Shown here: one piece after another, positions 1 through 64,000 of the stretch
How positions within the stretch are numbered: the stretch's first letter is position 1
Layout: the number at the start of each line of letters is the position of its first letter
Assembly (NCBI GenBank): GCA_000092065.1
Contig: CP000601.1
Strand: one strand, 5' to 3'
From: Ostreococcus lucimarinus
Taxonomy: Eukaryota
DNA length: 64,000 nucleotides
Made by a program: the position numbers and the translations under genes
The notes under the pieces: generated by a model
What the model was told of the DNA's origin: nothing
What the model saw: only the letters and a program-made list of their open reading frames with translations
Database searches by the model: none

Positions 1-2
1 CG

Positions 3-698
3 GGGAGTTACTTGTACGACACGTCGATTCCGCTCAAGCTGCCGTCGTTGTCGGAGAGCGTGCGCGTACCGGCGTACGTGGCACACGATTACATGCAGCG
101 CACGATGCGATTGACGGCATTTTCACGGTCGTGGCCGAGCTTGTTTGTCGCCGCGAAGAACACGCGATCGTCCCTGCACGTCGATCAGTGGCAGGGGCAC
201 TTTTTCATGGCCGTGGTGCGCGGCACGAAGCGATGGACCGTCTTCTCGCGCGAATCGCTCGCGTTTTTACGGCCGAGCTGGTCGCGCGGCACGCTCGATC
301 CCGCGATGCCACCGTTGGAGGAACAAGAAGAGATGGGAATGTTACCGCTCCCGCGTGAATTCGGCGCGCGCCGATGGGACGTCGATCTTGGCCCGGGCGA
401 GGTGCTTTTCGTGCCGGGCGGCTCGCCGCACGCCGTTCGAAACCTCGATTGCACGGTGGCGTTCGCGGGAAACTTCGTCGACGACGTCAATCTGGACCGC
501 GTGTTGGAAGATTTAAAGCTCATGGCCGCCAAAGATCCCGCGTTGATGGAGAGCTACCGAGCGCTCGACGAGGTGGATTTCGACGACGAAGGCGCCGCGC
601 TCGCGGCGGGCGACGACGACGTCCACGCGGGCGCGTTCGACGCGAACGCGCGCGTCGTGCGAGTCGCCGATTATCTCGCGGGGGGGCGACTCGTGTGA
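3..698 (+). CDS. JmjC/cupin-fold 2-oxoglutarate oxygenase-like protein, 5' end outside the window
   Basis: The frame is open from the window edge to the TGA at 696-698. It has the HxD...H metal-ligand pattern (SLHVDQ ... GGSPHAVRNL) followed by AFAGNFVD, typical of JmjC domains. Confidence 0.7.
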   Translation, partial: GSYLYDTSIPLKLPSLSESVRVPAYVAHDYMQRTMRLTAFSRSWPSLFVAAKNTRSSLHVDQWQGHFFMAVVRGTKRWTVFSRESLAFLRPSWSRGTLDPAMPPLEEQEEMGMLPLPREFGARRWDVDLGPGEVLFVPGGSPHAVRNLDCTVAFAGNFVDDVNLDRVLEDLKLMAAKDPALMESYRALDEVDFDDEGAALAAGDDDVHAGAFDANARVVRVADYLAGGRLV

Positions 699-924
699 TG
701 GGATGGATGTCTCGCGTCGCGTCTCGGAGTTCGGGACGAGGGGTTCGCGGCGTCGTGAAAAAGTGACAAAAAAATCAGGGAAGCCGAGCTCCCCCCATGG
801 GGGTGAATCTCACAGCGATAAATTTTTTAAAGTACTATCCGTCACCCCGAAACGACGAAAGTCACAGTGTTGTCGTGTCGCTTTTCCATCACGGACAATC
901 GGGTGTGGGAAAAAGTAAGGTGTG

Positions 925-934
925 ATGTCGACAC
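925..934. promoter_or_regulatory. ZDRE-like palindrome ATGTCGACAC (matches RTGTCGACAY) inside the left direct repeat
   Basis: Exact match to the degenerate 10-mer. It lies 3 nt beyond the 3' end of the tRNA-derived segment. Confidence 0.35.
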
Positions 935-936
935 AT

Positions 937-1036
937 CTCTTCCTGCGGGTTTCGATCCCGCGGCTTCCAGATCTCTATCGGAGCAGCCGTCATATTCGAC
1001 GGAGACTTTTTCCTAACAGTCTGACACTCTACCAGC
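937..1036 (-). pseudogene. 5'-truncated tRNA-Asn(GUU) copy (tRNA positions 15-73 including the 41-nt intron)
   Basis: Identical to 6872-6971 of the intact gene. It lacks the first 14 nt (5' acceptor strand and start of the D arm), so it cannot fold into a cloverleaf. Confidence 0.85.
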
Positions 1037-1066
1037 AAAATTGTTTACAGAGATACCGCGACGAGA

Positions 1067-1443
1067 TTGAAGCAATACAAGGAACTCGATGGGCACCTGA
1101 TGAACGCCTCCGTGTGGGACGAGTATTTGACCCCAGAGATGCTCAGTCTGTATAATCCCGAAACAGACCAATTCGAGGAGCCCAAGCACTGGCTAAATGG
1201 GAAGCGTGTAGGAATTGCAATACTGGCGGATGATGTAAAATCGAGTCCGTTGCTGTCTAACAAAGCCTGGCGCAACCTGTGTATCAAATGCCGCCACCTT
1301 GGATCCTTCCCTGACAGTTCTCCACCAATAGGGTGCTCGATTTTCTGCGCGAGGTCAAGGACGCCGACGCGACGCTCCCAGACAAGTTGAAAGCCGAGGT
1401 ACCGACCATGCTTCAGAAAGGCGTGCGCGCGTATCTGGATTAA
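1067..1443 (+). CDS. Hypothetical small protein, possibly two exons (1067/1100..1234 and 1318..1443)
   Basis: Two ORF segments in different frames join in phase 0 across a GT...AG interval at 1235-1317 (GTAAAA ... CTGACAG), giving ...GIAILADD|FSTNRVLDFLREVKDADATLPDKLKAEVPTMLQKGVRAYLD*. No family was recognised. The first ATG is at 1100. Confidence 0.25.
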
Positions 1444-1666
1444 GCTTCACAAGTACCGTGGTGTGGGTAACATCTGGGACATCTTATCGAAATAATTCAT
1501 CGATGTTCGCCAGGAGATCGAGGAACAGGTGCCGTAAATTACGAAGAGCGTTTCGATTTACAATTTATATGATCCTCTAGCTTGAAAAATAGATCTCCGT
1601 CAGTGGCCGTGGGTGTGTTTGCCACAACTTGATTTGATAGTAATTGACATTTTTTTACCGCTCTCA

Positions 1667-3196
1667 TTAGTGCGCGTGTGCGTGTGAGTCTCCGCCACCG
1701 CCACCGCCTGTGCAATGCTTGTGGTTGAGGAGCACGAGACTGATGGCAACAACGCCGACGATGAAGGTGAGAATGCTCGTCGCGCGAAGACGAGGTGAAG
1801 TGGCGCTCACTGATACTCGGGGCATGCACTCTGCGGCGGCGATTTGCAGATAGACTCCAGCACCGAAGGCGAGCAGCAGTCCATGCCAGAAGTCGTTGTT
1901 ATTTCCCGATCCAACACTAATGAGGACGCCAAGAATGACACTCAAGCCGGAAACGAAGTTTAAAGTCAGCGTCGGCAACGGCGCGAGATCGCCCTGGAAG
2001 GGGTCTACGAGCACCAAGTAGTCAGCAAGCTCTTGAGCGATTTCGTGATAGACGGTCGCGGCGGTGATCGACCATCCCATGGTACTGTCGCAGTTCAGAA
2101 AGCCGAAGCCAATGAAAATACCATCCACTAGGTTGTGCATGAAATCTCCAAGAATGATACCACTTCGAACGCGATACTTGTGTGAGTTACAAGTACAAGT
2201 ATCACAGTCATCTTGAGCGCCTTTGACTGCAAGTTCCGCATCGGTTGTCTTCGCTGTATTTCCAAGAGTTGGGAACACGACAGAGATACCAAAGTCGATG
2301 AAGTAGGCCATGAGAAAGCCGAAGATAGAAGCGGAAGCCCACCATGCGGTCTGCTCTGCCTCATCCGAGCCAGCAGGTTTGATTAAATGCGTGGCTTCGT
2401 AGAACATCAGATAAAACGCAGCCGAAAGAAGTGCGCCGGCGGCAAACGAGTTAATTGTGCAACTCACAGTTTCAGGGTACGCTTTCTGCTTCTTAGCGAT
2501 ACTCGGGATGAGAAAGACCACACCAGAAAGTGTGACGATATTGACGATAATTGCCGCCCCAATGGCGTTGGCCCACGGTTTTGATTTCGATTCGCTCACG
2601 GTGGATGCTTCGGGAAGTGAAGCTTTTGGCACCACGTCATCTCCGTGGAGGTCCTTGAGATAGTGCGCGTCGCGCTCGAACTCGGTGGGAACGTGCTCAG
2701 CGAAGATTGAGATCGCGTCGATGCCAGTCGTATTAATCTTAAACGGCGTCGTGTGCCAGGTGTTGTCAAATTCAAGGTTGACACACCCACTATCAGGTGT
2801 CAAAACACTATCTCGTATCTTAGCCGTCGTACAAGCTCCCCCGATTGCGGTATCACCGCTATCCTCGCGGGCTTCGAGCTCGTCGTGTCCGGCGGCGATT
2901 TCGTCGTAGATGACCATTTTCATGGTATCGGCGGCGTACTTATCGGCCACCTTTTGCGCCTGCCACACGTATTCATTCTCTGGCGTCTCAAAGATTCCAG
3001 CCCATTCGAATGCGTGCGCGCCGGACGCGTGCGCGCCGCGCTGCGCGAGCGCGCTCGCGACGATCGCGATGCCACCACCGAGCGCGCTCGCGCAGCGCAT
3101 CGTTCGCCCTCGTCGTCGCTCGACCGTCCTCGCACCGCGTGCGCGTTCGCGCGGCGGCATCGTCGTCTTCGTGTTCTTCGTGTTTTCGTTCGTCAT
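1667..3196 (-). CDS. ZIP-family (Zrt/Irt-like) divalent metal transporter
   Basis: ZIP signature helices HNLVDGIFIGFGF and HEIAQELADYLVL, several hydrophobic TM segments, a Cys/His-rich loop (DDCDTCTCNSHKY) and a His-rich C-terminus (DSHAHAH). Alternative starts are M13 (3160) and M33 (3100, followed by a signal-peptide-like MRCASALGGGIAIVASALA). Confidence 0.85.
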   Translation of the reverse strand: MTNENTKNTKTTMPPRERARGARTVERRRGRTMRCASALGGGIAIVASALAQRGAHASGAHAFEWAGIFETPENEYVWQAQKVADKYAADTMKMVIYDEIAAGHDELEAREDSGDTAIGGACTTAKIRDSVLTPDSGCVNLEFDNTWHTTPFKINTTGIDAISIFAEHVPTEFERDAHYLKDLHGDDVVPKASLPEASTVSESKSKPWANAIGAAIIVNIVTLSGVVFLIPSIAKKQKAYPETVSCTINSFAAGALLSAAFYLMFYEATHLIKPAGSDEAEQTAWWASASIFGFLMAYFIDFGISVVFPTLGNTAKTTDAELAVKGAQDDCDTCTCNSHKYRVRSGIILGDFMHNLVDGIFIGFGFLNCDSTMGWSITAATVYHEIAQELADYLVLVDPFQGDLAPLPTLTLNFVSGLSVILGVLISVGSGNNNDFWHGLLLAFGAGVYLQIAAAECMPRVSVSATSPRLRATSILTFIVGVVAISLVLLNHKHCTGGGGGGDSHAHAH

Positions 3197-3325
3197 CGTT
3201 TCCGTCGTCGTCGTCGTCTTCGCCGGCGTCGGTAAGTGCGGCTGCGCACAAACTAAAGCGGCATACGAACCGAACCGGCGCGATGGAGGGCGGTCGTTTA
3301 TAAGTCACGACTCGCGAACGACAAA

Positions 3326-3482
3326 ATGTCGACATCCGCCGCAGTGTCGACACATCTCGGTGGTACTTGGATATGTCGAAATATGTCGACATGTGCGTCG
3401 AGACGTTTTTCGTATATAGATGCATCACGGGGTTCAATGCGTACACGCGCGTGGGTAAATATGTCGACATGCGTGTCGACAT
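3326..3482. promoter_or_regulatory. Cluster of five exact RTGTCGACAY palindromes (ZDRE-like) in the bidirectional ZIP/COG0523 promoter
   Basis: Exact matches: ATGTCGACAT 3326-3335, GTGTCGACAC 3344-3353, ATGTCGACAT 3383-3392, ATGTCGACAT 3461-3470, GTGTCGACAT 3473-3482. There is also a 9/10 match, ATGTCGAAAT, at 3373-3382. Confidence 0.6.
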
Positions 3483-3546
3483 GTTTACGACGCGCGTCGC
3501 GACGCGATCCGTGATGGGCTTCGCGGGGCGTCGCGTACGACGATCC

Positions 3547-3589
3547 TCGACACGTGCACGACGCGAATCGTCGACACGTGCACGACGCG
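3547..3589. promoter_or_regulatory. Two copies of the 19-mer TCGACACGTGCACGACGCG (GTCGACAC half-site overlapping a CACGTG G-box) just upstream of the COG0523 start
   Basis: Copies at 3547-3565 and 3571-3589, with a 5-nt spacer. CACGTG occurs at 3551-3556 and 3575-3580. Confidence 0.45.
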
Positions 3590-3658
3590 CGCGCATCGCC
3601 GCACTTCGCGACGCCTCTTCGGCTCGTTCGCGCGCGGAGACGTCGATCGCCGTACATC

Positions 3659-5299
3659 ATGTCCACACCCGCCGCAATCGCCAATCATAATCGATTGCCG
3701 GTGACAACGCTGTGCGGGTTCCTCGGCGCTGGGAAGACGACAACTCTGAAACGCGTGCTCGAAGCTAAGCGAGACGCGAACGGAAAGTTTCGGTGTGCCG
3801 TCGTCGTGAACGACGTCGCGGAGTTGAACATCGACAAAAAATTAATCGATGATTCCGCTTTGCTGCAGAGCGACGAGGTGGTTGCCATGCAGAACGGATG
3901 CGTGTGCTGTTCGTTGAGCGGAGACTTTGTAAAACAAATCGGGGACATGGCCAAGAGTGGCAATTTTGACTACATGATCGTAGAGGCATCAGGAGTGTCG
4001 GAACCGGCGGAAATTGCGAAACTCTTCGCAAATTGTGAGGACGATCACGATCATGAAGCTGCGCACGTTGATGAGCATGAACATTTGAGCACACTGGCGC
4101 GGCTGGATACGTGCGTGACGGTCATCGCTGCAGGTGACTTTCTCGACATGATTGATTCTTTCAGGGCGTCAGCTGTGAACAGGCAGTCTTACTCTCAATT
4201 GTTGGCTGAACAGATAGAGTACGCGAATGTCGTCGTATTGAACAAGGTCGACACTGTCGATGACGAACAACTCGCCGAGATTAAAGCGCAGATACAACTT
4301 CTCAATTCACGTGCTGATATTCTTGAAGCTGTGAACGGCGCGATCGACGTTACGCGAATCGTCAATACAAAACTTTACAAAGAGAATGACTTTGCTGGTT
4401 TCATAACATGGGAACAAGAGATAGAAGCAACATCTGTGAAGTCATGCTGCGCCGGCGCTAGGGACAAAGGTGAGTCTCCATGCTGTAAGCGAGCTCGCAT
4501 GAGAGAAACAGCCTTAAGCGAGGTCACGCTTGCACCAAGTTCTTCCCAAACACGTCACGATAGTCGGTTCGGTATTACGTCTTTCATTTACCGAGCCAGA
4601 AGACCTTTTCATCCCAAACGGTTTTTAGGCTCATTTGTCGAGCGCTTCTTCAGCTCCCTCGAGGCCGATGACCGTGATGAAGAAAAAGATGAAGAGACAC
4701 CAAGTGTAGACTGGAGTGCAGTGAAAGATATTCGAGCGCGACAAGAAGCGATGAAACTCAAGCGCCGTAAAAGGGAAGGTGAAATTGGTGTGCTGCTACG
4801 TTCGAAGGGTGTAACGTGGCTCAGTGATGCCCACGACTTGATAATTGTTTTCAGTCAGGCTGGTAATATTTACTCTCTCGAAGGATCAAGCCGATGGACC
4901 GCGCTGAATAAAAATGCTTGGGTCGGCTCACAGGGGATAAAGCAAGAACTTCGTAAAGACTGGGAGGGGCCTTATGGTGATCGCCGACAAGAACTGGTGT
5001 TCATTGGCAAGGATCTTAAATACGATGAAATTCAATCAACGTTGGACTCTTGCCTCTTGACCGACGAAGAATTCGAAATGGGTTCTGATGGCTGGAGAGC
5101 AGTCATGGGTGATGTCTTTCTAGACGAAGACGACGAAGACGAAGACGACGAAGTCGATGACGAAGACGACGAAGAAATCGACGAAGATTTGGTCGACGAC
5201 GAGGAGATCGAAGAGGAGATCAGGCCGCAACCCACTTCAAAGTCGAAGGCAAAACCAAAGGCAAAGTCGGCGCCCTCTCAAAACGACGGCTTAGTCTGA
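3659..5299 (+). CDS. COG0523/CobW-family GTPase, eukaryotic ZNG1-type putative zinc metallochaperone
   Basis: Walker A GFLGAGKTTT, CxCC metal motif GCVCCS, His-rich stretch EDDHDHEAAHVDEHEH, and a CobW_C-like region (RFGITSFIYRARRPFHP ... GDRRQELVFIGKDL ... LDSCLLTDEE) followed by a long acidic tail. The ATG at 3659 was chosen over the upstream alternative-start ORF (3554). Confidence 0.9.
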   Translation: MSTPAAIANHNRLPVTTLCGFLGAGKTTTLKRVLEAKRDANGKFRCAVVVNDVAELNIDKKLIDDSALLQSDEVVAMQNGCVCCSLSGDFVKQIGDMAKSGNFDYMIVEASGVSEPAEIAKLFANCEDDHDHEAAHVDEHEHLSTLARLDTCVTVIAAGDFLDMIDSFRASAVNRQSYSQLLAEQIEYANVVVLNKVDTVDDEQLAEIKAQIQLLNSRADILEAVNGAIDVTRIVNTKLYKENDFAGFITWEQEIEATSVKSCCAGARDKGESPCCKRARMRETALSEVTLAPSSSQTRHDSRFGITSFIYRARRPFHPKRFLGSFVERFFSSLEADDRDEEKDEETPSVDWSAVKDIRARQEAMKLKRRKREGEIGVLLRSKGVTWLSDAHDLIIVFSQAGNIYSLEGSSRWTALNKNAWVGSQGIKQELRKDWEGPYGDRRQELVFIGKDLKYDEIQSTLDSCLLTDEEFEMGSDGWRAVMGDVFLDEDDEDEDDEVDDEDDEEIDEDLVDDEEIEEEIRPQPTSKSKAKPKAKSAPSQNDGLV

Positions 5300-5761
5300 T
5301 GTCTTTCTAGGTGACACTGAAGCGGAACAGGGTGGAGATGTGGACTCGGGCAACTCTTCCGACATGTAAGCTTGTCCTTTATAGTGAGCCCACACCGATG
5401 TGAGCGCAAGTCATTTTTATGCACACAGTGACATCTTCATCGAATACCAGACGTGGTTGCCAGCGGCTGCGCGCGGTCAAGATAGCGCGACGAAGGTCGG
5501 CAATAAGCTCAAGGACTTCTTCAAGAAGGAAAAGGGCCACAGGGTCCCAATGGAAGAGGACCACCTGAGGCAAGGTAGAGACGAGAAGGGCGTCTATTGG
5601 GAAATTCACCGCGACGGGTGCTTCGAGTGGCTGAAGGACAATGGGTACACAGGGGAGACGGAGCTCGCGCCGGCGGTCGTCTGGTGCTCATACTAATTTT
5701 GTAATTCGTACATTTGCAATATGAAGACTCAACGAGACACCAAAAAGACCATGGTTTGGAT

Positions 5762-5952
5762 CCTGACGAAATGACGAATGACGAACTGTTTTCATAAAGG
5801 TCCACACTGTTGCTTGTCATAGATCTAAAATAAAAATAAACATTAAAATATTTTAACATTTCGTCATTTTCATCATTGGTACACACAAAGTGTCACCGAA
5901 CGACGGGTTGACGAATTTGTGGACGACAAAACAAGTTCGTCATTTCGTCAGG
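5762..5952. repeat. Inverted repeat (CCTGACGAAATGACGAA[TGACGAA]CT / AGTTCGTCATTTCGTCAGG) flanking about 145 bp of very AT-rich spacer
   Basis: Left arm 5762-5787, right arm 5934-5952. The arms are 19 nt complementary once a 7-nt duplication in the left arm is allowed. A further TTCGTCATTTT motif lies near 5866. Confidence 0.4.
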
Positions 5953-6130
5953 TCTCGACGGATCACGAACGTCCAGGTGTGAAATCAGGCGGTTCGGTAT
6001 CTACATTCCGGACCTTGCAGCCCACGCAGCGATACGCGTACCTATGGTCTCTCGGATGTGACTGCAAACCGCAGGAGGAGGCACTTTTGGCAACAATATT
6101 TTCTTAGGGATAGATAGGTAACCAGGACAA

Positions 6131-6628
6131 ATGCCGTCGGGATGCGTGTACGAAATGTTTAGCGATAATGCGAAATGTAACAAAACGTACATCGGATCGA
6201 CGACGGGTTCGCTCAGAGCGCGCCTTGCCTCGCATAAATACGCACGACATCCAATCTTCACGTTTGGCGACGCGGACGTGAGAGTTCTCGAAAAGGACAT
6301 TCCAGCTGGAGAGCTCCATCAACGTAAAGGTGCCTACATGAGAGAGAAGCGTGACGGCTTATTCAACTCCCGAGCTGCTGGACGCAGCCAGAAACACGCG
6401 TGCCGCGAGAACGTGGACGAGAGTCCAGCCTACAGCAGAGCTCAATATACGCCGAAGCGGGACGGCGGCGATGGTAACTACAGACAACTCAATTATTACA
6501 AGCAGCACGCAAAAGGAATACTGCGCAAGACGTGCCTCAAGAATGCCCGAGCGCGCGGCACGCTGCCTTCGAAGCGCAGTCTCGACAAGTATCAATTTAC
6601 GGTAGATGAGTTACGCGGCTTGGCTTGA
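6131..6628 (+). CDS. GIY-YIG nuclease-like protein (homing-endonuclease-like)
   Basis: N-terminal GCVYEMF-x9-YIGSTTGSLRARLASHK matches GIY...YIG...R...H spacing. It is followed by VRVLE (candidate catalytic Glu) and an LFNSRAAG segment. The C-terminal half is basic. The ORF is lower in GC than most of the window. Confidence 0.55.
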   Translation: MPSGCVYEMFSDNAKCNKTYIGSTTGSLRARLASHKYARHPIFTFGDADVRVLEKDIPAGELHQRKGAYMREKRDGLFNSRAAGRSQKHACRENVDESPAYSRAQYTPKRDGGDGNYRQLNYYKQHAKGILRKTCLKNARARGTLPSKRSLDKYQFTVDELRGLA

Positions 6629-6844
6629 CCACTTCACTCACACGATTGGTTCTGGAGAAATCTTACATGCGGTACATCAACGTCGATGTGCGGTTTTATC
6701 ATGTTGGGGTGCCCCAACTCAAAAAAAAAGTTTATTTTTATTACTCATAGCGATAAATTTTTTAAAGTACTATCCGTCACCCCGAAACGACGAAAGTCAC
6801 AGTGTTGTCGTGTCGCTTTTCCATCACGGACAATCGGGTATGGG

Positions 6845-6849
6845 AAAAA
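6845..6849 (-). terminator. Candidate RNA polymerase III terminator (T5 on the minus strand), 22 nt downstream of the tRNA
   Basis: AAAAA on the plus strand is TTTTT on the tRNA strand. It is the first T-run after the discriminator base. Confidence 0.5.
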
Positions 6850-6859
6850 GTAAGGTTTG

Positions 6860-6869
6860 ATGTCGACAC
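6860..6869. promoter_or_regulatory. ZDRE-like palindrome ATGTCGACAC in the right direct repeat, 3 nt downstream of the tRNA 3' end
   Basis: Exact RTGTCGACAY match, duplicated from or to 925-934. Confidence 0.35.
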
Positions 6870-6871
6870 AT

Positions 6872-6985
6872 CTCTTCCTGCGGGTTTCGATCCCGCGGCT
6901 TCCAGATCTCTATCGGAGCAGCCGTCATATTCGACGGAGACTTTTTCCTAACAGTCTGACACTCTACCAGCTGAGTTAAGGAAGA
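6872..6985 (-). tRNA. tRNA-Asn (anticodon GUU) with a 41-nt intron at the canonical 37/38 position
   Basis: Manual cloverleaf: acceptor TCTTCCT/AGGAAGA, D arm ACTC-AGCTGGTA-GAGT, anticodon stem TCAGA/TCTGG, loop CTGTTA|intron|A, variable loop AAGCC, T arm GCGGG-ATCGAAA-CCCGC, discriminator G. The mature length is 73 nt. The T loop has A54/A60, unusual for an elongator tRNA. Confidence 0.8.
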
Positions 6986-7232
6986 CTGTTTATGCATACG
7001 CACAACATCGCGGACATTCGACTGCCCATGCTCTTTATTTCGAGGCTTAACTCGGCGAGGTGGACGAATAATTGGTATTATACGTCGCTCGATGGTGGGT
7101 TTGCGACAGATCTTCGCGGCTTGACGCCGTCGATCCGCGATCGCGAATGTTACAGGTTGAGGGCTCGGGCGAGGACGTCGGTGGTTTTCGCGCGTTCGTT
7201 CGTTCGTCGTCACTCCGCGGTCGAATCCATCG

Positions 7233-10200
7233 GTGGATACGATGGATTCGACGCGGTGCGCGACGTGCCGGGCCGTCGTGCGCGGCGGCGCGGCGACGTG
7301 CGCGGAATGCGGGGCGCCGCAGGGCTACGATTCGGATTCGGACGCAACGATTCGCGTCGACGATGACGATGATGACGATGATTCTTCGCACTACGCCCGG
7401 GACGCCCGGGACTCGAGCGCTTCAGACGCCGACTCGAGCACTTCCGCCTCGTCCACGACTCGGCGTCGGCGGGAAGTCGAGTCGCGCGAGCGGGAGATGG
7501 AGGAATCGCCCGAGGCGTTGAAATTGTTGTACATGCTGAGTTTGTACACCGACGCGTCTCAGAAACAGTCGAAGTCGAAGTCTGCGGTTTCCAACAACAA
7601 CAACAACAAACGTTCTCCCTGGATTCGCGAGCTGCCGCTCCTGGTGCTCGTGTACGAGGGCATCGTGCGAAACGCGGTGTTCGATTACGATTACGCGCCA
7701 AAATCAGAAAAGATATTTGGAGCGTGTCCGAGGTATTTGAACGTCTCGGAAGAGGGACGAGACGATTTAGACGATTTGCGTGAGCTTGGTTTCATCACGG
7801 CGCTCAAGGTGACGAGCGAGACGTACGATCACTCGACGTTGTTGAAGATTTCCAAGAAGGGGAGCGAATTCTTGCAGAGGATGACGGCCTCGGGACGGTT
7901 CACGAGCGCGATGCGCCAGTCGGTAGATTCGTTGGTGCACGAAGCTGGTCACCTCCTCGAGGTGCGGTACGACCGCGAGTCCTCGGATTTTTTCCTCACC
8001 GTCCCCTCGATCGGGGTCCGCATCCGCTCCACCATCACGGACGTCGAAGACGTGCCGTACGTCTCGTCTCCGTACATCCCTCCGCACATGCTGAGCTCCG
8101 ATGCGTTCACACCGAACGCGTTGAACGGGCACAAAAAGGCAAAACGCGTGCTCGGCGGCGCCGTTCAAAGTAGTCGCGATATTCGCGACCCGCGCCTGAG
8201 TGAAAGTATCTTGCTCGACTCGGTGAAAATCATCGTCACCGAATACGTGCCGATGGGATCGAACGAAATGGTTTCTTTCTGTAGAAAACTCGGCACGGGA
8301 GACCGCGTCGCGGGCGGTATGTTCACCGCGGAAGCGAGCGCGACGCAGGACGAATTCAACATGGTGGTCGGGATCAACGCCGACAATAAAACCGAGCTAA
8401 AAGTCCTCGACGTCGACGAAACGCGATTCGTAAACGTCGAGGCAGACTTGCTCGCCACCGGGGCGCCCAAGAGTAACTTGGTGCAGCAGCAAATCGAGGT
8501 TTTCGGCATCAACTTTCGGGAAAACGGCGCCATCACTTACGGCATCGTCGTCAACGGCATCGCCGATCGAATTCGAAACGATATCAGCGTCGATTTACTC
8601 GCGCGCTTACTTTCCGACGTCCACGAAGACACGAGCTCGCTGGTGGGAAATTTATTTTCCGAGCGTCAGCGCTCCATGTTGAACATCACATACAAGGGCG
8701 AGCCGGACAATCGCGACAAGTTTACGTGCATCATCGCCGAGCGCGCGACGCCAAAACTGAAAGCCGCGGCGTACATGGATGGTGAAGATAACGAAAACGA
8801 GCTCAAGCAAGTCATCGGCGCGACGTTTTACGCGTACGACCTGAACGAACAAGAAGTCATCGTCTTTGGTTCACGCGGTGTCGTCGTCTTTGGTCCGCGC
8901 ACCGAACGTCATCACAAGCTTCTCGCGACATATTCAGCGTTCCAAGCTCGCTCGTTGTTCATCAAAAGTGTCTTCAGCAGTTGTTTCGCGCTGAACGACG
9001 AGTTGAAGAAGACGCGAGCGTTGATTGAAACCTATCAGATCGATCCGACGAACGTAACGCGCATTCGTTCGCGCCTCGCCGATCACACGACGACGGTGAC
9101 GATCTTGAGCGCCACTCAGCAGTTCGTGCTCGAGTCGCTCGAAAACGTCGACACGTCTCGTGAAAAGTTGAGCGCGGATATGAGCGACGGCGCGTCGCAA
9201 GTGTTGTACGACTTGTTTCAGTTGGAACCGTCGTGGAAACGCTTGCAAAGACGCGCCGTTGACTTGGAAAAAGTCATCGCGGCGTGCGTCAACGATCTCG
9301 AGTCTCTGCGAGAAATGAACGCCGTCATCGGCTCACGAAGAAAGCTCCGCATCAACGAGGCGATAGAAGGGACGACGAAAAACTTAGAGGATGCTTTCCG
9401 AGCGCAGGCGCGCAACAGCACCACGCTCGAGGTGACGCAAGTGATTTTGTCGGGGACGCTCGCGTTTGACATTCTCGATCGATTCACGGGGCAATACCTT
9501 TCGTTCACCGAGATTCGATGGGCCGTCGAAGCGGTGCAGCCGTACATAGTGAATGTTCCCGCGGTTTGGTTCATCTTGAACATGCTCGCGTGGTCGGCGT
9601 TGGGCGGTGGAATTGTTTATTTGATGCGCTACTTGGCCTACATGCATTGCAGCGTGGAGACGAAAAAGCTCACACTCAATAAACCCATTCATTTGTCGCG
9701 ATGGCGGCGATTCATCGCGACGCGCAACGTGGAGTCGACGGCTTTTAAGGAGGAGAACAACCGTCGCGTGGTGAAATACGGCTGGACCGAGCCCATCGAC
9801 GTCAAAAAGTGGAAAGGAACGCCCCCGAAGATTAACGTCACCATCGACGAGCGATACGGTTTCATCTTGCAAGCGATGATCATCATCAATAAGCGCACGT
9901 GTACGCTCTCCGGCGATGCGGTGTGGCGTCAATTTTGGAGCGATGTTTTCGTCGCTCGCAACGTCCACGATCAAAGTCGAGAGCTGTTTGACACCGACAC
10001 CGGCGACCGTTTGCAAACGGCCGAATATTCGTCAGAAGAAGAAGACGAGACTCGCCGCGACGTCACGGCCAAGATCATCGGCATCGACAACCGAAAGTCC
10101 ACGTTAAAGTGGCGCGATGGCAGGCAAATCCTCGCGCAAGACGACACCGACGACGACATCGATTCGGACGAGGAGGCGATCGCGAAGACGGGCGATTTGA

Positions 10201-10292
10201 CGTTTGAAGGCTTCGTCGCGTCCAGGTCGTTGAAACTCGCTCGAGAGGAAGAGAAGGCTAAAAAGAAACGAGCGGCAAGGATGGAAAAGTGA
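7233..10292 (+). CDS. Large hypothetical protein with an N-terminal zinc-ribbon-like CxxC-x10-CxxC, acidic tracts, a coiled region and one C-terminal TM helix
   Basis: 1019-aa ORF with balanced composition after the N-terminus. It contains RCATCRAVVRGGAATCAECG, VPAVWFILNMLAWSALGGGIVYLM and a K/E-rich tail. No family was confidently recognised; the C-terminal layout loosely recalls CorA/DUF155-type proteins. Confidence 0.6.
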   Translation: MDTMDSTRCATCRAVVRGGAATCAECGAPQGYDSDSDATIRVDDDDDDDDSSHYARDARDSSASDADSSTSASSTTRRRREVESREREMEESPEALKLLYMLSLYTDASQKQSKSKSAVSNNNNNKRSPWIRELPLLVLVYEGIVRNAVFDYDYAPKSEKIFGACPRYLNVSEEGRDDLDDLRELGFITALKVTSETYDHSTLLKISKKGSEFLQRMTASGRFTSAMRQSVDSLVHEAGHLLEVRYDRESSDFFLTVPSIGVRIRSTITDVEDVPYVSSPYIPPHMLSSDAFTPNALNGHKKAKRVLGGAVQSSRDIRDPRLSESILLDSVKIIVTEYVPMGSNEMVSFCRKLGTGDRVAGGMFTAEASATQDEFNMVVGINADNKTELKVLDVDETRFVNVEADLLATGAPKSNLVQQQIEVFGINFRENGAITYGIVVNGIADRIRNDISVDLLARLLSDVHEDTSSLVGNLFSERQRSMLNITYKGEPDNRDKFTCIIAERATPKLKAAAYMDGEDNENELKQVIGATFYAYDLNEQEVIVFGSRGVVVFGPRTERHHKLLATYSAFQARSLFIKSVFSSCFALNDELKKTRALIETYQIDPTNVTRIRSRLADHTTTVTILSATQQFVLESLENVDTSREKLSADMSDGASQVLYDLFQLEPSWKRLQRRAVDLEKVIAACVNDLESLREMNAVIGSRRKLRINEAIEGTTKNLEDAFRAQARNSTTLEVTQVILSGTLAFDILDRFTGQYLSFTEIRWAVEAVQPYIVNVPAVWFILNMLAWSALGGGIVYLMRYLAYMHCSVETKKLTLNKPIHLSRWRRFIATRNVESTAFKEENNRRVVKYGWTEPIDVKKWKGTPPKINVTIDERYGFILQAMIIINKRTCTLSGDAVWRQFWSDVFVARNVHDQSRELFDTDTGDRLQTAEYSSEEEDETRRDVTAKIIGIDNRKSTLKWRDGRQILAQDDTDDDIDSDEEAIAKTGDLTFEGFVASRSLKLAREEEKAKKKRAARMEK

Positions 10293-10457
10293 AAGCCGCG
10301 CGATCGCGGCCGCGGTGAAGCGAGGTAGGCCGCCCGCGTCGTCGTCGTCGTCCCTCCCGTCGGGTAGAATAGACAAATTGCTACGTCACACACAGAGAAC
10401 CGACCCAAACTTCACGTCGCGACGCGCGCGAGGCGCCCGACGTCGGCGTCGATCGCC

Positions 10458-11867
10458 ATGCGCGCCGCGTGCGTGCGCGTCGTCGTCCCGGACGTCCCGT
10501 CGTCGTCGTCGTCGTCGTCGGGCGCCGCCGTCCCGACCTGGCTCCCTCCCGGCACGGGATTCGTCTCAAAAAGCCTCAAACTCGACGTCTCTCGACCCTC
10601 CCGCGCGACGCAGTGCGAATTCTACGTCGTCGGTACCTCCCACGCGAGCGCGGCGGCGGCGGCAGACGTTCGACGGGTCATACGACGCGCGAAACCGCAG
10701 GCTGTGGTGCTCGAGCTCGACCAAGAGCGCGCCGACGCCCTCGTCGCGAGCTTCGTCGAACGCGCGCGCGTGATCGACGATTCCGAATACGGGAGCGATT
10801 TGTTGACCGGTATCATCGAATCAGAGCGCGAGGACGCGCTGACGGTGTACGGGGACGTGCGGGCGAGAGGTATAGGCGAGGCGTTGGCGGCTCGCGCGTT
10901 CGGGACGAACCCTTTCGCGATCGAACGGTGGAAAACGGTGTTGGCGTACGTGAAAAACGCGTGGGATGGTGGATCCGTGGGTGTTTCGAGCGATGGCGCG
11001 CTCGCCGCGGCGGACGTGGCGAGAGCTCTCATGGACGAGCCGAGAAATCTGACGCCGCTCGCGGGACCGGCGGCGGCGTTCGTCGCGGCGACGTTGGCGA
11101 GCTTGGCGATGCCGAACGGAGCGGAGAACGGTCTCGTGGACGCAGTCGGCGTGTTCCTTGCGCTTTTATTATTTTGCCCGCTCGTGGAGACGCTGTGGAT
11201 GGAAAGAGACGAGGTGTTGTGCGCCAACGCGTTGAACGCCGTCGACGTGTGCTCGGGCATCGCTCGAGGGCGGGTACGCCGCGTGCGATTTGGGTTTTCC
11301 ACCGATCCGTCGGCGACGAAGAAGAGCATGCAAACATTCACCCCGAGTGATGCTGGCGCGGTGCCGTGCTTCACGCTGAAACGTCCGCTGAAACGGGGCG
11401 AAACGAGAAGGCTGAACTTGTGGGAGCCGCGTTGGCTAGCGCTCATGGACTCGCTCGCGGAAGCGAATGGCGGATCCCTCGTGGGCGCCGAGCTCGGGTG
11501 TTTACTCGGGCGCGCGAGACATTACGTGAGTAGTTCTTGCTTTGAGATTCTAGGCGATGCGGCTCGACGTACTGGAACCGTGGCCGTTGAGGATTCCATG
11601 CGCCGCGCACGAGTGACGCGCGTGGTGGAGGGCGAGCGCCCGACGACAAAGGCTCGGAAATTGGAGGTTTGGATCGAAGGAATGGACGAGTGCGACGTGC
11701 ACGCGTTAGAGACACATCCGGCTGGGTATTTACTCGCGAGCGCGAGCGTCGAGGCGTCGCAAGCGCCGCGGATTGATGAAGACGACGACGAAGTCGTCAC
11801 GTGCGTCATCGTCACCGGCTTGGCGCACGCGAACGGCATCGTTCGCGGCATAGCCGAGGCGCAGTAG
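10458..11867 (+). CDS. TraB-family domain protein with a C-terminal LON-N (PUA-like) substrate-binding-type domain
   Basis: EFYVVGTSHASAAAAADVRRVIRRAKPQAVVLELD resembles the TraB/PrgY N-terminal motif. PCFTLKRPLKRGETRRLNLWEPRWLALM resembles the LON N-terminal domain start (LPLFPL...L.IFEPRY..M). Confidence 0.55.
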   Translation: MRAACVRVVVPDVPSSSSSSSGAAVPTWLPPGTGFVSKSLKLDVSRPSRATQCEFYVVGTSHASAAAAADVRRVIRRAKPQAVVLELDQERADALVASFVERARVIDDSEYGSDLLTGIIESEREDALTVYGDVRARGIGEALAARAFGTNPFAIERWKTVLAYVKNAWDGGSVGVSSDGALAAADVARALMDEPRNLTPLAGPAAAFVAATLASLAMPNGAENGLVDAVGVFLALLLFCPLVETLWMERDEVLCANALNAVDVCSGIARGRVRRVRFGFSTDPSATKKSMQTFTPSDAGAVPCFTLKRPLKRGETRRLNLWEPRWLALMDSLAEANGGSLVGAELGCLLGRARHYVSSSCFEILGDAARRTGTVAVEDSMRRARVTRVVEGERPTTKARKLEVWIEGMDECDVHALETHPAGYLLASASVEASQAPRIDEDDDEVVTCVIVTGLAHANGIVRGIAEAQ

Positions 11868-11923
11868 AATATTGTAGTAGTATATCACACTTAGTTTATA
11901 TGTACATTCTCTGGTGTCGTGCC

Positions 11924-14476
11924 CTACGCCGCGGCGTTCTTCATGCCTAACTTCTCAACCTTCGCCGCGACGATTTCGGCGTCGAGCGGAGACGATAAAT
12001 TACGCACGACGCTCTCGCGATCATCCGGACCTTCATCACCGCTCGAGCTCGCGGGGCTGTCTAATTCAGGAGTGTGGCACGTCCCGGGATGACCTTCTTT
12101 GGGTGTCAACGCTGTGACGGAGTGTCGAACCTTGACCAAGCGCGAGTCACACAAAAAGTGCGTCCGACACAGCTTCAACGCCTTACCCACAGAGCTCAGT
12201 TCAGCGAACTCGATGAAGGCGATGGCTTGCTTCTCGCCCTTTTCGAACGCCTTGTACCAGAATAACGCCACCTCACCGCATTCCTCCTCAAACTTGTCGC
12301 GCACGAGCGTCGGTTCGATCTCAGGGTCGATATCCGTCACGTAAACCGTGCGATCCGCCTTTTCTTGCGCTACTGGATCCAATGGCCGTGTCAGGGCGCG
12401 CTTTTTGCTGTGCGAGATCTCAACTTTGAGCTGGCAATCATCCACTTCTTTGCCGTCTAAATCCAACGCGCGCTTTACCGCTTCGTTGTCCTCAAAGTCT
12501 ATGAAAGCGTACGGAAACTTACTCTTTGGGTTGGTGAGCAACTCGACGTGTCTCACTTGTCCACATTCGGAAAACATCGCCCTGAGACTCCCTGGAGATA
12601 AAGTTTTCGGAATGTTCCTCACGTAAACTTTGCACGGCGGCGACTCCGGCGTCGTCGGTTCATCACCGATGGTCCGGGTGGACGTCGAGTACGGGTAAGG
12701 GAACGGTGGCATGGTTGCGCGCTGCGATTCGGCAGACGAGTCGCCCGAAGTCGAAGCCGCGGATCCGTGATTCGTTCGTCGATGCAAACGGAGCGGCGTC
12801 TTTGACGCACTCACGCGAATCATGCGGTTTCCAAGCTGTTCACCCGTCAAATGCAGCGCGGTTCCCACGCTTTCGAGGTCGACGAACTCTACGAAGGCTA
12901 CATTCGCCACGGCGTTGTTCTTCACTTGCAAATGCAAGCGGTTGACGGGGCCGGCGCGGTCCTCGAAAAGTAACTTCAACGCGTGCGAGTCCACGGTCTT
13001 GTCGACGTTTGCGACGTAAATTGTCCTCGCGCACGATTCAACCTCTCGTTCATTCTGCGGTAGCAGTAACGGGTTCACTGGGATCACCGCGGTGTCGCTC
13101 TTCTTCACCATGATGTTTTTCCCGTGGAGCGGCGTCTTGTCCAACAATAACGCCCGATCCACCGCCTCGGCGCACTCAAACGCCACAAAGGCGTAGCTAA
13201 ACTTGTGTGTGTTCGCATCACCGCACATGCGACAGTCTATGATGCGGCCGCACGAGGCGAAAACATCCGCTAATTCGCGTTCGCTCACGCTCGCCGGCAC
13301 ATCCTTGACGAAGACGGTGTACGGCACCGCCTTTTCGTTCGCACGTCCATCGCCGAAATATCGTCCACTGGCGCCGTAGAAGCGGCCACCGACGATACCA
13401 CCGTTCACGTGCACACCATTACGCCACTGCTCGCCGCGACCTCGGCCGCCACGACCTCCCACTCGACCGCCGCGACCTCCCGGCGATCGCCTGCCGTATC
13501 CGCGACCGCCAGGGACAAAGCCCGCGCCCATGTAAGGCGGCATCACGTACCCGTAGTGGTCGTAATGATGCGCGTTATGCATGGCTGCGTAATACTCGTG
13601 CTGCGCCGCCGTCATCGCCGCGTATGCGTACTCACCGTACGCCCCCGGCGGCGCCGGCGCGCCCATCATCATCATCGGCGGCGGCACCCCGTACGCGCCC
13701 GCCGGCGCGTACGAACCGGCCGCCATCGCGTGCGGATCGTACCCCCCGTACCCCATATCCGCCACCCCAGGCGGTGACATACCCTCCCCACCCGGCATTA
13801 AGTTCACCGGCACCACCACCGGCACCGCGAACTCGTGCTGAGACACCACCTGCAACGGCGTCCCCGCCGCCGGCACCACGCCGCCGTTCGCCATCGCCGC
13901 TCGATACCACTCCATGTACGACGGCGTCATCATCGGTCGTTCGCTCGACTCGTACGACGCGCTCTGCGACGTTAAAAATCCACGTTTCGCGCCTTCGTCA
14001 GTCTCTCGCGCGCCTTCACCGCGCCCCGATCGCCCTCGCGTCTTCGCGTCCTCGCGTTTAAAAAATCTTTCAAAATCACCAGCCGTTTGAAAGATCGCCC
14101 ATCTCCCGAATGTTTCCCTCCCGTCGCCATCGCATCGCCCGTTCGCGCGTCGCGCGCACCCTCGTCGGCTCTCGAGCGGTTTTCCCATCGTTCCCGTTCG
14201 CCTCGCGCGCGTCCTCGCGCGTCGTCGACGCGCGCGCCGTTCGATTCGCATTCGCTTCATTTTCATTTTTCGCATTCGCGCGCGTGACGGCGACGCCGTC
14301 GTCTCCCGCGTCGTCGTCGCCTCGCGTCGCGCGTCTCGGCGCGGGCGCGCGCGGGGACGGGCGATCGACGTCGCGCGGCGTCGGCGGCGACATCGCGCGT
14401 CTCCCGCGTCCTCGAGCGTCGCGTCGTGCCGACGCGCGCGCGCCGTCTCCGGGCGCGCGTGGCGCCCAAAGGTCAC
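11924..14476 (-). CDS. Multi-RRM RNA-binding protein (plant CID/PABP-interacting-like RRM pair plus two further RRMs)
   Basis: TVFVKDVP...CGRIIDCRMCGDANTHKFSYAFVAFE and TIYVANVDKTV...VAFVEFVDLES resemble the CID8-13-type RRM pair. Further RRMs are KVYVRNIPKTL...YAFIDFED and TVYVTDIDPEI...IAFIEFAE. The true start within the Arg-rich 5' region is uncertain. Confidence 0.75.
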   Translation of the reverse strand: MTFGRHARPETARARRHDATLEDAGDARCRRRRRATSIARPRARPRRDARREATTTRETTASPSRARMRKMKMKRMRIERRARRRRARTRARRTGTMGKPLESRRGCARRANGRCDGDGRETFGRWAIFQTAGDFERFFKREDAKTRGRSGRGEGARETDEGAKRGFLTSQSASYESSERPMMTPSYMEWYRAAMANGGVVPAAGTPLQVVSQHEFAVPVVVPVNLMPGGEGMSPPGVADMGYGGYDPHAMAAGSYAPAGAYGVPPPMMMMGAPAPPGAYGEYAYAAMTAAQHEYYAAMHNAHHYDHYGYVMPPYMGAGFVPGGRGYGRRSPGGRGGRVGGRGGRGRGEQWRNGVHVNGGIVGGRFYGASGRYFGDGRANEKAVPYTVFVKDVPASVSERELADVFASCGRIIDCRMCGDANTHKFSYAFVAFECAEAVDRALLLDKTPLHGKNIMVKKSDTAVIPVNPLLLPQNEREVESCARTIYVANVDKTVDSHALKLLFEDRAGPVNRLHLQVKNNAVANVAFVEFVDLESVGTALHLTGEQLGNRMIRVSASKTPLRLHRRTNHGSAASTSGDSSAESQRATMPPFPYPYSTSTRTIGDEPTTPESPPCKVYVRNIPKTLSPGSLRAMFSECGQVRHVELLTNPKSKFPYAFIDFEDNEAVKRALDLDGKEVDDCQLKVEISHSKKRALTRPLDPVAQEKADRTVYVTDIDPEIEPTLVRDKFEEECGEVALFWYKAFEKGEKQAIAFIEFAELSSVGKALKLCRTHFLCDSRLVKVRHSVTALTPKEGHPGTCHTPELDSPASSSGDEGPDDRESVVRNLSSPLDAEIVAAKVEKLGMKNAAA

Positions 14477-14497
14477 GTCGCGCGTCGAAAGTTCATG

Positions 14498-14611
14498 GCG
14501 GTTTCGCCCCGGTGAATACGACTTTGCGCGCGTCGTTCGCGTTTATGTATACATTCGGCACGCGTCGCGATCGCGGTTTCGCCCCGGTGAATACGACTTT
14601 GCGCGCGTCGT
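14498..14611. repeat. 39-nt direct repeat (GCGGTTTCGCCCCGGTGAATACGACTTTGCGCGCGTCGT) x2, period 75 bp, in a divergent promoter
   Basis: Identical copies at 14498-14536 and 14573-14611, between the RRM gene (minus strand) and the FZR gene (plus strand). Confidence 0.8.
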
Positions 14612-14897
14612 CTGCGTGTCGTGACTTAGTATCACTGTCGTCGGAAGGCGTCACACACGGATTACGACGACCGCGCGACGCGACCGCGCGACGACCGACG
14701 CACCGCGACGCGCGTCGCGCGCGACGACGACCGCTCGACCGCGCCGATCGCGAGCGGACGCGCGCTTTAACGCCGAGACGCCGAGACGCGAACCGAAAAC
14801 GCGCGCGCCGACGTCCCACGCGCGAGAAAACGGACGGGAATTGCGTCTCGGGAGCGCCGGGACGACGACGCTGATTCGCGGCGACGGCGCGCGCGGG

Positions 14898-16631
14898 ATG
14901 GCGAACGGGGGGCATCGCGGCGTGGACGTGGCGCGGCGATTGATTTTCGAGGACTCGACGCGACGCGGGACGGGCGCGCGCGATGGGAGCGCGCCGGGGA
15001 CGCCGGAGAGGGAGGGGCGGGCGAGCGCGGGACGCGGCGCGAGCGCGGGACGGGCGAACGCGGGATACAGCGATCGGTACGTGCCGTCGAGGAGCGCGAG
15101 CGCGGGATTTCGGGGTGATTTTAGTATGCTGGAGGCGTGCGCGAGCGTCGGGGTCGGGGCGACGGGAGGGGGTAGGGGTGAAGAGATCGGCGGCGCGAGC
15201 GGCGGCGGCGGCGGACGAATCGGTCGGGACGGACGCGGCGACGCCGATCGGGGACGGGAGGGGGACGCGAATCGCGATGCTGATAGCGCGGGCGCGCACA
15301 GGGGTGATGGTGGTTCGGCGCGAGCGCACGAGCGCGAGGATACGAGCGCGGCGTACGGGGCGTTGTTGCGAAGCGAGTTGCTCGGAGACGTGTGTCCGCC
15401 CGAGGCGTACGGCGTGACGCCGCCGGCGACGCCGAGCGCGGCGAGGTACCGACCGCGGACGCCGGCGACGCCGATCGATGGATCGTCGTACTCGTACTCC
15501 ACTCCCGGAAGGAACTTGTTCAAATTTCGCGACGATGGCTCGTTCGGGACGATCGCTCGAGGCGAATCGCCGTACGCGTTGAATCCAGTCGGCGACGGCG
15601 ACGGACCGCTCGGCATGACGCTTTTATCGCCGCGCCGCCGCGCGCCGCGAAAGATCGCGCGTAGTCCGTTCAAAGTACTCGACGCGCCGGCGTTGCAGGA
15701 CGATTTCTACCTCAACCTCGTCGATTGGAGTTCGAGCAACGTGTTAGCCGTCGGTTTGGGAACGTGCGTCTACCTGTGGAGCGCGTGCACTAGCAAGGTG
15801 ACCAAGCTGTGTGAGCTCGCTCCTAACGATTCCGTCGCCTCTGTGGCGTGGACGCAGCGTGGGACGTATTTGGGCGTCGGCACGAACAGCGGCGAGGTGC
15901 AGATATGGGACGTGGCCAAGTGCAAAAAGACGCGAGCGATGCTCGGGCACCGCAGTCGCGCCGGGACGTTGGCGTGGAACTCGCACACGCTCTCGAGCGG
16001 GAGTCGCGATCGCGCCATCTTGAATCGCGACATTCGATCACCGAGCGATTACTCTAGCAAGCTTCTCGGGCATAAGAGCGAGGTGTGCGGATTGAAGTGG
16101 TCTTACGACGACCAACAGCTCGCGAGCGGCGGCAACGACAATCAACTCTTCGTGTGGAATTCGCACTCGACGTCACCAATCTTGCGATGCAGCGAGCACA
16201 CCGCCGCGGTCAAGGCCATCGCGTGGTCTCCACATCAACACGGCTTACTCGCCAGCGGCGGCGGTACCGCCGACCGATGCATTCGGTTTTGGAACACCGT
16301 CACCAACACGCCGTTGCAGTGCGTCGACACCGGTTCGCAGGTGTGCAACTTGGTTTGGAGCAAGAACGTGAACGAGATCGTCAGCACGCACGGCTACAGC
16401 CAAAATCAAATCGTCGTCTGGCGTTATCCGAGTATGTCCAAGCTCACCACGCTCACGGGCCACACCCTCCGCGTGCTCTTTCTCGCCATTTCTCCCGACG
16501 GCCAAACCATCGTCACCGGCGCCGGCGACGAGACGTTGCGCTTTTGGAACGTCTTCCCCGGCATGAAGTCCCCCGTCTCGGGCGCCGGCGACAACACCGT
16601 CAGCACGCTCGCGCGCACGAGCATTCGGTGA
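14898..16631 (+). CDS. FZR: APC/C activator CDH1/FZR (CCS52-type) WD40 protein
   Basis: C-box DRYVPSR, then RKIARSPFKVLDAPALQDDFYLNLVDWSSSNVLAVGLGTCVYLWSACTSKVTKLCEL, GHKSEVCGLKWSYDDQQLASGGNDNQLFVWN and a terminal IR tail (..TSIR*). The first ATG is at 14898. Confidence 0.9.
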   Translation: MANGGHRGVDVARRLIFEDSTRRGTGARDGSAPGTPEREGRASAGRGASAGRANAGYSDRYVPSRSASAGFRGDFSMLEACASVGVGATGGGRGEEIGGASGGGGGRIGRDGRGDADRGREGDANRDADSAGAHRGDGGSARAHEREDTSAAYGALLRSELLGDVCPPEAYGVTPPATPSAARYRPRTPATPIDGSSYSYSTPGRNLFKFRDDGSFGTIARGESPYALNPVGDGDGPLGMTLLSPRRRAPRKIARSPFKVLDAPALQDDFYLNLVDWSSSNVLAVGLGTCVYLWSACTSKVTKLCELAPNDSVASVAWTQRGTYLGVGTNSGEVQIWDVAKCKKTRAMLGHRSRAGTLAWNSHTLSSGSRDRAILNRDIRSPSDYSSKLLGHKSEVCGLKWSYDDQQLASGGNDNQLFVWNSHSTSPILRCSEHTAAVKAIAWSPHQHGLLASGGGTADRCIRFWNTVTNTPLQCVDTGSQVCNLVWSKNVNEIVSTHGYSQNQIVVWRYPSMSKLTTLTGHTLRVLFLAISPDGQTIVTGAGDETLRFWNVFPGMKSPVSGAGDNTVSTLARTSIR

Positions 16632-16920
16632 TTCACCGCATTCTTTCTTTCGATACGAATCCGTCTGTACCGCAAACTTTTTTCATTCATTCGTCGCCGT
16701 TGTAACTCGTACCACTCGACGCGTTCGTCCCGTCGCCCGCACACCGCGCCGCCCTTCCGCGCCGCGTCGACCGTCCACCAGCGCGCGCGTCGGCGCACCG
16801 TTCGCCGCCCATCCCGCGCGCGTCGCCCTCGCCTCGCCGTCCGCGCGCGCGTCCGCGCGTCCCGAAGCCGCCGCGCGGCGTCCCGAAGCCGCCGCGCGCG
16901 CGCGCCTCGCCTCGCCTCCG

Positions 16921-17778
16921 ATGTCCGCGCCGTCGTCCGGCGACGCCGCGCCCTCGACGAGCGGACGCGCGGTCTACGACGACGTCCTGCCCACGGCCTC
17001 GCCCTGGGGCGTCGTCGGGCGTCAGGCGGTGCTCGCCGCGGTGGCGGCGTTCAGCAAGTGCGTCCTGGACGTCGCCAACGTCACGACGACGACGAATCTC
17101 GCGACGTTCGAGCGCGCCATCGCGAATCGCGATCGAGCGAACGCGCAGGGATTACTCACGGTGTGCAATCACGTGAGCACGTTCGACGACCCGGGAATGC
17201 TGAGCGCGCTGATCCCGTGGTCGGTCTTCGTCGGCGAGCCGCGGCGCGGGGGCGTGCGGTGGACGCTGTGCACGGATGAGATTTGCGCGAAAACCAAGCT
17301 GCGAGAGAGCTTTTTCTTGTGCGGTAAGGCGCTGGCGATCAAGCGAGGCGGTGGGGTGGAGCAGCCGGCGATGCGAACGGCGGCGAATCTGTTACTGAGA
17401 GGGGATTGGGTGCACTTGTTTCCCGAGGGTCGCGTCAGTCGCGACGGAGAGTTGGGAACGATGCGAAGAGGCGTGGCGAAATTGCTGTGCGACGTCGAGA
17501 TCGCGGGCGGAACGCCGCCGATGGTGCTACCGTTTTGGCACTCCGGCATGTCCGACGTAAAACCGTACGGGCGATGGGAGATTGGCGTGGGTAAGCGCGT
17601 GCACGTTACCGTCGGCGAACCGCTCGATTTGACCGACTTGACGGCCAAGTGCGCGCGCTGCGAGAAGAACGCCAAGGCGCGCGACCATCTGCACGCGCAG
17701 ATCATGCGTCGCGTGGAGACCGCGTTGAAAGATTTAGAAGCCCAAAATAGGCGCGAGCGCGGCGACGCGTCCGCTTGA
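16921..17778 (+). CDS. TAZ: Tafazzin-like phospholipid acyltransferase
   Basis: HxxxxD acyltransferase motif NHVSTFDDPG and WVHLFPEGRV, arranged as in tafazzin. Confidence 0.8.
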   Translation: MSAPSSGDAAPSTSGRAVYDDVLPTASPWGVVGRQAVLAAVAAFSKCVLDVANVTTTTNLATFERAIANRDRANAQGLLTVCNHVSTFDDPGMLSALIPWSVFVGEPRRGGVRWTLCTDEICAKTKLRESFFLCGKALAIKRGGGVEQPAMRTAANLLLRGDWVHLFPEGRVSRDGELGTMRRGVAKLLCDVEIAGGTPPMVLPFWHSGMSDVKPYGRWEIGVGKRVHVTVGEPLDLTDLTAKCARCEKNAKARDHLHAQIMRRVETALKDLEAQNRRERGDASA

Positions 17779-17837
17779 CCTCGTATTGTAACCGTCCGCG
17801 CGCGTCCCGGGTCAGCCGCAGAGCGCGCCTCGCCGCC

Positions 17838-18455
17838 ATGTCCCACTCCCCGTGGCACCGCCTCAACGCCACGCTCACGCTCGCCGTCGCCATTTTCGCC
17901 GTCCTCGTCGCGTGCGCGTCCGTCACCGATGTCTTTCACGCCTGCGCGCCGACGTCTTCGATGCCGTTCATGTCCCGAAGCCCGATCGTTCGAGTCGTCG
18001 ACTACGAACGCTTCGCGCGCGTCGCCGACAGCCGAGACGAGGCAGTGGTGAGGCTGGAAGTAGACTACGATCTGTCGTCGTGCGCGAGCTGGAACACGAA
18101 GATGGTGTTCGCGCACGTGACGGTGTCGTGGGAGACGGAGACGCGCGGCGTCAACGAGGCGACGATTTGGGACGACGCGGTAAAGTTTGATAGATGGGAA
18201 AGCGCGGAGAGTAAGGCGAAGAAATTGAGGAAACAGGGCGTGATACGGGCGAAGTATAAGCTACGGAGCGTGGACGAGCGGTTGTCCGGACGAGGGATGG
18301 AGGTGAAATTACGGTGGGCGGTGACGCCGCGCGCGGGACGGATTTGGCGAGGCGAAACGTCGACGTCGAATGCGACGTTTCCGGTCGAATATTTGAATGT
18401 AGGTGGAGACGGACAACGCGCGAGGGCGGCGCCGCGGACGCCGGGGATGCCTTGA
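17838..18455 (+). CDS. SPCS3: Signal peptidase complex subunit 3 (SPC22/23)
   Basis: N-terminal signal anchor (LNATLTLAVAIFAVLVACASV), then VRLEVDYDLSSCASWNTKMVFAHVTVSWETETRGVNEATIWDDAV, which resembles the SPCS3 core. Confidence 0.7.
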   Translation: MSHSPWHRLNATLTLAVAIFAVLVACASVTDVFHACAPTSSMPFMSRSPIVRVVDYERFARVADSRDEAVVRLEVDYDLSSCASWNTKMVFAHVTVSWETETRGVNEATIWDDAVKFDRWESAESKAKKLRKQGVIRAKYKLRSVDERLSGRGMEVKLRWAVTPRAGRIWRGETSTSNATFPVEYLNVGGDGQRARAAPRTPGMP

Positions 18456-18558
18456 TTCGATCAAGAGTTTAGAGATTTGATAATCGTACAGTAGTCGTCG
18501 CGTTTCGTCGAGCGTCTAAGCTGAAGCTATTTACAGTGCGCGCGCTATTCCTACGTTT

Positions 18559-20517
18559 CTACATGTCGATTAAGTTTGGGAGCTCGTCAACGTCTGCCAT
18601 CGTCGCGCCCGTGCGCTTAGACGGCGTCACGGGGGCGAGCGTGTCTCCGGCGTCGTCGAAAGACATCAAGTTCGCCATCATGTTTGCCGCGCCCGAGACT
18701 GATTCGACGCGTGGCGGCGGTGCCGACGCGAGCGTCGGAGCCGGCGTCGGTGCCGATGCGAGCGAGTCGACGATGGGCTCGCTCATCGCCACTGGTTCGT
18801 TCACTTCGACGGCTTCGCGCTCGACCACCGGTGATTGCGTCTGCGGCGGCGCGGGAACCGGCGCCTCTGCGGTCGACGCCTCGGCGAAACTCAAATTCTT
18901 CGCCGTTCCCTCGTCCGTCCACTCCGCCCATTTCGCCTGCAAATCCTCCGAACTCTTTTCTCTGAGTTTTCCTATTGAGTGTGCGAGCTGCGAACGTTTC
19001 GATGCGAACGCCTCGCGCATGCCCTGAATCGTCTTTGACGTCGAGTACGCCTTCTTCGCCTTTCGCATCGTCTCGCGAAGCGCGGAGCTTCCCACGGAGA
19101 ACGCGTGCGACGAAGCGGAGGCGAACTGCTCGGACAACGCTTGACCTCGCATCATTAAATCAGAAAGCGTCAACTCGCCCTCTTCGAGATCGAAATCGAC
19201 GATTTCGTCCCCCATGGGCACGAAGCCGGTTTTCCTCGCCACCTGGGCGCACATGCGCAATCGCTGTCGCACGAAGACTTCGTACATTTGCGTCCCTCGC
19301 ATCGCGGCGAGAATGCCGGCGTGCTTCAAGTTTCCGAGCTCGAGTCCTCGTTGGTCGAGCCATAAACTATCGGCGATGATGGCGTCTCGAGGCGGCGGAT
19401 GCGCGACGACGCCCTTGATGTGCTGCTTGTACGGCCCGAGCACGCTCGAGAAAAACGTTCGAAACACGCGCGCCACCGCTTGCGAGTCTTCACCTCGCGT
19501 GCGCTCGATCTCCCTGAGCAACCCGACGCGAAGGAGCGTGAACGGACCGGACGGAATCGCCTCGAAATCTTCCTCAAAGTACGTGAACGATCCGTCGTCG
19601 AGATTCAACGTAAAGACGTCGTCGCACGGAAGTCGCTTCGCGTCCTCCGACAGACTCGAATGCAAACCGACCAAAAACGGCATCGGCGCCGTCAAATAAT
19701 CCAAAAACGCCTCCGGAACGACGGGTAAAAATATGTGCTGCCAACTCAGCGGATACAGCGCCGCGTTCGCCGCGTGCACCGCCGCGCTCACCGCCTCCAA
19801 CCGCCCGCTCGTCAGCACCACCCGTCGCTCCGTCACCAACGCCGCGAACAGCGCCAGCACCGCCTCCACGTGCCCGCAGTCCAACAGCGCCGTAAATTTT
19901 ATCCCCCCGTTAAACTCCTTCCTCAGATCCGGCGCTCGCAGCCGCACGCTCTGCGTCGCGACGCCCGCGAACTCGGTCCACGGCAGCCCGACGTCCGCCG
20001 TCGTCCCCGCCGTCGGCGCCCGCGTCCCGATCGTTCGATCCAGGTACTCCCACAGCGCGTCCCCCCGCGCGAGTTCCCGCGTCGTCCCGCGCGCCGTCGC
20101 GTCCAGCGCCTCCATCGCGCGCGTCATCGCGTGTCGCAGGACGTCGTCGTGGTACTCGAACCGCGCCGTCCGCGTCAGCGCCGCCGCCGCCCGCCTCGCG
20201 CCGACGCGTCGCACCGCCCCGATCGTCCGCGCGCCGTCCGCGCGCGTCAGGCAAAACGTGAATCGCGTCGTCGTCGTCGCGCCGTCCGTCGTCCGCGCGC
20301 GCGCCGCGGCGCGACGCTCGGGAAACGCGAATCTCCCGTCGACGACGTTCGCGCACATCGCGCGCAGCTCCGCGGCGAGCGCGCCGTCGTCGCCCGCGAG
20401 CGTCGCGAACACCACCGTCGGAGTCCCGTCGTCGTCGTCGATCGCGACGAACGCGGCGCCGGTCGCCGCGTCGGTCGCGCGCGACATTCGCGAAGCGCCG
20501 ACGCGATGCCGCGTCAC
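18559..20517 (-). CDS. DENN-domain protein (putative Rab GEF)
   Basis: uDENN/cDENN-like segments: FTFCLTRADGARTIGAVRR ... RRVVLTSGRLEAVSAAVHAANAALYPLSWQHIFLPVVPEAFLDYLTAPMPFLVGLH. Confidence 0.75.
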   Translation of the reverse strand: MTRHRVGASRMSRATDAATGAAFVAIDDDDGTPTVVFATLAGDDGALAAELRAMCANVVDGRFAFPERRAAARARTTDGATTTTRFTFCLTRADGARTIGAVRRVGARRAAAALTRTARFEYHDDVLRHAMTRAMEALDATARGTTRELARGDALWEYLDRTIGTRAPTAGTTADVGLPWTEFAGVATQSVRLRAPDLRKEFNGGIKFTALLDCGHVEAVLALFAALVTERRVVLTSGRLEAVSAAVHAANAALYPLSWQHIFLPVVPEAFLDYLTAPMPFLVGLHSSLSEDAKRLPCDDVFTLNLDDGSFTYFEEDFEAIPSGPFTLLRVGLLREIERTRGEDSQAVARVFRTFFSSVLGPYKQHIKGVVAHPPPRDAIIADSLWLDQRGLELGNLKHAGILAAMRGTQMYEVFVRQRLRMCAQVARKTGFVPMGDEIVDFDLEEGELTLSDLMMRGQALSEQFASASSHAFSVGSSALRETMRKAKKAYSTSKTIQGMREAFASKRSQLAHSIGKLREKSSEDLQAKWAEWTDEGTAKNLSFAEASTAEAPVPAPPQTQSPVVEREAVEVNEPVAMSEPIVDSLASAPTPAPTLASAPPPRVESVSGAANMMANLMSFDDAGDTLAPVTPSKRTGATMADVDELPNLIDM

Positions 20518-20645
20518 AATCTGACGCCGCGCGTCGTCGCGCGGCCCCGCGAGCGCGCGCGCGCGCGCGGGATGCTCGAGCGCGACGCGCGTCGCGCGCG
20601 ACGCGCGTCGGCGACGGCGTAGGCGCGAGCGACGCGACGCGCGCG

Positions 20646-20773
20646 ATGGAGAGCGATTTCGGCTGGGACGGCGCGGTCGACGACCGAGACGACGCGCGCG
20701 CGATCGACGACGGCGACGACGACGAAGAAGAAGAAGAAGAATCGTCCGCGCTCGCGAGGTCGCGCGACGCGTT

Positions 20774-20804
<31 letters not shown>

Positions 20805-23024
20805 CGGCGACGGCGACGACGCGCGACGGGACGACGGGCGACGACGGCGGCGACGGCGTTCGAGCGAACCGTCGCGGCGTGGACGGCGAAAGACCTGACG
20901 GCGAACGCGCGGGAGGGCGAGGGCGGGCGGATGGTGGCGGCGCGCGCGACGTACGCGAGCGCGGACGCGTGGTACGCGACGTGCGAGGCGTTGGCGTACG
21001 AGGAGGCGCGGGCGACGACGGCGGCGGCGACGTCGCGAGGACGAGGCGAAGCGTTCGACGCGGAGGTGGTGGAGACGCGCGCGAGCGATGGATTCGTGGA
21101 GCTGAGCGCGCGACGCGTCGGTGGCGAGAAGACGGCGAGGCGCGGAGGCGACGACGCGGATTGGCGTCGACCGGCGACGGTGGTGCTGTTGCGTCGCGCC
21201 GACGACGAGACGCGCTCGGCGCTCGCGCTCGTGCGGGGACGCGGCGACGCGCGGGGCGCGGACGTCGTGCCGCTGTTGGCGAAACGTTCGCGCATTTTCG
21301 ACGACGTCGAGGGCGTCGAGTTTAAAGCCGTCGCGCTGGCGTCGCTCGTCTCGTATCAGCGCATGGCGCACGCGTGCTTCGTGCGACCGCGCGTGGCGTT
21401 TGCGCACCAAATCGTCGGCGCCAAACGCGCGACGCACATAAAATTTAGCGATTCCGACGAAGACGACGACGAGCGAGTCGACGGGAAAAGTGGTGTCGAG
21501 GGTGATGATGAATCCTCGTGCGACGAGCGCGAGGGCGAGTACGTTTTACCGCTGAATGCGTCGCAGCGACGGGCGTTGCGTCGATTCTTCGCGCGCGACG
21601 GGCATTTCGATCAGTTACAAATGGTTCAAGGACCGCCGGGATGTGGGAAGACGCACTTCATCGTATCGCTCCTCGCGGTGCTCGCGGCGAAGAAACAGCG
21701 CGTACTCGTGTGCGCGCCGAGCAACAAGGCTGTGTGCGTCGTGATGGAACTTTACCTGCGAACGTGCGGCGAAGACGCCGCGCCGTGCGTGCTCACGGGC
21801 GCCGAGGATACGTTGCGAGAGGCGTCGTCGGTCGACGGCGGGGCGATGGATTATTTCATTTTCGAACGTTGCAACGTCATCGCGTCGTCTTTTCGACGAT
21901 CTTTCGTTTCGGGAGGCGACGGCATTCGCGAGAGCGCGAAAGCCGCGCGGCGAGCTCTGGAATCCATAGCGCCTTCGTTTTGCAAGGGCGTCGTCGCCGA
22001 AGGTCTCTCCGCCGTCGCCGCGATGGACGACGAAGCGTCCATGCGCGCTCGAGGTGAGGAGATCGCGCGAGAAATCGAAAAGGGCTCGGGGCGCGGTGAG
22101 CGTTCGGATGAATTCGCGCGCGAAGCTTTGAATCGCGCGAGCTTGGTGTTCTGCACGCTCGCGAGCGCAGGCCAGTCGATCATGTCTTCGCTCGAGCAGC
22201 CCGACGCCCTCGTCGTGGACGAAGCCGCGCAGGCGCTCGAGCCGGAGATTGCGATTCCATTTTTGCGGTATCCAAGAAAAGCACTGCTCGTGGGCGATCC
22301 TGCGCAGTTGCCAGCCACGTTGATCTCGGAAATCGCTCGACGTCACGGCCACGCGACTTCGCTCATGGAACGATTGATGTCCGCGAACGCCGAGCGCGCG
22401 AGTTTGCTCGACACGCAATACCGAATGCATCCGTCGATCGCGAGTTGGCCTGCAGCGCAATTTTACGGTGGACGCCTCGCGAACGCCGATCACGTGTTGA
22501 CGCGAAATCTCCCGCAAGGTCTTTCATCCAGCGTGCCGTCGTACGCCTTCGTGGACGTGGCGAGCGTCGAGAGTGGCGGAGTGGGAAAATCGAAGTGGAA
22601 CCAGCGCGAGGCCGACGTCGCGTGTGCGCTGATTCGAGCGTTGAAAACCAAGTCTCCGACGCTTTTCGTCGTGTGCATTACGTTTTACAGCGCGCAAGTT
22701 CGTGCCATCGCTCGAGCTTTGCAACGAGCAGGCGTTCGCGATGTGGCGGTGCACAGCGTCGATTCGTTTCAAGGAAGCGAGGCGGACGTCGTCGTGTGTT
22801 CCGCCGTGCGAAGCAACGCAAAGGCGAACGTGGGATTTTTATCCGATAAACGTCGTCTCAACGTCGCGCTGACGCGCGCAAAATATTCCTCAATTGTCCT
22901 CGGGTCGCGCGATACGTTGTCTCGATGCGGCGTCGACGCGTTGCGTTCGCTCGTCGAAGACGCCGCGGCGCGCGACGTCATCGTCTCCGAGCATGACATC
23001 GTGCGTAGAATTATTAGAAATTAG
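20646..23024 (+). CDS. Superfamily-1 helicase, UPF1/SEN1/DNA2-like (AAA_11/AAA_12)
   Basis: Motif I VQGPPGCGKTH, Ia VLVCAPSNKAV, II LVVDEAAQ, III LLVGDPAQLPAT, then LLDTQYRMHPSI, VDSFQGSEADVVV and RRLNVALTRAK. Confidence 0.85.
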
Positions 23025-23088
23025 CTACAGTAGTCGATGTAGTCGATGTAGAAGTACTAGGCTATCGCAGCGCCGACGTGTCGAAATC

Positions 23089-24039
23089 TCACGCCAACCC
23101 TTGGCTCTTCAAACGCTGGATGAACAAATTAATCGGCGACAGGAGCTGCTGCGGATCCTCCATCGTCGCCACGGTGCCGCAGCCCTCGATCTCGATCCAG
23201 CTCGTCTTGCTCGCCTTCATCAACGAATTCATCACGATCGTGTCCTTGTACCAAGGGCTGCTCGTTCCCGCCAAAATCATCGCGTCTATGTCTAACGACG
23301 CGTACACGTGCTCGTTATCCAATCGATGCAACGCCGCGTCGTAATACGCCAACGTCGCCTCCGGGTTCATCTCTCGCATCTCCCTTCGCGCCGTCTGCGC
23401 CAGATCGCTCTCGTACATCCCATTCGACCCACCAAGTCCGCGATAACTAAACATTCGCTTCAGCAAGTGTTTCAACGTCCACGGCGTCCATCCGTGACGC
23501 TTCAAATTAAACTTGCAAACCGCCCCCAACGCGTGCTCCATCGTCCTCGCTCGTCCGCAACTCGGCGACACGAATATTCCCGCCCGACACGCGCTCGAGT
23601 GTCGTCCCGCGTACAGCGCCATCACCGTCGCTCCCGCGCCGACCCCCAAGCACGTCACATCGCGCAATCCAAAGTGTTTCACGACGTCCTCGACGATCTC
23701 CGCGTGCGCGTCCAGCGTCGTCGCCGTCGTCGCCGCGTCCCCGTCCCCGCCTCGATCTCGCCCCCGCGCGCCGTCCTGGCACCCCGGGGCGTCGATGTGA
23801 TACGCGCAGAACCTGCTGACGAGGTCGCTCCGCGGTCCCGCGCACACGAACAGCGGCTGGAAGCACGTGCGGTGGTTTAAACCGACGTCGTGGTAGGTGA
23901 CGAGCGCGGGTCTCGAGCGATCGGCGCCCTGCGCGGTGACGGTGACGGGGCCGTGGCGCGTCGGCACGACGTGCGCGACGCCCGAGACGTCGAAGGACGC
24001 CGCGGGTAACAGATCGAGCCCGTCCTCGGGGAGCGACAT
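23089..24039 (-). CDS. NDRG/Ndr-family alpha/beta-hydrolase-fold protein
   Basis: VPTRHGPVTVTAQGADRSRPALVTYHDVGLNHRTCFQPLF and the downstream layout match the Ndr family (plant NDL/SF21-like). Confidence 0.75.
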   Translation of the reverse strand: MSLPEDGLDLLPAASFDVSGVAHVVPTRHGPVTVTAQGADRSRPALVTYHDVGLNHRTCFQPLFVCAGPRSDLVSRFCAYHIDAPGCQDGARGRDRGGDGDAATTATTLDAHAEIVEDVVKHFGLRDVTCLGVGAGATVMALYAGRHSSACRAGIFVSPSCGRARTMEHALGAVCKFNLKRHGWTPWTLKHLLKRMFSYRGLGGSNGMYESDLAQTARREMREMNPEATLAYYDAALHRLDNEHVYASLDIDAMILAGTSSPWYKDTIVMNSLMKASKTSWIEIEGCGTVATMEDPQQLLSPINLFIQRLKSQGLA

Positions 24040-24139
24040 GACGGGACGGCGCGCGACACGCGCGACGACGAGTGCGGCGCCGGCGGCGCGGCGAACGCGA
24101 AGGCGACGCGCGAAGCGCGCGGAATTCTCACGCGAGTTC

Positions 24140-24772
24140 TCACGCGAAGCGCGCGTTGGCGTTCAACGCCAACCCGAGCTTAAAATCTAAATCGTCTCCC
24201 GGATCGACGAGCGCGCCGCGGACGAGCGCGGCGTGGCGTTGACGCATCTCGCCCAGGAGCGCTCGACTCTCGAGCGAGAAATCGTCCGCGGAATCGAAGG
24301 GTTCGTCTGCGAACACCATGTCCTTCAAAACCTCCCGCGGCGACTTGGCGCACCCGAGGCGAGCGTCCGCGAACACGCATCCCCACGGATCGCCGTCGCG
24401 GTCGGCGTCCTTCGCGAGGACGATTTCGAGCGCGTCCGACGCGACGCTCCACGCCGTCTCGTCCGCCTTGACTCGCCGCGCGAGCGCGCCGGATAATCCC
24501 TCGACGACGCCGTGCCACGACGTCCACACCGTCAGCGCGCCGTCGTCGACCGTCACGCGCACGTCCCGCCCGCGCGTGTTCGCGGGCAGTTCGACGGTGA
24601 TCTCCACCGTCGACGTCGTTTGATTCCACAACGCAATCTCCGTCCAGCACCTCGAAGAACCGCGACACGCGGACGACCACGCGCGACGCGCGCGCGCCGA
24701 GTCGGCGTCGCCGTCGGCGCGCGCGACGCATCCGTCGCTGTCGTACCCATCGTCGGCGTCGCCGGCGCCCAT
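24140..24772 (-). CDS. CS-domain (p23/NudC-like) protein
   Basis: WNQTTSTVEITVELPANTRGRDVRVTVDDGALTV ... ETAWSVASDALEIVLAK is a CS beta-sandwich signature. The ATG at 24772 was chosen; the upstream part of the ORF is Arg-rich GC artefact. Confidence 0.65.
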   Translation of the reverse strand: MGAGDADDGYDSDGCVARADGDADSARARRAWSSACRGSSRCWTEIALWNQTTSTVEITVELPANTRGRDVRVTVDDGALTVWTSWHGVVEGLSGALARRVKADETAWSVASDALEIVLAKDADRDGDPWGCVFADARLGCAKSPREVLKDMVFADEPFDSADDFSLESRALLGEMRQRHAALVRGALVDPGDDLDFKLGLALNANARFA

Positions 24773-25149
24773 CGTCGCGCGCGTCGCCGTGTGACGCGTT
24801 TTCCGTCGACGTGCGTTTCGCGCTCGAGTAAAATAAAAACGGTCCGTCGCGCGCGCCGCCGTCGGCCTTCGACGCGCGTCGCGTCGCGCGCGCGTCGCGT
24901 CGCGCGCGCGGGGGCGTCGAAAACGAAGCGATCCATCGTTTTCGGCGCGTCGCGTCGCCCGTCGTCGCGCGCGTCGCGTCGCGACGCGCGCGTGCCGGCG
25001 CCGAATCGGCAAAAAAAAACGGTTTAGGTCGCGCGACGGACGGCGCGCGGCGCGCACACCGCGTCGCTTCGCGCGGCGTCGCGCGACGCTCGACGCCTCG
25101 GCGCGCGCGCGAGCGAAGGAACCGGACGACGACGCGCGCGGTCGACGCG

Positions 25150-26958
25150 ATGACGGCGTCCGGCGCGTCGGCCGCGGCGCGCGCGACGCGCGCGGACGTC
25201 GAAACGATCGGCGCCGAGGTCTTTCGAGACGCCGTCGACGACGGTTTGCACGACGCGGTGTGCGCGTGGGTCGCGGAAGAGCTCGAGCGAGGACGGCGAG
25301 GGGAGCTTGAGGGTAAGACGCACGCGCCGGTGCCGCCGAAGTGGGCGCGAAGGGATCAGTCGAGGGAGATGCTGCAGTACGGGACGTACACGCACAGTAA
25401 CCGAGTGGACGCGGAGACGCGCGTAGCGGCGATGCCGGCGATGTTTGAAGACGTGCTGGACGCGCTGGTGGCGAGAGGGGTGATCGGGAAGGATGAAAAG
25501 ATGGATTCGTGCACGGTGAACGTGTACGGGAAGGGACAGTGGATACCGCCGCACATCGATAATCCGACGTTCGCGCGGCCGTTTGTGACGGTTTCGTTGG
25601 CGAGCGCGCAGACGATGACGATGGGGCGAGGGATGCTGTGGCCGAGTGGGGACGAAAAACCGGATCCGGGGGTCGTTTATGAGGGGGAGGAGTTCAGGGT
25701 GGTGCTTCCGGCGAAATCGGCGGTGCGCATGGAGGGAAGGGCGGCGGACGAGTACGAGCACGCGATTCCGCCCGTGAGCGAGGATAGGATTTCGCTCACG
25801 TTTAGACGACGAATGGCGGCGAATACCGAAGGCGACGCGATCGCGGCGCAGATGGCGATGACGGAGCAGTTTCGAGCGATGTATAGGGAAAAGCGCGCGG
25901 TCGGTCGAGACGATTCGTTGAAGGAACCCAAGGAAGTTTCCGAGGAGCAGAGACGACGCGAGAGCATCGCCGCCGAGAGGGCGGCGATCAAGGCGGCGCG
26001 AGAGGAGCGTAAGAAGGCGAAACAGTTGCGCAAGGAAGGTAAGCGGTCGGATGCGCTCGAAATGGAAGAGGCGACGAGGAAGAATCCGTCGCCGTCCGTA
26101 AAAACGAGCGTGTCGAACGCAGGGACGACGGCGACAGAGTTGGTGAAGAAGCCGCCCAAGCGAGCGTGCGCCGTGGTGCCAGAAAATTTCATAGACGCCG
26201 CGGAAAAGGTGACAGCGATGCCCGAAGTCGAGCGCGAGCACGTGCAGAAGGTGTACGATATCGTCGCGCAGCAATGGCACGGCACGAGGTATCGCGCGTG
26301 GACCGGGGTGGAGGCTTTCGTTAGGAAACAGCCGCCCGGTTTGCTCGCCGCGGACGTCGGATGCGGCAACGGTAAGAACATTCCCGAAATCGTCAAGGGC
26401 GGTGGTTTCGCGCTCGGAAGCGACTTTAGCAGAGGCTTGATTGAAATCTGTCGCGATAGCGGATACGAGGTAATGGTGGCCGACGCCGTTATTTTGCCGT
26501 ATCGATCCGACGTGTTCGACTACGCGCTCAACATCGCCGTGTTGCATCACATATCGTCTCCCGAACGTCGCGTGGAGCTCGTAAAGGAAACGATGCGCAT
26601 CGTCAAGGTTGGTGGTGTCGCATTATTCTACGCCTGGGCGCTCGAGCAAGAGCAAGGGGGGGTTTCTGGTCACCAATTTGAAGGCCAAGACGTCTTGGTG
26701 CCGTTTCATAACAAGATCAAAGTCAAGGGCGTCGCGCCCGAGGACGAGCGAGAGCGCCAATCGCGCGTGAGCGGCGCGCCCACGCACGGTGAGGCCGATC
26801 GCGAGAAACGATCGGTTGTGTATCAGCGATATTGTCACGTGTACACCGAGGGTGAGCTTCCAAAGCTGTTTGAAAACCTTCCTTGGTGCGAGGTCACGGC
26901 GGCGTATTACGATCACGGCAACTGGTGCGTCGAGGTTTTGAAGACGTCTCGTCCTTAG
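25150..26958 (+). CDS. ALKBH8-like fusion of an AlkB 2OG-Fe(II) oxygenase domain and a TRM9-type tRNA methyltransferase domain
   Basis: AlkB: VNVYGKGQWIPPHIDNP (HxD), EHAIPPV and RISLTFRR. Methyltransferase: VYDIVAQQWHGTRYRAW, ADVGCGNGKN, DYALNIAVLHHISSPERR and KVGGVALFYAWA. A K/E-rich linker lies between them. Confidence 0.85.
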   Translation: MTASGASAAARATRADVETIGAEVFRDAVDDGLHDAVCAWVAEELERGRRGELEGKTHAPVPPKWARRDQSREMLQYGTYTHSNRVDAETRVAAMPAMFEDVLDALVARGVIGKDEKMDSCTVNVYGKGQWIPPHIDNPTFARPFVTVSLASAQTMTMGRGMLWPSGDEKPDPGVVYEGEEFRVVLPAKSAVRMEGRAADEYEHAIPPVSEDRISLTFRRRMAANTEGDAIAAQMAMTEQFRAMYREKRAVGRDDSLKEPKEVSEEQRRRESIAAERAAIKAAREERKKAKQLRKEGKRSDALEMEEATRKNPSPSVKTSVSNAGTTATELVKKPPKRACAVVPENFIDAAEKVTAMPEVEREHVQKVYDIVAQQWHGTRYRAWTGVEAFVRKQPPGLLAADVGCGNGKNIPEIVKGGGFALGSDFSRGLIEICRDSGYEVMVADAVILPYRSDVFDYALNIAVLHHISSPERRVELVKETMRIVKVGGVALFYAWALEQEQGGVSGHQFEGQDVLVPFHNKIKVKGVAPEDERERQSRVSGAPTHGEADREKRSVVYQRYCHVYTEGELPKLFENLPWCEVTAAYYDHGNWCVEVLKTSRP

Positions 26959-27014
26959 ATGTCGTACGCGTCACCTTACAAAACTACTACTCGTACCGCG
27001 GATTGTCATCGTCA

Positions 27015-27992
27015 TCATCTGTACTCTATTCTCACCGCCTTGCGCGTTTTGTGCACCTCGTGCCTGGCCTGCTTAATTCTCCTTCGCGCGTCCTTGTAAA
27101 TTTCGTTCGCCTCCTTCCACGCCTTTTTCGCCTCGTCGAGCTCGGCTTTGGCGTTCGCGTACCGCGCGTTATTCTCCACCTGCGACAGCCTTCTCGGTCG
27201 CACGACGGAATCATCCATCATCGCCTTCATCGCGTTCCAATTCCCATCGTCGCGCACGTACCGCGCGCTCGCGTCGTCCCCGTCCACCTCCGTCACGACG
27301 GCGTCGAACGCCTCGCGCACCCGCGCCCACTCCTCAAACGTCAACGTCGCCCCCGCGTACTCCAAGTATCCGTTCACGTTCCCGCACGCCATGCGCCACT
27401 TCTCCGGTATCCCATTCACGCCGTCACCGTCACCGTCACCGTCACCGTCACCGCGCGCCTCGGACGTCGTCGCGTCGTCCGCCGCCTCGCGCGTCTCGAA
27501 CGCCTCCGTCGCCTCGATCGCCTCGTGCGCGAATCGCCGCGCGAGCGCCGTCGCCTCCGCCTCGCACTTTCCCACCTCCCTCGCCACCGCTCGCGCCGCC
27601 GCCGACCCATCCTCCGCCTCCAGCGACGCTCGCACGCGTCCCAGTCGCCCGCCGACGCGCGCGCTCCACCGTTCACAAATCTTCGCGACGCACGCCGTCT
27701 CGCCGCGCGTCGCGCGCCGACGCCGAATCGCGCCGACGTAGCACATCGCCGTCATCGCCTCCGCGTCGATCGCGCGTCGGCTTTCGCGCAGGAGCTCGAA
27801 CGCGCGCGTCGCGCGCGGCGTCGCGCGCGCGAACGCGTCGAGCGCGTCGCGGTCGTCGGCGCTCGAGCGCGTCGCGGTCGCGTCGGCGCGCGCGGCGCGG
27901 CGGCGGCGAATCGGCGCCGGTCGACGGCGCGCGACGGCGCGCGCGGGCGCGCTCGAGCGCGCGGGCGAGCGCGCGCGGGCGGCGGCGCGCAT
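27015..27992 (-). CDS. Hypothetical protein (Ala/Arg-rich N-terminus, (GD)5 tract, conserved-looking W/Y/K-rich C-terminal about 170 aa)
   Basis: The minus-strand C-terminal region has balanced composition (GIPEKWRMACGNVNGYLEYAGATLTFEEW...AKKAWKEANEIYKDARRRIKQ). The overlapping plus-strand ORF 26883-28070 is R/L/V-rich nonsense. Confidence 0.45.
   Translation of the reverse strand: MRAAARARSPARSSAPARAVARRRPAPIRRRRAARADATATRSSADDRDALDAFARATPRATRAFELLRESRRAIDAEAMTAMCYVGAIRRRRATRGETACVAKICERWSARVGGRLGRVRASLEAEDGSAAARAVAREVGKCEAEATALARRFAHEAIEATEAFETREAADDATTSEARGDGDGDGDGDGVNGIPEKWRMACGNVNGYLEYAGATLTFEEWARVREAFDAVVTEVDGDDASARYVRDDGNWNAMKAMMDDSVVRPRRLSQVENNARYANAKAELDEAKKAWKEANEIYKDARRRIKQARHEVHKTRKAVRIEYR
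27423..27452. repeat. (GTCACC)5 hexanucleotide microsatellite encoding (GD)n on the minus strand
   Basis: Five perfect tandem units. Confidence 0.9.
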
Positions 27993-28066
27993 GCGTCGAC
28001 GCGCGGGCGCGCCCGACGGCGCGCGCGCGGCAGAGCGCGACGCGGTGTGCGGCGAAAGGATTCGTC

Positions 28067-30365
28067 ATGACGCGCGGTGACGGCGCGCGCGACGGCGCGT
28101 CGACGCCGCGCGCCATCGGGCGCCTGCCGAGCGACGTCGTCAATCGCGTCGCCGCGGGAGAGGTGCGTCGAGGGCCGGCGCGCGACGGCGCGCGCGATGA
28201 GAGATTGAATGTTTGAACGTCAGCTCGACGACGGACGACGCGAACGCGCGACTGACGACGCGAGACGACGCGACGACCGAACGCGCGCGCAGGTGATCCA
28301 TCGACCGTCGAACGCGCTGAAAGAGCTGGTGGAGAACTCGTTGGACGCGGGCGCGAAGTCGATCGCGGTGACGACGAGGGAGGGCGGGAATAAACTGTTG
28401 CGAGTGCAAGACGACGGACACGGAGTGCGAATAGAGGACTTGCCGCTGCTGTGCGAGCGACACGCGACGAGTAAGATTGAAAAGTTTGAGGATTTAGCGC
28501 GATGCGAGAGCTTTGGGTTTCGAGGAGAGGCGCTGGCGAGCATGAGCTACGTGGCGCACGTGTCGGCGACGACGATGGCGGCGGGGGCGACGCACGCGAC
28601 TCGAGCGACGTATACGGATGGGAAGATGGATGCGGAGGGGGCGAAACCGATCGCGGGGGTGTTAGGAACTACGATTAGCGTGGAGAACTTGTTTTATAAC
28701 GTCGTGACTCGAAGGAAGGCGTTGAAGAGCGCGTCAGAGGAGTACTCGAAAGTGCTCGAGGTGTTGCAGAGGTACGCGGCGTTGCGAACGGATGTGGCGT
28801 TCACGTGTCGGAAGCACGGTGAGTCGCGAGCGACGTTGCACACTCCCGTGGCGCAATCGCGCGTCGAGCGGTTGCAGGCGATTTACGGTCCCACGGTGGC
28901 GAGAGATTTGAAGAAGCTCGACTTCGACAGCGAGCTGTCCAAGAAAAAGTTTGATTTCAAGCTGCAAGTGGACGGTTTAGTGAGCGGTGGGAATTATCAT
29001 TCAAAGAAGACGACGTTCATTTTGTTCATCAATTCGCGTTTAGTGGAGTGCGCGCCGCTCAAGCGCGCGTGTGAGTCGGTGTACGCGGCGATACTCCCCA
29101 AGGCTGAGAAGCCGTTTGTATTCATGCACCTCCGCCTGCCGTTTGAAGACGTCGACGTCAACGTGCATCCCACGAAACAGGAGGTGCACTTTCTGCACCA
29201 AGAAGCCATTGTGGAGTTGATTCAGTCCAAACTAGAGAAGATTCTTCTCGCGACGAATTCGTCGCGAACATTCACCGTGCAAACACTGCTTCCTGGCGCG
29301 GAGAAACTGGCAAAGAAGGATGACGAAAACGACGCCGAGCGAAGCGGCGACAAGGAAAATAGCGAAAAAGCGGACGAACCGCCGGCGTCGCAGGCGAAGA
29401 CGATGCGGACACAGCGCGAACGCGCGGGTGGTGATCACAAGCTCGTTCGCACGGATGCGAATTTAGCAGCGGGGAGTTTGGACGCGTACTTGCAGCGAGC
29501 GATGAATTCCGAGGGACGCGAACACGAGAAAATAGAAGAGGTTCGACGCGCGGTGAGAGAGCGTCGAGGACAGCGCACGGAACCCGAAGACACGTACGTG
29601 TGCGAGTTGACGTCTATTCGCCAGCTTAACACCGAAATCGCCAATCGCGCGCACAAGGAGCTCGGCGACGTGATTAAAAATCACACACTCGTCGGCGCCG
29701 TGGACGCGCGCAAAGGCGTGTGGTTACTTCAGCACCAAACCAAGCTCTTCATGGTGGACGCCGTAAAGCTCACCGAGGAAATGTTCCATCAAATGGCTTT
29801 GAAGAACTTCGCCAACTTTGGGTACCAATCGCTGCAAGATCCCGCGTCTTTGGCCGAACTCGCGCTGTGCGCGCTGGAGGATAAATTCGTCGACGACGAA
29901 GAGTGGGACGCGAGCGATGGCTCCAAGGAGGAAGTCGCAGAGAAAATCGCAGAGATGCTCGTCGAAAAGGCGGACATGCTCAAGGAGTATCTCGGCGTCG
30001 TCATCGACAAGGAACGGCGTCAGATCACCGGAGTGCCGTCGATGCTTCCCGGGTACGCGCCGGAAATCGGCAAACTTCCCGAGTTCGTCCTCGCCCTCGC
30101 CGAAGACGTCGATTGGACGAGTGAAAAAGAGTGCTTCGAAACCTGCGCTCGAGTCATCGGCGCATTTTTCGCCATGGACTGCTCTTTCCACGATCCGAAA
30201 GCCGAAGAAGGCGACGCCGAGTCCGACGCTCGTCGCGTCGCTCGCCTCTGCGTCTTTCCCGCGATGAAGCGCCGTCTCGCCCCGCCTCGTCGTTTCGCCG
30301 ACGACGGCACCGTCATTCAGATCGCGTGCCTCGAGCAGTTGTACAAAATTTTCGAGCGCTGTTAG
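28067..30365 (+). CDS. MLH1: DNA mismatch repair protein MLH1; two exons (28067..28162, 28293..30365)
   Basis: Exon 1 ends ...IGRLPSDVVNRVAAGE and exon 2 starts VIHRPSNALKELVENSLDAGA (GHKL ATPase motif I). Also present are FGFRGEALASMS and the diagnostic C-terminus ...LYKIFERC*. Confidence 0.95.
28163..28292 (+). other. Spliceosomal intron (130 nt, phase 0) in MLH1
   Basis: GAG|GTGCGT donor, ACTGACGA branch-like motif and GCGCAG| acceptor. Removing it restores the conserved AAGEVIHRP junction. Confidence 0.85.
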
Positions 30366-30717
30366 TCGGTCCGCGTCGTCGTCGTCGCCCTCGAACGGCG
30401 TCGGCGTTCCGAATCGTCTCGCGGCGCGTCGCCCGGTCGTAAAGCTTGAAATCGTGAACCAACCAGCCGTTCGATTCAACCGACGCGCGTCGACCGCGCG
30501 CGCCTCGGTCGTCACTCCCGCGCGCGCCACCGGCTCGACGGACGGACCGACGCGACCGACGCGACCGACGCGCGCGTTCGAATCGTGCATGCGCGCCGCG
30601 CGTCTCGTCGCCGCGCGCGTCGCCGCGAGAACGCCGACGTCATCGCGTCGCCTCGCCGCTCGAAAACTCAAAACGACGACCCGCGCGCGCGACGCCGCGA
30701 TCGCCGAGCGAGCGAGC

Positions 30718-32702
30718 ATGACGACGGGCGAACGCTCGAACGCGTCGAAGCTCGCGGCGGTGCGAGAGGCGATGGCGAAGCGAGGGGTGCGAGCGGTCGT
30801 CGTGCCGTCGCAGGATCCGCACTTTAGGCGCGTCGGCGAAGCGAAGGCGAACGAACGAAACGAGGAACGACGACGCGCGCGACGGGAAAGACTGACGAAC
30901 GGGCGAGGGCGTGTTTTTGTGGGGAACGCAGTGAGTACGTGGCGGCGTGCTTCGAGCGACGACGATGGTTGAGCGATTTTACGGGGTCGGCGGGGACGGT
31001 GGTGGTGACGGACGCGGCGGCGTTGTTGTGGACGGATGGACGGTATTTCGTGCAGGCTGAAGACGAGCTGAGCGAGGACTGGACTCTGATGCGAAGTGGG
31101 GTGAAGGATGTGCCGGACGTGAAGAAGTGGTTGTGCGCGGAGGAGGCGGGACTGGCGTTTACCGGAGCCAAGGTGGGCATCGATCCAAACGTGCACTCGG
31201 TGAGCGAGGCGCGAGGTTTGAGAGAAGCGTTGAGCGCGTGCGGGATCGAGTTGATGAGCGTCGAAGAGAACTTGGTAGATTTGGTTTGGAGCGATCGTCC
31301 ACCGTTCCCGAAGACGCCGCTCAGAGTGCACCCGATGGAGTACGCGGGGAAGAGCGTGGCGGAAAAATTGGAAAACCTTCGAGAAAAAATGAAGGAAAAC
31401 GACGCGCAGAAGCTCGTCGTGAGCTCGTTGGATGACGTCATGTGGCTATGCAATGTTCGAGGCGGTGATGCACCGTGTAATCCGGTGACGTTGTCTTACG
31501 TCTTGGTGGGTGAAAACGACGCTTCGTTTTACGTCGACACGGACAAGGCGACGCCTGAAGTCGTGGCGCATCTCGCCGAGGCAAACGTGACGATCAAGCC
31601 GTACGAAGACATGGCCAAAGACGTGTATGCCGCGGCACAGCGCGGTGAGCGACTCTGGATGGACGTCGATAAGGTCTCCATCGCCATGCTCGAACAGGCT
31701 GAAGCCGGAGCCGCCGAAGCGCCCAAGGATGCGAAAAAGGTGAAGACGGAGAGCGCGCCGTCCGCCATCAAGGAGGGCACGTGTCCGGTCCCGATCGCAA
31801 AGGCGGTGAAGAATGAGGCCGAGATGGCCGGTATGGTCGAAGCCCACCTCATGGATGGCGCTGCGATGGCTGAATTCTGGTGCGCGATCGAGCGAGACGT
31901 CGCCGAGGGGCGCGCCATTGACGAGTACGAAGCTGGCGAGAGGGTCTTGGCGTGCCGAGCCAAGCAAAACGGTTTCTTCGAAGAATCGTTCCCGACGATC
32001 GCGGGTGAAGGTCCTCATGGCGCCGTGGTGCACTACCGTGCTTCGAAAAAGAGCGCGAGGGCTATCGGTAAGGACAGCTTATTACTCTGCGACAGCGGCG
32101 GCCAGTACGCGTGTGGCACGACGGATGTCACTCGAACGGTGCACTTCGGAACGCCCACCGCTCATCAAAAGGAGTGCTACACGCGCGTGCTCCAAGGTCA
32201 CATCGCACTCGACCAAATGGTTTTCCCTGTCGGCACGAAAGGTTTCGTTCTCGACGCCTTTGCGCGATCGCACCTGTGGGCCAACGGCTTGGATTACCGT
32301 CACGGCACCGGCCACGGCGTCGGCGCGGCGCTCAACGTGCACGAAGGTCCGCAAGGAATCTCTCCGCGTTTTGGAAACATGACGCCCCTTATGCCAGGAA
32401 TGATCTTGAGCAACGAGCCGGGGTATTACGAAGACGGTGCGTTCGGTATCCGCATCGAGACGCTTCTGCAAGTGAAGGAGGCGAAGACTGCGCACAACTT
32501 CGGAGACACTGGATTTTTATGCTTTGACGTCTTGACGTTGATCCCGATTCAAACGAAACTCATGGACTTGAGCATTATGAGTGAAAAAGAAATCGCGTGG
32601 GTGAACGCGTATCACGAAAAAGTTTGGCAACAAATTTCCCCGCGAGTGTCGGGGGAGACTAAAACGTGGCTCGAACGCGCGTGTGCAAAGATTTCCAAGT
32701 AG
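30718..32702 (+). CDS. Xaa-Pro aminopeptidase (aminopeptidase P, M24B); two exons (30718..30827, 30932..32702)
   Basis: The spliced junction restores SQDPHF|SEYVAACFERRRWLSDFTGSAGTVVVT. M24 metal-site motifs HGTGHGVGAALNVHEGP and SNEPGYYEDGAFGIRIE are present. Confidence 0.9.
30828..30931 (+). other. Spliceosomal intron (104 nt) with an apparent GC-AG boundary in the aminopeptidase P gene
   Basis: Only AG|GCGCGT ... ACTGACGA ... AACGCAG|T joins frame 1 to frame 0 and gives the conserved HFSEY. No in-phase GT donor is available nearby. Confidence 0.7.
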
Positions 32703-32883
32703 GCGGCGTAGATTTACGTGTTTTAATTTGATGTTGAATTCGAGGTTGTTTTCGGCGAAAATTTGAATGCGTCTCTCGTTACAACTTTATTTTAGGATCA
32801 CATTCGTTCGTTGAACACAAAAGTATGGTACGACGTATTTTCTCACTGGGACTCTATACCGCTAAGATCAAGAAGCAAAGGCT

Positions 32884-34287
32884 TTAGATGGCCTTGTACT
32901 CAACCTTGGTGATCTTACCCAACATGACGGCGGTGTTACCGTCCAAGAAAGCGATGCGGGAAAGACCTTCGCACTTCTTGAAGGAGTCGACGACGAGCGG
33001 GTGGACCGGCTCGAAGACGCACTCGGCGACTTCGTTGGACTTCAACGACATCGGGGACTCGAGCTTCTTACCGCCGGTTTCCTTGCCAACCTTGAAGTTG
33101 AGCGCGGTCAACTTGCACGCGGAGCGGCCGCATCGGACGAAACCGATGGGGCTGTAGCCCGCCTTGAGTTCACCCGGAATGTCCAAGGTTTGGATTTGCG
33201 CGGTGAACTCCTTGCACGGGGCGAGGGAGGTGTCCTTCTTGTAGATCATCACGTCACCGGTGCGCGGCATGTTGAGCTTGTCGAGACCCTTGATGTTCAT
33301 ACCGACGTTGTCACCCGGCGCGGCGGCTTCGACGCGCTTGTGGTGCATTTCGACGGTGAACACCTTACCACCGCACGGGTTGGAGGAGGTGTGGGTCGGG
33401 AGGAAGACGACGTCTTCACCCGGCTTGACGAGACCTTGCTCGACGCGACCGGCGAGGACATCACCGACACCCTTGATCTTGTAGACACCGGAAATCGGAA
33501 GGCGCATGGCGGCTTCCGTGTTGCGGTCCGGCTTGTCGACCATGTCGTTGAGGACGTTGAGGAGGCAGTCGATGTGGAACTTCTTGCCGCCGCCCATGTA
33601 GTCTTCGACGTCGACGCCGTTCCACCACGGCATCTTCGCGGACTTGGACAACAAGTTGTCGCCGTTCCAGCCAGAGATCGGGAGGACCGGGACGCTCTTC
33701 TCGACGTAATCCTTCTTCCAGCCGACCTTGATCAACATGTTCTTCATTTCGTTGCGAATTTCTTCGTAACGCTCTTGCTTGTAGCCAGCCATGTCGCAAT
33801 CCATCTTGTTGATGCCGCAAATGAGCTGCTTGACGCCGAGCAAGTTGAGAAGACGCGCGTGCTGGCGCGTTTGGCCTTGGACTTCACCAGCCTTGTGGTT
33901 ACCCTTTTGGATGGCGACCGTGAAGTTACCGTCCGCCGGCACCATGAGAAGCGCCACATCGGCTTGCGCCGCGCCGGAAATCATGTTCTTGATGAAATCG
34001 CGGTGACCCGGGGCGTCGATGATGGTGTAGTGCCACTTGTCCGTGAAGAATTCCTTGGTCGTGCAAGAAATCGTCACACCACGCTCACGCTCTTCCTTTT
34101 GGCGATCCATGTAGAACGCGAACGCGAAAGAAGACTTACCGAGCGCATCGGCTTCGGCGCGAAGCTTTTCGAGTTCGCGCTCCGGGATACCCCCGAGCTC
34201 GAATAACAAGCGACCGGTCGTCGTCGACTTACCGGAATCGACGTGACCGCAGATCACGATGGAAAGATGTTCCTTGCCTTCAGACAT
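32884..34287 (-). CDS. EFL: Elongation factor-like GTPase EFL (EF-1alpha paralogue/replacement)
   Basis: GHVDSGKSTT, DAPGHRDF and NKMD GTPase motifs. EFL-type sequence throughout (MSEGKEHLSIVICGHVDSGKSTTTGRLLFELGGIPERELEKL...). Intronless 467-aa ORF. Confidence 0.9.
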   Translation of the reverse strand: MSEGKEHLSIVICGHVDSGKSTTTGRLLFELGGIPERELEKLRAEADALGKSSFAFAFYMDRQKEERERGVTISCTTKEFFTDKWHYTIIDAPGHRDFIKNMISGAAQADVALLMVPADGNFTVAIQKGNHKAGEVQGQTRQHARLLNLLGVKQLICGINKMDCDMAGYKQERYEEIRNEMKNMLIKVGWKKDYVEKSVPVLPISGWNGDNLLSKSAKMPWWNGVDVEDYMGGGKKFHIDCLLNVLNDMVDKPDRNTEAAMRLPISGVYKIKGVGDVLAGRVEQGLVKPGEDVVFLPTHTSSNPCGGKVFTVEMHHKRVEAAAPGDNVGMNIKGLDKLNMPRTGDVMIYKKDTSLAPCKEFTAQIQTLDIPGELKAGYSPIGFVRCGRSACKLTALNFKVGKETGGKKLESPMSLKSNEVAECVFEPVHPLVVDSFKKCEGLSRIAFLDGNTAVMLGKITKVEYKAI

Positions 34288-34901
34288 TGTGCGTTTATTT
34301 CAACTGTTTCGAGCCACGCGCGCATCGTCAGTCCCCCTTCCTCTCGTCTCGCCTCGTCCCGCGTCCAAACCTCCCGCCATCGCGCCGCCATCGGATCGCG
34401 ATCGTCAACCTCGCCCCCCCCCCTCGCTCGCGACCCTCGCGCGCGTCCCGCGCCGCCCGATCCATCGCGCGCGTATTCCTCCCGATCGTTTCCATCCGCG
34501 ACCGACGCCTCGCGCGTCGCATCGCGGCGTCACCGCGTCCGATCGTCGTCCGCGCGCCGTCCGCGATCGATCGTCGTCCGCGATCGATCGCGCGGCGCCC
34601 GCATCGCCTCGCCCTCGCGTCGTCGCGCGCCCTCGCGCGCGCGCCGCGACGCGCGCGAATATTTCCCACCGCCGCGTCCGTCGATCGCCGTCGCGCGCGC
34701 GTCGTTCGCCGCGCGCGGGCGCACCTTTGACCGTCGAAGAATGGCGCCGCCGCCGTCCTGGGGTCTTCGCGAGGATGCGTCGACGCGTGCGTTTCGTCGA
34801 CGGTTCATGACTCAAGAGTATGTGTCTTCGTATGGGTAAACAGTGTGAGTATCAGCAGAACGCCGCCCAGCCTCGACGGCCCGCGCGGCGGACGCCGCAG
34901 C

Positions 34902-35894
34902 ATGGCGCGCGCGCGCGCCGACGCGCGCGACGCGCGCGCGAGCGATTGGCGCGCGTTCGTCGCCGGCGTCGCGGGCGGCGCGTCGAGCACGCTCGCGCTG
35001 CACCCGCTCGACGTCGTGAAGACGCGGCTGCAGGTGCAGGACGACCCGGACGCGCGACGCGCGCGGTACGCGGGCGCGTGGCGAGGCGCGCGACGGATCG
35101 TCGCCGAGGAAGGCGCGCGCGGGATCTACGCGGGCGCCGCGCCGGCGATCGTCGGGAGCGCGGTGAGCTGGGGGGCGTATTTCGCGTGGTACGACGGCGC
35201 GCGGGCGCGGTACGCGGACGCGCTCGGACGAGAGCGAAACGGGGCGCTGCCGGCGGGCGCGAACATGATGGCGGCCACGGAGGCGGGGGTGGTGACGACG
35301 GTGCTGACGAACCCGATTTGGGTGGTGAAGACGCGGTTGCAGTTGCAGAGAGGAGGAGGATTAGGGGACGCGGCGAGCGAAGCGGCGAAGAGCGGCGAAA
35401 AGCGATACGCGGGATTCGTCGACGCGTTGGCGACGATCGCGCGAAAGGAAGGGTTGAGAGGGTTATACAAGGGACTCGTGCCGTCGATATGGCTCGTCTC
35501 GCACGGTTCGATACAGTTGACGGCGTACGAGTGGTTGAAGGAAATCGCGGCGAGCGGCAGAGCGAGACGCGCGCGAGGGGGCGCGGCGGACGTCGCCCCG
35601 GTCGAGGCTGGCGCCCTGGGCTTGGCGTCGAAATTCATCGCCGTGACCGCGACTTATCCAATTCAAGTCGTGCGCGCGCGCATTCAACAGCGCTCGGACG
35701 TCGGTAGACCCGCGGACGCCCCGACGTACGCGCGCTTCGGCGAAGCCGTCTCGCGCACCTTCGCTCGCGAGGGCGTTCGCGGCTTCTACAAGGGCTTCGC
35801 CCCCAACGTCGTTCGCGTGTTACCGAGTTCGGCCATCACGTTCGCCGCGTACGAGGGCGTTTTAGGCGTATTAAACGACGATCCCGTCGCGTAG
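34902..35894 (+). CDS. Mitochondrial carrier family protein (folate/FAD transporter-like, SLC25A32-type)
   Basis: Three carrier repeats: HPLDVVKTRLQVQ, TNPIWVVKTRLQLQ and TYPIQVVRARIQQR. Confidence 0.8.
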   Translation: MARARADARDARASDWRAFVAGVAGGASSTLALHPLDVVKTRLQVQDDPDARRARYAGAWRGARRIVAEEGARGIYAGAAPAIVGSAVSWGAYFAWYDGARARYADALGRERNGALPAGANMMAATEAGVVTTVLTNPIWVVKTRLQLQRGGGLGDAASEAAKSGEKRYAGFVDALATIARKEGLRGLYKGLVPSIWLVSHGSIQLTAYEWLKEIAASGRARRARGGAADVAPVEAGALGLASKFIAVTATYPIQVVRARIQQRSDVGRPADAPTYARFGEAVSRTFAREGVRGFYKGFAPNVVRVLPSSAITFAAYEGVLGVLNDDPVA

Positions 35895-35920
35895 CGTAGC
35901 GTAGCGTAGCGTAGCGTAGC
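35891..35920. repeat. (GTAGC)6 pentanucleotide microsatellite overlapping the carrier gene stop codon
   Basis: Six perfect units. The TAG stop at 35892-35894 lies in the first unit. Confidence 0.9.
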
Positions 35921-36003
35921 CGTTTGCAACGCGTCCTCGCGCGAGGGCGCCTCGAAACGACGATTGGCTTCGCCGACCGACGCCTCGCGCACTTCGCGAC
36001 GCG

Positions 36004-37260
36004 ATGTCGCGCGCGCCCGACGTCGCGAGCGAGCGACGCGACGCGTCGCGCGTGTCCATGCCGTTCGCGCCCGGCGCGATCCCGCGAAGCGAGAGCTACG
36101 ACGCGTTCGTCGCGTCGGTGCCCGACTCGCGCGCGTCGCCGGTGAAATCGCTCGCGCGCGCGCGCGATGCCTCCGCGAGCGCGACGACGGGCGACGACGA
36201 GCGACCGCGCGTGATGCTGCTCCACTGCGGCGGCACGCTCGGGATGGGGGTGGAGTCGTTCGAGCTGCGAGAGGCGGACGTCGTCCCGCGCGCGGGTGGC
36301 AAGTACAGACCGCTGGGGGCGTCGAAATATCTGTTGGACGTGCAGGAGGTGATACCCGAGCTGCGAGATTTCGCGCGGCTGGACGTGGAGGTGTTGATGA
36401 ATAAAGACTCGAGCGAGATGGACGGAAAGGATTGGGTGACGCTCGCGCGGGCGCTGCACGAGAGGAGGGAGGAGTACTCGGCGTTCGTCGTGGCGCACGG
36501 AACGGATACGATGGCGTACGCGGCGAGCGCGCTGTCGTTGATGCTGGTTGGGTTCGGAAAGCCGATCGTGTTGACGGGCTCGCAGTTGCCTCTGTCGTTC
36601 GCGCGATCGGACGCGCGCCAAAATTTGATTGACGCCCTGACGTGCTGTTGCGCGAGTCGAAGCTGCGGAGGTACCGTGGATTTCGCGGAGGTGGCGATTT
36701 GTTTCGGCGGTAAGCTTTTACGCGGGAATCGCGCGTCAAAGACGAGCGCGACGGTGTACGCGGCGTTTAGTTCACCTTCGTATCCAGCGCTCGCGAGATT
36801 AGGAGTGGGGGTCGATTGGAACCACGCGCGTTTGTTACGGCCGGCGCCAGAGTACGCGCCGCAATTTGAGTTGAATTCGAACGTCATACGCGTCCCGGTG
36901 ATTCCTGGCTTAGACATCGAAAAGGCGTACGGCGATTTGTACGGTCGAGGCGTGCGAGGCATCATCTTGGAAGCGTTCGGCGTGGGAAACTTCCCGCAGA
37001 GCCTCGTCCCTTGGCTCACCAGCCAAGCGTCGCGCGGATTGCAAATCTACCTATCGACGCAGTGTCAAAGCGGCGAATTACGACCGGAGCTCTACGCCGC
37101 CGGTCTCGGCGCGTTAGCCGTAGGGGCCAAATCTGGCCCGGTCATGACCAGCGAGTGCGCCGTGGTCAAAATGATGCTCCACATCGCGAATCCCGAGCTC
37201 GAGCTCCACGTATCGTACTCTGGCGAAGCCGGCGACGTCGATTTTTGCGACATCAAGTGA
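36004..37260 (+). CDS. L-asparaginase, type I (bacterial AnsA / 60-kDa lysophospholipase N-domain type)
   Basis: LLHCGGTLGM (catalytic Thr motif), VVAHGTDTMAY and KPIVLTGSQLPL. Confidence 0.85.
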   Translation: MSRAPDVASERRDASRVSMPFAPGAIPRSESYDAFVASVPDSRASPVKSLARARDASASATTGDDERPRVMLLHCGGTLGMGVESFELREADVVPRAGGKYRPLGASKYLLDVQEVIPELRDFARLDVEVLMNKDSSEMDGKDWVTLARALHERREEYSAFVVAHGTDTMAYAASALSLMLVGFGKPIVLTGSQLPLSFARSDARQNLIDALTCCCASRSCGGTVDFAEVAICFGGKLLRGNRASKTSATVYAAFSSPSYPALARLGVGVDWNHARLLRPAPEYAPQFELNSNVIRVPVIPGLDIEKAYGDLYGRGVRGIILEAFGVGNFPQSLVPWLTSQASRGLQIYLSTQCQSGELRPELYAAGLGALAVGAKSGPVMTSECAVVKMMLHIANPELELHVSYSGEAGDVDFCDIK

Positions 37261-37518
37261 CCGCTCGCGCCTCGTTCCACGCACTATCCAAACCTAAAAG
37301 TAGCCCTTTTAATTTTAGCCACCGCGCGCCGAATCGACCGACCGCGCCGGCGTCGGGGCCACGGTCAAAATCGCGAACCGCCGCTGGACTCGCGAATGGC
37401 GACTTTGGATGGATGACTTTGGTCGGCATCAGATCGCGACGCGTCCACGACGCACGCGCGCATCGATCTCCCTTTGGACGCGCACACGCGCGCGTGAACG
37501 TGATCCCACGCCGTCGCG

Positions 37519-39286
37519 ATGTCGCTCAAGTCCATCAACCCCAACGCCGAGCTCATGAACGCCGATGCCGCGCTGTTCATGAACATCAACGCCGCCAAGG
37601 GTCTCCAAGACGTGATGAAGACGAATTTAGGCCCGAAAGGGACGATCAAGATGCTCGTCGACGGTGCTGGAGGTGCGTGTACGATCGTTTCGTCGATACA
37701 TCGCGGTTTCGCGCGTCACGGCGGCGCGTGAGAGATGCGCGGTGACGGTGATCTGTTGGATTTCGCGCGAACGCGGCGCGGCGTTGACTCTGTTGACCGA
37801 ACGACTGACGGCGATGTTGAAATCGATGTGCGTAGGTTTGAAGCTCACGAAGGATGGGAACGTGCTGCTGAGAGAGATGCAGATTCAAAACCCGACGGCG
37901 ATCATGATCGCGAGGACGGCGGTGGCGCAGGATGATATCACCGGGGACGGGACGACGACGACGGTGCTCGTCATCGGAGAGTTGTTGAAGCAAGCGGAGC
38001 GGTATTTGAATGAGGGTTTGCATCCGAGAGTGATCGTGGAGGGATTCGATGTGGCGAAACGCGAGTCGCTGAAGTTTTTGGAAACGTTCAAGCGCGCGGC
38101 GCCGGGTGTGGAAGCGCCGGATCGAGAAATGTTGTTGTGCGTGGCGCGCACGGCGTTGCGAACAAAGTTGCGGGAAGAGTTGGCTGATAAGTTGACGACG
38201 ATCGTCGTCGACGCTGTGTTGTGCATCGCCAAACCGGAAGAGTCGATCGATTTGCACATGGTGGAGATCATGACCATGAAGCATCAGACGGATGACGAAA
38301 CCAAATTGATTCAGGGTTTGGTCCTCGACCACGGGGCGAGACATCCGGATATGAAGAGATACGTGGAGGACGCGTTCGTGTTGACGTGTAACATCAGCCT
38401 GGAATACGAACGATCGGAGGTGAACTCGACGTTCATGTACACCGATGCGGAACAGCGCGAGAAGATGGTCGCCGCCGAGCGCGCGTACACCGATGAAACC
38501 GTGCGCAAGGTGATCGCGCTCAAGAAGCAGGTGTGCGACGGCAACGACAAGGGTTTCGTCGTCATCACACAAAAGGGGATCGACCCAATCTCTCTGGACA
38601 TGCTCTGTAAGGAAGGCATTATGGGACTTCGTCGCGCCAAGCGCCGAAACATGGAGCGTCTCGTCCTCGCATGTGGTGGTCAATGCATCAACTCTGTTGA
38701 GGAACTCTCGCCGGAAATTTTGGGCCACGCCGGCGAAGTGTACGAGTACGTCTTGGGCGAGGAAAAGTACACTTTTGTGGAAAAAGTCGTCAACCCGACG
38801 TCGTGCACGGTACTTTTAAAAGGCTCGAACGATCACACCATCGCACAGCTCAAGGATGCGGTGCGAGATGGCTTGCGGGCGGTGAAGAATGTGTTGACCG
38901 ACAAGGCCGTGGTTCCGGGCGCGGGTGCGTTTGAGATGGCCTTGAACAAGCACTTGAAGGAGAACGTCACCAAGATGGTCGAAGGTCGCGCGAAACGCGG
39001 CGTCGAGGCGTTTGCGGAAGCCATGCTCGTGGTCCCGAAGACACTCGCGGAGAACAGCGGTTACGATCCGCAAGACGCCATCATCGACATGCAAGAGGAG
39101 CACGACAGAGGCAACGTCGTCGGTTTCGATATCAGCATCGGCGAGCCCTTCGACCCCACCATGAGTGGTATCTACGACAACTTTCTCGTCAAACAGCAAA
39201 TTCTGCACTCTGCGCCCATCATCGCCACGCAGTTACTCTGCACGGATGAGGTTCTCAGAGCGGGCGTGAACATGCGCAAGCGATGA
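37519..39286 (+). CDS. CCT6: T-complex protein 1 subunit zeta (CCT6); two exons (37519..37672, 37836..39286)
   Basis: The junction gives KMLVDGAG|[22 protein letters not shown], followed by [34 protein letters not shown]. It closely parallels CCT zeta. Confidence 0.95.
37673..37835 (+). other. Spliceosomal intron (163 nt, phase 1) in CCT6
   Basis: GAG|GTGCGT donor, ACTGACGG branch-like motif and GTGCGTAG| acceptor. The frames of the two ORF segments are reconciled. Confidence 0.9.
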
Positions 39287-39380
39287 TCGACGCGAGTCAG
39301 AAACTTATAGAATTTAGTGGTGGTGCGTACGCACGTACGTAGTAGCAGCGTGTGTGAATCTACAAGGAAAGAATTGCTAA

Positions 39381-40340
39381 TTAAGCGCGCGTGAAAATGT
39401 ATATTCCGCCCGCGGCGGCGCGTCCGATCAACATGTCCTCGTCGCAAAACGTGAGATGATACGTGCCCACGGCGGCGCCAGCTTCTCCGCCGCCCATGGA
39501 CGTCAGAGCGCCCCGAAGCGGAAACTTCAGCTCGAGCTCTTTGATAAACATCAGCACTTGATGATTCAGCGACGACCGAGGCAAAATCGCCGGCGCCAAC
39601 AACGTCTCGGCGAGCGGCGAAATACTAATCTCGCTCACCTGCGCCTCTTGAAACGTCAACGCGATGCGCCGCCGCCCGACATCCTTAAAACTCGCCTGCA
39701 CGCGCAATCCGACGCCTCCCGGCGCGCCAACCTTCGCCTCGCTCAACAAAAACGGCACGCTCAGGCGTATCTCGTTCGTGATCCCCGTATTCGTCCCGTT
39801 CGCGCACCCGAAGCTCTGAAAAATATCCCCCACCTCGGGCACCCCCAACCTCTGCGACGCCATCAACAGCCCCAGCACGTCCGCCGCGTTCGTGTACGCC
39901 AACCGCCACTTCCCATCCAGCGCATCCCACTCGATCGTCTCGCTCGTCGTCAGCCGCTCGAGCGCGCCCGCCGCCGCCATGATCTCCGCCGCGTCGTCGC
40001 GCGTCGCCAGCGCCCCGCGATACGTCCCCGCGCACGCCTCCCGCAGCCGCGCCCTCGCGCGCGCGCGCGCCTCGTCCGCGCGCGCCTCCGCGTCGACGTC
40101 ACCACCCTTTCCTCGCGCGCGCGCGTCGTCGATCGCGCGCGTCGTCGTCGCGCGCGCCCGCTCGAACCTCGAACCGACCCCCGTCGACGTCGTCCTTCGC
40201 GGCGACGCCGCCGCGCGCGCGCGCGCGCGCGTCGCGTCCGCGCGCGCGACGGCGACGCGCATCGTCGCGATCGCGTCCCGTTCGCCCGAGCGCCGCGAAC
40301 TCGCGTCGCGCGCGCGTCGCGCGATTGTGACGCGCCACAT
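39381..40340 (-). CDS. Plastid lipid-associated protein / fibrillin (PAP_fibrillin) family
   Basis: An Arg/Ala/Ser-rich transit-like N-terminus is followed by GTYRGALATRDDAAEIMAAAGALE ... LDGKWRLAYTNA ... FQEAQVSEISISP. The start codon is uncertain. Confidence 0.7.
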   Translation of the reverse strand: MWRVTIARRARDASSRRSGERDAIATMRVAVARADATRARARAAASPRRTTSTGVGSRFERARATTTRAIDDARARGKGGDVDAEARADEARARARARLREACAGTYRGALATRDDAAEIMAAAGALERLTTSETIEWDALDGKWRLAYTNAADVLGLLMASQRLGVPEVGDIFQSFGCANGTNTGITNEIRLSVPFLLSEAKVGAPGGVGLRVQASFKDVGRRRIALTFQEAQVSEISISPLAETLLAPAILPRSSLNHQVLMFIKELELKFPLRGALTSMGGGEAGAAVGTYHLTFCDEDMLIGRAAAGGIYIFTRA

Positions 40341-40366
40341 CGCGCGCGATCGTATTCTCGACGCGA

Positions 40367-41302
40367 ATGCCGCCGCGCCCTCGCGCGGACGCGTCGGTGG
40401 ACCTCGCGCGCGCGCGCGCGAGCGCGGACGACGTCTCGCATCGCCTGTCGGACACGCGCGCGCGCACGGTGCAGGCGGTGGAGCTCACGGAGCGCGCGCT
40501 GAGGGAATTCAGAGACGCGGACGCGCGCGACGCATCGAAACCGCGATCGACGCTCGTCTCGCCGTACGACGGCGAGGAGGACGAGGAGGGCGGAGATAAC
40601 GAACTCACGGCGCTGGTGCGGCAGCTGGAGTCGTTCGCGGAGAAACGAACGGGGACGGGACAGGCGCCGCGAGGGGCGAACGGGACGAGCGGGACGACGC
40701 GCGGCGAACGGGAACGAGAACGGGAACGAGGAGGGGATAAATGGAGCGTGAAGAGCGGAGATAGCGGCGATGGACGATCGATGAACGATGAAAATTCGTT
40801 GGTCGGGTACTCGATGATGTACGGGAGCACGGTGGACGACGATGGGAGCGCGGCGGACGCGGATGAGCTCGCGAGCGAGTTTTCGGTTGATTTTTCGCTG
40901 CCGAGCGAACGCGTGGCTGGGGGTGCGACGGCGAGGAACGATAAAAAGAGCGAGCTCGGGAGCGTGAGTGGGCGGATAAACGCGGTGAGCGATAGTTTAA
41001 CGACGAGCAAGTCGCGATTGCACGAGAGCATCGCGAGCTTGGAGCTCGAAGCCGGGTTGACTGAAAACGGCGCCGAGATGGATTTCGAGCAGTACAAGGA
41101 CGACATGCCCGTGGTCGGGAACACGAAGACCGGTCAGGTCGTCATCGATTTAGCCGCGAGAGGCGTGAACTCGCTCAGTCGATCGAGTTCGCAGTTCATG
41201 GGCGAAGGCAAAGGCGGTCGGGGCGGCGACGGCGCCGAGCTCAGTCCGCTTGTGCGAATGTTCAATAGCGTGTGCGGCGGTTGTTGCGCCCTGCGCAAGT
41301 GA
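40367..41302 (+). CDS. Hypothetical acidic/Ser-rich protein with a C-terminal Cys cluster (CGGCCALRK)
   Basis: 311-aa ORF with non-Arg-biased composition in its second half. No recognisable domain. Confidence 0.4.
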   Translation: MPPRPRADASVDLARARASADDVSHRLSDTRARTVQAVELTERALREFRDADARDASKPRSTLVSPYDGEEDEEGGDNELTALVRQLESFAEKRTGTGQAPRGANGTSGTTRGERERERERGGDKWSVKSGDSGDGRSMNDENSLVGYSMMYGSTVDDDGSAADADELASEFSVDFSLPSERVAGGATARNDKKSELGSVSGRINAVSDSLTTSKSRLHESIASLELEAGLTENGAEMDFEQYKDDMPVVGNTKTGQVVIDLAARGVNSLSRSSSQFMGEGKGGRGGDGAELSPLVRMFNSVCGGCCALRK

Positions 41303-41461
41303 CGCCGCGCGCGAGATGACAACCACCACTAGCTACGGTGGGTGCGTGTAAAACTAAACAGCGCAGCGCGACGCGATTCGACGCGACGCGCGCGCTCGAA
41401 TCGAGACGAGCGTCTCTCGGCGCCGCCGCCGCCCTCGCGCGTCACTTCGAGCCCGCCCGCC

Positions 41462-42610
41462 ATGCCGCGACTCCTCTCTCCACGCGCCCTCGCGTCGTCG
41501 CGACTCTCCCTCGAAGCGACGGTGCTTCCGGGTCGTCGCGCGCGCGCCTCGCCGCGCGCGCGCGTCGCCGTCGCGCGGGCGTCCTCGCTGACCATCGCTC
41601 GACCGGACGACTGGCACCTGCACGTCCGCGACGCCTCAAAGCTCGCCGACGTCGTCCCGTTCACGTCGAAGACGTTCAAGCGCGCGCTGGTGATGCCGAA
41701 CCTGACGCCGCCCGTGCGCACGGCGAGCGAGGCTGAAAAGTACCGGGAACTCATCGCGAAGGCGGCGCCGGCGAGCGACGGATTCGAACCGCACATGACG
41801 CTGTATCTCACGGATAACACCACGGTAGAGCAAGTCGAGGAAGCGCACGCGTGTGGATTCGTGCGAGGGTATAAGCTGTACCCGGCAGGGGCGACGACGA
41901 ACAGTGAATTTGGGGTGACGGATGTGGCGAACGTGGCGAAGGCGACGAAACGCATGGCGGAACTGGGGCTGACGTTGCAAGTGCACGGAGAAGTGACGCA
42001 CGCGAGCGTGGACGTGTTCGATCGAGAGGCGAGATTCATTCAGGACGTTTTGATGCCGCTGTTGGATAGATCTCCGGATTTGAGGGTGGTGATGGAACAC
42101 ATCACGACGCGCGACGCCGCCGAGTTTGTCGCCGCGGCGGGGCCGAACGTCGCAGCGTCAGTGACGCCGCAACACGTGCTGTTCAATCGTAACGCCCTTT
42201 TCAAGGGTGGTTTAAGACCACATTTCTATTGCTTGCCCATCTTAAAGCGTGAGGAGCATCGCGAAGCCGTGCTCGCGGCGGCGACGAGCGGGAGCGGCAA
42301 GTTTTTCCTCGGCACCGACAGCGCGCCGCACCCCAAAGGCGCAAAGGAGGCCGCGTGCGGGTGCGCGGGTATCTTCTCTGCGCATGCCGCGTTGCCACTC
42401 TACGCCATGGCTTTCGAATCCGTCGACGCGCTCGACAAGCTCGAGGCGTTTGCGTCGCACAACGGAGCCGACTTTTACCGCGTCCCGCGTAACACCGAGA
42501 CGGTGACGTTGGAGAAGAAGGCTTGGAAAGTGCCGGATGAGTACAAGTTTGGTGACACTACGGTGGTGCCATTTTACGCGGGTGAGGAAATTCCGTGGAG
42601 CGTGGTGTAA
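41462..42610 (+). CDS. pyrC: Dihydroorotase, bacterial PyrC (class II) type, with a transit-peptide-like N-terminus
   Basis: LTIARPDDWHLHVRDASKLADVVPFTSKTFKRALVMPNLTPPV parallels E. coli PyrC (RPDDWHLHLRD...AIVMPNL.PPV). Also FLGTDSAPH. Confidence 0.9.
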   Translation: MPRLLSPRALASSRLSLEATVLPGRRARASPRARVAVARASSLTIARPDDWHLHVRDASKLADVVPFTSKTFKRALVMPNLTPPVRTASEAEKYRELIAKAAPASDGFEPHMTLYLTDNTTVEQVEEAHACGFVRGYKLYPAGATTNSEFGVTDVANVAKATKRMAELGLTLQVHGEVTHASVDVFDREARFIQDVLMPLLDRSPDLRVVMEHITTRDAAEFVAAAGPNVAASVTPQHVLFNRNALFKGGLRPHFYCLPILKREEHREAVLAAATSGSGKFFLGTDSAPHPKGAKEAACGCAGIFSAHAALPLYAMAFESVDALDKLEAFASHNGADFYRVPRNTETVTLEKKAWKVPDEYKFGDTTVVPFYAGEEIPWSVV

Positions 42611-42658
42611 TTAAAATCGACAACAAATTGTAGGAGACGCGGCGAAGATAATCAGCCA

Positions 42659-43750
42659 TTACAAATTGTACGCCTCGCAGCTCTTGACGCCGTTCTCCTT
42701 GCAAAACTCGATGCTCAAATCCCAAAGCTTCGCGTTAGACTCGGCGTTTTTCGCGCGCGGCGCCATGGCATCGGCGCCGAAACCGGCGAACGCTTTGGAT
42801 AAGAGAGGCATGCCGAACATGTACGTCGCGCTCTTGTGCATCTTGAACAGCTTGGACATTTTAATCTTGAACGGCATGTAAAGCGTCGCCTTTGTTATGG
42901 ACGGCAGCGACGCCGCGTTCACGCTCGTCATCGCTCCTTGCGCGGGCGTCAAGGCCAAGATGCTCATGATCTTTCGCAAAACCGGGTTGTAATCTCTCCA
43001 AATGTTGCTCGCCACGAAGCCCGGATCTGCGGCGGCGCAGACGATCTTGTTATCCGGATACGCCGCATCCAATCGTCGCTGCAGCTCCACCGTCATCGCC
43101 AAACACGCCAACTTGCTCGACCCGTAGTTCCCCTTCGTCTTACTCGCACCCTTGTAGTAGTACTGATACTTGTTTGACCCGAACCACGTCGTCACCGAAC
43201 TCAACGCCACCACCCTCGCGCCGTCGCTCTTCATCAACTGCGGCAACAACAACGACGTGAGCATGAAGTGTCCGAGATAATTCACCCCCATGCATATGTC
43301 GTACCCTTGTTTCGTCGTCTTCGGTCCACTGTATCCGCTCGCCCCGTTCAATCCCGCGTTATTCACCAAGACGTCCAATTTTTCATACTCCTTCCCAAAC
43401 TTTTCCGCGAACGCCCTGACGCTCGCGGCGTCGCTCAGATCGAGCGCCATCACCGCCACGTCGTTCGCGCCCCCGTTTGACGCGTACTCGAGCGCCGCCC
43501 TCGCTCTGTCGATCGAGCGACACGCCATGACGACGCGCGCGCCGGCGTCCGCGAGCAACCTGGCCGTCTGCAACCCGATCCCGGTGTTCGCGCCGGTGAC
43601 CACGGCGATCTTACCGCGCATGTCCACCGCGCACGCGGCGCGAATGCCCATGGCGCTTCGTTGGACGACGTCGACGACGGTCGGGCGCGATCGCGCGCGC
43701 GACGCGACGTCGCGGCGGAGTGACGACTTTATCCACTTCGCTCGGGACAC
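42659..43750 (-). CDS. Short-chain dehydrogenase/reductase (retinol dehydrogenase/WWOX-like)
   Basis: TGANTGIG cofactor motif, NNAG and the catalytic YGSSK. The start may be the internal MGIRAAC or MRGK. Confidence 0.8.
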   Translation of the reverse strand: MSRAKWIKSSLRRDVASRARSRPTVVDVVQRSAMGIRAACAVDMRGKIAVVTGANTGIGLQTARLLADAGARVVMACRSIDRARAALEYASNGGANDVAVMALDLSDAASVRAFAEKFGKEYEKLDVLVNNAGLNGASGYSGPKTTKQGYDICMGVNYLGHFMLTSLLLPQLMKSDGARVVALSSVTTWFGSNKYQYYYKGASKTKGNYGSSKLACLAMTVELQRRLDAAYPDNKIVCAAADPGFVASNIWRDYNPVLRKIMSILALTPAQGAMTSVNAASLPSITKATLYMPFKIKMSKLFKMHKSATYMFGMPLLSKAFAGFGADAMAPRAKNAESNAKLWDLSIEFCKENGVKSCEAYNL

Positions 43751-43860
43751 TTTTCGGCGCGACTCCGAGGCGCGACGCGCACGTCGCGACGCGCCGACGC
43801 GCTTCGACCGGTCGCGCGCGCGCGGACGAGCGACGATAGACGCGGGCGATCGTCGAGACG

Positions 43861-44505
43861 ATGCCGGCGCCGACGCGACCGCCGACGCGACACCACCACT
43901 TCGAGACTGGGACGTACAAACCGAGCGGGCTGTTCCTGCCGGACGACGAGTACGGACGCGCTTTGGACGCGCTGGTGAAGGGCTGCGTCGATTGCTTGCT
44001 GACGAACGAAAAGGGAGAGGTTTTGCTCGGGCTGCGCAAGCACGAACCGGCGAAAGGGACGTGGTGGTACATCGGTGGACGGATGCGCACGGGGGAGACG
44101 GTGGAGGAGACGGCGAGACGGCACGCGAAGCGAGACATCGGGATCGAGATCGACACGGAGCGGTTTCGATTCGTGACCACGAGCACGATGAATTGGGAAT
44201 TTCGAGTGCAGGAGCCGGCGGGGAACGGGACGTGCGATATTAACGTGGTCCTCGCGGCGACGCTGACGGAGGAGGAAATCGCGCGCAAGACGATGTGCGC
44301 CGACGAATATTTAGATCAAAAATTTTGGTCCGTGGAGGACATCTTAGCCGTGACGGACGAAAAAGTGATTTTACCGCCGATTCACATCTCTGCAAAGAAA
44401 ATGGTGTGGTCTGAACGCGAGGATGCGATGTACGCGGCGGTGGCTCGCGGCGCGGACGACGCGGAAATCGCCCGACTCGCGCGCCGCGCGTACGAGTTCG
44501 CGTGA
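43861..44505 (+). CDS. Nudix hydrolase
   Basis: Nudix box GGRMRTGETVEETARRHAKRDIGIE (GX5EX7REUXEEXGU-like). Confidence 0.75.
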   Translation: MPAPTRPPTRHHHFETGTYKPSGLFLPDDEYGRALDALVKGCVDCLLTNEKGEVLLGLRKHEPAKGTWWYIGGRMRTGETVEETARRHAKRDIGIEIDTERFRFVTTSTMNWEFRVQEPAGNGTCDINVVLAATLTEEEIARKTMCADEYLDQKFWSVEDILAVTDEKVILPPIHISAKKMVWSEREDAMYAAVARGADDAEIARLARRAYEFA

Positions 44506-44726
44506 AGCGTTCGACGTGGCGGACGCGGGCTTTCGCGAAGCCATAGTTAGACGCAATTGTTTTAATGATTGATGCGCAAATGTTTTCGTGTTGTTACACT
44601 AACTGACTAAGTAAGAAGTCTTCGATCATCGTCGTGAAAATTGGCGCGGCGGAGCGCACATCGTTAGCGCTGCCCATCCTTGCTTGAAAAAATGTTGTTT
44701 GTTTATCTTTGTCCGATATCGTTCGA

Positions 44727-45383
44727 TTAGAACAGCGCGGAGCCGCCCATGATCTTTTCGACGATCGGCAACGCGACGAGACCGATCATCGCACCGCGAC
44801 CGTTCGTCATCTCCGCCTCCGCGCGGAACGGCCCGAACGCCTCGGGCGCCTCGTCCAAGCCGTTCGGCGACGACTTCTTGAGCGCCGGCGCCAAAGAGGA
44901 CGCCAAGGTCAAGATCACGCAGGCCGGCACGAGGAAGAACCCGGCCGCCGGGTACGTGGACGTGCGCGTGATGCCGTCCGCGAGCGTGAACGTGCGTTCG
45001 TTGAACAATTGGTGCATGAAGCTCGTGTTCGACGTCAGCTCCACGTAGAGCGCCGCCGTCCACCCAATCATCGCCGCGCGACCGTTGATCGTCTCCACCG
45101 CGCGCGAGTCCTTGAACGCGAGCATGACGGAGTCGAGCATGGAGTTATCGTTCCCGAGCGGCGCCGCTTCGGCGATGGAGCCGTCGGCCGGGTCGATCGC
45201 GTCGACGCGCATCGTCGGCTGCTTGGACGCCGCGTCGGCATCCTTCCACTCGGAGTTCGCCTCTTCGACCGCCTTGGAGACGTCGTTTTCGGCGCGGACC
45301 GCGACGGAGGCGCGGCGGTGCGCGCGCTGCGTCTTGACGACGGCGCGGGCGGCGAGTTGGGGGCGAGTCGTGACGGCGAACAT
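44727..45383 (-). CDS. ELIP/LIL-type chlorophyll a/b-binding-like protein
   Basis: Two LHC motifs, ETINGRAAMIGW and AEMTNGRGAMIGL, separated by a hydrophobic helix. Transit-like N-terminus. ATG at 45383. Confidence 0.75.
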   Translation of the reverse strand: MFAVTTRPQLAARAVVKTQRAHRRASVAVRAENDVSKAVEEANSEWKDADAASKQPTMRVDAIDPADGSIAEAAPLGNDNSMLDSVMLAFKDSRAVETINGRAAMIGWTAALYVELTSNTSFMHQLFNERTFTLADGITRTSTYPAAGFFLVPACVILTLASSLAPALKKSSPNGLDEAPEAFGPFRAEAEMTNGRGAMIGLVALPIVEKIMGGSALF

Positions 45384-45766
45384 GTCGTGCGTGCGTGTGC
45401 GAGAGTGACGCGATGCGGCGCGCCGTCGACGGTGACGTCGAATTTTGTCATTTTCGCGCGTCACTGTTTACGCATACGAGCGGTCGGTCGCGCGACACGA
45501 ATCGTCGACGTCGACGGTTCGCGCGTGACGTCACGCGACCGCGCGACGAAACGCGCGGTCGCCGCGGTCGACGCGGTCGACGCGCGCGCGGTCGGAGGCG
45601 AGGCGTCGGCGTCGGCGTCGCGCGCGACGCGCGAAGCCCGCGGGGCGCGCGGCGAAGGGCGCGGCGAGACGCGACGGTGCGCGCGACGACGCGATGGACG
45701 CTTTATGACTTTATGGGTCCTCGGGACGAGGGGGCGAATGTTACAAGTTTGAGCGATGCGCGCGAT

Positions 45767-47947
45767 TCATCGCCCGTCGCAGACGTCCGCGACGTCGTCC
45801 GGTCGTCCGACGATGACGTCTTCGCGGTCGATGGTGACCATGCCGAGCCTGGCGCCCTTGGGCTTTTTCACGTACTTAGGAGACGTGTACGAAACGTTGA
45901 CTTTGCCGCCCGTTCTCACTTTCGAATGAAAGCTCGCGACGTTGGCGGCGAATTGGATGTCGTCGTCTGAGGCGGTTTCGCCTGGTTGTTGGCGAAGGAT
46001 GACGTGCGCGCCCGGGGCGCCGCGAACGTGAAACCACACGTCTTGGTCTTGTCCGAAGAAAAGCGAAACCGCTTCGTTTCCGCGGCTATTTCTTCCGCAG
46101 TACACCTCCTTTCCACTCGGCGCGGTATAGATGCGAATGGCGTTCATCATCTCTTGCTTACGCGCTTGCTTACCGGTTTTCGGCTTCGCGCCGCCGCCCT
46201 TCTTCGCCGCCGCCATCGCGCGCGTCTTCGCGTCGGCGCCCTTGCCCGTGGGCTTTAAGAATCCACCGTCCACGAGTTCGGCGCCAATTTCCTCGATGAA
46301 CAATAAATCGTCGCGCGATTTGAACTCGCTGACTTCGAGAATACTAAATTCGACGCCCTCTAAATACTCAATCTCGCTCGCATTTTGTTCGATGAGCGGC
46401 TCGACGGCGTCGGCGGTGCGACGCAGCTTTCTCGTCTTTTTGTACAGCGCCTCGGCGGTGCCCACAGGACCTTTCTCGGGATCTACTTTAAACATCACTG
46501 TCTCGCCCGTGGTGAAGTCTTGACCCTCAAGCTCGCTCGAACCAGGCTTATAGTTGTAACTGTACGCCATCAACGCGTCGGCGAGCAGTTGAATTTCTTC
46601 GTGCCCGCTCGCCGCCTCTAATTGCTTGCGGAACCCAACGTCTTTGCTCGCCAACTTTTTCAGACGCGCGCGCACGGCTTGTAAAATGCGCGAGCGTTCG
46701 CGCTCGAACACGTCGGTTTCGCCCGCTTCGCCGTACACAGCGCCGAAAAGAGCGCCGATCGGCCCGCCGGCAACGCTCAAATCGTCGGCGGCGGGCGGCA
46801 AGACGACGCCCGCGGACGACGGGTGCAATAACAACTGCCCGAACTCTTCGCACCACGTGGCGTTTGCGAGCGTACCCGCACTGTCGGCATCACTTGAAAC
46901 GCTCGCAATCCATCGCATGAACTCATCGTACACGGCGACCCAATCGCTCGCACTCGCGGTTTCGACGCGCTCGCCATCGGCGACGCCCGCGCCGCGAATC
47001 AACGCCTTGGCCAAAGCCGGTGACACCCCTCGAAACGCGCGCACCATGCACTCATCCAAACGCGCTTCGCCCATATCACCACTGCGACCGCGTGCGACGT
47101 CGCGCAACACCGCGGTCCATCCGTCCACGCCCCCTTCAACCCCGGTCGTGGGATCGATCCCGGGCGCCGAGGGCGGCGGCTCGTACGCGTACCCGATCGC
47201 CAATCGCCGCACACTCGTCTGTTTCTCCCCAACCTGATACCCACACGCTAAAACTTCATCATTATTTTTACTATCAAGCAAGAACGCGTTGCTGTACCGC
47301 CCCATGACCTCACACAACAGCTCGTACTCTGCCTCACCTCCCGGCCTATCGCCGAATCGCAACCGACACGCGCGTTCCCACGCCGTCCCCACGCGCGCAT
47401 CCAGCAGCACCTTCCCCTTGAGCAGCGCGTTCGCGCTCTCGCCAAAACTAAGATTCATCCCCTTCTCCACCTTGGCCCCGCGCGCGCTCATCGCGACGTG
47501 CGCGGTCACCGGGTGCCAACTCACTCGCACGCTCCGCCGTCCATCCGCCGCGCGCGCGTCCAGCGTCATCGAGTGCGCGTCCACCTGCGCGCACGCGTCG
47601 ATCTTCACCGGCGTCGACAGCGCGTTTATCTCCCGCACGCTCGCGACGAGGGCGGTGTAATCGAACGTCGCGGGCGTCGCGCGCGCGGCGCGAACGACGA
47701 CGAGCGAGCGGCGGTGACGCGGCGACGGCGCGCGCCGCGGCGACGCGAGCGACGCGATGCGCCAACGCGCGCGCGCGGGGATGCGTGACGCGCGGTACAT
47801 GACGCCGAGCGCGGGCGCGGGCGGGCCGCGGGCGCGCCGCGGGCGGACGCGCGCGAGGGAAAGTGAGGACGCGGCGCGAGCGGGACGCGAAGCGTCTCGG
47901 CGAAAGGTTCGGCGCGCGAATGAATATCTGGCGATGAGCGTTGACAC
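45767..47947 (-). CDS. NFACT-family protein (bacterial FbpA/RqcH-like ribosome quality-control factor) with an N-terminal extension
   Basis: FbpA-like N-domain (FDYTALVASVREI...VSWHPVTAHVAM...GYAYEPPP) and an NFACT-R/DUF814 module (DVWFHVRGAPGAHVILRQ...VNVSYTSPKYVKKPKGARLGMV). The roughly 95-aa R/A/S-rich leader may be partly upstream of the true start. Confidence 0.75.
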   Translation of the reverse strand: MSTLIARYSFARRTFRRDASRPARAASSLSLARVRPRRARGPPAPALGVMYRASRIPARARWRIASLASPRRAPSPRHRRSLVVVRAARATPATFDYTALVASVREINALSTPVKIDACAQVDAHSMTLDARAADGRRSVRVSWHPVTAHVAMSARGAKVEKGMNLSFGESANALLKGKVLLDARVGTAWERACRLRFGDRPGGEAEYELLCEVMGRYSNAFLLDSKNNDEVLACGYQVGEKQTSVRRLAIGYAYEPPPSAPGIDPTTGVEGGVDGWTAVLRDVARGRSGDMGEARLDECMVRAFRGVSPALAKALIRGAGVADGERVETASASDWVAVYDEFMRWIASVSSDADSAGTLANATWCEEFGQLLLHPSSAGVVLPPAADDLSVAGGPIGALFGAVYGEAGETDVFERERSRILQAVRARLKKLASKDVGFRKQLEAASGHEEIQLLADALMAYSYNYKPGSSELEGQDFTTGETVMFKVDPEKGPVGTAEALYKKTRKLRRTADAVEPLIEQNASEIEYLEGVEFSILEVSEFKSRDDLLFIEEIGAELVDGGFLKPTGKGADAKTRAMAAAKKGGGAKPKTGKQARKQEMMNAIRIYTAPSGKEVYCGRNSRGNEAVSLFFGQDQDVWFHVRGAPGAHVILRQQPGETASDDDIQFAANVASFHSKVRTGGKVNVSYTSPKYVKKPKGARLGMVTIDREDVIVGRPDDVADVCDGR

Positions 47948-47977
47948 GCGCGCGCGTTCGTTCGGTCGGTCGTTTGT

Positions 47978-49108
47978 CTAGGATGTCTTGGCCGATTTCG
48001 GGGTGACTTCCTCGGCGCGCGTCTCGCGAAGGAAGACGCGGTCTTCGGGCTTGTTGTTCTCTCGCTCTTCGTGCGCGTACGAAGACGCGATGGCGAGCAA
48101 GGACCCACAAGGACTGAAAGCGAGCGCTGAGATGGAGGTGGGGTAGCGGGGCGACTGAAAAAGTCGCTTTTTAGCGTCGCCATCCCAAAAATTGACGTAA
48201 CCGTCGCCGCCGCCCGTGGCGAATGTGCCGTGGACGGGATGAAACGCCACCGCGTGGACGGGATAAACAATCTCACCCACGCTCGCGTCATCGGTTTTGC
48301 GATGACACTTGAACGCATATTTTCGCTTGTCGTTCTCTTCATCGCGTATGAACTCCACCGCTACGCGTCCCTCGACGCTCGCGGCCACGAATCCATCGCC
48401 TCGGATATTTGCTGCGATGGCGCGCGTTTGAAACCGCATGCTCGAACGTCTATTTATCAACGGACGCGGCGGCGCTTCCGACGCGCGTCGTCCGTCATCA
48501 CCATCCACACCGCGCACTAAATCTCGCGTCTCGTACGCCAAAACTTGCCCATCGCTCGTCGCCACGAAAATCTTACCGTCTCTCAAATCCGCCGCGTAGC
48601 ACTTCCCAGCCGTCTTCGTCGTCGACACCGCGCGCCCTCGCTCGTCCTTCGTCAAATCCCACGCCCTAATCGTTCGATCCCAGCCAAACGTAAACAATTT
48701 CTTCGTCGCATCATCGTACTCCACCGCCGACACCGCGCCGTCGTCGTGCGCGCCGACGACGCGAAACGCGCCAGTTTTAAAATCGACGAGGCGCACCGAC
48801 CCGTCGAGGCATCCCACGCACGCCGCGTCCTCATCCGTCCCGACGAACGTCCCGCACAGCGCGGGCGCGCCCAAATCGATCGAGTTCAACGATTTCACGT
48901 CCCCGATCTCGCGCGCGCGGCACGCGTACCGCCGCGCGGTCCCGTCCCAGGACGTCACCAGGAGCGTCAACCGTCGCGCCATCCCATCGTCGTCGTCGTC
49001 GCGACCCTCTCCCGCGCTGACCGCGCAGAACCGCACCGCGCTGACGCCGTCGCCGAACGCCGCGCCTCCGGCCCCTCGCACGTCGCGACCGAGGTCTCGA
49101 TGCGCCAT
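47978..49108 (-). CDS. BUB3: Mitotic checkpoint WD40 protein BUB3
   Basis: KYAFKCHRK...IVYPVHAVAFHPVHGTFATGGGDGYVNFWDGDAKKRLFQSPRYPTSISALAFSPCGSLLAIASSY closely parallels plant BUB3. Confidence 0.85.
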   Translation of the reverse strand: MAHRDLGRDVRGAGGAAFGDGVSAVRFCAVSAGEGRDDDDDGMARRLTLLVTSWDGTARRYACRAREIGDVKSLNSIDLGAPALCGTFVGTDEDAACVGCLDGSVRLVDFKTGAFRVVGAHDDGAVSAVEYDDATKKLFTFGWDRTIRAWDLTKDERGRAVSTTKTAGKCYAADLRDGKIFVATSDGQVLAYETRDLVRGVDGDDGRRASEAPPRPLINRRSSMRFQTRAIAANIRGDGFVAASVEGRVAVEFIRDEENDKRKYAFKCHRKTDDASVGEIVYPVHAVAFHPVHGTFATGGGDGYVNFWDGDAKKRLFQSPRYPTSISALAFSPCGSLLAIASSYAHEERENNKPEDRVFLRETRAEEVTPKSAKTS

Positions 49109-49381
49109 CGCGCGCGCGCGTCTCGCGCGCGCACCGCGCGCGCGTCCCGACCGTCACCGCGACGACGTCGTCGTCGCCCGCGCGCGCATCGGTTTATCGC
49201 CGATCGACGACGGTCAAACGCGCGTTCGGGCGCCGTCTCGATCCATGTGCGATCGCGATGACGCGCGCATAAATAATCATCGCCGCGACCGAACGCGCAT
49301 TGCGACGCGCGCGAACGCCGTGTCGTGCGAGCGCGTCTCGCGCGGGCGTCGCGCGCGCACCGCATTTCGCGACGGCGGTCG

Positions 49382-52300
49382 ATGCGGGCCCCGTCGCGCG
49401 CGCCGTGCGCGTCCGCGCGCCCGGAGGCCGGCGTCGTCGACGCCCTCGATGATCTCGCCGCCGTCGACGCCCGCGCGTGCGGCATCGGCAAGCTCACGAT
49501 CGCGCACGACGACGACGACGACGACGCGCGAGGTCTCCGCCATCGCGACCGCGGCGCGTTCGCCCTCGATTTGCGCGCGTGGTCGTTCACCGCGCGCACG
49601 CAGCCGGTCCGCGCGCTCGGGGCGTGCGCGCGAGACGCGTCCGTCGACATGCGCGTGCCGTTCAGGGACGAATACGAGCGACACAGGGCGTCGCGACCGG
49701 ACGAACGCGCGCCGCGAGGGGCGAGTTGGCGCATCCATCGAGTGCGAGGATGGCGCTTCGACCTGCGCGCGCTGTACGAGGAGGTGAAAAGACGCGGTGG
49801 CGCGGACGCGATCGATGGAAATCAAGGCTGGCGCGAGGTCGCGGAGGCGATCGGGGCGCACGGACGCGGATGCGCGGCGGGACACGCGGCGAGAGCGCTG
49901 CACGGGGCGTGGCTGGAGGCGTTCGCGCGCGACGCCAAGCGAAGAGAAGACGCGGTGAAGAGCGCGCAGTTCGACGCGGTGAAGGGAGAGATCGAACAAG
50001 ATGACGCGCTGGCGATCGATGCGCTGTGTGGGCTCGAATTTGGGGCGTCGGGCGCGCCCGAACGGCGAGTCAAGGTGGAAAATGTGCGTAATTCGTGCCA
50101 TATCTTCTTCGCGCGGGACCGGGATGACGGCGAATCGCACGCGTTCGCGGCGCGTGCGACGCGCGCGCGCGATGATGGGCGTCGCGATGACGTGCGACTG
50201 ACTTTTACGGCGCGTGTTTTCGCGACGCAGGGCCTCGATCTCGTCGCCTCGCAGCTCGCGGACGCGCCCGAGGGCGACGCCGACTGCGACGTGTGCGGCG
50301 CGAGCGGGAACGAAGACGCGATGATCCTGTGCGATGGGTGCGATCGAGGGTGCGTATACGACAATGCCACGCGAGAACGCGCGCGTGAAAATTATCTCGA
50401 TCGTTCGGACGCGCGTTCGGGGAGAGAGAGCGCTCGCGCGGCGCGCGAGGGCGCGGCGAACGCGCGCGTGGGCGACGGTTAGACGTGGGGTTTAGAGGCG
50501 CGCGGGGGAGAAGGAGCCGCGAAGGAGCGACGAGACTGACGAATGATGCGCGCGTAGGTCACATATGTACTGCTTAACGCCGAAGATGACTGAAGTGCCG
50601 AGTGGAGAGTGGTTTTGTGGACGATGCGAAGAGATTGACGCGGAGGTGGAGCGATTGAGCGCGGATGAAGGGACGCAGTTTACGCTCGGCGATTTCAACG
50701 AGGCGTGCATAGAATTTGATACGGCGTTCTTTGGCGAGGACGCCAAGCGAACTGGGATCGATATGCAGGTGATTGAGGAGTGTTTCTGGCGAATGGTTGA
50801 AGATGCGAGCTCGGTGGATGATGTTTGCGAGGTCAAATGCGGCACGGCGATTGACACGACAAAGTACGGAAGCGGGTTCCCGAGACACGGCGAAGCGCTT
50901 CAGGTAAAGATTGACGGCGTGAGCCCGGAATCTATCAAGCGCTGGTCAGAGTCGAAATGGAATCTCAACAACGTCGCGCGCGCGAGTGGGGAAAAGTCGT
51001 CGCTACTGGGCGCGTTGAAGGATGACGTGGCGGGCGTGACGACGCCATTCTTAGAAGTCGGAAGCACGTTTAGTTCCACGACTTGGCGTCGAGAAGAGCA
51101 TAACATGTACAGTATCACTTACAATCACTGGGGTGCCGCGAAACTGTGGTACTGCGTGCCGGCGAGTGCAGCGGACAAGTTGGAAGAATGCTTCCAGAAG
51201 GTGATGCCCGACGTCTACGAGGCGCACGTCAACGATTTGGGAAGCGTCTTTACGATGCTCTCGCCGAGCTTCTTGATGAGCGCGGGAGTGCCCGTGCACA
51301 CGTTGGAGCAATTCCCAGGAGAATACGTGGTGACGTATCCCGGGGCGTACTACGCGTCGTTCAACTGTGGATTGAACTGCACGGAGAGCGTCAACTTTGT
51401 GCCCGCTGACTGGCTCCCAGAGGGCTCGGCGAGCGTGGAGAGAAACCGATCGTACGCCAAGCGTTCATTGTTTAGTCACGACGAGTTGGTTTGCAGAGTA
51501 GCAAACAATCCTAGTTCGAGCATAGCGCCGCACTTGTGGCCCGAGATTGCGCGCTTGTACGCTGAAGAGGCAAACGGTCGCGCCGAGCTTTTCGCGTCTG
51601 GCGTGACGCGCAGCGCGCAAATGACGTCAGCAGACGACGACGACGACGACGATGGCTGCGAAAAGCCTCGTAAAGTACGATCTAGGTTTGACGATGCATC
51701 GAACTCTGGATCCGATGAGTGCGTTGTTTGTCGACACATTTTGTACTCGTCTGGCGTCGGGTGCTCGTGCGACGAGACGCGCAAGGCGTGCTTGCGACAC
51801 GTCAACGACTTGTGCAAATGTGCGATGTCGAAGAAGACGATGTTTTACAGAGAAACAGTGGCTGATTTAGAAAGTCTGGTGAAGAAGACGGAGAAGGCGC
51901 TTTCTCAGAAGGAACTAGCCAGCTTAAAATCCAAGCACAGCGACTTGGACTCAGTCACAGTGAACAAGAATCTCGTCAAGAAGGCTCAGGCTTGGGTGAA
52001 ACGAGTGGGCGAAGAGCTCGTCAAACCACCTTTGCCGCCGCTGGACAAGATGAGAAATTTACTCGCTGCGGGTGAAGAGTTTATTTGGGGTGGTGCTGAT
52101 ATGAAGGCGGCTCGAGAAGCGTACACTCGCGTGACGAACGCCGTCGCGTGGCAGACGAGTCTTGTGGCGCTGAAGCAAAGGCTTGGATCCAGTGCTGGTG
52201 CCGAGGCCGCGCACGATGACGCTGGTGAAGCGCGATTGAGATTGAACAGACTAAAAGAGCTCCTTGACAACCCACCGGTACCGATGCCTAAGGCTGATAC

Positions 52301-54224
52301 TCAACCTTTCCGCGATTTGCTCGCGGCGGGCTTGAAATTGGAGGAACGCATCAAGGCGGCTCTCGCCGAGGTACCGAATCCATCTCCTCGCGCTTGTACG
52401 ACGCTTCAAACTGAAGCGAATAAGTTTGGTGTGGAAGTCCCTTCATATAAAAAGCTGAAGGACGTCATCGTTAGAGCAGGCGCGTGGTCCACGAAGGTGC
52501 GCGGCGCGCTTCCAGGACGACGACAACTCCCGCCGCGCGAGGAACTAGCGAATGCTCGAGAGATCGAGGCGTTATACGAAGAGGCGCATGGATTACCCGT
52601 TCAGCAGAGCGAACTCTTGACTTTGCGCAAATCTTTAGAAGAGTTGAATTTTTGGCGCGCAAAGTCTGAGTCGCTGTTCGTCGCCAAGGTTGACGTGGAA
52701 GAAGCCGAGGCGCTTCTCAAGGAGGGCATGGCGTTGTCAACAAAACTCGACGAGGTCGACAGACTAGCCGATCAAATCAAAGCTGTCAAAGTGTGGGCCG
52801 ATCATGCTCGAGCGAGTGATTATCCGGGAGCAAGAGTGACGGATTTGCACATGCTTCTCGTCGAGGGTGAAAAGTTTAGCGTGCGAGTGGACGAAGTCGA
52901 GTGGTTGCGAAACCGTATCGTCGTCCGGGAGCTGGCAGAGAAATTGAAGGACATGGTTTCATCGAAGAAATATCCGCTCGCCGAAGTCGAAGCGGCCGTG
53001 CGGGCGGGTAACGAGTTCCTCGACTCCGAAGATAAAGAGGTTGCCCCAGATGAAGAAGCGCTGCTGGCGCAGTGCGAGAGCCACATCAACGCGGCGAAGA
53101 AGTGGAACGAGCGCGCGGCGGTGATGCTCAAATCTCTCGATAGTAAGGACCGACCGTCACTCGAAGACGCCGCGTCGCTCATCCGCGAAGGAAGCTCGAT
53201 TCCAATCTTTCTGAATGGATTCGACGTGCTTTCAGAAGCGGTCAATGTAGCCAAGTCTTGGTTGGATCGTGCACAACCTTGTTTGAAGGGAAAGCAGCTC
53301 ACTCGTCGCGGTGTGTCAAATCCGATTCCGCCGCTTTCCGAGGCGCAAGAGCTCATGAAAGAGTCTTCGAACTTGAAATTGTTTGTCAAGGAAGTTGAAG
53401 CTTTGGAAGAACGCGTCGAAGCCGCAGAAGAGTGGGACGTGGACGCGAAGGACGCCATCGAGCGCTGGCGAGAAGACGGCGCCGAGGTGACGTTGACCGA
53501 GCTTGAACTTTCGCACGAAGACTTTGGATTAGAATTACCAGCCATGGAGACAGTTCGCATTCGTTTAAAGTCGCTCAAGTGGGAAGAACGCGTCGCTAAG
53601 ATCATTGCACCCAAGGCGAAGCTCGTCGAGGACACCGTTTTGGACGAGCTCAGGGAAGAAATCGACGTGCTTCAAGACTTGAAAGAGGATCTTGTCGCTG
53701 AAATCATGAAACGGTACACGATTGTGGACGAATGGCGCAAGAAAGCGGATCGTTTGCTCGATCCTCCTCTCCTTGAAGACGGTCGATTGGCTCCGAGTGC
53801 ATCACCGGAGGAAATAGACGCCCTCATCGCCGAAGGCAAGGCACTTCCCGCTGACGTCTCGAAGGTAGAAGACCTCGAGGCGTCGTTGGCGGATCACGCA
53901 CAGTGGGTCGACACCGTTCGTAAGTGCTTGAACAGTGTCGCTGAAGGTCGATCTCGCCCTTCGATTGACGAATTATACGATCTTCTAGCGGAGGTGGAAG
54001 ATTTGACCTTCAAGTGCTCAGAGAGACAAGCGCTCACAAATGCGTGCAACGCCGCCACGGCGTGGACGGAGAGGCTCAACGCGTTGCTCTGGGCAAACGA
54101 TCAGGGTGAAGTCAAACAAGAAAAAACGCTTATCGAAATGTTGAGCAATGTTCTTGATTCCATCAAAGCTGGTGTGGAAGACATCACCGGGACTGGCGAA
54201 CCGCCGGAGACGGAGGAGGGTTAG
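49382..54224 (+). CDS. KDM5/JARID-type protein (JmjN-like, ARID, PHD, JmjC, C5HC2, PLU-1 region); exons 49382..50349 and 50558..54221, ending at an in-frame TAG
   Basis: ARID (WRFDLRALYEEVKRRGG...GWREVAEAIG). PHD1 is split by an intron (CDVCGASGNEDAMILCDGCDRG|SHMYCLTPKMTEVPSGEWFCGRC). JmjC (FSSTTWRREEHNMYSITYNHWGAAKLWYCVP ... GEYVVTYPGAYYASFN). C5HC2 (CVVCRHILYSSGVGCSCDETRKACLRHVNDLCKC). Confidence 0.85.
50350..50557 (+). other. Spliceosomal intron (208 nt, phase 2) inside the PHD1 coding region of the KDM5-like gene
   Basis: GG|GTGCGT donor, GAGACTGACGA branch-like motif and GCGCGTAG| acceptor. Splicing restores the C-x2-C-x4-H-x2-C spacing (CDGC-DRGS-H-MY-C). Confidence 0.85.
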
Positions 54225-56087
54225 TTCTGCCTTTGTCGACAAGCTGGAGGAATTCAAATGGTTGGATGTGATGATTGCGGTGACTGGTATCACTTAAAAT
54301 GTATCAATGTGACGCCTACTATGGCAAAGACGATGCACAATTACATCTGTCCGCCATGCATCGCGAAGAGTGGCAAGGCGAGCGCACTCTCGTTGGATAC
54401 GTATCGCTCGGTGCATCGCACCAATCGCCCAAACGTCATGCTTTTGCGAGAACTCCTCGGTGAAGCGCAGCGATTTCCTGGAGAAGTGCCAGAAGAAGCC
54501 GTGTTGAATCAAGTCATCAATACTCACGACGCGTGGCGATTGGAAGTACGAAAGACTTTGCATAGAAAGAGTATGAAGGAAGCACACGACAACGCCATCA
54601 GTCAAGCTTCGAAGATTGCCCAAGAAGCAGCGATGAGAGAATCTGAGGAACGCACACGACGAATCGCCGAAGCGTCGCTCGCGGCGACTGCAGAGAACCC
54701 CAATCCTCCAGCTTCTCTCACGCCATTACAGCAAGTCATGCTGATGGGTCAAGCTGTCACGTTCGCCGCAACGCAGCGCACGCACGCGTTGAACATTTCG
54801 CCGTGTTCGCAGGAGATTTCAGATGTCGTCACAAAGCAGCTCGGGCAACTTCAACAGCTCGCCATGCAACTCGCGATGTGCCAAGCTCAAATTCACATGG
54901 CTCCAGTTCGGTCTAGGCCCCACATCCTCCACGTCTTGATGATGCAGCAACAGCATCTAAAGATGACAAACGAGCACGAGGAAGAGCTGGCAAATGTTGG
55001 CGCTAGCAACTGGCTCATGGAAGCGACTCTGCAACTATCTGGAATGTCTGGCATGATGCCGCCGCCGACGGCGCAAGACACCGGCAAAGAACCTTCAACA
55101 TCCACGGGTCATGGTAGTCCAAGCGATATGTCTGCTCAGTTGAAGACGAACGAACCGATGATGGTTCCGCAGCAGTTCATGTTGCAACCGGCCATGCCAT
55201 CGCTTGTCGGCGACGCGTCTGGAATGCCCAAGCAAGAGATGGATTACACGTATGACATTCCTCGAAAAGATAATGTCGATCCAGCGCTGCAAGTGTACGC
55301 GGGCATGAAGGGTGCTCTGGCGATGGAGCTGGAACCTGTTGAGGAGACGCTCGCGTTGATGCGCGAAGTGTGCGGTCCGGCGTGGAGAGAACAAGCCACG
55401 CGGCTCATGACTGGTGCGCCGTTCCCGAGGTTGATCAAGCTTCACGAGCTCAAGGAATCTGCCATGGCTGCTGGTCTTTGCCCTGGTGCCGGCATTGATC
55501 CTTTGGCCGATCGCGCGCACGCGTTGGAGGTTGCTGGACAAATCTGGCTCGAACGCGCCGCCGCCGTCGTGCAAGACAAAACGATTCCTATCGAGGCGGC
55601 GCAGTTGCTGCTTCAAGAGGGTCGATCTTTGCCTTTATACTTGAAGGAGGAGCTCGAGGAGTTGGGAGAGCGATGCGAACTGTATTGCGTTTGCCGAAGC
55701 GCGTACGACGCTCTCAGGCCGATGATTTGCTGCGATCGATGCGATGGTTGGTTTCATTACGAGTGCATCGGCATGCAGTCGCCGGCGCCGGGCGAGGAAG
55801 ACGAAAACGCCGAAAACGTCAAGTTTGCCTGCCCAGAGTGCTGCGCGGCGCAAGGTATTCCGTACGTTCCGTTCCGTCCAGCGCCGAAGGACACGGACAA
55901 AGCGCCGGAGCGAGCCGCGCCTCCGCCGGCTGAAGAAGCTCCGGAGCCGCCAAAGACGGAAGAAGAAGCGAAGCCGCCCGCTAAACCAGAACCGGAAGTC
56001 GCGGACAACAAGAAGAAACGAAAAACGGTGGAGCCGACTCCGCCTGCTAATAAAAGTACCTCTAGTCGCAGCAGAAGACGAAAGTAG
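54225..56087 (+). CDS. In-frame continuation of the KDM5-like gene (two C-terminal PHD fingers, Q/M-rich region, K/E/P-rich tail)
   Basis: Same frame as 50558-54224. FCLCRQAGGIQMVGCDDCGDWYHLKCINV...YICPPC starts at the codon right after the TAG. The second PHD is YCVCRSAYDALRPMICCDRCDGWFHYECIG...FACPEC. The ATG at 54258 would truncate the first PHD. Confidence 0.6.
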   Translation, partial: FCLCRQAGGIQMVGCDDCGDWYHLKCINVTPTMAKTMHNYICPPCIAKSGKASALSLDTYRSVHRTNRPNVMLLRELLGEAQRFPGEVPEEAVLNQVINTHDAWRLEVRKTLHRKSMKEAHDNAISQASKIAQEAAMRESEERTRRIAEASLAATAENPNPPASLTPLQQVMLMGQAVTFAATQRTHALNISPCSQEISDVVTKQLGQLQQLAMQLAMCQAQIHMAPVRSRPHILHVLMMQQQHLKMTNEHEEELANVGASNWLMEATLQLSGMSGMMPPPTAQDTGKEPSTSTGHGSPSDMSAQLKTNEPMMVPQQFMLQPAMPSLVGDASGMPKQEMDYTYDIPRKDNVDPALQVYAGMKGALAMELEPVEETLALMREVCGPAWREQATRLMTGAPFPRLIKLHELKESAMAAGLCPGAGIDPLADRAHALEVAGQIWLERAAAVVQDKTIPIEAAQLLLQEGRSLPLYLKEELEELGERCELYCVCRSAYDALRPMICCDRCDGWFHYECIGMQSPAPGEEDENAENVKFACPECCAAQGIPYVPFRPAPKDTDKAPERAAPPPAEEAPEPPKTEEEAKPPAKPEPEVADNKKKRKTVEPTPPANKSTSSRSRRRK

Positions 56088-56135
56088 TTCTCTAGATTTA
56101 CAACATTTGACACAATAAACAACAACTTCAATAAT

Positions 56136-57362
56136 TCAACCGTCCAGGTGCTCGTCCCATCCCAGGTCTCGTTTCGGCTTGCGCCTACCGACCAACTTGG
56201 CCGCGTCCAGTTCGGTCAACAATTCAATTTCGTCGAGTGTTTCCTCGCTCACATCGATGTCGTCCGTCACCGCGAGCTTTTGACCCTTTCTATGACGCTC
56301 GACGAGTTCTTCGAGATATCCTTGCTTTGCGTAGTTCGGTATCAACCTAGACATGTACACGCCGCGCAAAATACGTTTTTCTTCCTCAGTCAAATCGCCG
56401 TGAAACCCTCGGCGGTTGATCCGGTCCGTCACGGCGTGCGACATCACGAGCGCGGCGGCGACGGAAATGTTCAAAGACTCGGTGAAGCCAAACATCGGAA
56501 TGTACACGGCGCCATCCCGCAGCGCTCGCGCCTCGTCCGAAACCCCCTCGCGCTCGTTCCCAAACACCACCGCCGTGGGCACGGTCCAATCGTAATGCGA
56601 CAGCGGCTGCGCGCCGTCAAACTCAGTCGTAAGAACGCGGTATCCTTTCGCCTTCGCGACTCTGAGCGCGCGTTCCGACGTCTCAAACTGCTCCACGTGT
56701 TGCCACTTCAGCGCCCCTCCCGACGTCCTCCCGCTCGCCTTGAACGACAGCCCCTTCGAGCTCACGATCGACGCGCACCCGATCCCCAGCGCCTCCGTCG
56801 TCCGACACACCGCCAAGATATTGCCGACGTCGTAGACGCCCTCTAGAATCGGCAGCAACGAAAAACTTCTATGCTCCAAAACGTTTTCCAGCCGCATGCG
56901 TCGCTCTTCCCCGACCATCGCCGTCGCGAGCGCCACCATCGTCTCCGTCTCGCACGTCGCCCTCGCGAACGCGAATCCATCGCCGTACGGGAATCTTTCC
57001 CTCTCGTCCTCGTTCGCGCGCGTCCCCAAATCTTCCCGCCGCGCCCGCACCAGCCCGTGAAACTCCAGCGCGTCCGGCGCCCACGCGCGCTGCCTTCGGT
57101 GCGCCTTCGCGCTCTTCGTCGCCACCGCGCCCGTGCGCGCCACCGCGCGCGTCGGTCGCGGCGTCGTGCGCTTCACGACGACGTCGTGCGGGCCGGCGTG
57201 CGCGCGCGACCCCGGTTCCGACACCGATTCCGATTCCGCCGCGTCGTCGTCGCGCGCGCGTCGCGTCGCCGGTCGAGCGACGCGCGCGGCGCGCTCGCGA
57301 GCGTCGCGTCGATTCGCGTCGATTCGCGATCCCGCGCCCGCGATCGCGCGCGTCGACGCCAT
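56136..57362 (-). CDS. SpoU/TrmH-family RNA 2'-O-ribose methyltransferase
   Basis: RMRLENVLEHRSFSLLPILEGVYDVGNILAVCRTTEALGI, AVVFGNEREGVSDEA and IPMFGFTESLNISVAAALVMSH (SPOUT motifs 1-3). Arg-rich, presequence-like N-terminus. Confidence 0.8.
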   Translation of the reverse strand: MASTRAIAGAGSRIDANRRDARERAARVARPATRRARDDDAAESESVSEPGSRAHAGPHDVVVKRTTPRPTRAVARTGAVATKSAKAHRRQRAWAPDALEFHGLVRARREDLGTRANEDERERFPYGDGFAFARATCETETMVALATAMVGEERRMRLENVLEHRSFSLLPILEGVYDVGNILAVCRTTEALGIGCASIVSSKGLSFKASGRTSGGALKWQHVEQFETSERALRVAKAKGYRVLTTEFDGAQPLSHYDWTVPTAVVFGNEREGVSDEARALRDGAVYIPMFGFTESLNISVAAALVMSHAVTDRINRRGFHGDLTEEEKRILRGVYMSRLIPNYAKQGYLEELVERHRKGQKLAVTDDIDVSEETLDEIELLTELDAAKLVGRRKPKRDLGWDEHLDG

Positions 57363-57384
57363 TCGAATCGCCGCGCGACGCGAA

Positions 57385-57394
57385 GTGTCGACAT
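57385..57394. promoter_or_regulatory. Isolated exact RTGTCGACAY match (GTGTCGACAT) in the divergent promoter between the SpoU methyltransferase and the 57461 gene
   Basis: Single copy, so functional relevance is unknown. Confidence 0.2.
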
Positions 57395-57460
57395 CGCGTC
57401 GCGCGGCGATTCGAATCGCGTCGCGCTCGAACGGCGTCGCGTCCTCGCGACGCGCGCGCG

Positions 57461-59032
57461 ATGACGCGCGAACGTCGCGCGCGCGCCGCGCGGTCGCGGG
57501 GCGCGCGCGCGCGCGAGACGATGGCGGCGGTGACGCTCGGGACGTTTTTGGTGTTGGGACGCGCGGGCGCGTTTCGCGGCGCGAGCGCGCGGCGCGCGCC
57601 GCTACAGGCGATGGACGCGGGCGCGGGAAGCGCGGGAGGGACGGCGTCGCGGCCGGCGCGGCGATGGATGACGCACCTGCTGCGCGATCACCCGGAGATG
57701 CGATGCACGCAGATTCCGAGCAAGCCGGTGATCGTCGGCGGCGACGGCGGCGGCGCGGGAAAGCCGCTGATGGAATTCCTGAGGGATTCGAACGCGGTGA
57801 CGTTCGGACCGACGGATAAGGATGGGAACAGCGACGCGGAGCGGTTGAGCGGGTTGGATGACATGGTGGTGGACGTCATGGCGTTTTCGAAGCGGTTGCT
57901 GTACGAACCGGATGATTTGCCGATGGATTTGCAAGCGGATTTAGCGAAACATTTGTGCGATATGTTTGCGAGACAGGAGAAGTGGTTGCACCCGGGATTG
58001 ACGATGAATGGGATACAACACGATCAAGAGGTCGGGCGGTGGGGATGGAAGGATCCGTTGGCGATGTATTTGGTGCCGATTTGGAGAGACGTGTACGGGC
58101 CGTCGGTGACGTACGTGCACTTGGTGCGGGATCCGCGGACGCTGCCGCTCGGGAATTTGCACGACAAGGAGCGGGATTTACAAAAGGCGTACTTTGGTCA
58201 AGAGCGATGGGAGCAGTTGACGGCAAAATTTGAATCCGAGTGGGCGCATCTCTCCCAGCACCAGTCGATGACGAGCGTGAAGAAGGACGACGTGATTGAT
58301 TTATTGCGCACGACGGCGTACTGGACGTCCATCAACTTTGAGCTCGGGGCGCTCATCAAGGGCCCGCTCAAGAACTACGCCACGGTGCTCCGGGCGGAGG
58401 ATTTGGTGCAACCGGACATGGATCACTTCCGACGCGACGCCACCGGGAAAAAACCGGAAAAGTACCAAGCCGCGCAAAAAGTCATGCAAGAGCTCACGAC
58501 GCTCCTCAAGCTCCCGGCGAAACTTTCCAACACGCTGGGAAGCCACGAACACATGAAGCAAAACCTCCGACGGTTCACGATCCACCGCGAAAAGTTCGTC
58601 TACCGCACCGACTCCCCCATCATCGAAGTCCAAACCCGCATCGCCGAGAAGACGTTGGAACTCTTCGGCTACTCCGCCGACGCCGCGCTCTTCGTCTCGC
58701 GGCACCCGTCGTCGAGCGAGCCCCACGGCCATCGTCTCACCCCCGAGGGCGAGTACATGCACGAGGAGCACAGGTATACTCCCGACGATTTCGAGCCCAC
58801 GATCGAACCCGCGTCGGAGGGCGATCTTCCCGGCATCACCAACCACGTCCTCGGCGCTCAGCTCAAGTACACCGACCGCGTCGAGCTCGAGCGCGCCAAG
58901 ACGCGCGCGCCCGACACGGAGCAATCTCGCGCCGTCGAGGCCCAGCTCATGGAGGCTAAGAAGAAGACCTTTTTGCTCGAAACCACCAAAATCGACGGCA
59001 AGTCTCTCAAGGACGTCATCGACCATCTGTGA
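57461..59032 (+). CDS. Sulfotransferase-like protein with an N-terminal signal anchor (assignment tentative)
   Basis: MAAVTLGTFLVLG hydrophobic start (alternative ATG at 57521). GGGAGKP, WGWKDPLAMYLVPIW and YVHLVRDPR loosely resemble the sulfotransferase 5'-PSB/3'-PB regions. Confidence 0.4.
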   Translation: MTRERRARAARSRGARARETMAAVTLGTFLVLGRAGAFRGASARRAPLQAMDAGAGSAGGTASRPARRWMTHLLRDHPEMRCTQIPSKPVIVGGDGGGAGKPLMEFLRDSNAVTFGPTDKDGNSDAERLSGLDDMVVDVMAFSKRLLYEPDDLPMDLQADLAKHLCDMFARQEKWLHPGLTMNGIQHDQEVGRWGWKDPLAMYLVPIWRDVYGPSVTYVHLVRDPRTLPLGNLHDKERDLQKAYFGQERWEQLTAKFESEWAHLSQHQSMTSVKKDDVIDLLRTTAYWTSINFELGALIKGPLKNYATVLRAEDLVQPDMDHFRRDATGKKPEKYQAAQKVMQELTTLLKLPAKLSNTLGSHEHMKQNLRRFTIHREKFVYRTDSPIIEVQTRIAEKTLELFGYSADAALFVSRHPSSSEPHGHRLTPEGEYMHEEHRYTPDDFEPTIEPASEGDLPGITNHVLGAQLKYTDRVELERAKTRAPDTEQSRAVEAQLMEAKKKTFLLETTKIDGKSLKDVIDHL

Positions 59033-59135
59033 GGTGTAATTAAAACCAAACGCGCCTCGCGCGTCCCGCCGCGTCGCGAACGACCGTTCAAACCCGCGCG
59101 CTGGATGTGCGTCACATCGCGCCCGGTCGTCCGTC

Positions 59136-61355
59136 ATGGACGCCCCCGAGCTCGCGATCGCGCTGGACGAGCTCGCCATCTTACCTCCCGCGTCGCTCGC
59201 GCACGTTCCCACCCTGCGCGCCGCGCACGCCGCGCTCCGGTCGTCCCAGTGTCCCGGCGTCGCCGCCGCGCCCGCGCGCGACGTCGCCGACGCGCCCGAA
59301 CAGCTCGACGTCGACCGCCTCCACGACGTCTTCGACGCGTGCGCGCGCGCGGGGTGCGCGTCGGTGATCGCGCACTACGTCGACGAAGTGTGCCTGAGCG
59401 ACGATGGAAGGTTCTCGAGCGACGACGGCGCGGAGGCGTACGCGCGGGACGGGGCGTGCGCGAGCGCGTGGGCGCGAAGAGCGACGAGACGAGCGAGCGA
59501 AAGAGTGCACGCGAGCGCGGGAAGACCGCGAGAGGCGAGAGTGGCGGCGGTGGAGGACGCGATGCGAACGCTGGAGGCGGCGCGAAGGACGGTGGAGGCG
59601 CTGGGAGGATGGAGAGAGGACGGGGACGAGGCGAACGCGGAGCGAGAGGCGCTGCGAGCGACGGCGGATGAAGTGGTGACGAGACAGCTGCAGGCGGAGG
59701 CGCTGCTGTGGGCGGCGAGAGAGGGATTGAGTGATGCGGTGGGGGCGCGATACGGTGGACCGGCGGCGTGGGCGGGGGCGGTGCAACGGCGAAGGAGCGC
59801 GGCGGCGAACGGGGACGCGCGATTCGGAGGCGCAAACGCGACGACGTTTTTAGATGATTTACTCGCGGGGGTGGGCGAGCATCAGCCAGCGTATCCGTTC
59901 AAGACGGTGACGGATGCGGCGAAGTGCGTGTTCGTGGACGGGAGCGCGTCGCCGGCGGCGCTCGTGGCGAAGAAGTGTTTGTTTCTGTACTTTTTGCTCG
60001 ATTCCGGCTTGCCGCACGACGGGTCGCCGATGGAGTACGCGCGACAAGCGCGTATTCATCCGAGGTTGTTTCAAGAAACGCGCGCAGCGGTATTGCTCGA
60101 TGACTCAGAGAACGAGGCGTCGCTCGACGAGGCGTGCGCGCTCTTACCTCGCGTCGCGCATCCGTTGTTGCCGGTGAAGTTTATCGCGAGTTTAGCTCGA
60201 CGCGGTCGCGCGACGACGGCGTTAATGGTGGCGCGCGCGCGCGCGCCTTCGTCCTCGGACACCGAGGCCATAGGTTTAGATGTTTCAATCCGTCTCGCGT
60301 GCGGTCTCATCGCCGAGGCGTTTATCGCCGTCAGAGACGCGTTCAAGACGTTTCCCGAATTGCGCGGCGATTCAAAATCAGGCGCATACCTCGTGAGTCT
60401 GTTGTTAGATCACGGCGTCGAGAAGCTTTGCCTGGACAAGGTCCTCGAGCTTCCGTTTTACGGCGAGATGGAGAAGTTACTGCTCGACCTCTTGTGGGCG
60501 CGACGCTCGGAAGTTCCCGTGGAGACTGGAATTTTGTACTTGCTCAACCGAGGACGCGCGCTCGAGGCGTCCGAGTTGTTCTCCAAAGCCAGAAGTGAAG
60601 GGCGTTTAGAAGACGAGCACGCCGCGAAACTCGTGAAGCGAATGCAGGAGAGTTTGTCACGCTTGCCGGTGCCGCAAAAAGTACTCGTGGCGGAAGCCGC
60701 GAGGCAAAGAGGCGACGACGACGCCTTGTTGGCTCGCTCGCTCGTCGTGCGGGACGCATCGGAGGACGCTTTGGCCACCACCGCGAGCGCACTGTTGATC
60801 GATGAAGTCAAGGAATTCGAGGCCGTGTTGAAGAGCGAAGACGCCGCCGTCGGCATCTTGCCGTTTCTCAAACCACCCATCGAACTTGCGCGCGAGCGGC
60901 GAGAGCCGTCGATCGACAGCGCGACGGCGGCGTTGGCCACGACGATGTTGGTAAGCCCGGGCAAACCTTTGACGTTCGTTCGACCGCACGACGCGAAGGC
61001 CGATCGTCGCAGCGCGCTCGAACGCGGTCCGTCGTCCTCACCCGCTGGCATCAAATCTCTGATGACTCCGTCGGGCGCGCGAACTTCGAGCTACACGGTT
61101 CCCGAACCGACCATGTACGCCTCACCGTTCGGTGCGCGTCGTCGACCATCACTGGACGAGCCCACCGTCGCACCGCCGCCGAAGGATCACACCGCGTCTT
61201 TGCTGTTCGGCGCGCGTCCGACGCCGCTTCCCGGCGGAGACTTCCCATCCTTCCTCTCGCCCGCGCCCAAGCGCGCCGCGCGTGCATCGACGCGCGACGA
61301 ACGCGGCGATCCCTCCGACTCTCCTCGGCGTCGAAGCTCACGACTCGCGAAATAA
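59136..61355 (+). CDS. ELYS-domain-like protein (possible nucleoporin ELYS/HOS1-related), assignment tentative
   Basis: KKCLFLYFLLDSGLPHDGSPMEYARQARIHPRLFQETRAAVLLDD...LDEACALL and LELPFYGEMEKLLLDLL recall the ELYS nuclear-pore-assembly domain. The C-terminus is disordered and S/P/R-rich. Confidence 0.4.
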   Translation: MDAPELAIALDELAILPPASLAHVPTLRAAHAALRSSQCPGVAAAPARDVADAPEQLDVDRLHDVFDACARAGCASVIAHYVDEVCLSDDGRFSSDDGAEAYARDGACASAWARRATRRASERVHASAGRPREARVAAVEDAMRTLEAARRTVEALGGWREDGDEANAEREALRATADEVVTRQLQAEALLWAAREGLSDAVGARYGGPAAWAGAVQRRRSAAANGDARFGGANATTFLDDLLAGVGEHQPAYPFKTVTDAAKCVFVDGSASPAALVAKKCLFLYFLLDSGLPHDGSPMEYARQARIHPRLFQETRAAVLLDDSENEASLDEACALLPRVAHPLLPVKFIASLARRGRATTALMVARARAPSSSDTEAIGLDVSIRLACGLIAEAFIAVRDAFKTFPELRGDSKSGAYLVSLLLDHGVEKLCLDKVLELPFYGEMEKLLLDLLWARRSEVPVETGILYLLNRGRALEASELFSKARSEGRLEDEHAAKLVKRMQESLSRLPVPQKVLVAEAARQRGDDDALLARSLVVRDASEDALATTASALLIDEVKEFEAVLKSEDAAVGILPFLKPPIELARERREPSIDSATAALATTMLVSPGKPLTFVRPHDAKADRRSALERGPSSSPAGIKSLMTPSGARTSSYTVPEPTMYASPFGARRRPSLDEPTVAPPPKDHTASLLFGARPTPLPGGDFPSFLSPAPKRAARASTRDERGDPSDSPRRRSSRLAK

Positions 61356-61569
61356 CGATCGATCGACTGTATTTGAAACGTTTCCATTCGACGCGCGCGT
61401 TCCCGCCCGACCGCGCGAACCGCCCGACCGACGCGCGAACCGTCGCGGTTCCGTCTCGCGCTCTGGGCAACGGTCAGTGCGCGGGACATCGCCAGACGCC
61501 GACGCGCGCGCGGCGCGTCCGCGACGCGGCTCGCGTCGAACGAAAGAAAGCGCATCGTGGCGTCGTCAC

Positions 61570-64000
61570 ATGCCGTCGCGCGCGAGAGACGTCGCGCGAA
61601 CGACGCGCGACGTCGCCGCGAAAGAGATTGGATTGTTGAGCTCTGGAGCCACCACCGCGGAGCGAAGTTTTTGGGACGTCGTCGGCGCCGCCGTCGTTTC
61701 CGCGGACGATGACGACGCTTCGCGAGAGGACTCGAACGCGCCGCTGCGCGCGGGAAGCTGCGTGGCGATGTACGCGCTCGGGGCGAGGGAAGGACGAGGG
61801 ATGTACGCGGCGCGGGACGGCGGCGGTCGGTCGACGCGCGCGAACGACGCGCCGGCGGCGACGGAGGGGAAGCGCGCGCTGGAGTTTTCGTGCGCGACGC
61901 TTCGGCGAGACGGAGTTTCAACGTCGACGTCGGCGAGTGGGGGTGGCGCGGACATCGATTCGTTGATGCTCACGGCGAGAGACGCGTCGACGCAGTTGGT
62001 GGTGCTGAGATTTGGCGAATTCTACGGGTTTCGTTCGCACGCGGCGGGGGGGAAGCTTTTGCAAGCGAGACGCAAGGCTGCGAGCGAGCTGTGCTTTTAC
62101 AACTACAACTTTGGAGTGTGCGAACAATGGGAACTGGTGAGCGTCGATCACGAGCGTGCGACGTACGGACGGGCGATGCTGTTTAGGAATAGACGCTTCG
62201 AGCACGTGACGATCAACGCCGCGGTGGTGGAGGTGCCGAAGGAGTTTTTGCCAAAGTATGCGTTGGATGATATGAGTCTCTACGACGATGATTTGGCGTA
62301 CGTGGAATATGGGACGTCGTACTACGGCAGTGACACGGAATCCGAATCGTCGGTGCTCAATCTAAAACCTTTGGCGGCGCCACCGAGTCCGAGCGCCGCA
62401 GCAAACGCGTCGCCGTCGAAGCCAAAATCGAAACAGAAGCGAGTCGAACAGCAACCCGTGTTGATCGAGCCACCGAAACCGGCCGAGTCTGCACCAAGTT
62501 GGCTTTCCGCCGCCATAGTAGAAAAGTGGACGCGCATATTCAAAGACGAAATTGAAATCCGTCGCGGTGTGGAGCGGGAGCTGGAAGGTTTGCGAGAAGA
62601 GCTGAAAATAGTGGAGAAGAGCTGGATGAACTCGGTACAAACGGTACAGTTAGAGTTTGAGTCTATCAACAATGAAGCTTTGAAGACAATGCGCAAGACG
62701 ATGCAGCAAAAGATGCGAAAGCGCGTTCAAGCGGTTCAGGTGAAAGCGATAGAGCGCATGACGCGGACGTCTGCACGCGCGTTCAGGGATGAAACTTTTA
62801 AAAGGTGGAGAGCGTTTGCGGATAAGGAACGTCGAAAGCGCGTCGGCGTCGTTCGGTTCTTATTACGGGCTGATAGACGAGGTCTCGGCGCGGCGTTTGA
62901 TGCTTGGAAGAATTACGCGAACACTCGAAAGTTGAAGCGCGAGAGGGACGCGCTGTTGAGCGCGAGGCGACGCGAGAGTCTTGCTCGACAATTCTTTGAT
63001 AGATGGAAGTCGTGTGCTTCGGAATCAAATCAAACGCGTCGAATAGCCGCGAGGGCGCATAGACGTGCGTTGACTGATAAATCCAGAGAGCTGAAGCAAA
63101 AAGTGTTCGTATCGTGGTATTTGTACGCGAAACGAGGGAAGCATGTCGCAAAGATTCAGCGTCTCGCGGTGCACAAGATGCGTGAGCGTCTGATGTTTGA
63201 CGCGTTTGAGTGTTGGAAGAACCGAGCGGAAGAGAGAAAAAGTTTCACTCAACGTCTGATGCGGACGTTCGCGCGCTGGGATAACCGCACCGCATGCGCA
63301 GCGTTTTTGAAGTGGAAAGAAGTCGTGGACGATTCACGTCATGCAAAGAAGACGTACAACGGCGTGTTACTGTGCTGGAACAAGGACTCACGCAAGACGC
63401 TGACGAAGCTTCACTTTTTCGCATGGAGAACGACTGCTCGATTCGTACGGGTGCATCGCGAAAAGATGTATGCCGTCACGCGGGAACGCATGAAAAATAA
63501 CACAACGCGAATCGTCTTCCATAATTGGAAAATGCTGAGTGCGCGACGGCAGCGCGAGGAACAACATCAGAGAGGCGTCGTGCACGCGATGGCGTCGTTG
63601 CGGTTCAAATATATTCGAGCGAATTTCGACGCTTGGCGATCACAAACGATCAAGTCTGCGTTCCGTAAACACACTGTCTCAAAGTTTATGAACAAACTAC
63701 GTCGTTACGAACTGTTGAGAGCGTTCCAAGGCTGGAGATACCGCACGCATACGTTGAGAACGCAGAGACGAAGCGTAGCGGCGACGCTAACGAGATGGCG
63801 TCAACGTGTGTTGTTGAGTTCGTGGAACCAATGGAAGTTCGCCACTCAAGAGCACTCTAAGTTGATCGCTGTGAGCGCGTTAGCCATCTTTAACCGCCAA
63901 CGACAGTCTCGACTGCGCCGAAGTTTCGCGATTTGGCGCGGCATGTGGCGGGCGCAAATGGTCGCTCTCGTCAAGATGCGCGCGTCGCACCAGTTCGCCA
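61570..64000 (+). CDS. SFI1: Sfi1-like centrin-binding-repeat protein, 3' end outside the window (absent from the supplied ORF track)
   Basis: Frame 1 is open from before 61570 to the window end. From about 62800 there are at least 12 [FLV]-x2-W-[KRNDY] motifs (FDAWKNY, FDRWKSC, FECWKNR, FLKWKEV, FFAWRTT, FHNWKML, FDAWRSQ, FQGWRYR, WNQWKFA, FAIWRGM...). They are commonly 33 residues apart, or 21 plus 12. Confidence 0.6.
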   Translation, partial: MPSRARDVARTTRDVAAKEIGLLSSGATTAERSFWDVVGAAVVSADDDDASREDSNAPLRAGSCVAMYALGAREGRGMYAARDGGGRSTRANDAPAATEGKRALEFSCATLRRDGVSTSTSASGGGADIDSLMLTARDASTQLVVLRFGEFYGFRSHAAGGKLLQARRKAASELCFYNYNFGVCEQWELVSVDHERATYGRAMLFRNRRFEHVTINAAVVEVPKEFLPKYALDDMSLYDDDLAYVEYGTSYYGSDTESESSVLNLKPLAAPPSPSAAANASPSKPKSKQKRVEQQPVLIEPPKPAESAPSWLSAAIVEKWTRIFKDEIEIRRGVERELEGLREELKIVEKSWMNSVQTVQLEFESINNEALKTMRKTMQQKMRKRVQAVQVKAIERMTRTSARAFRDETFKRWRAFADKERRKRVGVVRFLLRADRRGLGAAFDAWKNYANTRKLKRERDALLSARRRESLARQFFDRWKSCASESNQTRRIAARAHRRALTDKSRELKQKVFVSWYLYAKRGKHVAKIQRLAVHKMRERLMFDAFECWKNRAEERKSFTQRLMRTFARWDNRTACAAFLKWKEVVDDSRHAKKTYNGVLLCWNKDSRKTLTKLHFFAWRTTARFVRVHREKMYAVTRERMKNNTTRIVFHNWKMLSARRQREEQHQRGVVHAMASLRFKYIRANFDAWRSQTIKSAFRKHTVSKFMNKLRRYELLRAFQGWRYRTHTLRTQRRSVAATLTRWRQRVLLSSWNQWKFATQEHSKLIAVSALAIFNRQRQSRLRRSFAIWRGMWRAQMVALVKMRASHQFA

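Follow-up and report, generated by a model that had tools for sequence, protein, structure and literature searches.

Two direct repeats in the nuclear genome of Ostreococcus lucimarinus (assembly GCA_000092065.1, contig CP000601.1), each carrying part of a tRNA-Asn gene, bracket a small set of putative zinc-acquisition genes, which raises the question of whether these genes entered the locus by insertion and, if so, how. An earlier note on the same DNA, a stretch of 64,000 nt hereafter called the window, had read the partial tRNA duplication as the mark of an insertion at the tRNA gene. This reading is borne out: the repeats mark a lineage-specific 5.9-kb insertion inside the nuclear tRNA-Asn(GUU) gene, and we assign a probability of about 90% to a polymorphic insertion at a recurrent site within this gene.

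Repeat units and the tRNA-Asn gene

809 to 1036: left repeat unit; 809-936 is the native 128-nt 3′ flank of the tRNA, the rest a displaced, 5′-truncated tRNA-Asn copy
937 to 1036, minus strand: partial tRNA-Asn (G15 to 73), with the 42-nt intron kept at its canonical position and positions 1-14 missing; 100/100 identical to 6872-6971
6744 to 6971: right repeat unit, in which the 128-nt flank and tRNA positions 15-73 recur and the functional tRNA is completed
6872 to 6985, minus strand: complete tRNA-Asn(GUU), interrupted after position 37 by a 42-nt intron (about 6907-6948); Rfam RF00005, ARAGORN -i

A repeat search of the 64-kb window retrieved 809-1036 and 6744-6971 as a single two-copy family of gap-free, 228-nt direct repeats, and our own comparison reproduced the identity reported earlier (225/228; the mismatched pairs are 813/6748, 905/6840 and 922/6857). 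On both sides the similarity ends abruptly. BLASTN gave E-values of 1e-113 to 1e-118 and detected no third copy in the window. Each unit consists of tRNA-Asn(GUU) positions 15-73 and 128 nt of 3′ flank. As previously claimed, only the right copy belongs to a complete tRNA: Rfam calls a single gene (6985..6872, minus strand; 49 bits versus a gathering score of 29 bits) with a 42-nt insertion after position 37, and ARAGORN, which misses it by default, reports tRNA-Asn(gtt) with a 41-nt intron once introns are allowed. The sequence gives a cloverleaf fold (MFE of -38 kcal/mol). The left copy (1036..937), for which Rfam makes no tRNA call, does stop at tRNA position G15, with unrelated sequence from 1037 on. 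At the other end of the insertion, the left edge of the right unit (6744) shares the trinucleotide CTC with the end of the primase-helicase/GIY-YIG element fragment described below, so that the far junction of the zinc module shows 3-nt microhomology.

The 228-nt repeat is present in the reference strain, but its clean form is not general: the left copy carries an additional 87-nt insertion and differing SNPs in 10/10 wild contigs, and the clean repeat is therefore a peculiarity of the reference. Since these SNPs and the 87-nt insertion are common to the left copy and to empty-site alleles, we identify the left unit as the native 3′ part, now displaced, and the right unit as the second copy that keeps the tRNA intact.

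Empty sites in relatives and wild haplotypes

12 to 698, plus strand: 3′ part of a JmjC/cupin hydroxylase gene, the left host flank (Pfam Cupin_8 2.5e-11, JmjC 1.2e-7)
7233 to 10292, plus strand: right host flanking gene, about 1020 aa, with MJ1566_N/MJ1567 domains; syntenic in all relatives

The JmjC gene is likewise syntenic in all relatives, adjoining each homologue of the right flanking gene (92, 66, 61 and 58% identity), and lies upstream of the tRNA in contigs L011-L015. The empty site that the earlier note had proposed to look for was found. In the sister lineage (L011-L013; 92% identical) the JmjC gene, a single tRNA-Asn located 574 nt ahead of the next gene, and that gene are adjacent without any cargo; two more distant relatives (L014 and L015) display the same arrangement, as do three wild haplotypes (L020, L023 and L024) with flanks 96-99% identical to those of the window and with their own spacer alleles on the JmjC side, alleles never found together with cargo. 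Relatives and some of the wild haplotypes thus retain the ancestral order JmjC, tRNA-Asn, next gene. A dispersed repeat family, the alternative raised earlier, is contradicted by a search of the JGI metagenomes (241 million records) with a 48-nt pattern of the unit, which returned 6 stretches, every one of them at this locus.

A patchwork zinc cargo

1037 to 1666, plus strand: left cargo end, with an ORF open from the junction on and a first ATG at 1067 (frame translation)
1667 to 3196, minus strand: ZIP-family metal transporter gene (Pfam Zip 1.2e-21); the likely start yields 475 aa (1667-3094)
3197 to 3658: promoter shared by the divergent ZIP and COG0523 genes; ZDRE-type palindromes (RTGTCGACAY) occur at five positions, 3326, 3344, 3383, 3461 and 3473
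3659 to 5299, plus strand: COG0523-type G3E GTPase, 546 aa (Pfam cobW 6e-41, CobW_C 1.5e-18); carries the motif GCVCC, and the C-terminal tail is acidic
5400 to 5696, plus strand: 98-aa ORF, a C-terminal remnant of the Prim-Pol/DUF5906 primase-helicase gene of a dispersed element
5425 to 6746, plus strand: 5′-truncated piece (1.3 kb) of this primase-helicase/GIY-YIG element, 93-95% identical in nucleotides to three contigs
6131 to 6628, plus strand: intact GIY-YIG nuclease-like ORF, 165 aa (weak Pfam match, 0.009)

These matches agree with the cargo contents listed in the earlier note, including the ZDRE promoter, and additionally reveal a mosaic of four pieces: a gene fragment of obscure origin, a ZIP paralogue, an orphan COG0523 gene, and the truncated element. 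The ORF of the first piece has no Pfam match and is probably a 5′-truncated gene fragment. Homology to the native ZIP locus, a conserved chromosomal locus of Ostreococcus (L025-L029), ends at the ZIP stop codon (1667), and the two ZIP genes are 81% identical in amino acids and 78% in nucleotides. The RTGTCGACAY motif occurs 8 times in the window, versus 0.54 expected (0/100 shuffles), with 5 copies at 3326-3482; the promoter palindromes were also picked up in the repeat search (as repeats D7, D9 and I3), and ZDRE sites are present at the native ZIP locus too. Identities of COG0523 homologues fall from 100/97% directly to 53% (Cymbomonas). The best non-self matches are all from eukaryotic algae and protists (≤53% identity), consistent with the eukaryotic look previously ascribed to this protein; identity to the cobW gene adjoining the native ZIP is just 30%, and no orthologue from the sister lineage was found anywhere in the searched database. 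The GC content of the two cargo parts is 0.52 and 0.50, versus 0.61 for the window. We infer that the cargo functions as a cassette of a zinc-responsive ZIP importer and a COG0523 metallochaperone, strain-variable in its presence.

The element fragment matches three unrelated contigs (L018 991-2302, L016 9322-10519 and L017 3479-4006). All three extend upstream of the point at which the window diverges (5425), the window fragment being cut off within the primase-helicase gene, and the homology to L018 stops at 6746. The 98-aa ORF aligns with the final ~90 codons of a 733-aa gene (L017 1549-3750; Prim-Pol 1.5e-8, DUF5906 1.9e-14, PHROG DNA primase 1e-32). The GIY-YIG-like protein, identical under two GenBank accessions and near-identical under a third, is a member of a small family that is associated with Ostreococcus and present in multiple copies (32 clusters at 49-96% identity, PF01541 being detected in 7) in which G4, Y7, Y20-I-G22, R31, H35 and N79 are conserved. 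Its AlphaFold model has a pLDDT of 72, and the top 7 PDB matches in Foldseek are all UvrC GIY-YIG domains, with weak E-values of 0.1-0.9.

A second cargo at the same nucleotide

6969 to 6972: AGCT palindrome in the D-loop (tRNA A14-T17), the recurrent junction site

Beyond what the earlier note described, a second cargo of 3.8 kb, C2, which is unrelated to the first, occupies the same junction nucleotide in other wild haplotypes, either by itself or together with the zinc module in a tandem. Both junctions fall between 6971 and 6972 (tRNA A14 and G15): ...CTACCAGC is followed by AAAATTG in the zinc module and ...CTACCAGC by GAGGTGG in C2. In addition, wild haplotypes possess a 100-nt intron-like insertion, ins1, between 6969 and 6970 (C16 and T17), 2 nt from the cargo junction, where ...CTACCA is followed by CTGCGATA; it is present in 22/25 occupied tRNAs and in 0/6 empty ones. 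C2 brings its own tRNA-Asn 3′ part (90% identical) and its own 3′ flank. The junction between the unit and C2 was seen in 11 contigs, and that joining the C2-borne tRNA part to ins1 and the tRNA 5′ part in 10. The unique junctions of the zinc module and of C2 each recur in at least 11 contigs from different samples and pipelines, the wild contigs not being independent samples of one another; contigs crossing the 226-330-nt unit (assembler k ≤141) could be chimeric, and reliance can be placed only on junctions that contain unique k-mers.

The locus has been further rearranged, with signatures of end joining. One deletion joins 5757 to 6831 with filler bases; L037 displays TTCGAC microhomology and has a breakpoint at which position 3235 of C2 meets 1004; and L040 has a breakpoint in the promoter, at about 3413. 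The GIY-YIG ORF is deleted in many occupied haplotypes. Signs of recombination between repeats include the left unit of the window, which has lost the 87-nt insertion and bears right-type SNPs, the right copy of L008, which has gained that insertion, and L043, which retains a C2-type tRNA part without C2.

Mechanism of insertion

The junctions look more like break repair than Campbell-type integration, and the most likely mechanism, at roughly even odds, is that the tRNA gene was broken repeatedly at one specific site and repaired by homology-assisted and end-joining routes. The D-loop AGCT would be the site at which breaks recur with nucleotide precision; the two junction positions are symmetric about G15-C16, which fits a cut staggered by 2 nt. 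In the case of the zinc module, the 228-nt target would have been duplicated through a further break 228 nt from the first, overhang fill-in and end-joining capture of foreign DNA, while for C2 one side of the broken end may have been repaired from another tRNA-Asn copy as homologous template and the other side end-joined. The best candidate break-maker would be a nuclease of the multi-copy GIY-YIG family, acting in cis or in trans; one member is encoded 243 nt away from the tRNA gene. Later, the repeats carrying the tRNA part may have recombined homologously and undergone gene conversion, with modules shuffled, homogenised and deleted as a result.

Several observations speak against parts of this scenario. 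The weak Pfam and fold matches of the candidate nuclease (E of 0.009 and, in Foldseek, 0.1), the loss of its ORF from many occupied haplotypes and the location of the L016-L018 copies away from tRNA genes argue against its role as break-maker. The reference tRNA is intact and without ins1 beside the nuclease gene, leaving self-immunity unexplained. Simple in situ duplication would not predict the systematic differences between left and right units in wild contigs, unless followed by precise later loss of the 87-nt insertion. Finally, the tRNA 5′ part beside C2 contains ins1, but the displaced copy terminates in ...ACCAGC; this GC is hard to obtain from an ins1-bearing recipient and most easily derived from a donor att site, which favours a Campbell-type donor with tRNA homology.

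Integration is a tentative second possibility: circular elements would have used the tRNA-Asn 3′ part (15-73) as attachment site, integrase-type or Campbell-type recombination near the D-arm regenerating the gene. It would account for tRNA homology ending identically in two unrelated cargos, and for the diverged tRNA part and flank of C2, the exchange point lying no more than 22 nt short of the junction. In tandem, the zinc module precedes C2, which lies closest to the tRNA 5′ part, an order reminiscent of serial integration. L010 links the GIY-YIG side via the unit to the ZIP side, as in a circle or tandem junction, but the assembler may have switched within 150 nt of identical sequence, which would account for this contig, and contig L037 is not circular. 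Protists are reported to contain endogenous polinton-like viruses with tyrosine recombinases, with 1-2 capsid genes in Ostreococcus (PMC10120064). However, domain searches revealed no integrase, recombinase or transposase in the zinc module, C2 or L016-L018, so the recombinase would have to be encoded elsewhere (e.g., in a full-length primase-helicase element) or be an unrecognised one such as the junction-adjacent 487-aa ORF of C2, whose model is uninformative (pLDDT of 35). Moreover, the junction-adjacent arms of the two cargos have no common sequence, and the element/unit junction bears end-joining-type microhomology. The 128-nt flank in the zinc module's "att" copy is locus-specific and not conserved even in the sister lineage; an incoming element would therefore need a prior origin at this locus.

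Transfer RNA genes are known to be fragile and to attract insertions. Random breaks at a fragile gene (e.g., through transcription-replication conflict or R-loops), with duplication and capture but no site-specific enzyme, would fit this general reputation and the many end-joining breakpoints over the locus noted above, the common junction nucleotide then being coincidence or shared ancestry of one partial copy. We consider this unlikely: the zinc module, C2 and ins1 are three independent events that fall within 2 nt of one another in a ~600-nt intergenic region, symmetrically on a 4-nt palindrome, and the unit-C2 junction is not inheritable from the unit-ZIP one, as the sequence beyond differs at the first base.

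That the cargo is ancient and native, the repeat a local segmental duplication and the module lost in relatives, is very improbable and contradicted by the empty sites. The ZIP paralogue and the ZDRE sites at its native locus do give the module a "green-algal" style, but the module would have to have been lost precisely and independently in at least four lineages, with a single intact tRNA remaining every time, and the COG0523 gap between 53% and 97% identity, cargo GC 9 points under the surroundings and the truncated mobile-element fragment inside the cargo also speak against a native module. Mis-assembly through the repeat, which metagenome assemblers cannot resolve (L010, L030 and L037 may be chimeric), is less credible still as the source of the duplication or the empty sites, given that the window matches a finished reference genome, that both unique junctions recur across samples and pipelines, that empty-site alleles are cargo-free, and that the sister lineage has no COG0523 orthologue in the searched database.

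Bacterial islands and prophages integrate at tRNA genes and regenerate them, and integration would have both cargos do likewise. The O. lucimarinus tRNA-Asn site, empty in close relatives and filled with another insert in other wild strains, thus behaves like the tRNA-gene "genomic island" hotspots of bacteria.

Repeat pair and tRNA-Asn gene

The 228-nt direct repeat described in the earlier note is one two-copy, gap-free family with 225 of 228 positions identical (mismatches at 813/6748, 905/6840 and 922/6857); similarity ends sharply on both sides, and a third copy is absent from the 64-kb window. The complete tRNA gene associated with the right copy carries a 42-nt insertion after position 37 and reaches 49 bits with Rfam, the threshold being 29 bits. 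Default ARAGORN called zero tRNAs in the window; intron-aware ARAGORN recovers the gene, as does Rfam, and assigns it to tRNA-Asn(gtt), and a cloverleaf fold was obtained. The left copy holds, as had been proposed, a partial gene consisting of the last 100 nt of the tRNA (100/100 identical), accompanied by 128 nt of 3' flank and stopping at G15. The insertion lies inside the tRNA gene and the duplicated 3' part completes that gene, which is the restoration expected of tRNA islands. The proposed contents also held, ZIP, COG0523 (cobW and CobW_C), a weak GIY-YIG match and a ZDRE promoter all being found between the repeats.

Main features of the locus
809-1036: left copy of the repeat unit
1036..937, minus strand: partial tRNA-Asn gene
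1037-1666: ORF open straight from the left junction
3326-3482: five ZDRE sites in the divergent promoter shared by ZIP and COG0523
5400-5696: 98-aa ORF
5425-6746: element fragment
6744-6971: right copy of the repeat unit
6985..6872, minus strand: complete tRNA-Asn(gtt) gene
6969-6972: AGCT palindrome (tRNA positions A14-G15-C16-T17)

A ZDRE-type palindrome (ATGTCGACAC) is located 3 nt past the tRNA 3' end in both units (925-934 and 6860-6869); it is polymorphic among wild haplotypes (GTCAACAC, GTTGACAC) and missing from the sister lineage.

Empty sites and distribution of the cargo

Contigs of relatives were reached via homologues of the right-hand flanking gene. The flanking gene order is constant among them (eIF3, PP2C, P450, mitochondrial carrier, JmjC, the gene of ~1030 aa, TraB-like, RRM, WD40), and the search for empty sites suggested in the earlier note was successful: no ZIP, COG0523 or GIY-YIG gene separates JmjC from the next gene in contigs L011-L015, L020, L023 and L024. 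The cargo-free lineages are those at 92% (sister lineage, L011-L013, contigs of up to 140 kb), 66% (L014) and 58% identity (L015). In L011, the 574-nt gap holds one tRNA-Asn gene in the same orientation, and only about 30 nt of its 3' flank are similar to that of the window. At its gathering score, Rfam missed the tRNAs at the relatives' loci, a false negative due to extra insertions; these genes were recovered by reading the sequence and excising the insertions in silico. A tRNA-like sequence in L014, considered as a clean intron-bearing tRNA, was dropped since its 3' half could not be reconstructed.

Three wild contigs (L020, L023, L024) with flanks 96-99% identical to the window display the order JmjC, unit, intact tRNA, next gene, with no cargo. 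Their JmjC-side spacers are alleles never found joined to cargo, which argues against assembly collapse. A dispersed repeat family, one of the alternatives raised in the earlier note, is dismissed by the distribution of the unit: besides the two copies in the window, a scan of JGI metagenomes with a 48-nt pattern from its non-tRNA part returned six stretches, every one at this locus, and not the many copies at unrelated loci characteristic of SINE-like sequences. Empty sites, together with a unit confined to the locus, indicate that the cargo is a lineage-specific, polymorphic insertion. Loss of a native cargo in the relatives was rejected on account of these empty sites and of the gap between COG0523 homologues, which falls from 97% to 53% identity. 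The duplication is confirmed and its reading as an integration supported. Contigs crossing the unit derive from short-read assemblers; full reliability is accorded to the reference sequence and to junctions with unique k-mers only.

An added zinc module

The ZIP domain (PF02535, 1.2e-21) and both domains of the COG0523 protein (cobW, 6e-41; CobW_C, 1.5e-18; motif NGCVCCS in the translation) are present in the cargo. The promoter between the two genes holds five RTGTCGACAY sites, and the whole window has 8 against 0.54 expected. Another ZDRE, at 57385-57394, was discarded as a marker of a further zinc gene, its neighbours being a SpoU methylase and an ORF without family match. Judging from these domains and sites, the cargo is predicted to encode a zinc-responsive ZIP importer and a COG0523 metallochaperone, and presence or absence of such a cassette could underlie ecotype differences in zinc-poor surface waters.

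Homologues of the COG0523 protein are found at 100% and 97% identity, followed by a gap down to 53% (Cymbomonas) and then by diatoms and other protists; in contrast, the flanking gene has Mamiellales orthologues at 92, 66, 61 and 58%. The cargo ZIP is 81% identical in amino acids and 78% in nucleotides to the ZIP of a conserved Ostreococcus locus (contigs L025-L029), and this homology ends exactly at the ZIP stop codon. At the native locus (L026 7548-11419; also L027-L029), ZIP is likewise divergent from a cobW-family gene, with ZDRE sites in between. This native cobW is a different paralogue, 30% identical to the cargo COG0523, implying that the cargo is an added second zinc module rather than a replacement of the native one. 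Being open straight from the left junction, the ORF at 1037-1666 suggests a truncated gene. The GC content is 0.52 in 1037-5424, 0.50 in the element fragment and 0.50-0.52 in the element-bearing contigs L016-L018, against 0.61 for the whole window.

Window 5124-5296 (58 codons of the acidic, D/E-rich COG0523 tail) is absent from most wild contigs. The deletion is flanked by two direct repeats of GATGTCTTTCTAG (5112-5306), and the COG0523 protein has a length of 507, 510 or 546 aa.

GIY-YIG ORF and its parent element

The cargo is a mosaic, its right-hand part being a fragment of another element. The 165-aa GIY-YIG ORF is identical to two separately accessioned proteins of O. lucimarinus CCE9901 (ABO99431.1 and ABP01176.1) and nearly so to a third (ABO99767.1), so that the window is nuclear DNA of this alga and the ORF has several copies in its genome. 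Its family comprises 32 clusters at 49-96% identity, all of them unnamed metagenome or Ostreococcus sequences, with PF01541 detected on 7; the ORF of the window by itself falls under the Pfam cut-off. Residues GxxY, YIG, R31, H35, H40 and N79 are conserved in the family alignment. The AlphaFold model (pLDDT 72) has an N-terminal beta-beta-alpha-beta-alpha domain, and its best seven PDB fold matches are all UvrC GIY-YIG domains, at weak E values of 0.1-0.9; a sequence search of the PDB with the ORF gave no match. The family residues, PF01541 and the weak UvrC fold matches agree in placing a GIY-YIG catalytic domain here.

The fragment is 93-95% identical to segments of three unrelated contigs (L016-L018). 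In L017 its first 270 nt form the 3' end of a gene for a 733-aa Prim-Pol/DUF5906 primase-helicase (PHROG primase, 1e-32), so that the 98-aa ORF is a remnant of this gene (its last ~90 codons). All three contigs extend upstream of 5425, where the window diverges, indicating that the window copy is 5'-truncated. On the other side, the homology of L018 stops at 6746, leaving a 3-nt overlap (CTC) with the start of the right unit. The parent element on L017 thus possesses a replication gene, the primase-helicase, which has 601 members in its 90% cluster; the contig also carries several ORFs without family match and a weak terminase-like (packaging-ATPase-like) C-terminal fragment (3e-4), and the window holds no capsid or packaging ATPase gene. 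This element of Ostreococcus is probably virus-like, whether polinton-like or of another type. IMG/VR contained no relatives of the primase-helicase, the GIY-YIG protein, the 487-aa ORF of the second cargo, COG0523 or either tRNA-Asn exon half, and so provides no evidence for a known virus as vector.

The parent element loci (L017 1-13622, L016 ~9300-10520, L018 ~990-2300) have a GC content of ~0.51. L017 and the window share 93.6% of nucleotides over 529 nt, yet their GIY-YIG proteins are only 60% identical. A common wild variant (L032, L033, L037, L038, L041, L043, L044) lacks window 5758-6830 and with it the entire GIY-YIG ORF as well as 87 nt at the start of the right unit; a few filler bases mark the junction. 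In cis, then, the nuclease-like gene can be dispensed with.

A second cargo at the same junction

In L019 and ten more wild contigs, the unit ends in the same ...CTACCAGC and is followed by an unrelated cargo, C2 (3.8 kb, GC 0.63), with ORFs of 487 and 273 aa, neither of which has a family match. The 487-aa ORF had no match among PDB sequences, and its single-sequence AlphaFold model (pLDDT 35) was unusable. At its end C2 brings a tRNA-Asn 3' part of its own, 90% identical, whose canonical intron and T-rich 3' flank both differ; this part adjoins the 5' part of the chromosomal tRNA. The segment (L019 4079-4175; also L030-L038 and L043) has identical exons but a differing intron, and a T-rich terminator flank of its own; it resembles the 3' half of another tRNA-Asn gene, either a paralogue or a foreign one. 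In L031, L034 and L039 the unit before C2 has the GIY-YIG side ahead of it, so that zinc module and C2 form a tandem; C2 follows the variant lacking 5758-6830 in L032, L033, L037 and L038, and comes directly after the JmjC-side unit once (L030). An apparent third context upstream of the unit in L019 was discarded, as it consists of 16 nt at the contig end only and other contigs of this haplotype have the GIY-YIG side at that place.

Both cargo junctions are located between tRNA A14 and G15. Most wild occupied alleles have, in addition, a 100-nt intron-like insertion (ins1) between C16 and T17. The four nucleotides A14 to T17 form the palindrome AGCT, whose centre lies midway between the two junction positions. 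AGCT is interrupted by ins1 in 22/25 occupied versus 0/6 empty tRNAs, these contigs not being independent and the reference and L009 combining a GIY-YIG ORF with an intact AGCT. No recombinase domain was detected with Pfam or PHROGs in any ORF of the zinc module or C2.

Intron-like insertions in the tRNA genes

In three Ostreococcus lineages, the tRNA-Asn orthologues are interrupted by 87-100-nt insertions between positions 16 and 17, 29 and 30, and about 64 and 65.

Intron-like insertions: sites on the window, where they are absent, and positions in contigs
6969/6970: site of ins1
6880/6881: site of ins2
L001 1807-1906: insertion present
L008 3383-3469 and 3559-3658: insertions present
L011 ~9533-9620: insertion present (sister lineage)
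L015 ~9720-9815: insertion present (more distant relative)

Read on the tRNA strand, these insertions follow the spliceosomal-intron pattern GT(A/G)AGT...CTGAC...Y-rich...(C/T)AG and not the bulge-helix-bulge type, and their excision in silico yields perfect tRNAs. The 87-nt ins2 of O. lucimarinus and that of the 92% sister lineage agree to ~96%, the neighbouring flank being unalignable. Permuted and intron-bearing tRNA genes of Ostreococcus are already known, with bulge-helix-bulge junctions (PMC3978253); no description of spliceosomal-type introns in tRNA genes was found in the literature. The sequence pattern at this locus points to tRNA genes interrupted by spliceosomal-type introns, and ins1 may protect occupied alleles from re-cutting.

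Exchange between the repeats and further rearrangements

The JmjC-side unit carries ins2 and 'T..T' SNPs in 10/10 wild contigs (L004, L006, L021, L022, L041, L043, L046-L049), as in the empty alleles L020 and L023 and the sister lineage, and the GIY-YIG-adjacent unit is free of ins2 in 15 of 16 contigs, with SNPs 'C..G'. The reference left unit has no ins2 and bears right-copy SNPs; being of the right-hand type, it makes the near-perfect 228-nt repeat a product of later gene conversion between units. In contig L008 the transfer occurred in the opposite direction. L043 retains the C2-type tRNA part but C2 itself is gone, as a deletion between repeats would produce. Breakpoints of the end-joining type are also found, namely the junction of 5757 with 6831, with filler bases, a TTCGAC microhomology at the novel junction of L037, and the breakpoint at ~3413 in L040.

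Two scaffolds exhibit more complex arrangements. In L040, found in three samples, a segment matching window ~3413-6973 places COG0523, the GIY-YIG ORF, unit and tRNA next to unrelated GC-rich host DNA (L040 1-7294) with genes for TPT, a choline transporter, a PolA exonuclease and LHC; the breakpoint at ~3413 lies inside the ZDRE promoter, and the scaffold has no ZIP gene. L037 (8078 nt) reads 98-aa ORF, deletion, unit, C2 (1-3235), last 33 nt of the partial tRNA (1004-1036), zinc module. It was rejected as a circular element because its ends fail to meet and one of them runs into unrelated GC-rich DNA.

Mechanism of insertion

The favoured explanation is that the D-loop AGCT is broken repeatedly and site-specifically and then repaired. 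For the zinc module, a staggered double break 228 nt wide would have been filled in and foreign DNA captured by end-joining, which would account for the 128-nt locus-specific flank in the repeat and for the microhomology at the far junction. In the case of C2, one side would have been repaired from another tRNA-Asn copy and the other end-joined. The best candidate for the break-making enzyme is the multi-copy GIY-YIG family, given that homing enzymes of this class leave 2-nt overhangs and that T4 SegB targets a tRNA gene region. The enrichment in occupied alleles of ins1, which destroys AGCT, is suggestive, the contigs not being independent samples.

The main rival is integration, of the integrase or Campbell type, of circles carrying a tRNA part. 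It would more easily account for the 'GC' kept before C2 in ins1-bearing alleles and for contig L010, in which positions 826-1140 run from the GIY-YIG side through the unit to the ZIP side, the junction expected of a circle or tandem. An assembly switch could also explain this contig, since switches can happen in a 150-nt identical stretch longer than the assembler k; L010 may thus be chimeric and was not accepted as proof of a circle. Circle integration is further weakened by the lack of a recombinase in both cargos, by the two cargo arms being unrelated to each other, and by L037 not being a circle.

The locus may represent a genuine cassette-exchange system at an Ostreococcus nuclear tRNA-Asn gene, in which a site-specific enzyme (GIY-YIG nuclease or unrecognised recombinase) opens AGCT and cassettes bearing a tRNA-Asn 3' part undergo insertion, stacking and excision and move from strain to strain; we hold this tentatively, at a probability of roughly 0.3. 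Little is known of how adaptive genes come and go in picoeukaryotes, and here a nuclear tRNA gene provides a landing site of nucleotide precision. The alga is among the most abundant in the sea, its wild strains harbour different cassettes, and empty, single and stacked states exist in nature, making eukaryotic gene-cassette mobility directly testable at this locus.

Comparison with known systems

No description of the locus, or of such an insertion in green algae, was found in the literature. Retrotransposons such as yeast Ty1/Ty3 and Dictyostelium TRE/DGLT-A insert up- or downstream of tRNA genes via the Pol III machinery, produce short target-site duplications and encode reverse transcriptase and integrase. 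They share with our locus the use of tRNA genes as landing marks for eukaryotic mobile DNA; unlike them, the cargo described here is inserted within the gene and contains no such enzyme genes.

In plants, the repair of paired nicks (two single-strand breaks lying close together) reportedly yields a tandem duplication together with an insertion, as Schiml et al. are said to have described in PNAS in 2016. Such repair accounts for a long (228-nt) target duplication around captured DNA and for junction microhomology, but fails for C2, where the repeat nearest the tRNA has diverged and brings a separate flank, and for a break recurring at one nucleotide.

Starships are fungal cargo-carrying elements moved by a tyrosine recombinase, many of them in 5S rDNA (PMC11162782). 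They too represent eukaryotic cargo insertions into a Pol III-transcribed gene, with direct repeats, empty sites, variable cargo and strain polymorphism. However, Starships span tens to hundreds of kb, encode a 'captain' recombinase, have direct repeats of 2-16 bp and disrupt the 5S gene (PMC11162782), whereas the inserts at our locus measure 4-6 kb, no recombinase was found, the repeats are 100-228 nt long and the tRNA is restored.

Polinton-like viruses and virophage-like elements carry primase-helicase and stand-alone GIY-YIG genes, and Ostreococcus genomes hold 1-2 of their capsid genes (PMC12220804, PMC10120064); in cryptophytes, no tRNA genes are found near the integration sites of polinton-like viruses (PMC12220804). 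The parent element resembles them in having a Prim-Pol/DUF5906 primase-helicase followed by a GIY-YIG gene, a weak packaging-ATPase-like match (L017), a GC content below that of the host and multiple copies in Ostreococcus-type contigs. It differs in that no capsid or integrase gene was identified and IMG/VR holds no relatives, and the window keeps only a 1.3-kb remnant.

Another parallel is offered by GIY-YIG homing endonucleases. Phage T4 SegB is a free-standing GIY-YIG enzyme cutting the tRNA gene region of related phages, and I-TevI and I-BmoI leave 2-nt 3' overhangs. The likeness extends to the small free-standing ORF beside a tRNA gene, the presence/absence polymorphism of this ORF and its neighbours, the position of three junctions (zinc module, C2, ins1) within 2 nt on the AGCT palindrome, and the linkage of the site-disrupting ins1 to occupied alleles. 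Unlike these enzymes, the candidate nuclease is eukaryotic and nuclear, its ORF is part of a truncated larger element and often deleted, and other copies of its family are not near tRNA genes.

Bacterial and archaeal islands, prophages and ICEs integrate in tRNA genes via tyrosine-integrase att sites, and such integration sites are reportedly the subject of work by Williams in NAR in 2002. With these islands our locus shares insertion in a tRNA gene, regeneration of that gene by a second copy of its 3' part, a displaced partial tRNA as the far direct repeat, empty sites in relatives, different cargos at one site, tandems and an adaptive cargo, here for metal uptake. It differs in its eukaryotic nuclear location, in the lack of a detectable integrase, in the intron-containing tRNA gene, in a crossover at the D-loop instead of the anticodon loop, T-loop or 3' end, in one repeat running 128 nt into locus-specific flank, and in end-joining microhomology at the junctions. 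The feature belongs to a kind well known in prokaryotes, of which it is a eukaryotic variant, and its mechanism is probably different. If true, the cassette exchange would be for eukaryotes what tRNA-linked genomic islands are for bacteria, a means of spreading adaptive traits, zinc acquisition among them.

Follow-up and report, generated by a model that had tools for sequence, protein, structure and literature searches.

The tRNA-Asn repeat and the zinc cassette

In the 64,000-nt stretch of Ostreococcus lucimarinus DNA analyzed here (the window), a ZIP gene and a COG0523 gene are enclosed by a 228-nt direct repeat, whose two copies differ by three mismatches (Table 1). Pfam matches over this cassette are confined to Zip, cobW/CobW_C and, below threshold, GIY-YIG; no integrase or recombinase domain was found in the cassette by the same search. 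The GIY-YIG-like ORF is multi-copy and its repeated segment stops at the repeat edge, and another genomic copy of this segment lacks the repeat. Neither the 509-aa ZIP ORF nor the paralogous GIY-YIG protein P0034 gave a match in exact look-ups.

Table 1. Features of the locus and their positions in the window
Feature	Position	Strand	Remarks
Left repeat	809..1036	-	128-nt trailer and 3' 100 nt of tRNA-Asn (D-loop G15 onward, tRNA intron included)
T5 run behind left palindrome	910..914	-	Pol III terminator type
Left palindrome ATGTCGACAC	925..934	.	In trailer of truncated tRNA-Asn fragment
tRNA-Asn fragment, 5'-truncated	937..1036	-	B box retained; lacks first 14 nt
ZIP-family zinc transporter gene	1667..3196	-	Pfam Zip, 1.2e-21
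Promoter array	3326..3482	.	ZIP–COG0523 intergenic region; five RTGTCGACAY sites
COG0523/CobW G3E GTPase gene	3659..5299	+	Putative zinc metallochaperone
Segment missing from many otherwise identical contigs	5758..6830	+	GIY-YIG-like ORF (6131-6628) and first 87 nt of right repeat
Right repeat	6744..6971	-	Runs on into 14-nt tRNA 5' end (6972-6985)
T5 run behind right palindrome	6845..6849	-	
Right palindrome ATGTCGACAC	6860..6869	.	2-nt spacer from discriminator of intact tRNA-Asn
Intact tRNA-Asn(GTT) gene	6872..6985	-	Canonical 41/42-nt intron after position 37
Other RTGTCGACAY site	57385..57394	.	Promoter shared by a divergent pair, a SpoU methylase gene and a 523-aa ORF (unknown)

The intact tRNA on the minus strand is recognized by the Rfam tRNA model with 49 bits, and ARAGORN with the intron option (-i) calls it as tRNA-Asn(gtt) with a 41-nt intron. 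At its default settings ARAGORN finds no tRNA here, because the gene carries an intron. The left copy is different in kind. It begins at G15, which means that part of the A box is gone and that it is not a complete gene; the earlier note, which had placed the palindrome behind a tRNA discriminator, needs correction on this side, where the supposed tRNA is a 5'-truncated fragment. A permuted or split tRNA is ruled out for this fragment, since the missing 14 nt of the 5' end do not lie downstream. The tRNA-Asn genes of relatives contain spliceosomal-type introns. Two inserts of 87 and 100 nt were considered as members of a repeated introner family and rejected, as they have no further copies in the window and are mutually unrelated.

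No viral contig scanned for the tRNA-Asn 3' end gave a match, which leaves prasinoviruses unsupported as a source of the repeat. Descent of the trailer from a former 3' flank of the neighboring JmjC gene was considered and rejected, as there is no homology in the sister lineages.

The palindrome and its variation

Each repeat copy contains one exact match to RTGTCGACAY, and the palindrome stands twice in the window because it lies inside the repeat. Read on the minus strand, the right copy runs from the discriminator G (6872) through A, T, GTGTCGACAT (6869-6860) and CAAACCTTAC to TTTTT (6849-6845). The palindrome begins at the third base past the discriminator of tRNA-Asn(GTT), and the T5 run, 23 nt past the 3' end of the intact tRNA, has the length of a Pol III terminator (at least four T). 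The coordinates of the right copy bear out what the earlier note said of the motif and its place, 3 nt past the tRNA 3' end and ahead of T5, and duplication together with the repeat also holds. The same note placed the palindrome at the repeat boundaries; this is ruled out by the coordinates, which put it inside the repeat, with 116 nt to the left edge and 102 nt to the right edge.

Neither copy is placed like a promoter element. The left palindrome has the JmjC gene on one side and ZIP on the other, each with its 3' end towards it, and the right one lies between the 3' end of the GIY-YIG ORF (or of a 98-aa ORF) and that of the tRNA. A ZDRE (zinc deficiency response element) is expected upstream of a gene induced by zinc deficiency, in its 5' promoter; neither trailer copy has this position, and neither lies in a credible Pol II promoter. 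The only ORF downstream of the trailer palindromes is a small one (1067-1390), with no family match and never called as a gene on related contigs. Its GC3 of 0.60-0.61 is close to that of the genes in the cassette, an indecisive result, and its sequence is identical in all haplotypes and hence uninformative. The suggestion that the palindrome makes this ORF zinc-responsive is thus left without support.

By number, RTGTCGACAY is overrepresented in the window, with eight matches observed, 0.54 expected and none of 100 shuffles reaching eight. Five of the eight form the promoter array. When the repeat is collapsed, two independent sites are left outside the array, that of the repeat and that at 57385, the sole further match in the window (Poisson P for at least two, about 0.10). 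For one specified segment of 228 nt, about 0.002 matches are expected; this is suggestive of a non-chance proximity of the trailer palindrome to the zinc genes, in a test that is post hoc.

Near-identical metagenome contigs carry the ZIP–COG0523(–GIY-YIG) unit at zero, one and apparently at least two copies, joined in every such allele through the 228-nt repeat. The window allele has one unit. Contig L037 has none: window positions 1-1036 are fused straight to 6972 onward, so that the JmjC gene is followed by a single repeat, in which the palindrome is intact, then by a complete tRNA-Asn and the downstream gene, without a cassette. In L006 and L020 the cassette end passes through the repeat into a new ZIP copy in tandem, which implies at least two units; these contigs span a repeat, where an assembly error is possible, and the copy numbers come from metagenome contigs and not from long reads. 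Two further contigs (k141_647648 and k141_51272) contain the entire cassette, and in them the palindromes on both sides of it are mutated. The palindrome lies within the repeat, is present without the cassette and is lost at both ends in two cassette haplotypes, which speaks against the idea that one protein marks both the promoter and the cassette ends.

Among the roughly 35 non-redundant repeat copies, about 23 have the palindrome intact, eight read GTGTCAACAT and four read GTGTTGACAT. Twelve of the roughly 35 are thus mutated at the central CpG (GTCAAC or GTTGAC); the contigs are not independent samples, and these 12 copies represent just two mutational events. Over trailer positions 1-122 there are seven substituted positions, two of them within the palindrome, which gives no sign of constraint. 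The two commonest trailer polymorphisms both fall on the central CpG of the palindrome, and none of the other nine CpGs varies. This pattern could reflect site-specific mutability, or selection switching off an active site, instead of neutral decay.

In the same contigs, all 54 instances of the promoter motif are unmutated. The promoter pair at 3326 and 3344, 18 nt apart and upstream of ZIP, is kept in four Ostreococcus lineages, and further single RTGTCGACAY sites stand at the starts of CobW genes in this genus. The motif is absent from four other tRNA-Asn trailers in which the tRNA 3' end is identical. Syntenic loci of related species are included: in one trailer (L034) both flanking genes are syntenic, in another (L035) the downstream gene, a third (L036/L039) belongs to a syntenic sister lineage with about 92% identity, and the fourth (L031/32/38) is the same locus with other cargo. 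No homologue of the trailer itself is detectable in the sister lineages. The earlier note had named, as what would refute it, absence from orthologous trailers together with a lack of protein binding or of a Zn-dependent effect on neighboring transcripts, and the motif-less orthologous trailers, together with the wild polymorphism in both copies, go most of the way there. Of its three hedged readings, that of a coincidental passenger is strengthened by these results, and those of a zinc-responsive ORF and of a shared marker protein are not.

Origin of the duplicated palindrome

We propose, with a probability of about 0.7, that the palindrome belongs to a lineage-specific 3' flank of tRNA-Asn, which was doubled passively inside the tDNA-derived repeat and is unselected and dispensable for the cassette. 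The repeat would be the seam of a copy-number-variable segment that holds the small ORF, ZIP, the zinc-motif promoter, COG0523, the 98-aa ORF and the GIY-YIG element. It may date from the insertion or duplication of this segment at the tRNA-Asn locus, and it would now serve as a substrate for unequal or homologous recombination, giving zero, one and probably at least two units. This means that the trailer palindrome would neither be held by selection nor be required by the cassette. At the same time, the factor that reads the conserved promoter pair may bind it incidentally. The sequences themselves show the anatomy of the repeat, its duplication, the empty-site and variant alleles, and the non-conservation and non-promoter position of the palindrome; that recombination is the mechanism and that the palindrome has no function is our inference.

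It is unlikely, in our estimate, that the promoter pair and the trailer palindrome are both read by one zinc-responsive factor, probably of bZIP type, with the trailer site at work as a distal enhancer or boundary at both seams or coupling zinc status to Pol III termination at tRNA-Asn. The exact consensus match beside zinc genes, at so low an expectation per 228 nt, would fit such a role, and within the genus RTGTCGACAY is credible as a cis-element, with the pair kept upstream of ZIP and single sites at CobW starts. The trailer site also has a 14-mer, TGTCGACACATCTC, in common with promoter site 2, and both CpG transitions strike the palindrome, which is what binding or an effect of the site would predict. 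However, both copies are lost in cassette-bearing wild haplotypes, orthologous trailers do without the motif, the palindrome also occurs without the cassette, and it is a single site between gene 3' ends, in contrast to the conserved 18-nt pair. As for the factor, a bZIP_2 gene (231-257 aa; L047, L049) adjoins ZIP and the promoter pair in other Ostreococcus lineages. This neighboring bZIP matches bZIP_2 only; as we read the protein, it is without the Cys/His motifs that F-bZIPs have at the N terminus, and a homologue was found neither in the window nor from NCBI or UniRef sources. F-bZIP is reported absent from O. lucimarinus (PMC5476651). Were the site live nonetheless, for which we see an equally small chance, a zinc factor would sit directly behind tRNA-Asn, of which this is probably the sole gene, and at both seams of an amplifiable zinc-uptake unit; zinc could then be tied to Pol III read-out, to chromatin insulation or to recombination of the unit, and the repeated CpG loss in wild haplotypes would be a selective silencing. 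The bZIP gene beside ZIP and the spliceosomal-type tRNA-Asn introns of relatives are by-products of this analysis, and both are more interesting than the palindrome.

The palindrome might instead be an att-like site at which a recombinase or a nuclease such as the GIY-YIG protein mobilizes the cassette into tRNA-Asn, which we regard as very improbable. The direct repeats do hold the tRNA 3' part, an intact tRNA stands at one end, an empty-site allele exists, and an identical fragment boundary (G15) adjoins two different cargoes; moreover, the multi-copy GIY-YIG ORF lies inside, with its repeated segment ending at the repeat edge. Against this, the cassette has no integrase or recombinase domain and the GIY-YIG match is below the Pfam threshold, no such repeat accompanies the GIY-YIG segment at its other place in the genome, and cassette haplotypes with both sites mutated exist. 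The geometry also speaks against it: the palindrome is 100-116 nt from the repeat edges, and a perfect 10-bp palindrome with a palindromic CG center gives no directionality. A role at the RNA level, as a small hairpin abutting the acceptor stem of the tRNA precursor and affecting 3' processing or Pol III termination, is the least probable of all. The minimum-free-energy fold does place a 5-bp hairpin (GAUGU-GUCG-ACAUC) right behind the acceptor stem, but it is weak, takes in the discriminator and is not significantly better than shuffled sequences (z = -1.6); nothing comparable exists in the other tRNA-Asn trailers, and the CpG variants are tolerated.

If the palindrome is a passenger, as we prefer, it matters little by itself, being neither additional evidence for a zinc regulon nor a marker of the cassette ends. 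What matters more is the setting: the tRNA-Asn locus that houses the ZIP–COG0523 zinc-uptake pair in O. lucimarinus is structurally unstable, and wild populations show presence/absence and probably copy-number variation at it. By such variation, picophytoplankton could plausibly adapt to scarce zinc. The comparison also tells a real conserved cis-signature, the 18-nt-spaced pair upstream of ZIP, from incidental matches.

Comparison with known systems

The ZDRE of land plants (RTGTCGACAY), read by the F-group factors bZIP19 and bZIP23, has the same 10-bp consensus, matched exactly here, and in this genus, too, the palindrome clusters upstream of ZIP and COG0523, classic targets of zinc deficiency. 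Unlike the plant elements, the trailer copies are single, unconserved, located between gene 3' ends and not promoter elements; moreover, O. lucimarinus is reported to have no F-bZIPs (PMC5476651), and the neighboring bZIP of the sister lineages is of the bZIP_2 type only.

The locus also resembles tRNA-targeted integrative elements and genomic islands, in which cargo lies between repeats with the tRNA 3' part, one end has an intact tRNA and an empty-site allele exists. In contrast to these, the locus is eukaryotic nuclear and without an integrase, and its repeat is as long as 228 nt and extends 128 nt past the tRNA; the anatomy is explained equally well by homologous recombination or duplication. 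By analogy only, the intact tDNA and the B-box fragment that flank the unit may be likened to the tDNA and extra-TFIIIC (B-box) boundaries of yeasts and animals.

In the CUP1 array of yeast, copy-number-variable metal genes are amplified between direct repeats. Our case differs in that the copy numbers are read from metagenome contigs; the likeness is that a metal-homeostasis unit lies between near-identical direct repeats and occurs as zero, one and apparently at least two units.

The palindrome and its repeat

An earlier note had placed a ZDRE-like palindrome (RTGTCGACAY) just past the 3' end of a tRNA, ahead of a T5 terminator, and duplicated with a repeat. ARAGORN with default settings found no tRNA in the window; a minus-strand tRNA is found by Rfam (49 bits), and ARAGORN, once introns are permitted, reads it as tRNA-Asn(gtt) in which a 41-nt intron follows position 37. 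Behind this right-hand gene the minus strand reads discriminator G, AT, GTGTCGACAT, CAAACCTTAC and TTTTT, just as the note describes. What stands for a tRNA on the left comprises no more than the 3' 100 nt, from D-loop G15 on. Both palindromes lie within one direct repeat of 228 nt with three mismatches, and thus the sequence arose once.

The JmjC and ZIP genes both point their 3' ends at the left palindrome; the right palindrome has the 3' end of the GIY-YIG (or 98-aa) ORF on one side and that of the tRNA on the other. Where the allele lacks the cassette, the palindrome's neighbours are the JmjC gene and the tRNA. The small ORF beside the left copy, which the note thought might be zinc-responsive (1067-1390), has no family match, is called as a gene on no related contig and shows no variation among these contigs.

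Features of the window and of related metagenome contigs (L handles)
Feature	Position	Strand	Remark
Trailer palindrome ATGTCGACAC	925-934; 6860-6869		
Direct repeat	809-1036; 6744-6971		
tRNA-Asn(gtt)	6985..6872	minus	
tRNA fragment	1036..937		
ZIP transporter gene	1667-3196	minus	between repeats
Palindrome array	3326-3482		between ZIP and COG0523 genes
COG0523/CobW GTPase gene	3659-5299	plus	between repeats
98-aa ORF			between repeats
GIY-YIG ORF, weak match	6131-6628		between repeats
Single RTGTCGACAY site	57385-57394		23 nt upstream of SpoU-family methylase ORF, 67 nt upstream of unknown 523-aa ORF
98-aa ORF/GIY-YIG element elsewhere	L040 13407-14789; L041; L042		inverted beside DUF5906/Prim-Pol (primase-helicase type) gene
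18-nt-spaced pair	window 3326/3344; L046 6738/6756; L047 2559/2577; L049 1845/1863		
bZIP_2 gene beside ZIP	L047 1835-2530; L048 1640-2335; L046 about 6101-6646	minus	
bZIP_2 gene beside ZIP	L049 1811-2578	plus	
Motif-free trailer GACGTTTTCGG	L034		synteny with both flanking genes
Motif-free trailer TTTTTTTATG	L035		synteny with downstream gene
Motif-free trailer GAGGGCCATATTG	L036/L039		syntenic sister lineage, ~92% identity
Motif-free trailer GCCATATTATATACC	L031/32/38		
D-loop insert	L012 1810-1909; also L013-L016, L021-L025, L027-L033, L038		
Sister-lineage inserts	L039 2548-2660 and 2677-2787		
87-nt left-fragment insert	L003 1242-1328		

A zinc unit that varies in wild populations

Metagenome contigs that match the window at 99-100% identity number in the dozens, and their structures depart from it. 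One (L037) joins window 1-1036 straight to 6972 onward; this allele has no cassette and a single repeat, and its palindrome is intact and its tRNA complete. Many contigs miss 5758-6830, a deletion that removes the GIY-YIG segment together with 87 nt of the right-hand repeat, and in two others (L006, L020) the cassette end runs through a repeat into a new ZIP copy, which implies tandem units, even though both contigs cross a repeat. In natural populations of Ostreococcus the ZIP–COG0523 unit is present or absent at the tRNA-Asn locus and apparently also varies in tandem copy number. The repeat thus forms the seam of this unit, which is unstable and apparently variable in copy number.

In three contigs (L031/32/38) the cargo is another one, a 487-aa ORF with partial homology to intergenic DNA of the sister lineage. 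On one side it has a repeat copy that shares the G15 boundary, on the other a tRNA whose trailer differs. This boundary recurs next to two cargoes. The 98-aa/GIY-YIG segment (5427-6746) is itself a repeated element; in other Ostreococcus contigs it adjoins a DUF5906/Prim-Pol gene and ends exactly at the repeat edge, with no tRNA fragment at that location. There the element lies about 17-44 kb from a contig end and adjoins a paralogous COG0523 gene with one palindrome upstream. The GIY-YIG protein belongs to a cluster of 898 members and has two exact matches among O. lucimarinus CCE9901 entries. Third-codon-position GC is lower in ZIP (0.62) and COG0523 (0.52) than in neighbouring genes (0.73-0.81).

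Passenger or regulatory site

We favour, at a probability of roughly 0.7, the reading that the trailer palindrome is a passenger in a tDNA-derived repeat, which would have been created when the zinc unit inserted or duplicated and which today may mediate the unit's gain and loss. The palindrome is not conserved. In the non-redundant set of repeat copies it is intact in about 23, replaced by GTGTCAACAT in 8 and by GTGTTGACAT in 4; two contigs with a complete cassette (k141_647648 and k141_51272) have both flanking palindromes mutated. At the five promoter sites of the same contigs, 54/54 instances are unmutated. When the 3' end of tRNA-Asn was sought in JGI metagenome contigs, four other trailers came up, none with the motif, and the sister lineages have no detectable homologue of the 128-nt trailer.

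A functional trailer palindrome is unlikely, though three observations speak for it. Chance predicts only ~0.002 matches in one specified 228-nt segment; closeness to the zinc genes is suggestive, though by a post hoc test. The trailer site (926-939) and promoter site 2 (3345-3358) have the 14-mer TGTCGACACATCTC in common, either by coincidence or as a relic of some past recombination; within the trailer its CTC complements the 3' end of the tRNA. Finally, two of the seven variable positions within trailer 1-122 (25 full-length trailers) are the palindrome's central C and G (window 6866-6867, 931-932), and the changes there, C-to-T in 3/25 and G-to-A in 8/25 copies, are more frequent than any other polymorphism of the trailer, the other nine CpGs being invariant, which suggests either local hypermutability or selection that disfavours an intact site. 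The window holds eight matches versus 0.54 expected, five of them in the promoter array. Counting the repeat a single time leaves two independent sites outside the array, the repeat itself and 57385 (Poisson P(>=2) ~0.10). The site at 57385 has no evident zinc link. A recombinase site or an RNA hairpin has little support as a reading of the palindrome.

Outside the trailer, RTGTCGACAY is probably a real cis-element. A pair spaced exactly 18 nt apart is kept upstream of ZIP in other Ostreococcus lineages (ZIP orthologues ~80% identical), with further single sites at CobW gene starts. One promoter haplotype of the cassette has sites 3-5 swapped for unrelated low-GC DNA of ~325 nt (L004 5233-5557 vs window 3375-3626) and keeps only the conserved pair. 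This haplotype occurs in both whole-cassette contigs that lost the trailer palindromes (k141_647648 = L004, k141_51272 = L011).

Directly beside the pair, the other lineages have a bZIP_2 gene (27.1 bits against a threshold of 22.3). This gene neighbours ZIP, and in L046 and L049 it stands between ZIP and CobW; the pair lies in the shared upstream region. The bZIP_2 product is a candidate for regulating the zinc regulon in a genus said to be without F-bZIPs, none having been found in O. lucimarinus by Castro et al. 2017 (PMC5476651). A homologue search returned metagenome proteins only, with none in the window or among NCBI-sourced proteins.

Spliceosomal-type introns in the tRNA-Asn gene of relatives

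A 100-nt insert (GTAAGT…AACTGAC…CAG) interrupts the D-loop of the tRNA-Asn gene in most wild contigs; two inserts of this kind (113 and 111 nt) are present in the sister lineage, and the left fragment often has one of 87 nt. The equivalent window positions are 6969/6970 and 946, and the window itself carries no insert. All run in tRNA orientation over 87-113 nt, from GTAAGT or GTTAGT through an ACTGAC branch motif to CAG or TAG, and excision exactly at GT/AG restores a tRNA-Asn gene, normal tRNA intron included. By these sequence features they are spliceosomal-type introns inside the tRNA-Asn(GTT) gene or fragment of wild relatives and the sister lineage.

O. tauri has only 45 tRNA genes (PMC13578239), a repertoire that suggests a single-copy tRNA-Asn. 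If so, the tRNA would be made from a spliced transcript. To our knowledge, no such case has been described. The ACTGAC motif is the branch motif in 87% of EST-confirmed introns outside chromosome 2 of O. lucimarinus (PMC2483917).

Follow-up and report, generated by a model that had tools for sequence, protein, structure and literature searches.

A conserved array of plant-type zinc-deficiency response elements and a candidate bZIP regulator in the green picoalga Ostreococcus

The spacer between the divergently transcribed ZIP transporter and COG0523 GTPase genes of Ostreococcus lucimarinus contains five perfect copies of land plants' response element for zinc deficiency (ZDRE), and this array is real and conserved and probably belongs to a zinc or metal-deficiency circuit. 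In most Ostreococcus lineages a bZIP gene shares its ZDRE promoter with ZIP, with a COG0523 gene after it, and we think it reasonably likely that this bZIP binds the sites and activates ZIP and COG0523 at metal shortage, most likely of zinc. The DNA analysed is a 64,000-nucleotide stretch of contig CP000601.1 (assembly GCA_000092065.1), referred to here as the window; its features are collected in Table 1.

The ZDRE array in the ZIP/COG0523 spacer

The ZDREs of land plants are bound by dimers of F-group bZIP proteins, lose this binding on TGTAGACA mutation, and are associated with induction under zinc deficiency. Their consensus is RTGTCGACAY; bZIP19/23 bind it, and ZIP4-type promoters mostly have two copies (PMC5476651, PMC9643250). 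In the window spacer this 10-bp imperfect palindrome is present without mismatch at 3326, 3344, 3383, 3461 and 3473, exactly as a first-pass annotation of the sequence had claimed, and the 9/10 match that it placed at 3373 (ATGTCGAAAT) and its two copies of a combined G-box and half-site are present as well; the latter are 23-nt units holding TCGACACGTGCACGACGCG at 3543-3565 and 3567-3589, in each of which a GTCGACAC half-site overlaps a CACGTG G-box. The setting is also that of a plant ZDRE, a ZIP promoter with at least the usual two copies, and the nearest site lies 130 bp upstream of the ZIP ATG. A conserved block on the ZIP side of the first ZDRE pair and 15-25 bp from it, the near-palindrome GAGTCAYGACTC, may be the site of a second factor or a core-promoter element.

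Pfam bears out the identities given to the two flanking genes. The Zip domain covers the transmembrane core of the transporter, which is transcribed away from the spacer, and the COG0523 protein has the cobW GTPase domain, the CxCC metal motif (as GCVCC) and CobW_C, together with a His/Asp/Glu-rich insert and an acidic tail; its nearest named relative is from Cymbomonas (53%). Pfam found nothing in the small ORFs adjoining the module or in the 523-aa gene beside 57385. A GIY-YIG-like ORF has no relative in IMG/VR, leaving a viral origin unsupported, and an RNA explanation for the spacer was set aside as noise, its only match being a sub-threshold one to a Burkholderia sRNA (24 bits, threshold 74).

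Table 1. Coordinates of the divergent promoter, its genes and other features of the window.
Feature	Coordinates	Strand	Remarks
Direct repeat, left copy, 228 nt	809..1036		ATGTCGACAC at 925; 5'-truncated tRNA-Asn copy
ZIP-family metal transporter, 509 aa	1667..3196	-	Pfam Zip PF02535, 1.2e-21, residues 212-487
Divergent promoter ZIP/COG0523, 462 bp	3197..3658		Spacer between the two ORFs
GAACCGGCG block	3272..3280		Largely conserved in ZIP-proximal promoters; six-lineage footprint alignment
AAGTCACGACTC, window copy of near-palindrome GAGTCAYGACTC	3302..3313		Kept in all six aligned Ostreococcus lineages
ZDRE pair 1	3326..3353		ATGTCGACAT, 8-bp spacer, GTGTCGACAC; 18 bp start to start
9/10 site and ZDRE 3	3373..3392		ATGTCGAAAT at 3373, then directly perfect ATGTCGACAT at 3383
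ZDRE pair 2	3461..3482		ATGTCGACAT, GC, GTGTCGACAT; 12 bp start to start
Tandem pair of 23-nt units, ATCsTCGACACGTGCACGACGCG	3543..3589		Repeat family D16
COG0523 (G3E GTPase) metallochaperone, 546 aa	3659..5299	+	Pfam cobW 5e-41, CobW_C 1e-18
Direct repeat, right copy, 99% identical	6744..6971		ATGTCGACAC at 6860
tRNA-Asn (GUU), 42-nt intron	6872..6985	-	Rfam tRNA, 49 bits, E 1e-9
Isolated GTGTCGACAT match	57385..57394		Centre of ~54-bp palindrome

The first-pass count of eight perfect sites in the window is correct, the others being at 925, 6860 and 57385, although these three add no independent support. RTGTCGACAY is expected 0.54 times per 64 kb in dinucleotide shuffles, of which the richest had three and none of 100 reached eight, and 0.26-1.3 times in the window under Markov models of order 1-6. 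Duplication of a single site within the 228-nt direct repeats accounts for the matches at 925 and 6860, and that at 57385 is in an unrelated palindrome; the independent signal is therefore the five-site cluster, which packs five of the eight into 157 bp. The copy at 6860 is 3 nt past the 3' end of the tRNA-Asn gene, a gene missed by ARAGORN, whose 3' 100 nt are inside the right direct repeat; the match at 57385 sits in the 98 bp that separate a SpoU methylase gene from one of unknown function and is probably unrelated to the array.

Conservation and gene restriction of the element

The expectation that orthologous promoters would share the element is borne out, since every Ostreococcus ZIP-ortholog promoter that we retrieved, including that of the O. 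tauri reference genome, has perfect ZDREs, and these are the only invariant blocks of that kind in them. Perfect sites are found in the ZIP promoters of six other lineages, among them O. tauri and a distant GC-rich picoeukaryote, where a non-orthologous ZIP also carries them; each lineage looked at has two or three of them upstream of ZIP, as a rule a pair at 18 bp. The ZIP orthologs of six Ostreococcus lineages are 73-89% identical, and the footprint of their promoters shows TGTCGACA twice without change, each time with R and Y on its flanks, on either side of 8 bp that vary. This 18-bp-spaced pair is present in all strain variants of the window's species and in L005, L006, L011, L014 and L012, with the spacer letters varying and the sites fixed, and pair 1 is the ancestral, conserved portion of the array. 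Between its ZIP and bZIP genes the O. tauri reference has three perfect sites, spaced at 12 bp like those of the window's pair 2, and TGTCGACA does not recur in the 18.6 kb compared.

The element is also restricted to particular genes. Of the 29 perfect sites counted in 151.5 kb of seven lineages, 24 fall within spacers flanking ZIP, bZIP or COG0523 genes, which make up 5.8 kb or 3.9% of the sequence (binomial 1e-29, ~120-fold density); the other five lie outside module spacers. All 24 core octamers in the module have both the R and the Y flank, and information content drops immediately outside the 10 bp. Two mutually unrelated COG0523 paralogs are each preceded by ZDREs, one in the window and the other in L014 (3622/3640), L005 (6836) and L012 (2768). 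A metagenome scan for the 18-bp pair (TGTCGACAY-N8-RTGTCGACA) returned at least 120 loci, and 12 of the 120 matches listed are Ostreococcus ZIP/bZIP/COG0523 loci; the others listed are soil, gut or minisatellite sequences with no Zn-gene neighbours, and the scan was rejected as too noisy to define a regulon and counted neither for nor against.

Within the window's species the promoter exists in more than one form. The spacer (3197-3658) is identical in L004 and L008, and strain variants L001, L002, L009 and L089 have other sequence in place of its COG0523-side half (3375-3626). The 9/10 site and ZDRE 3 are confined to the five-site haplotype (the window, L004, L008 and L010), and pair 2 likewise occurs in one haplotype only within this species; in one haplotype an ancestral two-site pair would have been expanded to five sites. 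The G-box/half-site repeats were seen in neither the two-site haplotype nor any other lineage and for this reason were rejected as part of the conserved circuit; their role is uncertain. The five-site and two-site haplotypes offer a natural experiment on how site number tunes a response.

A linked bZIP as candidate regulator

Five Ostreococcus lineages have a small bZIP gene that faces ZIP immediately across the ZDREs, and a COG0523 gene usually comes after it. The bZIP gene adjoins ZIP in L005/L012, L006/L007, L011, L014 and O. tauri (L013), whose COG0523, bZIP and ZIP genes are ostta06g02290, ostta06g02300 and ostta06g02310 respectively, and in the distant L015/L016 it is tail-to-tail with the non-orthologous ZIP. 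Because the bZIP gene shares a ZDRE-bearing promoter with ZIP, the factor would regulate itself. No bZIP gene is present in the 64-kb window and tblastn finds none in the same-clade contigs (L001-L004, L008-L010 and L089); a putative factor of the window's species would be encoded elsewhere in its genome. The window COG0523 is a different paralog (~30% identity) from the bZIP-linked COG0523 of the other lineages, and it has probably replaced a bZIP/COG0523 segment in this lineage.

The linked protein scores above the Pfam bZIP_2 threshold, and its basic region, NR(A/V)AVRRYRER(K/R)R, has the contact pattern N-A-V-Y-R. The F-group basic region NREAVRKYREKKK, with contacts N-AV-YR, is thus matched by the linked bZIP of the sister lineages and not by a window gene. 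In the full published table of sugar-beet bZIPs (PMC11319121) the N-AV-YR pattern occurs in only two of 47, both NREAVRKYR, and these two rank first against an algal bZIP profile (22.1 and 18.4 bits; the other 45 are at or below 9.4). The same profile gives 34-35 bits for Arabidopsis bZIP19/23 and at most 22 for other plant groups. F-type proteins are the best-scoring plant group for the algal bZIP domain, and animal ATF4-like proteins score equally with them against this domain, which is too short to give a decisive tree. Four of eight O. tauri bZIPs were left unassigned to a group by Correa 2008, and the annotators of O. tauri labelled the linked bZIP ATF4/5-like.

In a search of 1.84 billion proteins the relatives of the Ostreococcus bZIP family were confined to marine picoeukaryotes, and no canonical land-plant F-bZIP reached E<0.001. 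The best match outside the family, P0306, has GNREAVRRYREKKKA and Cys/His-rich stretches. These stretches presumably resemble the plant zinc-sensor motif, of which we found no printed sequence in the literature. The P0306 locus (L017) has no ZDRE nearby, and an NREAVRNYR bZIP, P0319, was rejected as an extension of the pattern, its contigs having neither a ZIP neighbour nor a ZDRE.

The first-pass annotation had looked to an F-group bZIP with a Cys/His-rich zinc-sensor motif. A bZIP with matching contact residues does exist and is linked to the ZDREs, but the plant motif is missing: alignments show no N-terminal bipartite Cys/His-rich motif in any member of the algal family, which on this account falls outside the F-bZIPs in the strict sense. 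The family has instead an invariant set of its own (C63, H86, H173, C177 and C179, O. tauri numbering), with a conserved H-x3-CPC in the tail as part of a C-terminal FTHGDxCPC motif. We propose that metal sensing would be through this set and not through a plant-type motif, the sensing residues being a single Cys where the basic region meets the zipper and the C-terminal FTHGDxCPC. In the AlphaFold model of the O. tauri protein only the bZIP helix is confident (64 residues, pLDDT >90), and the C-terminal motif has pLDDT 57-65, too low to judge the proposed Cys3His site. The orthologous promoters and the linked F-like bZIP both favour the ZDRE/F-bZIP interpretation first put on the array. The five sites would be bound by a dimeric bZIP of this small family, apparently specific to Mamiellales-type picoalgae, and the bound factor would switch on the divergent ZIP importer and COG0523 metallochaperone when metal, most likely zinc, is short.

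Metal response and alternative readings

The three linked O. tauri genes rise together after a week at 54 as against 1080 nM Fe-EDTA (PMC4855317 RNA-seq), with log2 fold changes in long-term low iron of 3.5 for COG0523, 2.1 and 1.6 for bZIP (two time points) and 2.0 for ZIP, which is almost silent in replete medium (PMC4855317). Hours after iron chelation the changes of the three genes are 0.55, -0.63 and 0.20. A zinc-limitation dataset for Ostreococcus was not found in the literature.

These data raise the question of whether the elements and the bZIP act as described and the signal is iron or general divalent-metal limitation, with ZIP an IRT-type Fe/Mn/Zn importer. The three genes came to light as low-iron-induced, the O. 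tauri ZIP was filed under putative iron transport by the authors of that study (PMC4855317), and the L006/L007 module lies ~1.8 kb from ferric-reductase and SBP_bac_5 genes with a further ZDRE between. We nevertheless regard an iron signal as unlikely. In bacteria, diatoms and Chlamydomonas, zinc or cobalt limitation is characteristically marked by the induction of COG0523 (PMC2770081, PMC9010474), the latter paper citing low-zinc induction both in diatoms and in Chlamydomonas, also a green alga, and the identical element is zinc-specific in plants. The O. tauri genes had risen after a week in EDTA-buffered AQUIL but were not induced hours after iron chelation, and such late-only induction fits a secondary effect on zinc status; PMC4855317 itself reports strong zinc-iron cross-talk.

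The sites could also be conserved regulatory sequences bound by another factor, the ZDRE match and the neighbouring bZIP being coincidental; the bZIP would then be one of the co-regulated targets, or else an unrelated stress factor of the ATF4 type. Its domain is as ATF4-like as it is F-like, in keeping with its O. tauri annotation, binding of the bZIP to the sites is a candidate interaction proposed from sequence, the window's clade retains the sites with no bZIP beside them, and the conserved GAGTCAYGACTC block shows that additional factors act on the promoter. Against this, a 10-bp palindrome fits a bZIP dimer, the N-AV-YR contacts are common only to the one group of plant bZIPs for which binding to this non-ACGT element is known, and linkage of the bZIP to a ZDRE-bearing ZIP persists where the ZIP is non-orthologous; we judge a different factor quite improbable. 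That the cluster is non-regulatory, a product of chance in a CpG- and GTCGAC-rich genome (GTCGAC occurs 79 times in the window) or of local duplication (3379-3408 and 3457-3486 are 87% identical, and three of the five sites are missing from a common haplotype), is hardly credible and effectively refuted by a site count reached in no shuffle, by sites fixed across lineages while their surroundings diverge, by their restriction to ZIP, bZIP and COG0523 spacers, and by the invariably kept R/Y flanks.

Relationship to known zinc circuits

The proposed bZIP circuit is closest to the land-plant bZIP19/bZIP23-ZDRE-ZIP4/ZIP/NAS system (Assuncao 2010; PMC5476651; PMC9643250), with which it shares an identical 10-bp element upstream of ZIP, typically in two or more copies, and a bZIP with N-AV-YR contacts (NREAVRKYR in plants), the algal counterpart being a candidate factor. 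It differs in its host, a chlorophyte picoalga, in a factor that has the C-terminal FTHGDxCPC and not the N-terminal Cys/His motif, in its targets (a putative COG0523 target in Ostreococcus, ZIP and NAS genes in plants), and in the compact clustering of factor, transporter and COG0523 genes with the factor gene itself on a ZDRE promoter. F-bZIPs are reported to be absent from green algae, Castro 2017 (PMC5476651) finding none in Chlamydomonas reinhardtii, and the literature that we searched contains no report of one; reviews and the founding phylogeny date F-bZIPs and the zinc circuit to the origin of land plants and connect both with the colonisation of land. The arrangement described here suggests that the zinc circuit is not confined to land plants, and that it or a close copy is present in organisms from which the literature has it missing.

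Other zinc-deficiency systems share parts of this layout. ZRT transporters and the COG0523 genes ZCP1/ZCP2 are the main zinc-limitation responders of Chlamydomonas reinhardtii, and we know of no cis-element or regulator defined for that regulon. The yeast activator Zap1 responds to zinc deficiency with positive autoregulation; it belongs to the C2H2 zinc-finger proteins, the sequence that it binds, ACCTTNAAGGT, has no relation to the ZDRE, and the yeast genes are not clustered. As in the layout inferred for most Ostreococcus lineages, a palindrome (ZRE) stands upstream of both the ZIP importer gene ZRT1 and the regulator's own gene (PMC6162548). COG0523 is likewise tied to zinc homeostasis in bacterial Zur regulons, a link made (Haas 2009, PMC2770081) from clustering with zinc-uptake genes under palindromic operators; Zur is a prokaryotic Fur-family repressor acting on operons, whereas the Ostreococcus factor would be a eukaryotic bZIP, presumably an activator, of divergent monocistronic genes. 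The diatom COG0523 protein ZCRP-A is induced by zinc or cobalt limitation (PMC9010474), with no regulator or element known; the window COG0523 shares 43-56% identity with COG0523 proteins of stramenopiles and diatoms generally and has the G-domain, CxCC and CobW_C as in ZCRP-A.

More tentatively, a circuit of N-AV-YR bZIP, ZDRE and ZIP could be ancestral to the green lineage and older than the chlorophyte-streptophyte split, with the sensor exchanged and the cassette possibly mobile. The DNA-reading head and the element would then have stayed frozen over about a billion years, a time in which one metal-sensing module was swapped for another, plants using the N-terminal Cys/His motif and Mamiellales the C-terminal H-x3-CPC tail and a zipper cysteine. 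Picoalgae would keep a self-contained, autoregulated cassette of three genes (sensor, importer and chaperone), which sits at different places in the genomes of different species; bracketed here by tRNA-derived direct repeats, it may be mobile.

Significance

No metal-responsive cis-element or zinc regulator had hitherto been defined in marine green picoalgae, and for O. tauri the conclusion drawn in PMC4855317 was that there is 'no obvious iron regulon'. A candidate regulator, ostta06g02300, and an exact cis-element are now available in a model alga that can be transformed. How plant zinc sensing originated becomes directly testable, as do the questions of which residues make a bZIP read a TCGA core or an ACGT core and how a sensor module is swapped. 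ZDRE-driven ZIP and COG0523 transcripts are a possible marker of zinc stress in abundant ocean phytoplankton, and such a marker would bear on the debate over zinc limitation at sea (PMC9010474).

An array of plant-type ZDRE motifs between divergent ZIP and COG0523 genes

Perfect matches to the plant zinc deficiency response element (ZDRE, RTGTCGACAY) occur at eight positions in the 64-kb window. Five of these (3326, 3344, 3383, 3461 and 3473) form an array between two divergent genes, whose first-pass identification as a ZIP transporter and a COG0523 GTPase is upheld by Pfam, and the others are at 925, 6860 and 57385. All of these coordinates are as first described, as are a 9/10 match at 3373 and two 23-nt units with TCGACACGTGCACGACGCG (3543-3565 and 3567-3589). 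Dinucleotide shuffles of the window average 0.54 sites and never exceed three, and the expectation under Markov models of order 1-6 is 0.26-1.3. The earlier count of eight holds as a count, but three of the sites lend no independent support, because 925 and 6860 are a single site duplicated with 99%-identical 228-nt direct repeats and 57385 (GTGTCGACAT) belongs to a separate palindrome. The latter sits in the middle of a near-perfect ~54-bp palindrome (TTCGAATCGCCGCGCGACGCGA ... TCGCGTCGCGCGGCGATTCGAA; region 57340-57420) that fills the 98-bp bidirectional promoter shared by a SpoU methylase gene and an uncharacterised gene of 523 aa.

Features of the zinc-gene segment and its flanking repeats
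Feature	Coordinates	Strand	Remarks
Left direct repeat, 228 nt	809-1036		3' 100 nt of tRNA-Asn only
ZIP transporter ORF	1667-3196	minus	Pfam
COG0523 GTPase ORF	3659-5299	plus	Pfam
Right direct repeat, 228 nt	6744-6971		overlaps complete tRNA-Asn
tRNA-Asn (GUU), 42-nt intron	6872-6985

The direct repeats bracket the entire ZIP/COG0523 segment, and the GC content of the first 10 kb, this segment included, is 0.48-0.56, against 0.60-0.70 in most of the window elsewhere. The bracketed segment looks like a tRNA-gene-targeted insertion or a segmental duplication, and the neighbours of the zinc-gene module differ from species to species. The window's ZIP and COG0523 proteins, the latter carrying a GCVCC motif, are found in metagenome assemblies only and are absent from annotated NCBI proteomes. 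The low-GC stretch also contains two orphan ORFs (5400-5696 and 6131-6628, both plus strand); the N-terminus of 6131-6628 weakly resembles that of GIY-YIG nucleases (Pfam E 0.009, a sub-threshold match), and no relative turned up among IMG/VR viral contigs. The genome is compact and apparently intron-poor, and a SpoU-type protein from the window shares a 90%-identity cluster with a protein of O. lucimarinus CCE9901; the source is therefore taken to be an Ostreococcus resembling O. lucimarinus. Elsewhere in the window a KDM5/JARID-like demethylase is apparently split between adjacent same-strand ORFs (50565-54224 and 54258-56087), one with JmjC, C5HC2 and PLU-1 domains and the other with a PHD and a weak, sub-threshold PLU-1, and a TGTCGACA octamer at 54234 falls in the 33-bp gap between them; an intron or a frameshift could account for the split, or it could be genuine.

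Conservation and specificity of the element

Orthologous ZIP promoters were compared among contigs with ZIP orthologues (73-89% protein identity) and contigs with a linked bZIP gene, and perfect ZDREs lie directly upstream of ZIP in every lineage fetched, as the first-pass annotation would predict. A pair 18 bp apart is present in the window (3326/3344), L005 and L012, L006 and L007, L011, and L014; the Ostreococcus tauri reference (GCA_000214015.2, chromosome 6) has three ZDREs 12 bp apart, which are the sole TGTCGACA octamers in 18.6 kb. In a six-promoter alignment both ZDREs are invariant, and the 8-bp spacer and flanks vary. The near-palindrome GAGTCAYGACTC, which comprises two TGACTC half-sites in inverted orientation, is kept across all Ostreococcus lineages, 15-25 bp from the ZDRE pair in the direction of ZIP (window 3302-3313; L005, L006, L011, L013 and L014 promoters). 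Judged from the alignment, the ancestral parts of the promoter are only the 3326/3344 pair and, nearer to ZIP, the blocks GAACCGGCG and GAGTCAYGACTC. In a distant GC-rich picoeukaryote (L015/L016) the only two perfect sites are upstream of a non-orthologous ZIP (20-30% identity).

Across seven lineages (151.5 kb), 24 of 29 perfect sites fall within the 5.8 kb (3.9%) of spacers beside ZIP, bZIP and COG0523 genes, an enrichment of ~120-fold with a binomial probability of 1e-29 that is only indicative, since the intervals were drawn post hoc and the loci picked via these genes. All 24 core octamers in these spacers have the R and Y flanks, with no base preference beyond the 10 bp; what is recognised is therefore the full plant 10-mer and not merely a SalI-like palindrome. 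Single perfect ZDREs also occur beyond these spacers (L006 5648, L007 5840, L014 741), one of them in the interval from ZIP to a ferric-reductase gene and another 115 bp ahead of a 156-aa ORF that has no Pfam match, and they may point to additional genes of the regulon.

The window's species has two promoter haplotypes. The five-site form is present in the window, L004, L008 and L010, and the G-box repeats are confined to it; the two-site form (L001, L002, L009 and L089) keeps the conserved pair only and has 313 bp of unrelated AT-rich sequence (L001 487-799) in place of window 3375-3626. Downstream, the same-species contigs L004 (from 11632) and L008 depart from the window at 5290, the end of COG0523, and encode a 684-aa COG0523 protein; next to it come a RING-box gene and a 584-aa gene that the window lacks. 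L001 tracks the window as far as 6222.

A linked bZIP with F-type contact residues

In five lineages (L005/L012, L006/L007, L011, O. tauri L013, and L014) a bZIP of 209-260 aa is divergent from ZIP across the ZDREs, and in four of the five a COG0523 gene (430-435 aa) follows it; L015/L016 have bZIP and ZIP in convergent orientation. The window's clade has no bZIP between ZIP and its neighbour gene, and its species would presumably encode this factor at another locus. The window COG0523 is a different paralogue, ~30% identical to the bZIP-linked one, with its nearest named relatives in Cymbomonas (53%) and then stramenopiles. That two unrelated COG0523 lineages are each under ZDREs argues for selection on co-regulation.

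The linked bZIP scores above the Pfam bZIP_2 threshold, and its AlphaFold model is a single long confident helix. The search for an F-group factor was borne out in part: the basic region, NR(A/V)AVRRYRER(K/R)R, has N-A-V-Y-R at the five canonical contact positions, but the plant zinc-sensor motif is absent from the family alignments. In a published table that covers the basic regions of every sugar-beet bZIP (PMC11319121), BvbZIP9 and BvbZIP43 (NREAVRKYR) alone have N-A-V-Y-R. An algal profile scores these two at 22.1 and 18.4 bits and the other 45 sugar-beet bZIPs at ≤9.4; Arabidopsis bZIP19 and bZIP23 score 34-35 bits and seven other plant groups ≤22. ATF4 (N-A-A-Y-R) is about equal to bZIP19/23, and C/EBP (N-A-V-S-R) is lower. 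The DNA-reading residues of the family are F-type, and overall similarity fits descent from an F-bZIP ancestor and convergence alike.

The family is narrow, as HMMER over 1.84 billion representative proteins returns only 37 matches: the Ostreococcus family, P0304 (the L015-type orthologue), P0306, P0319 and animal ATF4-like proteins. Invariant across the family are a Cys where the basic region meets the zipper (ECE), the His of ELKH and, near the C terminus, the motif F(T/V)H(G/D)DxCPC; we propose these as a putative metal sensor. The 762-aa P0306 (L017 8001-10289), from a marine picoeukaryote, has two GNR(A/E)AVRRYREKKKA F-type bZIP domains (GNRAAVRRYREKKKA and GNREAVRRYREKKKA) and Cys/His-rich stretches; its N-terminal CVHAHHTCGE ... 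ECWHVHRI recalls what we take to be the plant zinc-sensor motif, and L017 has no ZDRE or ZIP near this gene. Metagenomic gene calls P0295-P0299 and P0305 are frameshifted or mutated L006-type bZIPs, one with RRYR changed to RGYR on a 112-kb contig; they reflect either faulty assembly or, in some lineage, pseudogenes.

Co-induction in O. tauri

From the agreement of gene order and lengths, the O. tauri cluster corresponds to ostta06g02290 (CobW-like, 1296 nt), ostta06g02300 (bZIP, 630 nt, annotated as ATF4/5-like) and ostta06g02310 (ZIP, 1422 nt). After one week in AQUIL with 54 versus 1080 nM Fe-EDTA (Lelandais et al. 2016; PMC4855317), low iron raises all three: the log2 fold change is 3.5 for COG0523 and 2.0 for ZIP, and for the bZIP it is 2.1 and 1.6 at two time points out of four. 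In the hours after iron chelation the three genes barely change, and ZIP is almost silent in replete medium (PMC4855317). The linked genes are therefore co-regulated and metal-responsive, whichever metal is the actual signal; our literature search found no zinc-limitation data for Ostreococcus.

Relationship to the land-plant circuit

Castro 2017 (PMC5476651) and a 2022 review report no F-bZIP in green algae, including O. lucimarinus, and four O. tauri bZIPs were left unassigned by Correa 2008; the literature searched contains no description of ZDREs or of this bZIP in algae. The closest known system is the land-plant bZIP19/23-ZDRE-ZIP circuit, which is alike in element, copy number, target class and the factor's contact residues, whereas the algal side differs in host, sensor module, COG0523 clustering and autoregulatory layout. 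We propose that one bZIP dimer would bind each palindrome, and that under metal scarcity paired or tripled sites would let it activate both divergent genes cooperatively or in a graded manner. A bZIP gene sharing the promoter would amplify its own expression. At metal sufficiency, by analogy with plants, zinc on the Cys/His set would turn the factor off.

Follow-up and report, generated by a model that had tools for sequence, protein, structure and literature searches.

A GIY-YIG gene at the edge of a tRNA-Asn island in Ostreococcus lucimarinus: a probable relic of a polinton-like virus

Introduction

A small open reading frame (ORF) with the look of a GIY-YIG nuclease lies beside a long direct repeat in a chromosome of Ostreococcus lucimarinus. 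The window, the whole stretch of DNA that was analysed, comprises 64,000 nt of contig CP000601.1 (assembly GCA_000092065.1). A distance of 115 nt separates the end of the ORF from the right-hand copy of the repeat, which starts at 6744, and the closeness of the ORF to that boundary had already been pointed out in a first-pass annotation. The question raised by the locus is whether such an ORF is the agent of the insertion that the repeats enclose, a relic of it, or a passenger of viral origin. The ORF is very probably a passenger or relic of a capsid-encoding polinton-like virus, its nuclease activity most likely lost, and is found at the edge of a tRNA-Asn island.

The Gene and Its Family

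The ORF occupies positions 6131–6628 of the + strand and runs over 165 codons from ATG to TGA. The product of 165 aa begins with MPSGCVYEMFSDNAKCNKTYIGSTTGSLRARLASHK and is composed of an N-terminal GIY-YIG domain (approximately residues 1–85) and, towards the C-terminus, a conserved basic region of helical structure (approximately residues 115–165). It is identical to XP_001421138.1 and XP_001422817.1 of O. lucimarinus CCE9901; as there are two accessions, an identical protein is annotated at two loci. XP_001421474.1 is a third paralogue in O. lucimarinus. The protein already carries the UniProt label ‘GIY-YIG domain-containing protein’, and the 90%-identity cluster that contains it holds 898 sequences. 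Among 1.84 billion cluster representatives, a profile search recovered 988 relatives, mostly of 130–220 aa, and 32 homologues, counted at cluster level, come from marine metagenomes.

Taken alone, the window protein stays below the cut-off of the Pfam family PF01541 (16.7 bits, E 0.0093, against 22.6) and is matched at residues 4–37 only. Relatives of 49–63% identity that have the catalytic Glu exceed the curated cut-off, with 26–33 bits over profile positions 2–72, and 15 members of an 18-sequence family alignment match PF01541 (best E 6.5e-07). The AlphaFold2 model of the window protein (pLDDT 70) has the order beta-beta-alpha-beta-alpha expected of GIY-YIG proteins. The two motifs are present as V6-Y7-E8 and Y20-I21-G22, both Tyr residues being kept. 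The PF01541 matches of the relatives and the predicted fold establish the N-terminal half as GIY-YIG in both fold and motifs. The GIY-YIG motif spacing with its conserved Arg, recognised in the first-pass annotation from the letters alone, is thus borne out by the family alignment, the fold and R31, although the protein by itself does not reach the Pfam threshold.

The C-terminal domain is helical in the model (pLDDT 83–91), basic and conserved. At E values up to 5, Pfam gives no match to this half and assigns it to no known DNA-binding family (NUMOD, zinc finger or HTH). Its basic character had been singled out beforehand; the pI is indeed 9.9, but the N-terminal half is equally basic (pI 9.7). 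Searches of PDB sequences with the protein or its profile returned chance-level matches only, and a PHROGs search returned none. In O. tauri, the ‘GIY-YIG nuclease’ ostta16g00515 has been reported as induced under iron limitation (PMC4855317); no link to the window family has been established.

The Catalytic Site

The catalytic Glu of GIY-YIG enzymes holds a single metal ion. In I-TevI this residue is E75, and E75A is the inactivating mutation in crystal structure 1mk0. The I-TevI sequence used for comparison was verified against PDB entries 1mk0 (E75A mutant) and 1ln0 (R27A mutant). By hhalign, R31 of the window protein pairs with R27, H35 with H31 and K66 with E75, the window segment ‘ELHQRKGAYMRE’ being aligned to ‘LIIERENFWIKE’ of I-TevI. 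N79 pairs with N83 and not with N90, the conserved Asn after helix alpha2. At the metal-binding position the window encodes Lys, by the codon AAA (codon 66, 6326–6328, + strand), which is one transition from GAA.

The key columns were counted over 141 diverse family representatives aligned to the family HMM. Y7 is kept in 135 of the 141, Y20 in 138, R31 in 136, H35 in 135 and N79 in 137. At position 66, Glu is present in 135 representatives and Lys in just one, that of the window clade itself. K66 was seen in all inspected members of this clade, defined by at least 85% identity, and Lys at this position is found in the window clade only. With K66 in place of the metal-holding Glu, the window protein is most likely no active nuclease, and is probably nuclease-dead as judged from this one residue. 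It is a cautionary case: motif spacing alone pointed to an active nuclease, yet the metal-binding residue is gone.

The Glu of the segment ‘VRVLE’, E54, had been put forward earlier as the catalytic residue. This candidate was rejected, as E54 closes strand beta3 in the hhalign alignment (compare ‘SILEE’ of I-TevI) and the catalytic column is that of K66.

The Virus-Derived Unit

The ORF is the last part of a virus-derived unit (5425–6739, + strand) made up of the 3′ end of a helicase gene, an intergenic module and the GIY-YIG gene. The whole unit has 94% nucleotide identity to positions 9304–10605 of six chromosome-scale Ostreococcus contigs (L013–L018). Its first component (5425–5696, + strand) is a 5′-truncated remnant of a PrimPol/DUF5906 (SF3 helicase) gene, identified by BLASTP and Pfam, in which the last 90 codons and the stop of a 733-aa gene are left. 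This remnant corresponds to a 98-aa ORF (5400–5696) whose C-terminal 90 residues are 96% identical by BLASTP to residues 644–733 of the L013 helicase. Pfam assigns Prim-Pol and DUF5906 domains to the full-length relatives, which occur in L013–L018 and in the virus-like contig L002.

Between the two genes lies a module of 191 nt (5762–5952), bounded by perfect 17-nt inverted repeats (CCTGACGAAATGACGAA / TTCGTCATTTCGTCAGG) and containing TGACGAA(A/C)TG motifs around an AT-rich core. The pattern TGACGAANTG has four matches in the 64-kb window, where 0.79 would be expected by chance, and all four are inside 5762–5952. The module is conserved in L013 and L001, and L002 has it twice (326–519 and 3813–4006), with similarity breaking off precisely at the inverted repeats. 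Candidate functions are those of a replication origin or set of iterons and of a promoter module; alternatively, the module could be a MITE-like insert. The association of the GIY-YIG gene with the helicase remnant and the module across 5425–6739 shows that it is not free-standing host DNA.

In L013–L018, the GIY-YIG gene directly follows a full-length helicase gene. Homology between these contigs and the window ends at one and the same nucleotide in both contexts, after ‘...AAAAAAAGTTTATTTTT’. Downstream of the shared end there is an unrelated gene in L013–L018, and in the window the direct repeat begins 4 nt later. Rfam finds no tRNA near the helicase–GIY-YIG copies of the six contigs. A segment of 588 nt that contains the GIY-YIG gene only (window 6073–6660) has extra inverted copies in L014, L016 and L017; no allele that is matched to these copies but empty of the gene was identified. 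The window has no capsid or integrase gene, and none was found up to 10 kb from the chromosomal helicase–GIY-YIG copies; the chromosomal unit may therefore be a capsid-less derivative.

The region directly upstream of the helicase in these contigs (positions 1–7231) is a hypervariable hotspot, being wholly different in six otherwise near-identical contigs. It is low in GC throughout and carries ankyrin genes, a bZIP gene, extra copies of the GIY-YIG gene and a ZIP paralogue 82% identical to the ZIP gene of the window.

Parent Elements

More distant relatives of the GIY-YIG gene adjoin Prim-Pol/DUF5906 or D5-type genes on gene-dense contigs of 13–25 kb (L002, L019–L024). Identity to the window protein is 60% for the relative P0019, about 50% for P0200 and about 26% for P0246. 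An adjacent pair of genes for proteins of ~323 and ~446 aa is conserved in L002 (10108–12458), L019, L020 and L022, as well as in L029–L034. The model of the 446-aa family (pLDDT 86.7, pTM 0.88) retrieves double-jelly-roll major capsid proteins in Foldseek, among them PBCV-1 Vp54 (E 1.8e-16), the SGIV capsid protein and that of Sputnik. On this model, the 446-aa protein is a predicted double-jelly-roll capsid protein, and its 323-aa partner is probably a penton protein. As a PrimPol-helicase and a double-jelly-roll capsid gene stand together on contigs that bear the GIY-YIG gene, the parent elements are polinton-like viruses. Capsid homologues, found in L002, L019/L020 and L022, are absent from the window and from L013–L018; the window thus holds a fragment and not a whole element. 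The helicase–GIY-YIG unit shared with capsid-bearing elements bears out the suggestion of a virus-derived passenger or relic.

The literature agrees with polinton-like viruses as the parents. Virophages, polintons and their kin repeatedly carry GIY-YIG genes, and a helicase–GIY-YIG fusion is known from Tlr1 (PMC3671162). Ostreococcus genomes have been found to contain one or two such capsid genes (PMC10120064).

Selection and Copy Decay

Among intact copies taken from several loci and genomes (window, L013, L014b and L017b), dN/dS is 0.25–0.34 in both halves of the protein, significantly below neutrality (binomial p about 0.003). These values, the identical database protein and the 898-sequence cluster show that ORF 6131–6628 has not arisen by chance. 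Approximately 1,077 sequences are members of intact 165-aa clusters, against approximately 82 in truncated or frameshifted clusters. Decayed copies clearly exist as well, for example L001 and P0005–P0013. Nucleotide identity to L013 is no higher in the ORF than in the flanking non-coding DNA (94.6% against 94.8%), which shows that the adjoining non-coding DNA is conserved too. With a dN/dS of about 0.3 and a predominance of intact copies, the K66 protein is, or was until recently, under selection. The label of an ‘inert relic’ may thus be too strong for it.

These signs of constraint are what would be expected had the element or the host kept a nuclease-dead GIY-YIG protein for a new purpose, such as binding of DNA (e.g., the TGACGAA inverted-repeat module) or antiviral interference. 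Selection acts on both halves, K66 is fixed across an abundant clade, the basic helical C-terminal domain is conserved and confidently modelled, and the neighbouring non-coding module is conserved with it. A gene retained in this manner would hardly be multi-copy with many copies frameshifted or truncated, nor would it always be accompanied by viral fragments in place of a single-copy orthologue. The lack of a match between the C-terminal half and any known DNA-binding family also speaks against such exaptation, which is considered unlikely.

The tRNA-Asn Island

The virus-derived fragment forms the right edge of a low-GC island of 5.7 kb (1037–6743). The other genes of the island are a ZIP transporter (1667–3196, − strand) and a cobW/COG0523 GTPase (3554–5299, + strand), both identified by Pfam. 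The GC content is 51.8% in the island and 61–63% in the flanks, and the GC3 of island genes is 0.54–0.62 against 0.73–0.79 in neighbouring host genes. Pfam sees the ZIP and cobW domains only, the small ORFs being without matches, and no integrase or recombinase was found in the island. A tblastx comparison of the non-genic parts of the island with virus-like contigs detected nothing viral. The GIY-YIG gene is the sole nuclease-like ORF of the island, as had been stated, since no other island ORF has a nuclease domain.

The island is enclosed by a direct repeat of 228/229 nt with three mismatches between the copies. The left copy (809–1036) carries a tRNA fragment without the 5′ 14 nt. The right copy (6744–6971) consists of the 128 nt downstream of the tRNA and of tRNA positions 15 to end; it overlaps a tRNA-Asn(GUU) gene that is intact and has a 42-nt intron (6872–6985, − strand; Rfam RF00005, 49 bits, E 2e-08). 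Owing to the intron, the gene escaped ARAGORN, which reported no tRNA for the window or the other loci, and was detected by Rfam. In sister lineages (L025–L027 and L028), the island is absent: a JmjC gene, a single tRNA-Asn and an MJ1567-like gene follow one another with nothing between. The orthologues of the flanking MJ1567-like gene in these lineages are 92% and 66% identical to that of the window. The empty sites identify the island as an insertion.

At the GIY-YIG end the tRNA is intact, and the copy at the far end is without its 5′ 14 nt, a layout that recombination of the chromosomal tRNA with a circle carrying the 229-nt fragment would give. The arrangement resembles a bacterial tRNA-targeted genomic island, though without an integrase.

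Several further observations were made at this locus. The tRNA-Asn gene can contain an extra 86–87 nt where the T-arm meets the acceptor stem (the 6881/946 site of the window; L025 9534–9620; L006, L008, L010 and L012). These nucleotides are present in some strains and in the sister lineage, at times in one of the two repeat copies only, and may represent a non-canonical second intron of the tRNA or a population-polymorphic insertion. In the metagenome contig L012 (1–3941), the order of GIY-YIG gene, repeat and ZIP gene corresponds to the junction of a tandem array or of a circular island; as the assembler k-mer of 127 is shorter than the repeat, misassembly is equally possible. Upstream of cobW, short direct repeats (AAATATGTCGACATG..., ATCGTCGACACGTGCACGACGCG) are found at 3379–3600. 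A sub-threshold Rfam match to BTH_s1 near the same positions (24 bits; gathering score 74) is almost certainly due to chance.

A wider proposal is that the K66 clade is a nuclease-dead, sequence-specific DNA-binder under purifying selection, and that the virus-like element to which it belongs was the vehicle that placed the ZIP/COG0523 zinc-homeostasis cargo in tRNA-Asn. If true, the island would be the eukaryotic counterpart of the genomic islands that target tRNA genes in bacteria; this combined proposal is regarded as quite improbable.

The notion that the ORF was the agent of the insertion, an active endonuclease of the homing type whose cut at the tRNA-Asn locus drove in the cassette, fares worse. 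Its GIY-YIG fold and motifs and its position next to the repeat boundary are compatible with it, and the separate duplication of the inverted 588-nt segment suggests some mobility of the gene alone. However, all members of the clade have Lys in place of the catalytic Glu, and the helicase–GIY-YIG unit ends at the identical nucleotide beside a different gene, in a context without a tRNA. Long direct repeats are not left by homing, and a 229-nt direct duplication of the 3′ part of a tRNA is the mark of a circle integrated by recombination. The unit is also visibly truncated at 5425, within the helicase gene. The repeats, K66 and the truncated helicase together argue against the ORF as the insertion agent, and such a role is very improbable.

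Origin and Proposed History

Free-standing GIY-YIG genes are common in giant viruses, and the gene could in principle be a homing endonuclease gene transferred to the alga from a prasinovirus or phycodnavirus. Homologues of virophage GIY-YIG proteins in NCLDV have been listed (PMC3671162). Among 2.9 million IMG/VR contigs, no relative of the GIY-YIG gene was confirmed by a scan with short exact patterns, to which only fairly close relatives are visible. Relatives of the 323/446-aa pair do exist in IMG/VR, without the GIY-YIG gene or this helicase. These two results leave a giant-virus origin unsupported. The first-pass annotation was right to look to viruses, but the gene comes from a polinton-like virus or element of small size, and a phycodnavirus or prasinovirus cannot be demonstrated as its source, no close relative having been found in IMG/VR. 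With all recovered contexts being either 13–25 kb contigs with PrimPol-helicase and capsid genes or Ostreococcus chromosomes, giant-virus ancestry is the least credible of the readings.

The preferred reading, that of a passenger or relic of a polinton-like virus, implies the following history. A small gene encoding a GIY-YIG domain and a basic helical C-terminal domain travels beside the PrimPol-SF3 helicase gene of a lineage of marine polinton-like viruses, where its ancestral role may have been replication-associated or homing-type cleavage. Ostreococcus chromosomes hold endogenous fragments of these viruses. The window keeps the last 1.3 kb of one such element, comprising 90 codons of the helicase, the 191-nt module and the GIY-YIG gene. 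In the O. lucimarinus clade, a single GAA-to-AAA change has turned the catalytic Glu into Lys. The island may have integrated when a circular intermediate bearing the 229-nt tRNA fragment recombined with the chromosome. The protein would then persist as a passenger that lost its mobility recently, or else in a DNA-binding role.

Comparison with Known Systems

The catalytic domain of I-TevI, encoded in the td intron of phage T4 (PDB 1ln0/1mk0), is the closest reference for the active site. The window protein differs in having Lys at the equivalent of E75 and in the absence of an intron context, and its C-terminal half is unlike the zinc finger, helix or HTH of the I-TevI DNA-binding region. The Seg-type GIY-YIG genes of T4-like phages are likewise small, stand-alone and adjacent to a conserved replication gene, and the 588-nt GIY-only duplicate recalls them. 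The window clade differs from these in its lack of the catalytic Glu.

When compared by kind of gene, the GIY-YIG genes of virophages and polintons (Mavirus MV06, OLV1/OLV24 and the helicase–GIY-YIG fusion of Tetrahymena Tlr1; PMC3671162) are similar. Here too, a small GIY-YIG gene is part of an element with a double-jelly-roll capsid and is linked to a primase-SF3 helicase. The window family is distinguished by the absence of a C2H2 Zn-ribbon fusion and by a distinct, conserved helical C-terminal domain, and its clade by the change from Glu to Lys. Endogenous insertions of polinton-like viruses and virophages in protists (PMC10120064) also place viral DNA in an algal nuclear genome. In contrast to these, the window copy is only 1.3 kb in length and is without capsid, packaging ATPase and integrase, while its companions in the island, ZIP and cobW, are cellular in type.

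Conclusions

The general principle is not new, as both GIY-YIG genes in such elements and endogenous polinton-like viruses in Ostreococcus have already been described. What changes is the standing of the ORF itself, since an isolated ‘nuclease-like ORF’ becomes a viral trace that can be dated. Time and again, one lineage of polinton-like viruses has deposited pieces of its DNA in Ostreococcus genomes, and one of these marks the edge of a recently acquired tRNA island. In picoalgal genomics, virus–host history can be traced with the island, which is polymorphic for presence/absence, and with the hypervariable flanks around the other helicase–GIY-YIG copies.
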